NCBI GenBank assembly: GCA_045629765.1
Contig: JAZQRW010000058.1
Location: 1 to 35,751, forward strand
Direction of reading: 5' to 3'
DNA length: 35,751 bases
Origin: Eubacteriales bacterium
Lineage (GTDB): Bacteria; Bacillota; Clostridia; Oscillospirales; CAG-272
Position 1 is the stretch's first letter. Every line of letters begins with the position of its first letter. Below, piece after piece: positions 1-35,751 of this stretch. Made by a program: the position numbers and the translations under genes. A model generated the notes under the pieces. That model saw nothing but the letters and a program-made list of their open reading frames with translations. It was not told the origin of the DNA and did not search any database.

Positions 1-792
1 GGCGAGCAGGTAACCGCTATAATTCCTATCACGGAATTCACAGAGGGCGAATACCTCACCATGATAACCAAGCGAGGCGTAACAAAGAGAACTCTTCTTA
101 CCGACTTTGAGTATCAGAGGAAGGGTGGTAAGATAGCTATCAATCTTGACGAGGGTGACGAGCTTATCTTCGTAAGACACACCGTAGGTGACGAGAGCCT
201 TATTATTGCAACCAGAAACGGTCTTGCAGTAAGATTTGACGAGAACAACGTGCGTGCTATGGGTAGAGCCGCAAGAGGTGTAAGAGGTATTACACTTCAG
301 GGTGACGACTACGTAGTAGGCGTTGCGGTTGTTGACGAGAGTAAGACTCTTCTTACCGTAACCGAGGGCGGTATGGGTAAGAGAACTAAGTTCGAGGACT
401 TCCGCGAGATGAAGCATCGTGGCGGTAAGGGTGTAACCTGTCAGAATATTACCGAGAAATCCGGTAAGCTCGCAACGGTAATCACTGTAAGCGAGGACGA
501 CGATATTATGATTATCACCAACGAGGGTACGATAATCAGAACAGCGGCGGCAAACATCAACGTATATTCAAGAGCCGCTACCGGTGTAATTATTATGCGT
601 CTTAACGAGGGGAACACAATCATCAACGTCGCAAGACTTGAGAAGGCTGAGGATATTGAAGCAGAGAGCGCTTCACTCGACGAGCAGATACAAAACGAGG
701 TGGCGGAAGCTCCTAAGAATGTAGAAAAGGTAGTGCTCGACGATGAAAATAACGCTGATGAGGTGTCCGACGCGCAAGAGGAAAACGAGTAA
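1..792 (+). CDS. gyrA: DNA gyrase subunit A, C-terminal beta-pinwheel region (5'-truncated by window edge)
   Basis: Frame is open from base 1 (GEQVTAIIP...). Repeated pinwheel-blade motifs (RKGGKIAI, RAARGVRGI, RGGKGVTC, RAATGVIIM) and an acidic C-terminal tail typical of GyrA. ParC cannot be fully excluded without the N-terminal part. Confidence 0.88.
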   Translation, partial: GEQVTAIIPITEFTEGEYLTMITKRGVTKRTLLTDFEYQRKGGKIAINLDEGDELIFVRHTVGDESLIIATRNGLAVRFDENNVRAMGRAARGVRGITLQGDDYVVGVAVVDESKTLLTVTEGGMGKRTKFEDFREMKHRGGKGVTCQNITEKSGKLATVITVSEDDDIMIITNEGTIIRTAAANINVYSRAATGVIIMRLNEGNTIINVARLEKAEDIEAESASLDEQIQNEVAEAPKNVEKVVLDDENNADEVSDAQEENE

Positions 793-1466
793 TGTTTACT
801 AAAAAAACAAAGTATAGTTTACAAAAACTCGCTAGTTTGCTTCTGGTTTTAACTTTAATGTTCACAAGCCTTGCGTTTGTATCTTGTAATAAGAATGAGA
901 TAGAGTATGATGAGGAAGAGGTGCTTAAGGCAGCTGAGAAGCTCCTTAAAAACGCTGAAATCGTTAACTCAGTCTTTTATGGAAACGGTATAGGATACTT
1001 AGAAGGCGGAAATCAGAACGGCGTATACTGTGAGGCAAATTACGCGCATCTTTACTCGTTTGGATTTCGCTCGCTGAGCGATATGAAGACACTGTGTCAA
1101 GACACCTATTCCGAGGGAATATCGTATATGATATTTGCTGCAACGGTAGACGTGTCGGTAGACGGCTCCGGTAATTATCTGATTGCCAGATATTACGTAC
1201 CCGATAAAGAGCCTGATAGGCTTATGGTAAATACGAATTACAAGCAGATTTTCGACGATAAGATGACTATTGATTACACCACCTTAAAAATCGAGGGGGC
1301 GGAAAAAGATAGAATTAAGTTAACCGTAACGGCAAGTGTTTATAGCCTTGATGAAAGCAAAACAGAGCCGCAAACGGTAATCTTAAACGTCTATTTAGTT
1401 GAAGAAATGCGCGGATACAGGATAGATAACTTCGTGTTTGCAAACTACAATGATGCATTAAACTGA
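792..1466 (+). CDS. Hypothetical lipoprotein
   Basis: Basic N-terminus, hydrophobic stretch and lipobox-like LAFVS-C. The ATG overlaps the gyrA stop (TAATG). Confidence 0.7.
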   Translation: MFTKKTKYSLQKLASLLLVLTLMFTSLAFVSCNKNEIEYDEEEVLKAAEKLLKNAEIVNSVFYGNGIGYLEGGNQNGVYCEANYAHLYSFGFRSLSDMKTLCQDTYSEGISYMIFAATVDVSVDGSGNYLIARYYVPDKEPDRLMVNTNYKQIFDDKMTIDYTTLKIEGAEKDRIKLTVTASVYSLDESKTEPQTVILNVYLVEEMRGYRIDNFVFANYNDALN

Positions 1467-1535
1467 TTTAAAAGGCAAAAGCCGATTTAATAAAATAATT
1501 TTAAACCACTTTCAAAGGTGGAAAGGAGAAATAAA

Positions 1536-2108
1536 ATGACCTTTAAAGAAAAACTCGTTAAACTGAGAAAGCTCAAGGGCATTACGCAGGACGAATTCGC
1601 AAGTGCTGTGGGTGTTTCAAGACAGGCAGTCTACAAATGGGAGAGCGGACAGTCTTATCCTGAAGTTGCAAAGCTTCTTGAAATCAAGTACTTGTTCGAC
1701 ATCAGCATTGATGACCTTCTCGATGAGAACTATGAGGTAATTCTTCCCGAAAAGAAGAAGAGAAGAAGACTCTCTAAGGAGGCTAAGGCTCAGATTGAGG
1801 CACAGGTAGCAAAGGAAGAAAACGGAGATGTAACTCCCGTTATCACTGAGGTTATCGAGGAAATCGTTGCAGCTAAGGAAGAGCCCGTTGCAGCACCCGT
1901 AGTTGAAGCAGCACCTGTTGCAGAGGCAGCACCCGTAGTTGAGGCAGCACCTGTTGTAGAAGCAGCACCTGCTCCTAAGAAGCCTGCTCCCAAGAAGGTT
2001 GAGAAGGTGGCTGCTCCTAAGGCAGAGCCTGTAAAGGAGAAGGAGCCTGCAATCGACGGAACTCAGAGAAAGAATAGCTTCTTTAGCAAATTCTTTGGCA
2101 ATAAATAA
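1536..2108 (+). CDS. XRE/Cro-family HTH protein with Ala/Pro/Val/Glu-rich linker and C-terminal amphipathic tail
   Basis: LVKLRKLKGITQDEFASAVGVSRQAVYKWESGQSYP is a typical HTH_3 motif. AAGGAG RBS precedes ATG 1536 (the track uses GTG 1518). Ends NSFFSKFFGNK. Confidence 0.85.
   Translation: MTFKEKLVKLRKLKGITQDEFASAVGVSRQAVYKWESGQSYPEVAKLLEIKYLFDISIDDLLDENYEVILPEKKKRRRLSKEAKAQIEAQVAKEENGDVTPVITEVIEEIVAAKEEPVAAPVVEAAPVAEAAPVVEAAPVVEAAPAPKKPAPKKVEKVAAPKAEPVKEKEPAIDGTQRKNSFFSKFFGNK
1890..1973 (+). repeat. In-frame 18-bp tandem repeat encoding AAPV(V/A)E, ~4.5 copies
   Basis: GCAGCACC(C/T)GT... units start at 1890, 1908, 1926, 1944 and 1962. Confidence 0.9.
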
Positions 2109-2125
2109 GATTTTTTGAATAATTT

Positions 2126-2173
2126 AGAGGGATTTGCCCGTTTTAAGTAAAATCTTGGACGGGTAGTCCTTCT
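2126..2173 (+). terminator. Probable intrinsic terminator after the gyrA-lipoprotein-HTH run
   Basis: Imperfect stem AGAGGGATTTGCCCGT...ACGGGTAGTCCTTCT with a T-run shortly downstream. Confidence 0.55.
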
Positions 2174-2312
2174 TGCGCTTTTTTTCAAAATGGCGTAAAT
2201 AATAGTTAGAATTTTGATACTTTAAATAGGACTTTTTTGGAATAAAACTTTACACTCTTGACTATAATTCTCCTGCTGGTAAATAAAAAGTGAGGAGAAG
2301 TTTTTTAATTTT

Positions 2313-2588
2313 ATGTTAAGGGGTTATCAGAAGAAAATTATTTTTCTTAAAAATATAGGAAGCGATGTGTTTGACGAGGCTTATCTCGTCGTCAACGACA
2401 AGTACGAAAGTAAAAAGTTCATTAAAAAAGATATGATTCACGAGGCGGAGAAAATTATAAACGAGAGCCTCGATAGGAAATGCGGCAGACATAAAATTAG
2501 CAAGAAAACACTGTTATGTATAACGGTAAGCTTTTTAATAGGTGCAATTTTAGGGGTTAGTGGATGTCTTGCCATAGTAATTTTTTAG
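2313..2588 (+). CDS. Small hypothetical protein with C-terminal TM helix
   Basis: 91-aa ORF with a hydrophobic C-terminus (LLCITVSFLIGAILGVSGCLAIVIF), GAGGAG upstream and 3 bp before rnj. Confidence 0.7.
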   Translation: MLRGYQKKIIFLKNIGSDVFDEAYLVVNDKYESKKFIKKDMIHEAEKIINESLDRKCGRHKISKKTLLCITVSFLIGAILGVSGCLAIVIF

Positions 2589-2591
2589 CTT

Positions 2592-4292
2592 ATGAAAGAT
2601 AGATATATGAAAAAAGAAAATAAAAAAAGAAGCTCGTTACCGCTTCGCGTGATGTGCCTTGGTGGTTTACAGGAAATCGGTAAAAACATGACCGTCCTTG
2701 AATACGGTGACGATATTATAATTATAGACTGCGGTATGGGATTTCCCGATGAGGATATGCCCGGTGTTGACTTGGTTATTCCCGACGTTAGCTATCTTGT
2801 GGCAAACGCTCATAAAATCAAGGGACTTCTTATCACACACGGACACGAGGACCATATCGGTGCTGTGCCTTACGTGCTTTCACAAATCAACGTGCCGGTT
2901 TACGGTACAAGATTATCACTTGGAATTATAGAGGGAAAGCTGGAGGAGCATTCCCTGCCGTGCGAGCCTGAGCTTTATACGGTTGAGGCAGGAGATACTG
3001 TAAATCTTGGTGTGTTTAAGGCGGAATTTATACACGTCAACCACTCTATTGCCGATGCGTGTGCCATTTCTATAACTACACCGCACGGAGTAGTGTTCCA
3101 CACGGGCGATTTTAAGCTAGACGTGTCGCCAATAGATGGCAAAATAATGGATATTACCAGAATCGGAGAGATAGGCAGAAAGGGTGTAAAGCTCCTGCTA
3201 TGCGAGTCCACCAATGCAGAAAGACCGGGATATACACCATCTGAAAGAGCTGTAGGATCTTCACTTGCTCGTATATTCAGTCAGTATGAGGAAAAAAGAC
3301 TTATCATCGCGACCTTCTCGTCTAATGTTCACAGGGTTCAGCAGATAATCAACGCATCTGCAGCGCACGGAAGAAAGGTTGCGATACTCGGACGCAGTAT
3401 GATTAACGTAATAGGCGCGGCGGTAGAGCTAGGATATATGGAATTACCCGACGACGTTCTTATCGACATTGCTGATATGAAAAGATATAAGCCGGGGCAA
3501 ATCACGCTTATTACAACCGGTAGCCAAGGGGAGCCTATGTCGGCGCTTTACAGAATAGCCTTCTCTGAGCATCCGCAAATCAAGCTTGCACCAAGCGACG
3601 TAGTGGTATTATCCTCCTCGGCAATCCCCGGAAACGAAAGACTCGTCGGCAGGATTATAAACGCCCTCATTAGCAGTGGAGTTAAGGTTGTGAACGACTC
3701 AGTCGAGGACGTACACGTATCGGGACACGCCTGCCGTGAGGAAATTAAGCTTATGATGGCTCTTTTGAAGCCGGAATACCTCTTCCCTATTCACGGAGAA
3801 TACAGACACCTCTACGCTAATAAGGAAATAGGTGAGTTCATGGGCATTGAGCCGAAGAATATATTTATCGGTGAGCTTGGTAAGGTGCTGGAGATTAACA
3901 AAAACAGCGCTAAATGGCAGGGAGAAGTGCCTGCAGGCAAGGTTCTTGTCGATGGTTCGGGTGTTGGAGACATTGGCTCGGTCGTGCTTCGAGACAGAAA
4001 GCATTTGGCAGAGGACGGACTCGTGGTTGTGGTTGCGACGGTAGATATGGAGAATGGTCTTCTCGTATCAGGCCCTGACATCATCTCGCGCGGATTTGTT
4101 TACGTAAAGGAATCCGAGGAGCTTATGAAACGCGTTAAGACAGTTGCAGAGAGCGCAATCAACCGCGTGCTTACGAAGCGTACTTATGACTGGGCGTTAA
4201 TCAAGGGCACAATCCGCGACGACCTTGCAAAGTTTATTTTCAAGGAAACTAAGCGTAAGCCAATGATTTTACCATCAATTATGAATATATAA
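2592..4292 (+). CDS. rnj: Ribonuclease J (MBL/beta-CASP)
   Basis: LGGLQEIGKNM, THGHEDHIG, HTGDFK, TGSQGEP, HVSGHA and PIHGE motifs. The start may be ATG 2607. Confidence 0.97.
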   Translation: MKDRYMKKENKKRSSLPLRVMCLGGLQEIGKNMTVLEYGDDIIIIDCGMGFPDEDMPGVDLVIPDVSYLVANAHKIKGLLITHGHEDHIGAVPYVLSQINVPVYGTRLSLGIIEGKLEEHSLPCEPELYTVEAGDTVNLGVFKAEFIHVNHSIADACAISITTPHGVVFHTGDFKLDVSPIDGKIMDITRIGEIGRKGVKLLLCESTNAERPGYTPSERAVGSSLARIFSQYEEKRLIIATFSSNVHRVQQIINASAAHGRKVAILGRSMINVIGAAVELGYMELPDDVLIDIADMKRYKPGQITLITTGSQGEPMSALYRIAFSEHPQIKLAPSDVVVLSSSAIPGNERLVGRIINALISSGVKVVNDSVEDVHVSGHACREEIKLMMALLKPEYLFPIHGEYRHLYANKEIGEFMGIEPKNIFIGELGKVLEINKNSAKWQGEVPAGKVLVDGSGVGDIGSVVLRDRKHLAEDGLVVVVATVDMENGLLVSGPDIISRGFVYVKESEELMKRVKTVAESAINRVLTKRTYDWALIKGTIRDDLAKFIFKETKRKPMILPSIMNI

Positions 4293-4299
4293 ATAAAAC

Positions 4300-4347
4300 G
4301 GCGGAGTTGAATAGAGAGCTTAGTCTCACTACTTAGCTCCGCCTTTT
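4300..4347 (+). terminator. Intrinsic terminator after rnj
   Basis: GGCGGAG...CTCCGCC stem followed by TTTT. Confidence 0.75.
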
Positions 4348-4401
4348 CATATATAAATGAAAAATAAATATAAATAAAAAATTAACTTTTTGGTAAAGTG
4401 C

Positions 4402-4430
4402 TTGAACTGCGACGAATTTTAAGGTATACT
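4402..4430 (+). promoter_or_regulatory. SigA-type promoter
   Basis: TTGAAC-17bp-TATACT upstream of the GGAG RBS of ORF 4459. Confidence 0.6.
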
Positions 4431-4458
4431 AGCAGTAGAATACATAAATGGAGAGCAT

Positions 4459-5028
4459 ATGTTAATAGAATTTTACAATAAAATATTTAATATTAACTTA
4501 AGCGACTATGAAAATATCGGAGGAAATTTCCCGATAAACAAAATTCTCTTTTTGATTACGGTTGCTCTTTGTGTGGCTTACGTTATAATCGAACTGCAGA
4601 AAAAAAGCTCGCAGGATGTGGTAAAGCAGTTAACAAGACACGAGGCTAACACTGAGGAGTCAGCTGTAACGCTTGAAGAAATAGGTCTACATAAGGCGTT
4701 TTTGGTTAAAATGCTTTTGAAATCCGATACGTCGTTCCTTAGCCGATTAGTTAAGCGCGTTGGAAAGGTTGAGTATACGTATGAGGAATACGTAGAGTTG
4801 CAAAAGGCAAAAAAGCTTCCGAAAGAAACGATAGATTTTAGCACTGCGCGCTTTTATCTTGATGTCGGGCAGGAGGAACGCAGAAAGCATATTACAGATA
4901 GTTATACTCCGTCGATTTTGCGTATGGTGTTGCTCTGCTTGCTGATGCTGGTAATTTATATCTGCATAGCGCTCGCTATGCCTGAAATTCTGTCATTTAT
5001 AAATTCATCTCTTGCAAGCACACTTTAA
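4459..5028 (+). CDS. Hypothetical membrane protein (two TM segments flanking a soluble loop)
   Basis: Hydrophobic segments ILFLITVALCVAYVII and MVLLCLLMLVIYICIALAM. Own promoter, RBS and downstream hairpin. Confidence 0.75.
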   Translation: MLIEFYNKIFNINLSDYENIGGNFPINKILFLITVALCVAYVIIELQKKSSQDVVKQLTRHEANTEESAVTLEEIGLHKAFLVKMLLKSDTSFLSRLVKRVGKVEYTYEEYVELQKAKKLPKETIDFSTARFYLDVGQEERRKHITDSYTPSILRMVLLCLLMLVIYICIALAMPEILSFINSSLASTL

Positions 5029-5033
5029 TAAAA

Positions 5034-5076
5034 CACGCTCATCTAAACTCTTAAATCGGGTTAAGGTGGGCGTCTT
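5034..5076 (+). terminator. Possible terminator hairpin
   Basis: ACGCTCATCT...AGGTGGGCGT stem with G-U pairs; weak U-tract. Confidence 0.45.
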
Positions 5077-5105
5077 CATATTTTTGTAAAAATTTCACTA
5101 CACTA

Positions 5106-5134
5106 TTGCAAGACTTTAAAATATGTGATATAAT
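5106..5134 (+). promoter_or_regulatory. SigA-type promoter with extended -10
   Basis: TTGCAA-17bp-TATAAT, with TG at 5126-5127. Confidence 0.7.
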
Positions 5135-5163
5135 GAAATAAAAATATTTCTCTGAGGTGTTTT

Positions 5164-6054
5164 ATGAAAGCAAAAAGAGGTTTATTTAGTTACGTAAAAG
5201 AGGTTGTTTATCTATTCTTACATATAGTATTATTCTATTTGTTGCCGATTAAGATTGAGTTGAACGAAGCGCCTAAAATTGTGGTTATTCAATTCTTCCT
5301 TACTTTCATCTTCGGTCTTATGATGGGCGGATTTATTCGCAAGACAGAAAAGTTCTGGTATCCTATCGTTGTTACAGGCGTATATTTGCCTAGTGTATTC
5401 GTTTACTTTGGCAAGGAGAATTTGCTCTTCTGCCTTTGGATTTTTATTGCCTCATTCCTTGGTGTAATATTCGGTCAGCTTGCGCTTAAGCCTAAGAATA
5501 CAAGCCCTGATAATAGCCAGAAGAAGAATAAGGCTAATGAAAAGAAAGCAAAGAAGCAGGCTGAGAGTGACATAGCTGCTCTTAAGGCGCTTGATAGTCT
5601 TAACGAGATGAAGAAGGTTGGAAATACAATTCCGGCTGAATTTGATATAACGGATAACGATATTGTACCGGATGTTGAAGTTTCGGTTAAAGGTGGTTTC
5701 TTCAAGAGATTTACCGCAAGCTTGAAGCGCTCAATGGACGAAAATAAAGCAAAAAAAAACGAAAAAAGAGCAAAAAAACTGAAACCAAATAAAGGTGTGG
5801 TTGAAGGCTATAGCAATAAAGAGGTAAAAGCGCAAGGACTCAAGGAAGAGTTCGGTAAGGATTATAAGAAACCACAGGGTAACACTACCGGTACAGCGAG
5901 CACTCCTCAAAGCAGTGACGACGGTCAGAAGGCTTTCTTCACTGACGAGCATCAGCGTCAAGGCGCATTCCTTTTTAACCACAAGGTTGAGGGTAATAAC
6001 GACAACAATGTGGAATTAAAATCAAGCGTGCAGAAGGATGAAAAAGATAATTAA
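5164..6054 (+). CDS. Hypothetical membrane protein, ~4 N-terminal TM helices plus long Lys-rich hydrophilic tail
   Basis: Hydrophobic first ~105 aa and a charged low-complexity remainder. GAGGTG RBS. Confidence 0.75.
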   Translation: MKAKRGLFSYVKEVVYLFLHIVLFYLLPIKIELNEAPKIVVIQFFLTFIFGLMMGGFIRKTEKFWYPIVVTGVYLPSVFVYFGKENLLFCLWIFIASFLGVIFGQLALKPKNTSPDNSQKKNKANEKKAKKQAESDIAALKALDSLNEMKKVGNTIPAEFDITDNDIVPDVEVSVKGGFFKRFTASLKRSMDENKAKKNEKRAKKLKPNKGVVEGYSNKEVKAQGLKEEFGKDYKKPQGNTTGTASTPQSSDDGQKAFFTDEHQRQGAFLFNHKVEGNNDNNVELKSSVQKDEKDN

Positions 6055-6095
6055 CTGCACAAAATGTAAACTATTATAGTCAAATAAACATATAT

Positions 6096-6147
6096 AAAAG
6101 AGCTAACTAGAGTAGGAGAAAATCCTGTATCTAATTAGCTCTTTTTT
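6096..6147. terminator. Bidirectional intrinsic terminator between ORF 5164 and parB
   Basis: AAAAGAGCTAA...TTAGCTCTTTT long stem with A-run before and T-run after, between convergent genes. Confidence 0.75.
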
Positions 6148-6240
6148 GTGTAAAACGGGGGTGGCAAGCGAAACAGAAATAAGTAGGGGTGCGTGTAAAA
6201 TTTTAAAAATAAAGCGTGAAAGAAAAATGGGGTACAGAGC

Positions 6241-6275
6241 GAGAGAAGTTAGAGAGGGTGAGAGAAGTTAGAGAG
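6241..6275. repeat. Purine-rich direct repeat GAGAGAAGTTAGAGAG x2 (19-bp period)
   Basis: Identical 16-mers at 6241 and 6260. Confidence 0.8.
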
Positions 6276-6387
6276 CGAGAAAAATAAAAAAGCAATGATG
6301 TACAAGGGTATAAATTCCCTTATAATCATTGCTTTCAAAAAATCAAAATTGAGTTTTTCCCTATGCAACAGCTTTCGTAAAGATGTC

Positions 6388-7281
6388 TTATTCCTCGATG
6401 AATTTATCACCGCAGAGAATGCGTAAGATTTCCTCAAGGTCCTCGTTGTCCTCATAGAAGAGTGTCAAGGTCTTCTTTCTTCCCTTTTCTTTTATTTCAG
6501 CCTTTCTGCCAAGCTCTCTTTGAATTTTCAATTCAAGCTCACGGAAATAGTCAACGAACGGAATTGCTTCTTCCTCTTCCTTGACAACCTCTTTTTTAGG
6601 CTTATTTGCCTGCTTAACGGCTTCCTCAAGTTGTCTTACCGACCAATCTTGCTCAGAGGCGTATTGGGCTAAAAGAAGCATATTATCCCTGTCCTTAACA
6701 CCGAGAAGCGTTCTTGCGTGGCCTGCGCTGAGCTCCTTAACGGCAACCATGTTAAGAATTTCTTCGGGAAGGTCAAGTAGGCGCATGGAGTTTGCAATAG
6801 CGCTACGGCTCTTACCAACCTTAAAGGAAAGTATCTCTTGAGTCATACCGTATTCGTTCTGTAATGAGCGGTATGCCATGGCTTCTTCGATAGGGTTTAA
6901 ATCTTCGCGCTGAATGTTCTCAATAAGCGCAATTTGTGCGGTATCTGCATCGCTCTTGTCAAGAATTATAGATGGAATTTCGCTAAGCCCTGCAAGCCTT
7001 GATGCGCGGTAGCGACGCTCGCCGGCGATGATCTGATATCTGCCTTCACCGTATTCGCGTACCAAAATTGGCTGCAAAAGGCCGTTTTCCTTTATGGATA
7101 CTGCAAGCTCTTCAAGAGAAGCTTTATCAAAAAACTTTCTGGGCTGGTCGCCTTTAGGGTCAATGAGTGATATTTTAAGGAGATTTATAACGTTTTCGTT
7201 CTTTTCTTCCTCATAGGTAGTGTTATTCAAAAAAATAGCATCAAGACCTCTGCCAAGGCCGCTGTTTTTCTTTTTAGGCAT
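6388..7281 (-). CDS. parB: Chromosome partitioning protein ParB/Spo0J
   Basis: N-terminal GLGRGLDAIF ParA-activating peptide, QPR, IIAGERRYRA CTPase motif, ENIQREDLN and HTH GKSRSAIAN. GGAGG RBS favours ATG 7281 over 7308. Confidence 0.96.
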   Translation of the reverse strand: MPKKKNSGLGRGLDAIFLNNTTYEEEKNENVINLLKISLIDPKGDQPRKFFDKASLEELAVSIKENGLLQPILVREYGEGRYQIIAGERRYRASRLAGLSEIPSIILDKSDADTAQIALIENIQREDLNPIEEAMAYRSLQNEYGMTQEILSFKVGKSRSAIANSMRLLDLPEEILNMVAVKELSAGHARTLLGVKDRDNMLLLAQYASEQDWSVRQLEEAVKQANKPKKEVVKEEEEAIPFVDYFRELELKIQRELGRKAEIKEKGRKKTLTLFYEDNEDLEEILRILCGDKFIEE

Positions 7282-7435
7282 GTTAAATTCCTCCGGATGA
7301 TAATGCAAAATAATATGAAAATTGGTAAAATTAGTAAATGTTTTATTAAATTACATTTACCCAACGTGGCAATAAATGGGGAAATAATCTGTAAAATTCG
7401 TGACATAAGTTGTAAAATAGTATAGAATATAAACT

Positions 7436-7463
7436 ATAATACAAAACTTATAAACATTGTCAA
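7436..7463 (-). promoter_or_regulatory. Possible internal promoter for parB
   Basis: Minus strand TTGACA-16bp-TATTAT in the AT-rich parA-parB gap. Confidence 0.45.
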
Positions 7464-7532
7464 CAATTTAATGTGGAAAAGTCAAATAAATATTAAACAC
7501 AAAAATCTATATGTAATATTCTGGTTAAAACA

Positions 7533-8300
7533 TCAAATGCGCATCATTAACTCTTTAACAACAGCAGCATATTCAAGCGCACCCTTGCAATAGGGATCGT
7601 GATAACAGATAGGTTCTCCGTACGATGGCGCCTCCGAAAGGCGAACAGTGCGTGAAATGGGGACTTTGAATAGGATATCGGAGTAGTATTTTCTAAGTTC
7701 GGATACTACCTGGGTGGTCAAAGTGAGTCTACCATTGTACATCGTGAGTAAAATACCAACTATCTGTAGATTTGGGTTGTGTATTTGTCTAATCTTTTTG
7801 ACTGTATTTAAGAGCTGCGACATACCCTCAAGTGAGTAAAACTCGCATTGCATTGGGATTACCACGCCATCGGAAGATGAGAGTGCCTTTACGGTTAGCA
7901 TTCCGAGCGATGGTGGGCAGTCGATGAATATGTAATCATACTGATCTCTAAGAGAATCAAGGCCGATTTTGGTAAAGTTTTGATCTTCTTCAAGCTCGTA
8001 AAGCTCAAGCTCTGCGCCTGCAAGGTCAATGTTTGCAGGAATAACGCTTAAGTTCTTGAATTTTGTCTTGATTATCGCTTCTTCAATAGAGATATTTCCT
8101 ATGATAACGTCGTAAATGGTCTTTTTTAACTTGGATTTTTGAATACCAAGACCGCTCGTTGCATTGCCCTGAGGGTCTAAATCCACTAAAAGCACTTTTT
8201 TGTTGTGTTTATTCGCGATTTGTGCCGCGATATTTACACATGATGTGGTTTTTCCAACACCGCCTTTTTGGTTTGAAAATGAAACAATTTTTGCCGGCAT
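7533..8300 (-). CDS. parA: Chromosome partitioning ATPase ParA/Soj
   Basis: NQKGGVGKTT deviant Walker A, DLDPQGNAT, IDCPPSLG and RLSEAPSYG. Confidence 0.97.
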   Translation of the reverse strand: MPAKIVSFSNQKGGVGKTTSCVNIAAQIANKHNKKVLLVDLDPQGNATSGLGIQKSKLKKTIYDVIIGNISIEEAIIKTKFKNLSVIPANIDLAGAELELYELEEDQNFTKIGLDSLRDQYDYIFIDCPPSLGMLTVKALSSSDGVVIPMQCEFYSLEGMSQLLNTVKKIRQIHNPNLQIVGILLTMYNGRLTLTTQVVSELRKYYSDILFKVPISRTVRLSEAPSYGEPICYHDPYCKGALEYAAVVKELMMRI

Positions 8301-8333
8301 AATCTTCTCCTAGCTTTTTACATATACACATAT

Positions 8334-8362
8334 ATTATAGCATTATCGGCTAAATAAGTCAA
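8334..8362 (-). promoter_or_regulatory. SigA promoter of parA
   Basis: Minus strand TTGACT-17bp-TATAAT with TG extended -10. Confidence 0.75.
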
Positions 8363-8433
8363 TATGTGTATGATATTTTGCAATAAAATAGTGAGAACAG
8401 ACACATAAGCATTGTATAAGTGAAAAAACATAA

Positions 8434-8449
8434 TGTTTCACGTGAAACA
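8434..8449. promoter_or_regulatory. parS: parS centromere site 1
   Basis: Perfect palindrome TGTTTCACGTGAAACA (extends to 20 bp, 8432-8451), matching the universal chromosomal parS consensus. Confidence 0.95.
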
Positions 8450-8657
8450 TTGCGAAATAGGGGTGTAGATAAACAAATGTAGTCTGAAAAAGATGCTAGA
8501 AAGTATAGACAAACACAAATATCCAAAAATAAGGAGCAAAAGCCACTGATAAGGCGTGAAATTGTACAAGCAAAGCTAAACAAGAGAGATGAAAACGTAA
8601 ATAAGGCGCTAAAACTCAAAATTAAGGTATAATAAGCGCGACTAGATACGAAACAAT

Positions 8658-8805
8658 GCAATAGAGATTAAAAGAATGTAAACAGTGTTGACACAAGGCG
8701 CGTAACGGGTACAGACTACACGCAAAACGACGCAATAGAGATTAAAAGAATGTAAAAAGTGTTGACACAAAGCACGTAATGGGTACAGACTACACACAAA
8801 ACGAC
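8658..8805. repeat. 74-bp tandem duplication (2 copies, 5 mismatches)
   Basis: GCAATAGAGATTAAAAGAATGTAAA...CAAAACGAC at 8658 and 8732. Confidence 0.92.
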
Positions 8806-8867
8806 GCAAAACGAGGTGAAAATAGCACGAAAAGATGCAAAACGAGGTGAAAATAGCACGAAAAGAT
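8806..8867. repeat. 31-bp perfect tandem duplication
   Basis: GCAAAACGAGGTGAAAATAGCACGAAAAGAT at 8806 and 8837. Confidence 0.92.
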
Positions 8868-9110
8868 GCGAATCGGGTGGGAGAAATGTAAAATATGGAG
8901 ATCTAGCTTTCGAATAGTGATTTGACTAACACAAATAAGGGTGTTGCAATTTAAATCGAACAGCCCGCTGCGTGTGCGCTTTGTAAGCAAGCCTTCCTTT
9001 GCTTTTATGAAAAAAGGTATAGATGATTTTTGAAGACTGCTTCGCTATGAAGCATAAGGTTAGGTGCGATACCTATTTATAACGTTTGAACCTTGCAAAA
9101 TAAGTCAACA

Positions 9111-9172
9111 AATGCTCCAAAATGCTTATTTGAAAGAAACTAATGCTCTGAAAAGCTTATTTGCAAGAAACA
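9111..9172. repeat. 31-bp degenerate tandem duplication (26/31 identical)
   Basis: AATGCTCCAAAATGCTTATTTGAAAGAAACT versus AATGCTCTGAAAAGCTTATTTGCAAGAAACA. Confidence 0.8.
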
Positions 9173-9332
9173 AATGGTGTGAAAAACGCTTAAAATACTG
9201 TGATAATTTAGAAAATCCCAAAAATATTGCAACAAATCGTGGTAAATCGCTTTAAAATCTCCGTCAAACGCTAAAAAACGCAACTTAGCTGTCTTAAACC
9301 TTTTTGGATGTACATAAGTTTTGTAAAACAAA

Positions 9333-9348
9333 TGTTTCACGTGAAACA
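9333..9348. promoter_or_regulatory. parS: parS centromere site 2
   Basis: Perfect palindrome TGTTTCACGTGAAACA (extends to 22 bp, 9330-9351). Confidence 0.95.
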
Positions 9349-9724
9349 TTTTGATGTATTTTTGAATAATTTTGGGCATAGAAGCACCATGCGTATCCTA
9401 GATGCGAAGGACATACGACATACGGTAGAGAACGTTAATGTTGGATACAGAATATAAACAGTCCTGTTTGGGGCGAAAAAAGTACAAAACTAATAGCAAA
9501 TACGTAATAAAACAGCCTTTAACTGCAGAAAATAGGTAAAATCAAGCAAAAAATCAAGTAAAATGTGTGAAAAACAGACAAAAGCAGCAAAACCGTACGG
9601 GAATGGACAAGAAATAAACGAGTAAAGAAACTGATTGTGATTAAGCGATTTGAAATCTGTGTGCCTGGAACTATGTAAAAATAAAGAAATTAGCAACTTT
9701 GCTAACGAAAATTACGCATCCACA

Positions 9725-9766
9725 AGCTTTTTAGAGGATGTTTATAGCTTTTTAGAGGATGTTTAT
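9725..9766. repeat. 21-bp perfect tandem duplication
   Basis: AGCTTTTTAGAGGATGTTTAT at 9725 and 9746. Confidence 0.9.
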
Positions 9767-9838
9767 ACAACCTTACAACTTTGGGATTGATAAAAACGGA
9801 CTTAGTTTGGGGTCTGATTGGCAAAATAAGCGACTAAA

Positions 9839-9931
9839 TTTGGTTAAATTGATTATAAAATGGTAGGATTTTGGTTGAATTGCTTAAAAAATAGTAGGAT
9901 TTTGCTTGAATTGGTTAAAAAAATGGTATAT
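9839..9931. repeat. 31-bp degenerate tandem repeat, 3 copies
   Basis: Units of form TTTG(G/C)TT(A/G)AATTGnTTA..AAAT.GTA start at 9839, 9870 and 9901. Confidence 0.85.
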
Positions 9932-10803
9932 TTCTTGGAAAAAAGTGCCTTAAACGGCATAATGATTAAGAAAATGCTTTATAAACTGCTCTTTTGAAGT
10001 GGTTTCCTCATGCATTGAGTGAAATATAGGCTTGTTTTGCATTGACCTTGAGGTTAGACTGCGTTTGCTGATAAGAAAATATAATTACCAAATATTACCA
10101 ATTATTAACAGCTTTTCTTGCTCCTTGTTTTTTTGAAGGCTTTTTTGCGGCTTTTTTCGTTTTTTGTGCTTTTTTACATTTTTTGCTTGGCTTTTATTAA
10201 AAAAACGAATATTTTGATTGTAAATTGTACGAACAGACGAAAAATATTGTTGTATTTTATGAAGGTTTTGACACATAATTGCTGATATTTTGCAACATCA
10301 AATTCGCTTGTGGTAAATATTACGAATAATAAATATGCAAATATCATGAATAAATATACATGAATTGTGTTATTTAAGGTGCTTTAAGTAGCATTTTGGA
10401 TGCGTGTAGCTTGTTTACTCGCGCGAGCATTTGTGGTCGTGAAAGGTTGAAATTTAATGAATATTTTATACTGTCAGCACGAGTGATGACGTAAGTGGTA
10501 GGGTATAAATAAGGAAAAAAACACGTAAGAATAATGACATTAGAAGCATCTGCAAAAGAAAATCTTATGGCGGAAAAAATGTGCGTATAGTGTGCAATCG
10601 AGGTGTGATTGAAGAGTTTCACAAAGGTGTTATCCCCGGGGGAAGTGTCGCTAAAAACGTTTTTTGAAGCACGTCGCGGACGCATTTAATAAGGGGCTGT
10701 GTTGTTAAAGTCGCTTTTTACTAGGATTAAACTAGGATTAAGTCTATGTTTTGTGATTGAATACCTGCGTTTTGCTCTAAAGCTGATAGTATGGAAAATA
10801 TTA

Positions 10804-10832
10804 TTGACATTTACAAGAAAAAGAAGTATAAT
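10804..10832 (+). promoter_or_regulatory. Perfect-consensus SigA promoter
   Basis: TTGACA-17bp-TATAAT, about 370 bp upstream of the histidine phosphatase start. Confidence 0.75.
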
Positions 10833-11204
10833 AAGATATAGTTTTTTACGGTATATCAATAAAATTTTATGATCTAAAAATAAATACAACTGACTCTATC
10901 ACCCAACCAAGTGTCTTTTAAAGACAATTGTTTGGTTTTAAAAGCGATTTTAGCGGATTGTCGGTCTTTTTGTTTTTTTGTATTGAGCGCTTGATATAAA
11001 AACAGGGAGTTAAGCGGTGCACTCAAAAACTCTGCAAGTTTATAATGAATTTGTATTCATGTCTTGAGTCGCTGTAAGACGCATTTATCGCTCTTGTGTA
11101 CAGTGAATTGAATATGCACTATTTTATTCATTTTTAGGTTGGGTTGTGTTTATTGTGATTAAAAGAAAGCTTTTGAATTTAAAATGAATAGTGAGGATAG
11201 GAAA

Positions 11205-11849
11205 ATGTCAAAAACAACCCTTTATTTAGTTAGACACGGGCAGAGCATTGGTAATTCTTTGAATAGAATGCTTGGGCACACCGACCTTGATTTAACGGAG
11301 CTAGGGTACAAGCAGGCAGAAATGACGGCTAATGCGCTTCGTGACGTTAACTTTGCTGCTATTTATTCCTCCGATTTGCTACGCGCTAAAAATACCGCGC
11401 AGGCGAGCGCGACGCTACATAATCTTGACGTTATCACCGACGAAGGCTTGCGTGAAATTCATCTTGGTAAGTGGGAGGGGGCATACAAGAGTCAACTCGA
11501 TAAAGAGGATTTAGACCTGATTTTGAACGGCTGGCACAAGCAGTACGGAGAATTCCGTTGTCCCGGCGGAGAGGCTGTGTACGACGCCACTATGCGCGTG
11601 TACGTGGCACTTGAAGAAATCGCAAGAAAGCACGAGGGACAGACTGTTATGGCGACACTCCACGCCGGCGTAATTCGTGGATTTTGGGGTGTGATTTCGG
11701 GGATTCCTAAAGAAAAATGGGCTACTGAAACTGTTTTCCCTAGTAATTCGTCATATTCAATAATAGAGTATGACGGTGAGAAATTTACCCCTGTTTCGTA
11801 CTCTAACGATGAACACATGGGAGAGTTCGTCACCAGGATTAAGATGTGA
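11205..11849 (+). CDS. Histidine phosphatase family protein (phosphoglycerate mutase/CobC-like)
   Basis: LYLVRHGQS, YSSDLLRA, LREIHLGKWEG, PGGE and HAGVIR. GAGGA RBS favours ATG 11205 over 11184. Confidence 0.9.
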   Translation: MSKTTLYLVRHGQSIGNSLNRMLGHTDLDLTELGYKQAEMTANALRDVNFAAIYSSDLLRAKNTAQASATLHNLDVITDEGLREIHLGKWEGAYKSQLDKEDLDLILNGWHKQYGEFRCPGGEAVYDATMRVYVALEEIARKHEGQTVMATLHAGVIRGFWGVISGIPKEKWATETVFPSNSSYSIIEYDGEKFTPVSYSNDEHMGEFVTRIKM

Positions 11850-12008
11850 GCAGACGTGTGGGTGCAGCTCGGTTGCCGCGTGTGATTTTACACGGTGGCG
11901 CTCAATGAGAGTATAGGGAAGTCCTAACGATTGTTAATATATTTTCTGGAGGAGCAAATCCCACCTAACAAGTTTCACCTATATTTTGTGTCAACAACAA
12001 ATATTAAA

Positions 12009-12050
12009 ACCGCTATCTTTGCACTTGACTTTGATAGCGGTCTTCTTTTT
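12009..12050 (+). terminator. Intrinsic terminator (possibly bidirectional)
   Basis: ACCGCTATC...GATAGCGGT followed by CTTCTTTTT. Confidence 0.6.
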
Positions 12051-12355
12051 GTAAAGCAATCTTTACATTTAATGAGTTTTATCGTGTTTTATACCAGCAG
12101 TGGTTGCGGTACGTCGATGTAAAATGCGTTGCATTGGTTGAGGCGTCTGTTACAGACTTAGACGTGTCAGCTGCCTTGCCTTTCCAATCGCTATAATTGT
12201 GCTGCGATGCCAAGTTGACTTATCTTTAAAGATTATGCTTGTAAGGCTGCAACAATATCGAGCTCGTGGTCTGTAATTGAAGTTACACTGTCGGGTATTT
12301 AAAACTAGCACAAGCAAAACAAAAGATAACTACCTAATATTGTCGCACGTAACGC

Positions 12356-12393
12356 AAAAAAAGGCGGCGCAAGTGTTAACTTGAACCACCTTT
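12356..12393 (-). terminator. Intrinsic terminator of the dnaK operon
   Basis: Minus strand AAAGGTGGTTCAAG...CTTGCGCCGCCTTTTTTT, just after the dnaJ stop. Confidence 0.75.
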
Positions 12394-12411
12394 GATGTAT
12401 AATAATATGCT

Positions 12412-13554
12412 TTATTCAAACCACTTTTTGAAGAACTTTTTCTTCTTTGTATCAAACGTCTCGCCGGAAGCCTTTGCGAGCTCTGTAAGGAGCTTCTTCT
12501 GCTCGGAATTAAGATTTTTTGGAGTTTCAACAATGACTGTAAAAATGAGATTACCGACACGTTTTGGGTTGTTTACGTCCGGAATACCCTTGCCCTTGAG
12601 AGTAAATGACGTGCCTGTCTGCGTGCTCTCGGGAAGGTCAAACATTTCACTCTTGCCGTTAAGTAGGGGTACTTCAATTACCGCGCCGAGCGCCGCCTGT
12701 GCAAAGCTTATCGGAATCTCACAGTAGATATCGTTGCCGTCGCGGGTGAATATCTTATGCGGGCGAACCGTAACCTCAATGACTAAGCTACCGTTAGGAC
12801 CGCCATTTCTGCCCGCTGAGCCTTGATTGCGAAGAATAATTCTCTGCATTGAGTCAATGCCCGCAGGAATTGTTACCTCAAGCTTCTTTGAAATTTTGAT
12901 ATAGCCCTTGCCGTTACAGTTCTGGCAAGGCGTCTTGACAATTTTGCCCTTACCGCGACATTGTGAGCAGGTCTTCTGGGTCTGTGTGTAGCCAAACATT
13001 GTCTGCTGGTTTACAATATTGTAGCCCTTGCCGCGACAGTTAGGACAAGTCTCTGGCGAAGTACCCTTTGCCGCACCGCTCGCGTGACAGTCGGGACACT
13101 CCTCTATTCTTGCAAAGTTAATCTCTTTCTTACAGCCGAAAGCCGCCTCTTCAAAGGAAATAGAGACACGTGTGCCTATATCGTCGCCTTCCTCGGGCAT
13201 ATTTTGTCTTGCCTGCGAGCGTGATGAGCCACCGCCGAAGAATGAGGAAAAGATGTCGCCAAAGTCAAATCCGCCCTCAAATCCACCAAAGCCGCCAAAT
13301 CCACCGCCTGCGCCTGACGCCGGGTCAAATGCCGCGTGTCCGAAGCGGTCGTATTTTGCTTTTTTGTCCTCGTTGGAGAGCACGTCGTATGCTTCGTTGG
13401 CTTCCTTGAATTTCTCTTCCGCGTCCTTATCTCCCGGATTTCGGTCCGGGTGATATTTCATAGCGAGCTTGCGGTACGCTTTTTTAATTTCATCGGCCGA
13501 GGCATCCTTACCGACACCCAGTACCTCGTAATAATCGCGCTTATTTTCTGCCAT
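12412..13554 (-). CDS. dnaJ: Chaperone DnaJ
   Basis: J-domain ([11 protein letters not shown]), G/F-rich region and four CxxCxGxG-type zinc motifs. Start reassigned to ATG 13554 (MAENKRDYY). Confidence 0.98.
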
Positions 13555-13590
13555 ATATGTTACCTTTTTTGTCAATTTGTCTTTTTGCAG

Positions 13591-13635
13591 ACCTATAGGG
13601 CGCATCAGTTGTGAAATTGACACGCCCCTAAGGTT
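13591..13635 (-). other. Intergenic stem-loop between dnaK and dnaJ (partial terminator or mRNA stabiliser)
   Basis: TAGGGCG..TCAGTT...AATTGA..CGCCCCTA inverted repeat. Confidence 0.55.
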
Positions 13636-13694
13636 TACTTTAAAAATGCAAACTTAAGTTAGTATTGATGCTGTAAAATGATTGGATTTAAGAC

Positions 13695-15554
<1,860 letters not shown>

Positions 15555-15559
15555 CTAAT

Positions 15560-16093
15560 TTAGTTTACGCTCTTGACCATTGCAAAGCGAATGATCTTAG
15601 CGCCCTTTTTGTATCCCTTTTGGAATACGTCTATTATTTCATTCTCGCCAAGGCTCTCGTCCTCGTCGTGCATAATAGCATTGTGAATATTGGGGTCAAA
15701 CTGCTCGCCTATTGCGCCGTAGGACTCAACTCCGAGCTTTTCAAGCACGCCCTTTACCGATGAGCTTATCATAACCAGACCCGCCTTTACCTTCTCAGCG
15801 TCGTCAAAGCTCTCGGCTCTTTCAAGATTGTCGATAATCGGTAAAATTTCCTTAACCGTATCCGCCATAGCGTTGCCGTACGTGGCGTCACGCTCTTCCT
15901 TTGAGCGACGGCGGAAATTCTCATATTCTGCAGCCATTCTAAGATACTTGTCGTTTAGTATTTTTAGCTCTTCTTCAAGCTCCAAGACCTTCTTTGTAAG
16001 CTCCTCAGCTGTGGGAGCTTCTGCCACGGTTTCTTCGTTCACCGTTTCCTCTATAATATTTTCTTTATTCTCTGCTTTCTTCTGCTTAGACAT
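15560..16093 (-). CDS. grpE: Nucleotide exchange factor GrpE
   Basis: LRMAAEYENFRRR, FDPNIHNAI and QKGY...IRFAMV; lies between hrcA and dnaK. Confidence 0.97.
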   Translation of the reverse strand: MSKQKKAENKENIIEETVNEETVAEAPTAEELTKKVLELEEELKILNDKYLRMAAEYENFRRRSKEERDATYGNAMADTVKEILPIIDNLERAESFDDAEKVKAGLVMISSSVKGVLEKLGVESYGAIGEQFDPNIHNAIMHDEDESLGENEIIDVFQKGYKKGAKIIRFAMVKSVN

Positions 16094-16129
16094 CTTTACT
16101 CCATTAAATGTAAATATTTATTTTCAAAA

Positions 16130-17206
16130 TCAATTGTTTTTGCTTTCGGGAAGTGCTTTAATATCGTTGTCGTTATCGCTATACATAAGGTCCATTCTGT
16201 TAGCAAGACTATTGATCATATCGATTACCTGCTGGTAATTCATTCTCTTAGGACCGATAACACCGACCGCAAACTGACTGCCCTTGATGTTGATATTCTT
16301 AAAAATCAAGGTGGTATTGCTCATAACGTCGGATTCGTTCTCTGCACCGATATAAACGTGTATACCCTCATCGCTAGTCGTGTGTGAGGAGATAACGTCC
16401 ATAAGCTTATCCTTCTTTTCAAGCACTCCGAGCAGGCTTCTTAGCTTCGTTACGTCAGAATACTCGGGGAACTGCAGAAGCTTGTTGATACCGTCGAGCT
16501 TAATATCTGCCGAGTCAAGCTCGCTTGTCGCCTCGTAGATTGCCTTGACCGTCGGGTGAACTATCCCGCCATACGTGCCCATAATTGCTTCGAGCTTCAT
16601 GATAAGCGGCACGGTGATTTCATCATTAGTGAGATTAACAAGATAAATATTAAGTGCTTCAGCGAAGCGAACTAATACTTCCTCTGTAATCGTAAACGGT
16701 AGATGAACCGTCTTGGTCTTTACGACGTCGGATTCAAACGACATAACCAATAAAAAGTCGCGAGAACCGAGGAAAACGGTGTTAAAGCGGACTATCCTTA
16801 CCGCTTTAGTGCCGGACTTAAAGGCGATGCCGGTATAATCCGAGAACGAAGCCGCAAGACGCGATGCTTCAGAGAGAATTTCGTCCATCTCGGTGAGCTT
16901 ATAGCGGAGTCGCTCGTTGATTTTGTCAATCTCGTGTCGGGTGGAAGTGTACTGCTGAATAAGAGTGTCAACGTATAGCCTATAACCCATCTCTGACGGG
17001 ATTCTGCCCGCTGACGTGTGCGGCTGTACTAGATAACCCATAGCCTCAAGCTCTGCCATCTCGTTGCGTATCGTCGCAGGTGAGCATCTTACCGAGGTTG
17101 TTTCGGCAATATATTTCGAGCCGACCGGCTCGCCGTTACTGATGTGCGCATCTACTAACGTCTTTAATATTTGTATTTTTCTCGGGGAAAGACGAGAGTC
17201 TTCCAT
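16130..17206 (-). CDS. hrcA: Heat-inducible transcription repressor HrcA
   Basis: EPVGSK, SPATIRNEMAELE, QPHTSAGRIPS and GVIGPKRMNY. Confidence 0.97.
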   Translation of the reverse strand: MEDSRLSPRKIQILKTLVDAHISNGEPVGSKYIAETTSVRCSPATIRNEMAELEAMGYLVQPHTSAGRIPSEMGYRLYVDTLIQQYTSTRHEIDKINERLRYKLTEMDEILSEASRLAASFSDYTGIAFKSGTKAVRIVRFNTVFLGSRDFLLVMSFESDVVKTKTVHLPFTITEEVLVRFAEALNIYLVNLTNDEITVPLIMKLEAIMGTYGGIVHPTVKAIYEATSELDSADIKLDGINKLLQFPEYSDVTKLRSLLGVLEKKDKLMDVISSHTTSDEGIHVYIGAENESDVMSNTTLIFKNINIKGSQFAVGVIGPKRMNYQQVIDMINSLANRMDLMYSDNDNDIKALPESKNN

Positions 17207-17228
17207 GTTGATGCTCCTTTCGTTTTAA

Positions 17229-17255
17229 TTAGCACTCGAAACTTATGAGTGCTAA
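17229..17255. promoter_or_regulatory. CIRCE element (HrcA operator)
   Basis: Perfect TTAGCACTC-N9-GAGTGCTAA between the hrcA promoter and RBS. Confidence 0.98.
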
Positions 17256-17268
17256 CGCTTACACCTAT

Positions 17269-17297
17269 AATATATACCTATTTTCAGAAATTGTCAA
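17269..17297 (-). promoter_or_regulatory. SigA promoter of hrcA-grpE-dnaK-dnaJ
   Basis: Minus strand TTGACA-17bp-TATATT directly upstream of CIRCE. Confidence 0.8.
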
Positions 17298-17455
17298 GGC
17301 TTTTACTCTTAAAAAGTGTGAACAATTTGTTAATATTAGTCGCTTAACCGGCGCAAGTGCTAAAATACTACACGAATTGACGGGGAAGTGCTTCGTTTTT
17401 ACCATAGTTGTCAATAAATATAAAGAGAGGCGGCAAAATCGTTAACAAAAACTCC

Positions 17456-17484
17456 TTGACAATACCTTCTAAATATTATATAAT
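17456..17484 (+). promoter_or_regulatory. SigA promoter of rny
   Basis: Perfect TTGACA-17bp-TATAAT. Confidence 0.8.
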
Positions 17485-17614
17485 GTATTTGTACAATTAT
17501 GCTTATTACATAGATGTCAGCCATTGTGATATAAAAATATATTGTATAAAACTAATTTTCATTTTATGTTTAAGATAGATTACTCGAAAAATAGTAATCA
17601 GGAGGAGGTGTATT

Positions 17615-19156
17615 GTGCATCCAATTTGGTGTATCATTATCGGAATTGTTGCTTTGGCAATTGGTGTGATAGTCGGTATAGTTATCCGCAAGGCAACTGC
17701 TGAGAAGAAGCTTGGTTCTGCTGAGGAGCAGGCAAGACATATTCTTGAAGACGCTATCAAGAACGCTGAGACGGTTAAGAAGGAGTCTATTATTTCCGCT
17801 AAGGAAGAGATTTTCCAGCTTAAGAAAGAAGCAGATATCGATATTAAGGAAAGACGCAAAGAGGTTTCCCGTCAAGAGAACAGAATTGCGCAGAAGGAAC
17901 AGAATCTTGACAAAAAGCTTGAGGGACTTGAAAAGAAAGAGCAGTCACTTCAGGACAAGCACGCTAATTGTGAAAAGCTGCAGGAGCAGATTAACGAGAC
18001 TCTCACACAGCAGCTTGCAAAGCTTGAGAGCATTGCAGGCATGACAAGGGAGGAGGCTAAGGCTGAGCTTGTTGCAAGGCTTGACTCCGAGATGGCTCAT
18101 GAGACTGCTGTTAAAATTGCGGAGTATGAGGAAAAGTTCAAGGACGAGGCTGACACCCGTGCTAAAGATATTCTCTCACTTGCAATTCAGCGTTGTGCCG
18201 CAGACCACGTTAGCGAAATTTCTATTTCAACAGTACAGATACCCGGCGATGAAATGAAGGGTAGAATTATCGGTAGAGAGGGTAGAAATATCAGAACTAT
18301 CGAGATGCAGACCGGCGTTGACCTTATCATTGACGACACGCCTGACGTTATTACGATTTCCGGCTTCGACCCCGTAAGACGAGAGATTGCAAGACTCGCA
18401 CTTGAGAAGCTTATCAGCGACGGTAGAATTCACCCTGCCAGAATCGAAGAGATGGTTGAGAAGGCTCGTCGTGATGTTGACGGTGCAATCAAGCAGGCGG
18501 GTGAGAAGGCTATCTTTGAGACAGGTGTTCACGGATTGCATCCTGAGCTTATCAAGCTCTTAGGTAGAATGAAGTACCGTACCTCTTACGGTCAGAATGC
18601 GCTCCGACACTCTATTGAGGTTTCAATGCTTGCCGGCGTTATCGCTGACGAAATGGGCGTTGACGTTACTATGGCACGCAGAGCAGGTCTTCTTCACGAT
18701 ATTGGTAAGGCAGTTACTGCTGAGGCTGAGGGCTCACACATTCAGCTCGGTGTTGAGATTGCTACTAAGTACAAGGAAAACAAGGATATTATCCACGCTA
18801 TTGAGGCACACCACGGTGACGTTGAGGCAAAGAGCGTTCTTGACTTCATTATCCAGGCTGCCGACGCAATCAGCGCGGCTCGCCCCGGCGCACGCCGTGA
18901 GGACGTTGAGAATTATATCAAGCGTCTTCAGAAGCTTGAAGAGGTTGCTGCAGACTTTGAGGGCGTTGACAAGACATTCGCAATTCAAGCAGGTAGAGAA
19001 GTGCGCATAATGGTTAAGCCCGAGCTCGTAGACGATGACAAAATGAAAATTCTTGCTCGTGACATCGCAAAGAAGATTGAGGGCGAGCTGGATTATCCGG
19101 GACAGATTAAGGTTTCAGTAATACGTGAATCGCGCACCGTCGACTACGCAAAGTAA
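17615..19156 (+). CDS. rny: Ribonuclease Y
   Basis: N-terminal TM, coiled coil, KH domain ([14 protein letters not shown]) and HD domain ([20 protein letters not shown]). AGGAGG RBS, GTG start. Confidence 0.98.
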
Positions 19157-19259
19157 TCGGTAAATTTTGGCAATATGGCTCCGTTTCGAACCACTCGACG
19201 TAGGTAACTACGCCTTCGGGTTCTCAGCCGTGCCATCTTGAGCAAAATTTTCTCGATTA
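19154..19259. repeat. ~106-bp long imperfect palindrome (MITE/REP-like or structured RNA)
   Basis: Nested pairings TAATCG/CGATTA, AAATTTTG/CAAAATTT, ATGGC/GCCAT, GAACC/GGTTC and CGTAG-GTAA-CTACG. Confidence 0.6.
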
Positions 19260-19291
19260 AGACAATTTCGTACGGAATTAAAACAAAAAAC

Positions 19292-19326
19292 AGGCTAGTC
19301 TAGGTTAACCACCTATTCTAGCCTTT
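19292..19326 (+). terminator. Intrinsic terminator downstream of rny
   Basis: AGGCTAG..TAGGT...ACCTA..CTAGCCT followed by T-rich sequence. Confidence 0.65.
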
Positions 19327-19364
19327 AATTTTTTGCTCGAAAGCAAAAAATAATCATTTTGTAA

Positions 19365-19393
19365 TTTACTTCTTAAGAAAAATATGCTATACT
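19365..19393 (+). promoter_or_regulatory. SigA-type promoter of ORF 19437
   Basis: TTTACT-17bp-TATACT with TG extended -10. Confidence 0.55.
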
Positions 19394-19436
19394 ATGTGTA
19401 TAATATAATTATTAATGAAGACTTTGAGGTGGCTAA

Positions 19437-20159
19437 ATGGCTGAAGAATATAACGTTTCTACTAAAGATTACACGTTGAAGCAGAAATTTGAAAACTTCT
19501 GGTATCACTATAAGTGGCATTCAATTATCGCTTTGTTTTTGGTGATTGTGATTTTGGTTTGCTCCTTGCAGTTTTGCTCAAACACGGAGTACGACGCGTA
19601 TATTTTGTATGCAGGTGAGTATCAATTCGAGCGCACTAGCAAGGATGGAGATATACCGACCTATGTGGGCGCGATGAATGCGTTTAAGCGAGTGTGTGAA
19701 GATGTAAGCGGCGATGGTGAGATTAATGTTTCATTTGCTGATTTACTGTGTATGACTGATGCACAGCGTGCGGAATATCGCGAAGAAAACGGCGTTGAGC
19801 CTGATACGAGATTGCTTTACGACGATGCGCAAAAGCTCGGCAATCTTATGAGTACGGGTAACTTCTTTATTCTCTTTATATCTCCTGAGGTTTATGAACA
19901 ATATTCCAATGAGGACGATGTGGCTAGATTTGAGGCACTTAAGCCGTATACCGCTGAAGGCGTTGAATACGAGTATTACTCCGAGTACGCAATTAAGCTA
20001 TCTTCGCTTGAATTTTACAACACGGCGTATATCAGCTCGTTACCTGAGGATACGCTTGTTTGCTTCCGCAAAATTGGCGTTCTTGGAAACAATAGTAACG
20101 TTAAAGAAAATTACAATGCGAGCAAGGACGTGTTAAGAAAAATATTCGCTTATCAGTAA
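19437..20159 (+). CDS. Hypothetical membrane-anchored protein
   Basis: KFENFWYHYKWH followed by one TM helix and an acidic soluble domain. GAGGTG RBS. Confidence 0.75.
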   Translation: MAEEYNVSTKDYTLKQKFENFWYHYKWHSIIALFLVIVILVCSLQFCSNTEYDAYILYAGEYQFERTSKDGDIPTYVGAMNAFKRVCEDVSGDGEINVSFADLLCMTDAQRAEYREENGVEPDTRLLYDDAQKLGNLMSTGNFFILFISPEVYEQYSNEDDVARFEALKPYTAEGVEYEYYSEYAIKLSSLEFYNTAYISSLPEDTLVCFRKIGVLGNNSNVKENYNASKDVLRKIFAYQ

Positions 20160-20268
20160 GCACGATGCAATGTGTCGGTTGAGTTTCGCTTTTTAATGCT
20201 TTTTAGTTAAACAATTTGCTTTATGCTACATATAATACTATTAAGATACCATAAAGTATGAGGTATAT

Positions 20269-20346
20269 ATGAAAATAGTAGTATTTAAATCCCCTAAATT
20301 TTTATCTAAGATTTTAGAAAAGATACTTAAAATTAAAGAAAAATAG
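20269..20346 (+). CDS. spoVM: Stage V sporulation protein M (25 aa, not in ORF track)
   Basis: MKIVVFKSPKFLSKILEKILKIKEK* has Pro9 and PKFL as in SpoVM and an amphipathic helix pattern. GAGGT RBS upstream, terminator downstream. Confidence 0.88.
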   Translation: MKIVVFKSPKFLSKILEKILKIKEK

Positions 20347-20369
20347 TTAATATGTAAACTTAAGATTAC

Positions 20370-20419
20370 AAAAAAGAGTAAGCACGCGGAATAATTCTGC
20401 ATACTTACTCTTGTTTTTT
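20370..20419. terminator. Bidirectional terminator between spoVM and mnmG
   Basis: AAGAGTAAG...CTTACTCTT stem with flanking A- and T-runs. Confidence 0.75.
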
Positions 20420-20438
20420 ATTGTTTTGTTATTTAATT

Positions 20439-22313
20439 TTACTTACCGAGATAAATCAAAAGCACGCTTATATCAGCCGGGCTTACGCCGCTTATGCGTG
20501 ACGCCTGACCTATATTCATGGGACGGACGAGATTCATTTTTTCAGCGCATTCCAGCCGAAGTCCCTTTATCGCGGTGTAGTCGAGGTCGGGCGGCAGGCG
20601 CTTTTCCTCAAGCTTCTTTTGCCTTTCTACCTCGCCCAGCTGCCGTTTTATATACCCCTCGTATTTAATCTGAATTTCCACCGTGGTGGCAATATCGCGT
20701 GAAAGCTCGGGACGCTCGGAGTCAATTGCGGCGAGTGATGCGTAATCAAGCTCGGGGCGGCGTATAAGCTCGCTGAGCTTAATTCCTGTGGTAATCTCTG
20801 TTGAGCCGTGCGCTTTAAGATATGCATTGACATTTTCACTCGGCGGGATATTGGTCGAGTTGACTCTTGCTATTTCTCTTTCGATTTTTTGCTTCTTTTC
20901 AAGAAAGGCCTCGTATCTTTCTTCATCTATAAGACCGACTCTGTGTCCAAGCTCGGTGAGCCTTAGGTCGCAGTTGTCTTGCCTTAGGAGAAGTCTGTAT
21001 TCGCTGCGCGAGGTCATTATTCTGTACGGTTCCTCCGTGCCTTTGGTAACGAGGTCGTCAATGAGAGTGCCGATGTACGACGACGAGCGTGACAGCACTA
21101 AAGGCTCCTTGTCTTGAATTTTTAAAGCGGCGTTAATACCCGCGACGAGTCCCTGTGCCGCCGCCTCCTCGTAGCCTGACGTGCCGTTAAACTGTCCCGC
21201 GCCGTAAAGGCCCTTTACCTTTTTAAATTCAAGAGTCGGGAGCATCTGCGTAGGCTCTGCACAGTCGTATTCTATAGCGTATGCGTAGCGCATAATCTCG
21301 GCGTTACGGAAGCCGTCAAGCGAACGGAGCATATCGTATTGAACGTCGGTGGGCATTGAGGTCGAAAAGCCTTGAATGTATAATTCGTCCGTGTCAAGTC
21401 CGCACGGCTCAACGAACAGTTGATGTCTTTCCTTGTCCGCAAAGCGCACGAGCTTGGTCTCGATGGACGGACAGTATCTGGGGCCCGTGCCGACGATATT
21501 GCCCGAATACATAGCGCTTCTTTGCATATTGTCAAGAATGATTTTATGCGTATTTTTGTTGGTGTAAACGACGTGGCAGGGAACTGCGTTGACCTCGTCC
21601 ACGCTCTTTTTTTGAGTTCTTGCCGAGAAAGGAATTGGCACTTCCTCGCCCTCTTGAATTTCAAGCTCATTTAGTGCAACGCTGCGTCTGTGAACTCTTG
21701 CGGGTGTGCCCGTCTTAAAGCGCATAAGACTTATACCGAGTGAGCGAAGCGAGTCGGAGAGTCCCTCTGCCGACGTCATACCGTCAGGGCCGGAGGAATA
21801 AACCTTATCTCCGACGAAAATCTCGGAATGAAGAAACGTGCCCGCCGCAATTATAACTGCCTTACAGCGCCAAATCTCGCCAAGATGAGTCTTGACACCC
21901 GTGACCCGTGTCACGTTATCGACGTTTTCGGTGAGAATTTCTGTAATTTCGCTTTGCACAAGACGCAGATTTTCCTGCTTCTCAATCGTCGCCTTCATTA
22001 TTTTTTTGTATTCTGTGCGGTCTGCCTGCACACGCTTTGAATGCACTGCCGCGCCCTTGCCGAGATTAAGAGTTCTCGACTGTATGGTAGCAAGGTCGGC
22101 GCAATAGCCCATCTCACCGCCCAAGGCGTCAATTTCAAACACGAGATGCCCCTTGGCACTACCGCCTATTGAGGGATTACATGGCATATTGCCAACGGCG
22201 TCGAGATTGATGGTGAAAAGCACGGTATCCGTGCCCATTCTTGCCGAGGCAAGCGCCGCCTCACAGCCTGCGTGACCTGCACCGATTACTACTACTTCCG
22301 TCTGTAGCTCCAA
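20439..22313 (-). CDS. mnmG: tRNA uridine-5-carboxymethylaminomethyl modification enzyme MnmG/GidA
   Basis: VIGAGHAGCEAA, MPCNPSIGG, RFKTGTP, GPRYCPSIE and GTSGYEEAAAQG. TTG start with GGAGG RBS. Confidence 0.98.
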   Translation of the reverse strand: MELQTEVVVIGAGHAGCEAALASARMGTDTVLFTINLDAVGNMPCNPSIGGSAKGHLVFEIDALGGEMGYCADLATIQSRTLNLGKGAAVHSKRVQADRTEYKKIMKATIEKQENLRLVQSEITEILTENVDNVTRVTGVKTHLGEIWRCKAVIIAAGTFLHSEIFVGDKVYSSGPDGMTSAEGLSDSLRSLGISLMRFKTGTPARVHRRSVALNELEIQEGEEVPIPFSARTQKKSVDEVNAVPCHVVYTNKNTHKIILDNMQRSAMYSGNIVGTGPRYCPSIETKLVRFADKERHQLFVEPCGLDTDELYIQGFSTSMPTDVQYDMLRSLDGFRNAEIMRYAYAIEYDCAEPTQMLPTLEFKKVKGLYGAGQFNGTSGYEEAAAQGLVAGINAALKIQDKEPLVLSRSSSYIGTLIDDLVTKGTEEPYRIMTSRSEYRLLLRQDNCDLRLTELGHRVGLIDEERYEAFLEKKQKIEREIARVNSTNIPPSENVNAYLKAHGSTEITTGIKLSELIRRPELDYASLAAIDSERPELSRDIATTVEIQIKYEGYIKRQLGEVERQKKLEEKRLPPDLDYTAIKGLRLECAEKMNLVRPMNIGQASRISGVSPADISVLLIYLGK

Positions 22314-22325
22314 GGCTATACCTCC

Positions 22326-23099
22326 TTAAAATTTAACACGGGTTATGTTTTTTACACGCTTTGTCGCGGTATCAAGGTCAAAAATCACGCCGTCTGCCTT
22401 ACATTCGCCAACTGCTAAAGTAAACTTGTTAGGTACGTGATTTCTCATCTTTTCTATCACGCTCTCGGGGCTCATACCCAAGACACCACCACTTTCACCA
22501 CACATACCGAGGTCGCTGACGTACCCCGTGCCGTGCGGCAAAATGAGATAGTCCGCCGTTGGAACGTGGGTATGCGTGCCGAATATTACGTTGATTTTAC
22601 CGTCGTAGCAATAGCCTATAGCGAGCTTTTCACCCGTTGCCTCGGCGTGAATATCGAGAACGCAAAAATCGTATTTTCCTTCCTCTCGCGCGAGGACTCT
22701 GTCGATATACGGGTAGGGTGAATCAAGCACGGGGTCGATGTGGATATTACCCATCGCGTTGATAACTAACACACGGTAGCCGTTTACGTCAATAATAGTG
22801 TAGCCGTGACCCACTACTCCGTCGCCGAAATTTATAGGACGCAAAAACGCCTCGATATCGTCAAGCGCTGTGTAAGCCGCCTTGTTTCTTATGGTGTGGT
22901 TGCCGCCGGTCAGACAATCTGCGCCCGACTTAATGAGCTTCTCGGCAATCTCGCCCGACGCGCCCGTGATGAACGAAGCGTTCTCACAGTTCACAACGCA
23001 CATATCTATTTTGTTTTCTTCTCTGAATTTCCAGAGCTTTTTTGAAAGATGCTCGACGCCACCGGGGCTGGTAACGTCTCCTATTGCAAGTATTCTCAC
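22326..23099 (-). CDS. ymdB: YmdB-family metallophosphoesterase
   Basis: IGDV, NCEN, TGGNH, LRPIN, DIHAEATGEK, GTHTHVPTAD and DLGMCG. Confidence 0.93.
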   Translation of the reverse strand: MRILAIGDVTSPGGVEHLSKKLWKFREENKIDMCVVNCENASFITGASGEIAEKLIKSGADCLTGGNHTIRNKAAYTALDDIEAFLRPINFGDGVVGHGYTIIDVNGYRVLVINAMGNIHIDPVLDSPYPYIDRVLAREEGKYDFCVLDIHAEATGEKLAIGYCYDGKINVIFGTHTHVPTADYLILPHGTGYVSDLGMCGESGGVLGMSPESVIEKMRNHVPNKFTLAVGECKADGVIFDLDTATKRVKNITRVKF

Positions 23100-23138
23100 G
23101 TCTTTAGTCTTTCTATATTTAAAATTAATAACACTTGT

Positions 23139-23167
23139 ATTATAATAAAATAAACCCTGCTTGTCAA
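23139..23167 (-). promoter_or_regulatory. SigA promoter of ymdB-mnmG
   Basis: Minus strand perfect TTGACA-17bp-TATAAT. Confidence 0.8.
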
Positions 23168-23198
23168 GAGAATAACGGCAAAAGGGCGCATTGGGTGA

Positions 23199-23227
23199 TT
23201 GACATTTAGCTCGGATTTTGATAAAAT
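23199..23227 (+). promoter_or_regulatory. SigA promoter of birA-truB-addA
   Basis: TTGACA-17bp-TAAAAT with TG extended -10; back-to-back with the ymdB promoter. Confidence 0.75.
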
Positions 23228-23264
23228 AGAAATGATAGCAAGTCTTAGGTAAGGGGGTGGTGGT

Positions 23265-24044
23265 GTGAGTGAAAGAATAGTCAACGACGAGGATCGCTTA
23301 TACGGTGAGCTTTCGGACTTATATGAGAGAGAAAATCTCATGGTTTTTGACACGGTGGACTCAACTAACGCCTACGCAAAGGAACTTGCAAGGTTGGGTA
23401 CAGACGAGGCGATAGTCATCGCGCGCCATCAGAGCGCCGGCAGAGGCAGAATGGGCAGAAGCTTTCATTCGGGTGACGGCAAGGGACTGTTTCTCTCGTT
23501 ACTGACACGAGGTAGCTTTTGTGGAATTGATGCAACACGGCTGACGACTATTGCGGCGGTAGCGGTGGCAAGAGCTATTGAGTCTGTGTGCCCCTTAGAT
23601 GTCAAAATCAAATGGGTAAACGATTTATACGTAGCTGATAGAAAGCTGTGCGGAATACTAGTTGAAGGAAAGATGTTGAGTGATGGCGAGCTTCTCTATT
23701 CGGTTATTGGAATAGGAGTAAATCTATTAAGACAGGACTACCCGTGTGAAATTTCCGGGATTGCAACCTCTATCCAGGAGTGCTGTGGCGCGGTGATAGA
23801 CCCAATTGATTTAGCCGTTAGAATAGTAAGAGAGATTTATATGCTCTTAGAAAATCCCACCGACGAAAAGACGATAAAAGAGTACAAGGAACGTTCGATG
23901 CTGATGGGTAGGTGCGTTACCGTGCTAAAAAATACTCCTTATCATGCCAAGGTGCTTGATATCACCAACGACGCATGCCTCGTAATAGAGAGTGAATTTG
24001 GCATAGAAGAATTATACACGGGTGATGTGAGCGTTAAGTTTTAG
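23265..24044 (+). CDS. birA: Biotin-protein ligase lacking the N-terminal HTH
   Basis: DSTN, QSAGRGRMGR, IKWVND, RKLCGIL and GIGVN. Only ~30 aa precede DSTN. Confidence 0.93.
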   Translation: MSERIVNDEDRLYGELSDLYERENLMVFDTVDSTNAYAKELARLGTDEAIVIARHQSAGRGRMGRSFHSGDGKGLFLSLLTRGSFCGIDATRLTTIAAVAVARAIESVCPLDVKIKWVNDLYVADRKLCGILVEGKMLSDGELLYSVIGIGVNLLRQDYPCEISGIATSIQECCGAVIDPIDLAVRIVREIYMLLENPTDEKTIKEYKERSMLMGRCVTVLKNTPYHAKVLDITNDACLVIESEFGIEELYTGDVSVKF

Positions 24045-24091
24045 GTAAGAAGTAAGACTGAATTTTGAAATAAACTGACAAGGACGAGAAA

Positions 24092-24994
24092 ATGCTGGGC
24101 GAATTATCAGGTGTGGTTGTTGTTAATAAAGAAGAGGGCTTAAGCTCTCAGGCGGTGGTTAACCGTGTAAAGAAAATATTCGGTGTTTCCAAGGCGGGAC
24201 ACACTGGCACGCTTGACCCTTTGGCTACAGGCGTTTTACCCGTGCTTATCGGTAGGGGTGTTAAGGCAAGTGAGTTCATGCTGACTGCTGACAAGCATTA
24301 TCGCGCGACGCTTCTTCTTGGAATAACTACAGATACTGAGGATATAACCGGCGCAGTCCTCACCGAATGTGATAATATTCCTACCGAGAGTGAGGTAGTG
24401 AAAGCCGTTAACCGCTTCATCGGTAAGAGTATGCAGACTCCGCCTATGTATTCTGCACTTAAGGTCGGTGGAAAGAAGCTGTACGAGCTTGCCCGCGAGG
24501 GAAAGAGCATTGACAGAGAGCCAAGAGAAATTACGGTTTACTCACTTGGGTGCGGGAGAATAAACGAGCGCGAATATACTCTTGATGTGCATTGCTCCAA
24601 GGGCACTTATATCCGAACCCTGTGCGCAGATATTGGCGCGGCTCTTGGGTGTGGCGGCGTTATGAAAACACTGGAGCGCATCGAGGCATCGGGATTTGCG
24701 CTTAACGAGGCACATACGCTCTCACAGCTTGAAAATATGAGTGAGAAGGAGCGCATTGGTTTGATTATACCAACCGAGCGTATATTCTCTGATTGGCAAT
24801 GTGTCACGCTTTCTGACTTCTTCTCGCACTTAGCGCATTCGGGCGTGGAGTTGTATCTAAAGAAACTCGGTATAACTCTTGATGTAGGTGAGCGTGTAAG
24901 ACTCTCGGATAAGGACGGATTTTTTGCAATTGGTGAGGTTAGGGAGTTTGAAAATGGGTTGGCTATAAAGCCTATCAGACAGTTTGTACTGTGA
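24092..24994 (+). CDS. truB: tRNA pseudouridine(55) synthase
   Basis: KAGHTGTLDPLATGVL, TDTED, PPMYSALKVGG and CSKGTYIRTL. Confidence 0.97.
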   Translation: MLGELSGVVVVNKEEGLSSQAVVNRVKKIFGVSKAGHTGTLDPLATGVLPVLIGRGVKASEFMLTADKHYRATLLLGITTDTEDITGAVLTECDNIPTESEVVKAVNRFIGKSMQTPPMYSALKVGGKKLYELAREGKSIDREPREITVYSLGCGRINEREYTLDVHCSKGTYIRTLCADIGAALGCGGVMKTLERIEASGFALNEAHTLSQLENMSEKERIGLIIPTERIFSDWQCVTLSDFFSHLAHSGVELYLKKLGITLDVGERVRLSDKDGFFAIGEVREFENGLAIKPIRQFVL

Positions 24995-25047
24995 AACTGT
25001 AAATAATAGTTTACAAAAAGCAGATAGAAATAATGGAGGTGATGAAA

Positions 25048-28000
25048 ATGGGCAGAAGTTGGACAAAGGAGCAAGGACTCGCTATCTCCACACGCGACAG
25101 AACACTGTTGGTGTCCGCGGCAGCCGGCTCGGGTAAGACTGCAACGCTTACTGAACGCATAATTCGCTCAATACTTGATAAGGAAAATCCTTTGAATATC
25201 TCGAATATGCTCATAGTTACCTTCACAAACGCGGCGGTGGGAGAGCTTCGTGAGAGGATTACTGAGGCGCTTAAGACAGCCATTCGTGAAAACCCCGAGG
25301 ATGACAGACTACGCGAGCAGCTACTGATGCTACCCGGAGCGAAAATCAGCACTATTGACTCGTTTTGCTCGGATATTTTAAGAGCAAATTGTGACAGGGT
25401 AGGTGTTAGCCCTAATTACAGAATTGCGGACACAGCTGAGGGGGCTCTTCTTGCTGATAGAATAATGAATGCGCTAATAGGCAGTGTTTACAGAGGAGAG
25501 GATAGTGATATTTTACCTGCCGAACTTGAACGCCTTGCAGATTGCCTTACCGACTCAAAGAAGCAGGACGAGCTAGCCGGAGCGCTCGGAGAAATATACG
25601 AAAAAACACTCTCGAGCGAATTGGGTGTAGATACGATAGGCGCGTTAATTGAAGAATATAATCCCGAAAGATATACGTCTGTTGATAATACAAAATACGT
25701 GCGTTACCTAAGGGATAGGACTCAGGGAATGTGTGAGCATTACGAGAAGGTATTCTCCGGTGTTATCGGAGAAATTTCGGCTCACCCTGAGTGGAAGGGG
25801 GCGAAGGCGATGACAGTCCTTGACTCCGATCTTGCTCTTGTTGAGTCACTGCACCGCGCCTCGACCTATTGTGAAGCAAGAAAATTTATCTTGGAATACG
25901 CCTTTCCGCGCACGGTGTCAATAAAGGATGAGGCGGCTCCTAAGGTAAAGCCGATACGCGATGCTTTTCGTGAGGACATACAGTATTTCAAAGATACTTT
26001 CTATCGCTTTGATGAGCAGATGTGGCAAAAGAGCTATGCATTACTCTATAAAACGCTAACTGTACTTTACAAATTCCTGAAGAAATTCGACAAGCTGTTC
26101 CGTGAAGATAAAATCAGACGCGGAATTTGTCAGTATTCTGATATTGAAAGATACACCTACGAATGTCTATGGCAGGGTGGTGTGCGAACCGATATTGCCA
26201 ACGCTCAGGCTAAGCAATACAGTGCTATTTACATCGATGAATATCAGGACGTAAACTCACTTCAAAACAAGATATTTGAGGCTGTGGCAACCGATAAAAA
26301 CAGGTTCATGGTTGGCGATATTAAACAGAGCATTTACGGCTTCCGCAGTGCAAACCCCAAGATTTTTGCTGATATGAAAATGACTTTACCCTCGCTTAAT
26401 TCCGAAATCGAGCAGAGTGCTGCGTCAATTTTTATGTCGCGCAATTTCAGATGCGACGAGGGAATAGTTGATTATACCAACCATATTTTTGATAAGGTCT
26501 TTGGGCTGATTTCAAGGAGTATTGGTTACGAGAGTGACGACAGACTTATCCACGGTAAAATGTATGAGGGTGAAAAGCCGCGGTATATTTATCCTTCAAC
26601 CTGTGTAGTTGATAAGCGGATTGAAGCGGAACTGCGTGCAAAGTCTCAGGAGCTTGACAATCCCGAAGAGATACACCTGCAGCCACGTGTCGTAGCGAGA
26701 AAAATTTACGAGCTGCTTAACGGCGGAGCAACTCTTAATTCCGGATGTGCGATAACTCCGGGTGATATTGCGATAATTTTAAGAAACACCAAGGGACACG
26801 ATAAGCTATATGCCAGAGAGCTACAGAGGCTGGGCATACCGTCGGCTATTGATGATGCTAAAAGCTTTTTCCTTAATGCAGACGTTTTGCTATGCCTTAG
26901 CCTTTTGAGCGTTATTGATAATCCTAAGAAGGATATTCAGCTAGCATCGGTAATGTGCTCGCCCTTGTTCTCGTTCTCTGCGGACGAGCTGGTGTATATA
27001 AGAGCGCAGGGCTGTGAAACACTCTACGACTGTCTTGTGAAGCACGTAGAGAACAATCCCGACTACGAGCGCGGTGTTAACTTCCTTAAATGTCTTGATG
27101 AATACAGGTTTTTAAGCGAGGGTACGAATGTAGATAAGCTGATTATGACGCTTTATCGCAAGACCGGTTTGCTCTCACTTGCCTCGGGCAACGATGGTAA
27201 GAAAAATCTTATGCTCCTTTACGAGTATGCAAGGAAATTTGAGGCGGGCTCGTTTAAGGGACTGTATAATTTTATTTCCTATATTAACAGTATAGTTGAC
27301 AAAAAGCACGATTTTGATAAAAACCAGACTCCCGAGGATGCTGATGCCGTAAAAATAATTACCGTGCATTCTTCAAAGGGACTTGAGTATCCGATTGTAT
27401 TCTTCGCGGAAGCGGATATTTCGGTGCAGAAGACTCAGGATAAGGCGCGACTCGTATATGATGAGAATTTTGGAATAGGTCTTGATTTAAGAACCGACTC
27501 GTCGCTCGCGATAGTGGAAAATCCGACACGTCCCATAATTAAAGACTATATTTTAAGACGGAGCTTTGAGGAAGAAATGCGCGTTTTATACGTTGCGCTG
27601 ACTCGTGCAAGAGAAAGGCTGTACGTTGTTGGAAGGCCTTCACGCTTTGCCGAGAATTTCTACGAGCAGGTTGAACTTTCAAGAGAGTACCTCAGTGAAT
27701 TTGCGCTATATAATATGCCGTCCTATCTTGACTGTATCTGTGCTACCGTCCGCTCCGGCGTGTGCGATATTGAGGGCTTTTTGTCTGATGCAAGCTCTGT
27801 AAAGTTGGTGCAAAACGAAGCCGAAAGCACAGAGGTTATAGAGAAGCTACAGGCACAGATAGACCTTTCGGCACTTGATGTCTTAAAGTCCAGATTTAGC
27901 TTTAAATATCCGGGAGAAGTTACGGCAAGCTTGCCTGAAAAGCTTTCGGTCTCACACCTCAATCCGAGAATTCTTGACGGAACCGGTGAAGAGATTACCG

Positions 28001-28695
28001 AGTTGTTTGAGAGTGAAGAGCAAGTCTGTGAGTGCGAGAATGACGAGAGGAAAAACAACGATAACGCGCTCGGACTTGATTTAAGATTTGGTACGAGCGG
28101 TGTACTACCGAGATTTATCAGCGGTGTTGATGAGCGCGAGAGTGCTAAGCGCGGAATTTCCACGCACCTTGTGCTTCAGTTTTGTGATTTCGAGCTTCTT
28201 TATAAAAACGGCTCACGTGCCGAGGTTGAAAGGCTCTTTGCAAAGAAGTTTATTTCCGAGGACGACGTAAAGAGAATACGACTCTTTGAGCTTGAAAAAT
28301 TCCGTACCTCAAAACTCTTTGCACTTATGCGTGAAGCGAAAAGTCTTGAGCGTGAATTCAGATTTAACGTTCTTTTACCTGCCGATAACTTCACGGAAAG
28401 AGAGGAAAATAAGCGTCAGCTCGCCCACGAGAATATACTCGTGCAGGGCGTAATTGACTGCCTTATCGAAGGAGAGGACGGCGAGTATATACTCGTTGAT
28501 TACAAGACTGACCGTTTGACCAAAGAAGAGAGAGAAGACATATCACTCGCAGAAAAAAGATTGCGTCTTGCACATGCGGAGCAATTAAAATACTATGCGT
28601 GCGCTGTGGAAAAAATCTTTGGAAAGAAGCCAAAGAAAACACTGATTTACTCTCTACATCTTGGTGATACAGTCGATATTCATGTAAAAACGTAA
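25048..28695 (+). CDS. addA: AddA-type UvrD helicase/RecB-family nuclease
   Basis: VSAAAGSGKT, TFTNAA, DEYQD, VGDIKQSIYGFR, TVHSSKGLEY, YVALTRA and C-terminal GVIDCL...VDYKT nuclease motif. GGAGGTG RBS favours ATG 25048. Confidence 0.9.
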   Translation: MGRSWTKEQGLAISTRDRTLLVSAAAGSGKTATLTERIIRSILDKENPLNISNMLIVTFTNAAVGELRERITEALKTAIRENPEDDRLREQLLMLPGAKISTIDSFCSDILRANCDRVGVSPNYRIADTAEGALLADRIMNALIGSVYRGEDSDILPAELERLADCLTDSKKQDELAGALGEIYEKTLSSELGVDTIGALIEEYNPERYTSVDNTKYVRYLRDRTQGMCEHYEKVFSGVIGEISAHPEWKGAKAMTVLDSDLALVESLHRASTYCEARKFILEYAFPRTVSIKDEAAPKVKPIRDAFREDIQYFKDTFYRFDEQMWQKSYALLYKTLTVLYKFLKKFDKLFREDKIRRGICQYSDIERYTYECLWQGGVRTDIANAQAKQYSAIYIDEYQDVNSLQNKIFEAVATDKNRFMVGDIKQSIYGFRSANPKIFADMKMTLPSLNSEIEQSAASIFMSRNFRCDEGIVDYTNHIFDKVFGLISRSIGYESDDRLIHGKMYEGEKPRYIYPSTCVVDKRIEAELRAKSQELDNPEEIHLQPRVVARKIYELLNGGATLNSGCAITPGDIAIILRNTKGHDKLYARELQRLGIPSAIDDAKSFFLNADVLLCLSLLSVIDNPKKDIQLASVMCSPLFSFSADELVYIRAQGCETLYDCLVKHVENNPDYERGVNFLKCLDEYRFLSEGTNVDKLIMTLYRKTGLLSLASGNDGKKNLMLLYEYARKFEAGSFKGLYNFISYINSIVDKKHDFDKNQTPEDADAVKIITVHSSKGLEYPIVFFAEADISVQKTQDKARLVYDENFGIGLDLRTDSSLAIVENPTRPIIKDYILRRSFEEEMRVLYVALTRARERLYVVGRPSRFAENFYEQVELSREYLSEFALYNMPSYLDCICATVRSGVCDIEGFLSDASSVKLVQNEAESTEVIEKLQAQIDLSALDVLKSRFSFKYPGEVTASLPEKLSVSHLNPRILDGTGEEITELFESEEQVCECENDERKNNDNALGLDLRFGTSGVLPRFISGVDERESAKRGISTHLVLQFCDFELLYKNGSRAEVERLFAKKFISEDDVKRIRLFELEKFRTSKLFALMREAKSLEREFRFNVLLPADNFTEREENKRQLAHENILVQGVIDCLIEGEDGEYILVDYKTDRLTKEEREDISLAEKRLRLAHAEQLKYYACAVEKIFGKKPKKTLIYSLHLGDTVDIHVKT

Positions 28696-28711
28696 AATAA
28701 AGTTAGCAAAC

Positions 28712-28753
28712 AGAGGGTGTTTTTGCCTAGAATGGTGGACACCTTCTTTTTTT
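28712..28753 (+). terminator. Intrinsic terminator after addA
   Basis: AGAGGGTGTTT...GGACACCTTCT followed by a T-run. Confidence 0.7.
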
Positions 28754-28825
28754 ATTTCAAAAATATTCATTAAGGTTTCGCAAATTCGGAATATCAGATA
28801 CAAAATCCTACATTTAAATTTTACA

Positions 28826-28913
28826 TTCGACATGATATACCACAACGAGCAAAATAAAACGGTGGATTGCTTGGCACCGTTCGACAAAATAAATCCTTTG
28901 GTTGCTTTATAAT
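28826..28913 (+). promoter_or_regulatory. Spo0A-activated promoter region of spoIIE
   Basis: Two perfect 0A boxes TTCGACA (reverse of TGTCGAA) at 28826-28832 and 28880-28886. TATAAT at 28908-28913 lies 21 bp after the second box. Confidence 0.75.
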
Positions 28914-28942
28914 GGGGTTATATTATTAAGGGAGAATTTGTT

Positions 28943-31372
28943 ATGGACAATTTTGATACCAATGATAAGAACAAAAATGAGGGCGCCGGGGGCGGTTTTT
29001 TTGCCTATTTAAAAAATGCTACCCAATGTGCAATAGAAAGCAGACGCACGGAAAATAATGCACCGCTGTTTGATATATTTGCTTTCGTAGTAACACTTGT
29101 GTTTGCCAGATGCCATATTGCCTTTGGCGCATATCCTTTGGCAATTGCGTTTATAGCAGTTTTGCCGGGAAGGGTTTGGCTGGCGGCACTCGGCGGAGCT
29201 GTCGGTGCTTTGACTCTTGGCGGTGTGGGGGTAATTTACGCTATGATGTGCGCTTTGGTCGTCTTCTTGCGCATTATAGTTTCCGGAACGGAGCGCGGAG
29301 CTGACGGTGAAGTGCAACCACTGTTTCGCGAAAGCCTTCTCTTACGAATGTCGAGCGCAACGATTGTCGGCTTTGTTGGTGGGGTGTACGAAATACTCCT
29401 AAGCGGGTTTACGCTGACGACCGTTCTTTTTGGAGTGAGTATGGTGCTTATACCGCCAATTGTGTGCTTCTTGTTTTCCGGGATATTCGAAAATACCTTC
29501 ACGTTGAAGAGTATAATGCACGATAACTCTCCGATTTTCAGTCTTAAGGGAAAGTCGCAGAATGAAAAATATAGCATTGTATTTTATCAGGTTTCTGCAT
29601 TGATTTTTATGTGCTTCATTGGATATGCACTGAAAAATTATCAGATTTTAGGCATAGATTTTGCGTATATTTACGTGGGTATATTAACCGTTTTTACCGC
29701 AAAACGCTTTGGTTCGTTAAGGGGAGGAGCGGTAGGATTTGTTTCTGCACTCGGACTTAGCAGCGTGTATTCGGTTGCCTTTGCGTTAGCGGGAATACTT
29801 CTTGGCTTTGTTTTTAAAATGGGATCGATTTATGCACTCGTCTCGGGTGGAGCTATCATAGGATTTTGGAGCGCGTATGTGGGTGGTGTGTCGCTTTTCT
29901 TAGGTGTTTTACCCGAATATGTAATTGCTGTCGTGTTCTCACTTCCTATACTTAAAAGAACCGAGCGCGAAAGGGCAGAGAGCGAGAATTTTAACCTAGG
30001 TACGTCGCTTAAGGATATGGTTGGCACGATGGTACTTTCCTACAGAAATAAATATACAGGTTCGCTTAATAGGCTTGAAGAGTCCTTGGGGGCAATGTCA
30101 AGAATAATACGCACAGAGAGCGCGCGACGCACTAAGCCTACGAAGCAGGACACCTCTGATATGATAAAATCGATCATGCAACCGCTATGTGAAAACTGTC
30201 CTGCGTATCACGCTTGTATGAGCGACAAAGAACGCTCATTGCCAAATAATGTTGAAGATATGTCAACCATACTTTGCAAAAACGGCAGTATAGAGGTTAG
30301 CGATATTGAAATTGCGTCGGACTTCTGTAATATGAAATCGATAATTTGCGACGAGGTTAACCGTGAATATGCATCGCTTTACCGTGACAAATATGCCGCG
30401 TATAAGCGCGAGAGTACCGCAGATGACTTTGATTTAATTTGTAAGCTTATAAATGAAGCGCGCGCAATTGACACGGAGGAAAAGTCGAACAACGAGGAGC
30501 TATCAAGAAAAGTAAAGGACGAGCTTGAGGTTTTAGGAATATTTGATGCAACAGTCGCGGTTCTGGGAATAAGAGAAATACGCGTATTCTTGGCAATGGA
30601 GGATAGGACGGGAGGAAGAATAACGTCGCCAAAAATTCAAGAGGGGATTGTCAAGGCTACCGGTATGCAATTCGGTACGCCTGAATATTTCAGAAAAGAC
30701 GATATGGTTTTAATGGAATGCGCGGTAATTCCGAGGCTTAAGGCCTATAGCGCAACTGCGGGCATGTGTGGCACAAGAGAGGATATTTCAGGTGATAGCG
30801 TAGCTTGCTTTGAAAGCGCGGACGACCATTATTATGCGCTTATTTCCGATGGAATGGGCAGCGGCGAGGAGGCGCGGGATACGTCGGGATTTGTGACGGA
30901 TTTTATGAGCAGGGCGCTTGACGGTGCGTCACAAAAAGTCACTATGCTAAAGCTTCTTAACCACTTGGTTTTAAGAAGAAGCAAGGAGACCTCTGCAACG
31001 GTAGATTTGTTTGGACTTGATTTAATTGGCGGCGGTGCAATGTTTCTAAAATGTGGCGCTGTATCTTCGTATATCAAGCGTGGGTCATCAATTTTCCGTA
31101 TTCGCTCGCGTACAACGCCTTTGGGACTTATGAAGGAACTTGATGCTGAGCATATAAAGGTCGACGTGCAGGCTGAGGATTATATAATTATGTTCTCTGA
31201 TGGGGTGTGTCAGACGGATAGTGAGAATCCGTGGCTTATTGAAGCTCTTAGCCGCCCACCCAAAAAGAGTCTTAAGGAGTATGCGGATTATCTTCTCTCA
31301 GTGGCGAAGAAAAATTGTTCGCTTGATGATGATATGACGGTTCTTGTAACTAAAATCGGGACGCAGTCATAA
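28943..31372 (+). CDS. spoIIE: Stage II sporulation protein E (membrane PP2C phosphatase)
   Basis: Multiple N-terminal TM helices, central CENC...C motif and PP2C motifs SGD, ISDGMGSG, ATVD, FSDG, DDMTV. 0A boxes upstream. Confidence 0.9.
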   Translation: MDNFDTNDKNKNEGAGGGFFAYLKNATQCAIESRRTENNAPLFDIFAFVVTLVFARCHIAFGAYPLAIAFIAVLPGRVWLAALGGAVGALTLGGVGVIYAMMCALVVFLRIIVSGTERGADGEVQPLFRESLLLRMSSATIVGFVGGVYEILLSGFTLTTVLFGVSMVLIPPIVCFLFSGIFENTFTLKSIMHDNSPIFSLKGKSQNEKYSIVFYQVSALIFMCFIGYALKNYQILGIDFAYIYVGILTVFTAKRFGSLRGGAVGFVSALGLSSVYSVAFALAGILLGFVFKMGSIYALVSGGAIIGFWSAYVGGVSLFLGVLPEYVIAVVFSLPILKRTERERAESENFNLGTSLKDMVGTMVLSYRNKYTGSLNRLEESLGAMSRIIRTESARRTKPTKQDTSDMIKSIMQPLCENCPAYHACMSDKERSLPNNVEDMSTILCKNGSIEVSDIEIASDFCNMKSIICDEVNREYASLYRDKYAAYKRESTADDFDLICKLINEARAIDTEEKSNNEELSRKVKDELEVLGIFDATVAVLGIREIRVFLAMEDRTGGRITSPKIQEGIVKATGMQFGTPEYFRKDDMVLMECAVIPRLKAYSATAGMCGTREDISGDSVACFESADDHYYALISDGMGSGEEARDTSGFVTDFMSRALDGASQKVTMLKLLNHLVLRRSKETSATVDLFGLDLIGGGAMFLKCGAVSSYIKRGSSIFRIRSRTTPLGLMKELDAEHIKVDVQAEDYIIMFSDGVCQTDSENPWLIEALSRPPKKSLKEYADYLLSVAKKNCSLDDDMTVLVTKIGTQS

Positions 31373-31435
31373 AGGGCAAAAACGACACATACTCGTCTTT
31401 TAATCGAAGAAAGTGTCGCTAAAAAGGCGAAAAAG

Positions 31436-31477
31436 AAAAGTACGGTATCGCGCAAAAGGCATAGATACCGTACTTTT
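31436..31477. terminator. Bidirectional terminator between spoIIE and the HtrA-like gene
   Basis: AAAAGTACGGTATC...GATACCGTACTTTT perfect 14-bp arms. Confidence 0.85.
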
Positions 31478-31491
31478 GATATTATATTAGC

Positions 31492-32712
31492 TTATTTCCA
31501 AAGTGTCAGTGCGCTCTGAGTAATCAATATATCAACAACCATTTTCTCGCCGCCTCGAACGATACCGAAGGTTACGACATCACCTACTCTTGCATTGAGC
31601 ATAACGTCAACTACGTTGTGCATACGGAATACGTTGAAGGTCTCATCGTGGATTGTGATATACTCGATAATATCGCCCTCCTGAAGCTTGCCTATGGCAA
31701 TGCTGGTGTCGGTGAGTGATTGTATTTCTACGGTTTCGCGCTTTAGGAGCTTTCCTGTTTCTTCGTCGTATACCGTGTAATATTTTGCGCCGTATACAGT
31801 GATACCGAGCAGACATCTGTACATATTCTGCGTTGGCTTTTCATCGCAGTAATAAAGAATGCTATCACTAACGTATTTAACTACGTTTGATGGAATAGCA
31901 TATCCCATACCCTCAACGTTGTTGCTTACAATCTTTGCGTTTACAATACCGATGAGCTGACCTTGATTGTTAAAAAGACCGCCGCCGGAGTTACCGCCGT
32001 TAACCGCTGCATCTGTACGCATAACGCGCATCTGCATCGTTCCGGAGCCATCTGTCGCTGTCATGCTCAGCTCCTCACTCTCAACCGTGATTACGCCGCA
32101 CGTTACGGAAATACCCTCACCCTGTGCGTTTCCTATGGCAATTGCGGTTTCAAATACTGACACATCATCGGAGTTAGCAAATTCTACCGCCATGGCGTTG
32201 CTCTCGACTAAAACTCTACTGCCTGTTACTTTAAGTATTGCAATATCATACTGCATTGAGCCGCCGACGTAGGTGGCAGGGATTGCGTAGTCAATGAATT
32301 CCTGTCCGTAGAGAAGGCAGTTTATAGTAGTGCTGATTTTGTTCGCATTCGGAGATTTAGTATCGTATAAGACGTGGTAGTTGGTAATGATGTACGCATC
32401 GCCTCTCGCCTTATCGAGCTTATATATAACTCCCGAGCCTACCGCGTTGTCACATATAACGCTAACGCTGCTGAGCAACGCTTTTGTTGCGCAGATATTG
32501 CTCTCGACCTTCTCGATAGTAATGTAGTTGTTGTCACCCCCCTGCACCGTTACGTTGCCGGTAAGTGAGTTGTTGATCATATTCTGGACGTCCTCTTGCG
32601 TGAGCGTAGAGGTATTTCCACTGTCTAATCTGAAGCTCGGCCAAATGGCTAAGCACGAGGTCAGTGAGAGCATTGTTGCAATAAGTATAAGTAGTGCCAG
32701 GATTCTCTTCAT
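31492..32712 (-). CDS. HtrA/DegP-like S1C serine protease with PDZ domain, probable lipoprotein
   Basis: Lipobox-like LSLTS-C, GSGVIY, ITNYHV, DIAILKV, DAAVNGGNSGG and a C-terminal PDZ-like region. Confidence 0.9.
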   Translation of the reverse strand: MKRILALLILIATMLSLTSCLAIWPSFRLDSGNTSTLTQEDVQNMINNSLTGNVTVQGGDNNYITIEKVESNICATKALLSSVSVICDNAVGSGVIYKLDKARGDAYIITNYHVLYDTKSPNANKISTTINCLLYGQEFIDYAIPATYVGGSMQYDIAILKVTGSRVLVESNAMAVEFANSDDVSVFETAIAIGNAQGEGISVTCGVITVESEELSMTATDGSGTMQMRVMRTDAAVNGGNSGGGLFNNQGQLIGIVNAKIVSNNVEGMGYAIPSNVVKYVSDSILYYCDEKPTQNMYRCLLGITVYGAKYYTVYDEETGKLLKRETVEIQSLTDTSIAIGKLQEGDIIEYITIHDETFNVFRMHNVVDVMLNARVGDVVTFGIVRGGEKMVVDILITQSALTLWK

Positions 32713-32731
32713 TTTTGTGCCTTTCGTTTAA

Positions 32732-33865
32732 TCATTTATGCTTCATATCATTCTTGAAATATTGATAAAGATAGCATGGAAGCATACCGTTGTAAAGCTT
32801 TTTGATTTTATCGGCGCGTTTGCCATATAGCTTCTCAAAGCCTTGATGTGATGTTATGATATATGCTTGCCAGGGGGCGAGTGAACGGAAGTGGTGGCCT
32901 ATATCGCGGTAGAGTGCTTCAATTTCCGCCATAGTACCCATTCTCTCACCGTATGGCGGATTGGTTACTATCGTTGCTCGTCTGCCGGGCGCGCCAATGG
33001 TTCTTGCATCACGCTCGAAAATACGCATATTGTCAATTACTCCTGCAGCCTTGGCATTACGAACCGCCATAGCGATACAGTTCTTGTCAATATCGGTAGC
33101 GTAAACCTGGAAGTCGGTCTTTACCTCGCCCTCGCGAGCCTCCTCACGCGCATCGTCAAAGCGGCTGACGCCAATAAAGGGGAAGTCCTCGGCTACAAAG
33201 TGTCTGTTAACGCCGGGTGCGATGTTGCGCATCATCATTGCCGCCTCGATAGCGATAGTACCGCTACCGCACATCGGGTCCCAGAACAGAACCTCTTCGC
33301 GAGGACGCGAGGTATCTACGATTGCCGCCGCCAAGGTTTCACGAATAGGGGCGGAATTATTCTCCTTGCGGTATCCGCGCTTATGAAGCGGCATAGAGCC
33401 TGTGGTGTCAATCATCAGAGTTGCCTCATCGTTTAAAATAAAGAATTCAACCTGGTATTTAACGCCTTCTTCCTTGAAGTATGAGATACCGTAAGTGGAT
33501 TCCATACTACGAACTATTGCTTTTTTTACAATTGACTGACAGTCGGGAATAGAGGTTAATTTTGATTTGATTGAATGACCTTTTACGGGAAAACAATCGT
33601 TTTTGCCAACAAAAGTTGACCAAGGGAGTGCTCTTGTACCTTCAAACAGCTCATCAAATGTTTCTGCTCGGAACGAACCAAGCTTTATAAATATACGCTC
33701 GGCAAAGCGCAAAAATACGTTTGAGAGTGCCACTGCCTCCTCATCGCCGAGGAAGGTGACTCTGCCGTTTATAGTAGATATACGCTCGTATCCAAGCTTG
33801 TCAATCTCCTGTCCGAGCTGATGCTCGAGTCCAAACAGACATGTTGCTACTAATTCAAGTTTCAT
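32732..33865 (-). CDS. THUMP-domain SAM-dependent RNA methyltransferase (RlmL/YpsC-like)
   Basis: LHKRGYR, APIRETLAAA, DPMCGSGT and TNPPYG. Confidence 0.92.
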   Translation of the reverse strand: MKLELVATCLFGLEHQLGQEIDKLGYERISTINGRVTFLGDEEAVALSNVFLRFAERIFIKLGSFRAETFDELFEGTRALPWSTFVGKNDCFPVKGHSIKSKLTSIPDCQSIVKKAIVRSMESTYGISYFKEEGVKYQVEFFILNDEATLMIDTTGSMPLHKRGYRKENNSAPIRETLAAAIVDTSRPREEVLFWDPMCGSGTIAIEAAMMMRNIAPGVNRHFVAEDFPFIGVSRFDDAREEAREGEVKTDFQVYATDIDKNCIAMAVRNAKAAGVIDNMRIFERDARTIGAPGRRATIVTNPPYGERMGTMAEIEALYRDIGHHFRSLAPWQAYIITSHQGFEKLYGKRADKIKKLYNGMLPCYLYQYFKNDMKHK

Positions 33866-33900
33866 AGGTTATAAGGATAAGTCCAATCTTAGTAATAGTG

Positions 33901-34776
33901 CTATTTTTTAGGAATATAGTTTTCGAAAATTACGGTGTCAAAGCCGTGTGCAATAGCCTCTTTCTCTTCCTCCTCGCTTTTTACAGTCCAGGTAATGAGT
34001 GCGGGCATAAACTTCTTTCGTACATAGATGAGATTAGGCTCCGCGTATCCGTCTTTCTCATAAGCTATAAACGACGGACGCATAAGGAAGTTGAAGTATA
34101 AATGCTGAAGCAGGAAGTGAAGCGGACTGTGCTTATATTTTTCGCTGTGGCTATAGCGTGTTGAAAGAAAGCCGATAGGAACCTCCGGCATAACCTTTTT
34201 AAATTCGCGAAGAGTGAAGGGATTGAAGGATTCAACGATATATTTGCCTTGATAATCCTTGATTACCTCGGCGAGCTTGTCTGCCACGCCGTTCTCCTCA
34301 CCGTTGAAGCACTTCATTTCAATAAGAAGCGGAACAGCTCCGTCGATAAGCTTTAATACGTCGCTAAAAAGAGGAATTGTGTCGGTTGTGCCAAGAAGCG
34401 AAAGCTCTTTAAGCTCACCGTAGGTGTAGTCGACAATCTTACCATCGGTGGCGCACATACGCTCAAGCGTGCCGTCGTGGAAGACTATAAGCTCGCCGTC
34501 CTTAGTGAGTCTTACGTCAAGCTCGATGCCGAAGCCCTGCTCCTTTGCGAGCCTGAATGCCGTTAATGAGTTTTCCGGCACGGTATCGGAGTGAAGGCCT
34601 CGGTGGGCAAACTTCACTCCCTTCATTTCCTCAAGAAGAGGGGATACCTTACTTGTTTTTAGTAAAAAGTTCTTTAAAAATAGCCAAATAATGCAGAGTC
34701 CTAGAAGAACGGCAACCGTTATTAAAACCGGTATATACCATTTAATTTGTACGGAAAGCGCTGTTAAAATGGGCAT
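33901..34776 (-). CDS. Glycerophosphodiester phosphodiesterase with N-terminal TM
   Basis: AHRGLH, PENSLTAF, IELDVRLTKDG, VFHD, IEMK and ESFNP. Confidence 0.92.
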   Translation of the reverse strand: MPILTALSVQIKWYIPVLITVAVLLGLCIIWLFLKNFLLKTSKVSPLLEEMKGVKFAHRGLHSDTVPENSLTAFRLAKEQGFGIELDVRLTKDGELIVFHDGTLERMCATDGKIVDYTYGELKELSLLGTTDTIPLFSDVLKLIDGAVPLLIEMKCFNGEENGVADKLAEVIKDYQGKYIVESFNPFTLREFKKVMPEVPIGFLSTRYSHSEKYKHSPLHFLLQHLYFNFLMRPSFIAYEKDGYAEPNLIYVRKKFMPALITWTVKSEEEEKEAIAHGFDTVIFENYIPKK

Positions 34777-34811
34777 AAATAGTTGACTCCTTATGAGTTA
34801 TGAGAGGTTGA

Positions 34812-35750
34812 TTAGTCGTCGTCTGCGCCTGCAAGACTCTCGAGTGCGCCCTGTGTCTCAGGCTTTGAGTCACCGTGCTTAACGAAGAACATAGTTATGA
34901 ATGAAAGCGCAACGAAGATTGTACCGAATGCGAAGAAGGTATATCTCATACCCTCTACGTCGTCTGCGCCAACCATATAACCGGCAAGCTTGTAAATAGC
35001 ACCGGAGAGGATAGGAGCGACAATCTGCGCTGACATAGAAGCGGTGTAGTAATAACCGGTATACTTTCCAACCTCGCCGCCCTTAGCAAGCTCAACTACC
35101 ATCGGGAATGAATTAACGTTGATTGTAGCCCAGCCGATACCCGCAAGAATAAACACGGGATACATAGCAAACTCCGGAGTGCTGAACGTTATAAAGTTGG
35201 CGATAAAGAATGCAGATGCAAGCATTACAACGCCTGCAAGAATAGTTTTTCTTCTACCAATTTTAGACGCTATGATACCAACGGGAATATAGGTGATGAT
35301 TGCCGCTGCCTGTGCAATGATAAGCGTAAGGTTGAAGTCGAAGAACAGAATATTGGTAGCGTAAACGGAATACTTACTCGTGATTGAGTTATAGCCGATG
35401 TACCAAAGGGCAACGGATGCAAGAATAAGGAACAGAGATTTTAATTCAGCAGAGCTGAGAGTTCTCTTGGGTTCTGCAGTGATGCTGCTTGTAACCTCTT
35501 TGTTTTTCGGTGCGGCGTCACCGGACTCTTCTATTCCAAGCTCCTTGGTTTGCTCTTCCATTTCCTTAGCCCACTTGTTTTCTTTTACGGTAGCGATGAA
35601 GATAACCAAGCCTATAATCATAATAGCGCATACGGATAAAACGTAACCGGTATACTGCATATACTTATTGCCTGAGGTTTTAAATATGATGCCTAAGACA
35701 AGCACGAGAATGCCGCCGGCCGTACCCATAAGGTTGATAACTGCGTTACC
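34812..35750 (-). CDS. MFS transporter (sugar/glycoside type), 5'-truncated by window edge
   Basis: Frame is open to the window end. Multiple TM helices, GIIASKIGRRKT motif-A-like loop and GWATINVNSFPMV. Confidence 0.88.
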   Translation of the reverse strand, partial: GNAVINLMGTAGGILVLVLGIIFKTSGNKYMQYTGYVLSVCAIMIIGLVIFIATVKENKWAKEMEEQTKELGIEESGDAAPKNKEVTSSITAEPKRTLSSAELKSLFLILASVALWYIGYNSITSKYSVYATNILFFDFNLTLIIAQAAAIITYIPVGIIASKIGRRKTILAGVVMLASAFFIANFITFSTPEFAMYPVFILAGIGWATINVNSFPMVVELAKGGEVGKYTGYYYTASMSAQIVAPILSGAIYKLAGYMVGADDVEGMRYTFFAFGTIFVALSFITMFFVKHGDSKPETQGALESLAGADDD

Positions 35751-35751
35751 C

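Follow-up and report, generated by a model that had tools for sequence, protein, structure and literature searches.

A gene-free stretch upstream of parA

The window analyzed here, a 35,751-nt stretch of DNA, comes from a gut bacterium of an uncultured Clostridia genus with a 1.84-Mb genome that is 86.8% complete. It carries parB, parA and a His_Phos_1 gene, with a gene-free stretch of 2.9 kb (2883 bp, positions 8301-11183) between parA and His_Phos_1 (Table 1); gyrA is present in the same window. A GERRYRA stretch, which we take to be the ParB motif of that name, was visible in the parB translation. Of 60 other genomes of the genus, 56 had a parA orthologue, at 57-87% identity. A search of genomes and metagenome contigs for close relatives gave no ParA above 86% identity. 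The His_Phos_1 gene formed the far boundary of the spacer throughout the genus.

Table 1. Features at the parAB locus (window coordinates; a dot marks features without strand)
Feature	Position	Strand	Details
parB	6388..7308	-	306 aa; Pfam ParB_N and HTH_ParB, E-values 9.6e-33 and 3e-36
parA/soj	7533..8300	-	255 aa; Pfam AAA_31 (1.2e-67) and CbiA
Candidate parA promoter, TTGACT-17-TATAAT with TG	8334..8362	-	Consensus scan 11/12; pattern match only
Helically phased A/T-tract zone, predicted to be intrinsically curved	8341..10750	.	Local 10.3-10.6 bp power high throughout
parS-1, perfect 16-bp palindrome	8434..8449	.	Within a 20-bp identical copy common to parS-2
74-bp tandem repeat	8640..8809	+	2.3 copies, 88% match; TRF score 270; family D1
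31-bp tandem repeat	8795..8869	+	2.4 copies, 93% match; each unit has three A4 tracts; TRF score 129; family D5
31-bp tandem repeat	9107..9185	+	2.5 copies, 83% match; unrelated to other 31-mers
parS-2, perfect 16-bp palindrome	9333..9348	.	
21-bp tandem repeat	9725..9767	+	2 perfect copies
31-bp tandem repeat	9839..9928	+	2.9 copies, 86% match
10-bp tandem repeat	10084..10107	+	2.4 copies; TRF score 41
T-tract array with an 11- or 19-bp period	10129..10186	+	TRF; absent from the preliminary description
Candidate promoter, TTGACA-17-TATAAT, right-hand limit of block	10804..10832	+	Consensus scan 12/12; pattern match only
His_Phos_1 (phosphoglycerate-mutase-like) gene	11184..11849	+	Pfam 1.1e-49; syntenic in relatives

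The preliminary description of this DNA had reported two perfect parS sites and no credible ORF in the stretch, and both statements were borne out. The parS palindromes, starting at 8434 and 9333, share the sequence TGTTTCACGTGAAACA and fit the consensus TGTTNCACGTGNAACA (chance expectation 0.20 per window at three or fewer mismatches). They were the only matches with at most one mismatch in the whole host genome, and the parA-upstream spacer likewise contained all parS sites of the genome in 5/5 relatives checked. In three relatives (G047, G060 and G075), dnaA was 14-17 kb from parA, an origin-proximal position; in the host genome (G000), dnaA was on contigs other than the parA contig. ScpA was found in the host genome. 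The parS palindrome, the adjacent parA and parB with canonical domains and the origin-proximal position are those of a chromosomal ParABS system. We regard the block as the chromosome's single centromere region, with two parS in gene-free A/T-tract DNA, as part of a best explanation whose truth, taken whole, we judge to be evenly balanced.

From parA to the His_Phos_1 gene there was no ORF of at least 110 aa. A Pfam scan of 24 stop-to-stop frames (≥45 aa) returned nothing above the cut-off (best E-value 0.012), a homologue search with the longest ORF of the block (103 aa) was empty, and three-base periodicity in the block was at noise level (0.3-1.25, compared with 2.2-5.2 in the flanking genes); together, these results ruled out decayed genes. 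A non-coding RNA was ruled out by Rfam, with no match at the gathering threshold in the window and none at E ≤ 1 across positions 8200-11300, and a plasmid or phage origin by blastn, which gave no match. The block is also not oriC: it contained a single DnaA box (≤1 mismatch) in 2883 bp, which is the genome rate, and a cluster of six such boxes adjoined dnaA on another contig (C152). An ordinary unrecognized element, whether oriC, decayed genes, a large non-coding RNA or a mobile-element remnant, would suit the AT-rich composition (31-37% GC) and the position near the origin but is hardly credible given these negative searches.

We also observed that the parS sites were the sole matches when the block was searched against the DNA of 40 relatives. 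Two DNA runs from one study contained 0.10 and 0.06 of the block's words, in short contigs at 90-99% likeness; no read contig from these runs extended across a tandem repeat, and bins 9547-10692 were without cover. Among the runs listed as containing the block's words, none was an RNA run. Many read pieces that matched the block were parS-only matches from other organisms.

Tandem repeats in the sequence as assembled were called with TRF, which recovered all six of those listed in the preliminary description, with starts within 18 bp of the ones given there. The T-tract array was additional to that list, as were weak arrays whose periods were 7, 9, 10, 11, 12 and 14 bp. Repeat copies were imperfect (83-93% identity), with the exception of the perfect 21-mer, and the arrays were unrelated in sequence, as had been claimed: the three 31-bp units were no more alike than shuffled sequence. 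Repeats with a TRF score of at least 30 covered 23% of the block; across all spacers, the share was 8%. With six or more mutually unrelated arrays on that share of its length, the block is not a homogeneous, satellite-type array. Nor is it an iteron-type plasmid centromere such as parC or sopC, as each repeat has 2-3 copies, the units are unrelated and there is no plasmid similarity.

Helical periodicity of A/T tracts in the block

Fourier analysis of AA/TT in the block gave a peak at 10.5 bp with a power of 16.7, compared with 4.6 ± 1.7 in dinucleotide shuffles. None of 200 shuffles matched the power of the block in the 10-11.5 bp band, and when every period between 2.5 and 40 bp was considered, the highest global maximum in 100 shuffles was 19.9. 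When 2524 windows of equal length were scanned across the genome, ranks 1-4 for 10.5-bp AA/TT periodicity all overlapped the block. Averaged over 210-bp windows, power in the block was 9.63 (n = 38); the remaining ORF-free DNA averaged 3.72 (n = 480) and coding sequence 2.78 (n = 22526). The periodicity of the block was, therefore, far above that of shuffles and higher than the genome background, in line with the helical phasing proposed for it earlier.

A/T tracts of at least 4 bp occurred 8.0 times per 210 bp, compared with 2.7 genome-wide, and the words CAAAAA, AAAAAC and AAAAAG were enriched, identifying the block as phased A-tract sequence. Because A/T tracts of ~5 bp recur once per helical turn, this DNA is predicted to be intrinsically curved. 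An A-tract bends DNA by 18 degrees; a rough vector sum at this value per tract gave a predicted net bend of ~97 degrees per 210 bp, compared with a genome mean of 33. Within the block, mean power was 4.99 in windows without tandem repeats (n = 8) and 12.4 in windows with repeats, and the strongest periodicity lay 170-770 bp from parS-2. Phase coherence at the kilobase scale was not significant in the block (61/300 segment permutations reached the observed power); it was significant (p ≤ 0.05) in 11/45 long spacers.

A-tract periodicity of prokaryotic genomes (PMC3372288, PMC3940949 and PMC3431218) is diffuse, usually near 11 bp and tied to curvature. The signal here is the same; however, it belongs to a single locus in one genus, is tied to parS and exceeds that of the remaining ORF-free DNA of the same genome by about 2.6-fold.

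A predicted curvature code aligned to the parS dyad

We assembled 103 non-redundant parA-upstream spacers (the host and 102 others), of which 79 were complete; the first set comprised 32. Complete spacers ranged from 201 to 5371 bp, and 10 of the 79 were only 201-348 bp, so that great length is dispensable. Spacer length and number of parS sites were not correlated (rho 0.16, p 0.16). Blastn among the 103 spacers gave any match in 334/5253 pairs, and alignability between species was limited to the ~100-200 bp adjoining parA. A peak at 9.75-10.75 bp was nevertheless present in 32/32 of the first spacers (mean power 7.4 vs 1.8 in flanking coding DNA), and the 102 other spacers had A-tract periodicity at 10-10.75 bp, as in the host; the species are related, so these cross-species counts overstate independence. 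Smoothed power exceeded 7 at 35/41 loci of the genus vs 8/40 loci from other genera of the order.

Around 227 parS sites, the frequency of AA/TT oscillated about twofold with a 10.2-bp period, in register with the parS dyad and fading by ~300 bp. The amplitude of this oscillation was 0.076, whereas random sites averaged 0.010 and never exceeded 0.023 in 200 trials; with one parS per similarity cluster (n = 56), the amplitude was 0.085. AA/TT maxima fell at 5.1 + 10.2k bp from the dyad, with AA and TT in phase and G and C in antiphase to them, and there was no 20.4-bp component in AA and TT. The registration is statistical, with 55.7% of 438 flanks within ±60 degrees of the consensus phase vs 33% expected. 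In the host block, 3/4 flanks were in consensus phase and one was opposite, at a modest power of 2.7-6.7. We did not observe the dyad-registered pattern around 42 and 85 parS sites of other genera (amplitudes of 0.016 and 0.011). Power was 8.6-9.5 at ≤500 bp from parS and about 5 beyond 800 bp, with a baseline of 3.3. Overall, a predicted curvature code, not sequence, is conserved across the genus, concentrated within ~500 bp of parS and registered on its dyad.

Ghost parS arrays were ruled out as the source of the phasing, since parS half-site words were only mildly enriched (GTGAAA, 286 vs 221 expected), A5 words dominated and AA and TT had no component at 20.4 bp, as noted above. All four flank classes were alike in amplitude and offset, which ruled out a promoter artefact. 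Clostridium plc is an example of curved DNA upstream of a promoter. The tract zone might similarly be upstream regulatory DNA for divergent parA and His_Phos_1 promoters, UP element-like or sensitive to supercoiling or temperature; candidate promoters do flank the block, and curved upstream DNA is frequent at bacterial promoters (PMC6301789). This appears quite improbable, however, as the zone spans kilobases rather than tens of bases and the registration was equally strong at distal parS sites and on flanks that face away from parA.

A strong gyrase wrapping site or a topological insulator beside the origin is another candidate. The presence of gyrA in the window and the 10.5-bp periodic preferences of gyrase-wrapped DNA would agree with it, but such a site would not account for the phase being set by the parS dyad, and the zone greatly exceeds the ~130 bp of a gyrase wrap, making it highly improbable. 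The parS registration points to a role linked to ParB more than to a gyrase site.

At the level of the genus, and in a statistical sense, the pattern is that of nucleosome-positioning DNA, in which AA/TT recurs near 10.2 bp with antiphase G/C about a dyad. The budding-yeast centromere element CDEII is, similarly, conserved in composition and bendability, not in sequence. The parA spacers resemble both in that shape rather than sequence is kept, with AA/TT against G/C at ~10.2 bp about a dyad; unlike them, they are bacterial, and the dyad is the ParB site. The flanks could serve to wrap or position an architectural protein that is not ParB, such as HU or a nucleoid protein specific to the lineage, with a nucleosome-like particle centered on parS and ParB as bystander or partner. 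AA/TT at half-integer turns from the dyad follows the nucleosomal-DNA rule, and the genome has one HU gene. We consider this reading unlikely: a search of the host genome, at 86.8% completeness, gave no histone-fold gene (PF00808), HU is universal but the signal is confined to one genus, and the pattern has its dyad at the ParB site.

Repeat periods in relatives clustered at about 21, 31, 42 and 62 bp, and 51/99 differed from a multiple of 10.5 bp by at most 1 bp (24% expected). The suggestion that duplications keep helical phase held for these, but about half of the relatives' repeats were out of phase. In the rest of the host genome, 35/109 repeat periods were within 1 bp of a 10.5 multiple; these are a poor control because 82/109 are multiples of 3 (coding repeats). 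Slippage between phased A-tracts could also yield in-phase duplication without selection.

Such repeats raise the question of whether the spacer is a neutral, self-propagating satellite, with slippage between A-tracts one or more turns apart and periodicity as a by-product of mutation. The frequency of tandem repeats, the clustering of their periods, the highly variable and sometimes short spacers, and the location of most of the host block's signal inside repeats all speak for this. We nonetheless think it unlikely. Spacer windows free of tandem repeats were still periodic (mean power 7.58, n = 1493), the phase was locked to parS on both sides and in every site class, power dropped with distance from parS, and other ORF-free DNA of the genome was unlike the block. 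In addition, the deletion bias of bacteria should purge kilobases of useless DNA. Selection on DNA shape rather than on sequence, as first suggested for this block, is supported by the periodicity of all the first spacers, the scarcity of blastn matches among spacers, the periodicity outside repeats and the dyad registration.

DNA shape as a possible layer of the centromere

We reasoned that the centromere flanks are probably selected for intrinsic curvature, which would pre-bend DNA for assembly of the ParB complex and for SMC loading. We infer an involvement of ParB or SMC beyond the presence of parS. Chromosomal parS sites were reportedly surveyed by Livny et al. in 2007. With chromosomal ParABS centromeres that have clustered parS sites, such as that of Corynebacterium glutamicum (PMC7083940), the locus shares a canonical 16-bp parS, parAB adjacency, an origin-proximal position and clustered sites. 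Unlike in those known systems, all parS here are in one gene-free spacer of 0.2-5.4 kb, with flanks that carry a dyad-registered curvature code; we did not find such a code described in the literature for the flanks of any chromosomal parS. In the plasmid centromeres R1 parC/ParR, TP228 parH and F sopC (PMC2241845 and PMC3130281), which are made of phased repeats, DNA geometry (U-shape, curvature and site phasing) also matters for the segrosome. The repeat unit in those centromeres is, however, the protein-binding motif, whereas here unrelated repeats and generic A/T tracts surround a separate specific site.

A physical basis for the mechanism we propose may be found in curvature as a positional code for supercoils. 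Intrinsic curvature pins plectonemes, as demonstrated on promoters and synthetic sequences, not centromeres (PMC6301789). Supercoiling reduces the ParB concentration required for condensation, and plectonemes are not pinned by single ParB dimers (PMC11602141). In the proposed mechanism, pre-bent flanks would keep parS at the tip of a loop or plectoneme and turn the face that ParB contacts to the outside. Clamps of ParB-CTP would load at parS and then slide onto two juxtaposed arms, where they could bridge, condense the DNA and pass it to SMC-ScpAB efficiently despite just 1-5 clustered parS per chromosome. The spacer might turn over by local duplication and decay, and duplications of whole helical-turn length may be those that arise or survive.

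We tentatively propose, with a confidence somewhat short of even, a centromere of two layers: a short, specific ParB site and a sequence-free shape code of about ±300-500 bp, a nucleosome-like 10.2-bp pattern of AA/TT versus G/C that is locked to its dyad. The code would dictate how the DNA runs in three dimensions, with parS facing outward at the apex of a loop or plectoneme, and thereby determine where and how the ParB condensate and SMC assemble. The flanks would turn over rapidly, like a eukaryotic centromere satellite, through length changes and in-phase duplications, with their shape kept.

In current models of the ParB partition complex, the DNA flanking parS is a track without features of its own, along which clamps slide. 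That this genus keeps a curvature code at its only parS while the sequence turns over suggests that DNA shape can be a selected part of a bacterial centromere, and it opens the question of whether pre-bent or plectoneme-pinning DNA aids ParB condensation and SMC loading. The dyad-registered AA/TT phasing also provides a bioinformatic signature with which other lineages can be screened. If the two-layer reading is true, this would be the first bacterial case of selection on centromere flanks for DNA shape, a parallel to eukaryotic centromere DNA, in which shape is conserved and sequence divergent.

The gene-free block upstream of parA

The window belongs to a metagenome-assembled 1.84-Mb genome (229 contigs, 86.8% complete) and carries, in order, the gyrA C-terminal end, RNase J, parB, parA, a gap, the His_Phos_1 gene, dnaJ-dnaK-grpE-hrcA, rny and mnmG. 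Leaving aside a 2.8-kb stretch on contig C31 that was taken as putative rRNA, the gap (hereafter the block) is the longest piece of ORF-free DNA in the genome. None of its 24 stop-to-stop frames matched Pfam, its longest ORF had no homologue in our search, and 3-bp periodicity was absent; decayed genes were rejected on these grounds. ncRNA was rejected because Rfam gave no match even at E ≤ 1, and mobile DNA because no plasmid or phage similarity was found. The block is non-coding, as the preliminary description had it, and the limits proposed there agree with two promoter-like sites (see table).

Features of the window
Feature	Position	Strand	Remark
HTH_3 protein gene	1518-2108
In-frame repeats in HTH_3 gene	1890-1997
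Gene for 296-aa protein	5164-6054
A-rich 21-bp tandem repeat	5738-5778
parB	6388-7308	minus
parA-parB gap	7309-7532
parA	7533-8300	minus
Gene-free gap (block)	8301-11183
Promoter-like site for parA	8334-8362	minus	one limit of block
Phasing signal	~8341 to 10750
parS	8434		perfect
parS	9333		perfect
Promoter-like site	10804-10832	plus	perfect consensus; other limit of block
His_Phos_1 leader	10804-11183
His_Phos_1 gene	11184-11849	plus

Both parS sites (16-bp palindromic ParB sites) that had been noticed are present, and the genome holds no others at up to 1 mismatch. In the assembled sequence, TRF reproduced the six repeats already described (periods 74, 31, 31, 21, 31 and 10 bp) and additionally listed some weak arrays and a T-tract array with a period of 11 or 19 bp. 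The repeats had been called unrelated in sequence, and the three 31-bp units indeed are.

With a single DnaA box at up to 1 mismatch, which is the background rate, the block was rejected as oriC. Three relatives have dnaA 14-17 kb away from parA. In the genome of the window, dnaA is split over two contig ends (C98:4-459 and C152:7-393); given an estimated contamination of 6.84%, the two may not be parts of one gene. Nowhere in the genome are DnaA boxes denser than around 939-1440 of C152, where 6 boxes with up to 1 mismatch fall within 500 bp just downstream of the dnaA fragment; this cluster is the likely oriC.

We also observed several features beside the block. The 224-bp parA-parB gap contains a promoter-like site (TTGACA-17-ATTATA), so parB may be under its own promoter rather than translationally coupled to parA. 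The perfect consensus promoter precedes the His_Phos_1 gene by ~350 nt. The stretch between them is predicted to fold a little more stably than its shuffles (z -2.13) and includes a hairpin with a T-run after it; Rfam did not match it, and it may act as a leader or attenuator that has gone unrecognised. The 296-aa protein, without a Pfam match, has a hydrophobic N-terminal half and a Lys-rich tail partly encoded by the A-rich 21-bp repeat, which is also periodic at 10-11 bp. The repeats in the HTH_3 gene (18/36 bp and 15 bp) are Ala/Pro/Val/Glu-rich.

Strength and range of the helical phasing

The AA/TT spectrum of the block peaked at 10.5 bp with a Fourier power of 16.7, compared with 4.6 ± 1.7 for dinucleotide shuffles, and within the 10-11.5 bp band no shuffle out of 200 attained that value. 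When 2524 windows of the block's length were ranked across the genome, all top four overlapped the block. Mean power in 210-bp windows was 9.63 in the block, 3.72 in other ORF-free DNA (n = 480) and 2.78 in coding DNA (n = 22526), and the 1-kb-smoothed maximum was 12.2 versus 6.85 in the rest of the genome. The helical phasing that had been proposed is therefore real, and it stands above genome background. It arises from A or T runs of ~5 bp flanked by G or C (enriched words CAAAAA, AAAAAC and AAAAAG), of which the block has 8.0 per 210 bp versus 2.7 genome-wide. Taking a bend of 18 degrees per A-tract, a rough vector sum predicts a net bend of ~97 degrees per 210 bp (genome mean 33, 99th percentile 101).

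The preliminary description suggested that the block could grow by in-phase duplications, and that these point to selection on DNA shape. Among relatives, 51/99 tandem-repeat periods differed by no more than 1 bp from a multiple of 10.5 (24% under a uniform null, which is crude; p = 6e-9), with modes at 20-22, 31-32, 41-43 and 60-63 bp and a Rayleigh maximum at 10.25 bp. This enrichment is real, although roughly every second repeat is not in helical phase. The remainder of the window's genome is a poor control since its repeats are mostly coding (82/109 periods are multiples of 3). A neutral slippage satellite is one rival explanation, and in-phase duplication fits selection and slippage between phased tracts equally well. 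Spacer windows without a detectable repeat were still periodic (power 7.58, n = 1493); in this window the signal was mostly in repeat-bearing windows (12.4 versus 4.99 without repeats). Long-range coherence was significant in 11/45 long spacers of the genus. In the block it was not: 61/300 permutations of ~100-bp segments equalled the observed power, indicating that what persists is predicted curvature on a local scale of roughly 100-300 bp rather than a single kilobase-long phase.

Conservation of shape and registration on the parS dyad

When block DNA was compared with 40 relatives, the parS sites alone matched, and the parA-spacer-His_Phos_1 synteny was kept across the genus. Our comparative set comprised 103 non-redundant spacers (79 complete), all from metagenome-assembled genomes. 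It includes loci added from two public collections, which belong to uncultured Clostridia or Eubacteriales and stem for the most part from the hindgut of sheep, deer, yak and goat. Spacers ranged from 201 to 5371 bp (median 1296), and complete ones held 0 (3 spacers), 1 (12), 2 (28), 3 (26), 4 (8) or 5 (2) parS sites, with no correlation between number and length. By blastn, 334/5253 spacer pairs had any match, mostly ~100-200 bp adjoining parA. An AA/TT peak at 9.75-10.75 bp was present in 32/32 relatives of the first set (mean power 7.4 at 10.25 bp versus 1.8 in coding DNA alongside). Smoothed power exceeded 7 in 35/41 genus loci (median 14.2) versus 8/40 loci from elsewhere in the order (other genera and families; median 6.1); the species counted are kin, so these are not independent events. 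The shape signal is thus conserved and lineage-specific while the sequence is not, and because the spacers cannot be aligned, inherited sequence identity alone does not explain the signal.

The two longest spacers, L039 (5371 bp) and L053 (5083 bp), carry minus-strand ORFs of 110 aa or more, so inserted genes, not curved spacer, may account for some of their length. Weakly raised periodicity upstream of parA was also seen outside the genus, at three loci of other genera in the family or order (smoothed maxima: L079, 8.5; L082, 9.3; L088, 10.2), which may represent the phased spacer in an early or a vestigial form.

Around 227 parS sites, AA/TT frequency swung from ~0.20 to 0.42 with distance from the dyad, with maxima at 15-16, 26-27, 36, 45, 56-57, 66, 76-77, 87 and 97 bp, fitting 5.1 + 10.2k. 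The dyad-registered amplitude was 0.076 at 10-110 bp, 0.040 at 110-210 bp, 0.015 at 210-310 bp and none beyond 310 bp; random sites in the same spacers averaged 0.010 and did not exceed 0.023 (200 trials). With one parS site per similarity cluster (n = 56), the amplitude was 0.085. Promoter-upstream curvature is a rival explanation; a promoter artefact was ruled out because four flank classes (proximal or distal site, flank towards or away from parA) shared a common offset and amplitudes of 0.068-0.096. Decayed palindromic parS copies were likewise ruled out, as AA and TT rose and fell together and lacked a 20.4-bp component, G and C being in antiphase to them. The parS sites of other genera showed no dyad pattern (amplitude 0.016 for 42 sites, 0.011 for 85).

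Power was 8.6-9.5 within 500 bp of parS, 6.8 at 500-800 bp and ~5 farther away (baseline 3.3), and every genomic parS match lay within the parA-upstream spacer in 5/5 relatives checked. Distances between adjacent parS sites favoured multiples of 10.0-10.2 bp (R 0.23-0.26), with p about 1e-3 when one period is considered, which becomes marginal once the 31 scanned periods are counted. Dyad registration is statistical rather than strict: 55.7% of the 438 flanks were within ±60 degrees of the consensus phase (33% expected), as were three of the window's own four flanks; the fourth was opposite, and power was modest in all.

Placement of parS on predicted curved DNA

The sole parS locus of the genome is origin-proximal, and the predicted curved DNA in which it is embedded is conserved in shape and takes its register from the ParB site. 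We classify the block as a chromosomal ParABS centromere; iteron-type plasmid centromeres, homogeneous satellites and oriC do not describe it. Its predicted curvature follows the principle of phased A-tract bent DNA, and its logic is akin to that of yeast CDEII and nucleosome-positioning sequences. In PMC3372288, PMC3940949 and PMC3431218, genome-wide A-tract periodicity is described as a diffuse signal, unlike the parS-linked locus seen here. Our literature search on parS or ParB with curvature, A-tracts, phasing or plectonemes found no curved or phased flanks at chromosomal parS in the sources covered; most subscription journals lay outside its scope, and an earlier description is possible.

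Wrapping by another architectural protein and a gyrase site are further rival explanations. Because A-tract DNA is itself overwound, a period of 10.1-10.5 bp is compatible with either handedness of the curve. In nucleosomes, AA/TT occurs at half-integer turns from the dyad, where minor grooves face inward; by this rule, the concave side would be that faced by the major groove at the parS centre. In ParB-parS structures the helix-turn-helix contacts DNA ~5 bp from the dyad, and these contacts would be on the convex side. Plectoneme tips are reported to be pinned by intrinsic curvature (PMC6301789), and supercoiling to juxtapose DNA arms and to lower the ParB concentration required for condensation, with plectonemes not pinned by single ParB dimers (PMC11602141). 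We infer that parS may sit on the outer face of a curvature-pinned apex, from which ParB clamps would slide onto both neighbouring arms, bridging these and loading SMC-ScpAB, of which ScpA is present in the genome.
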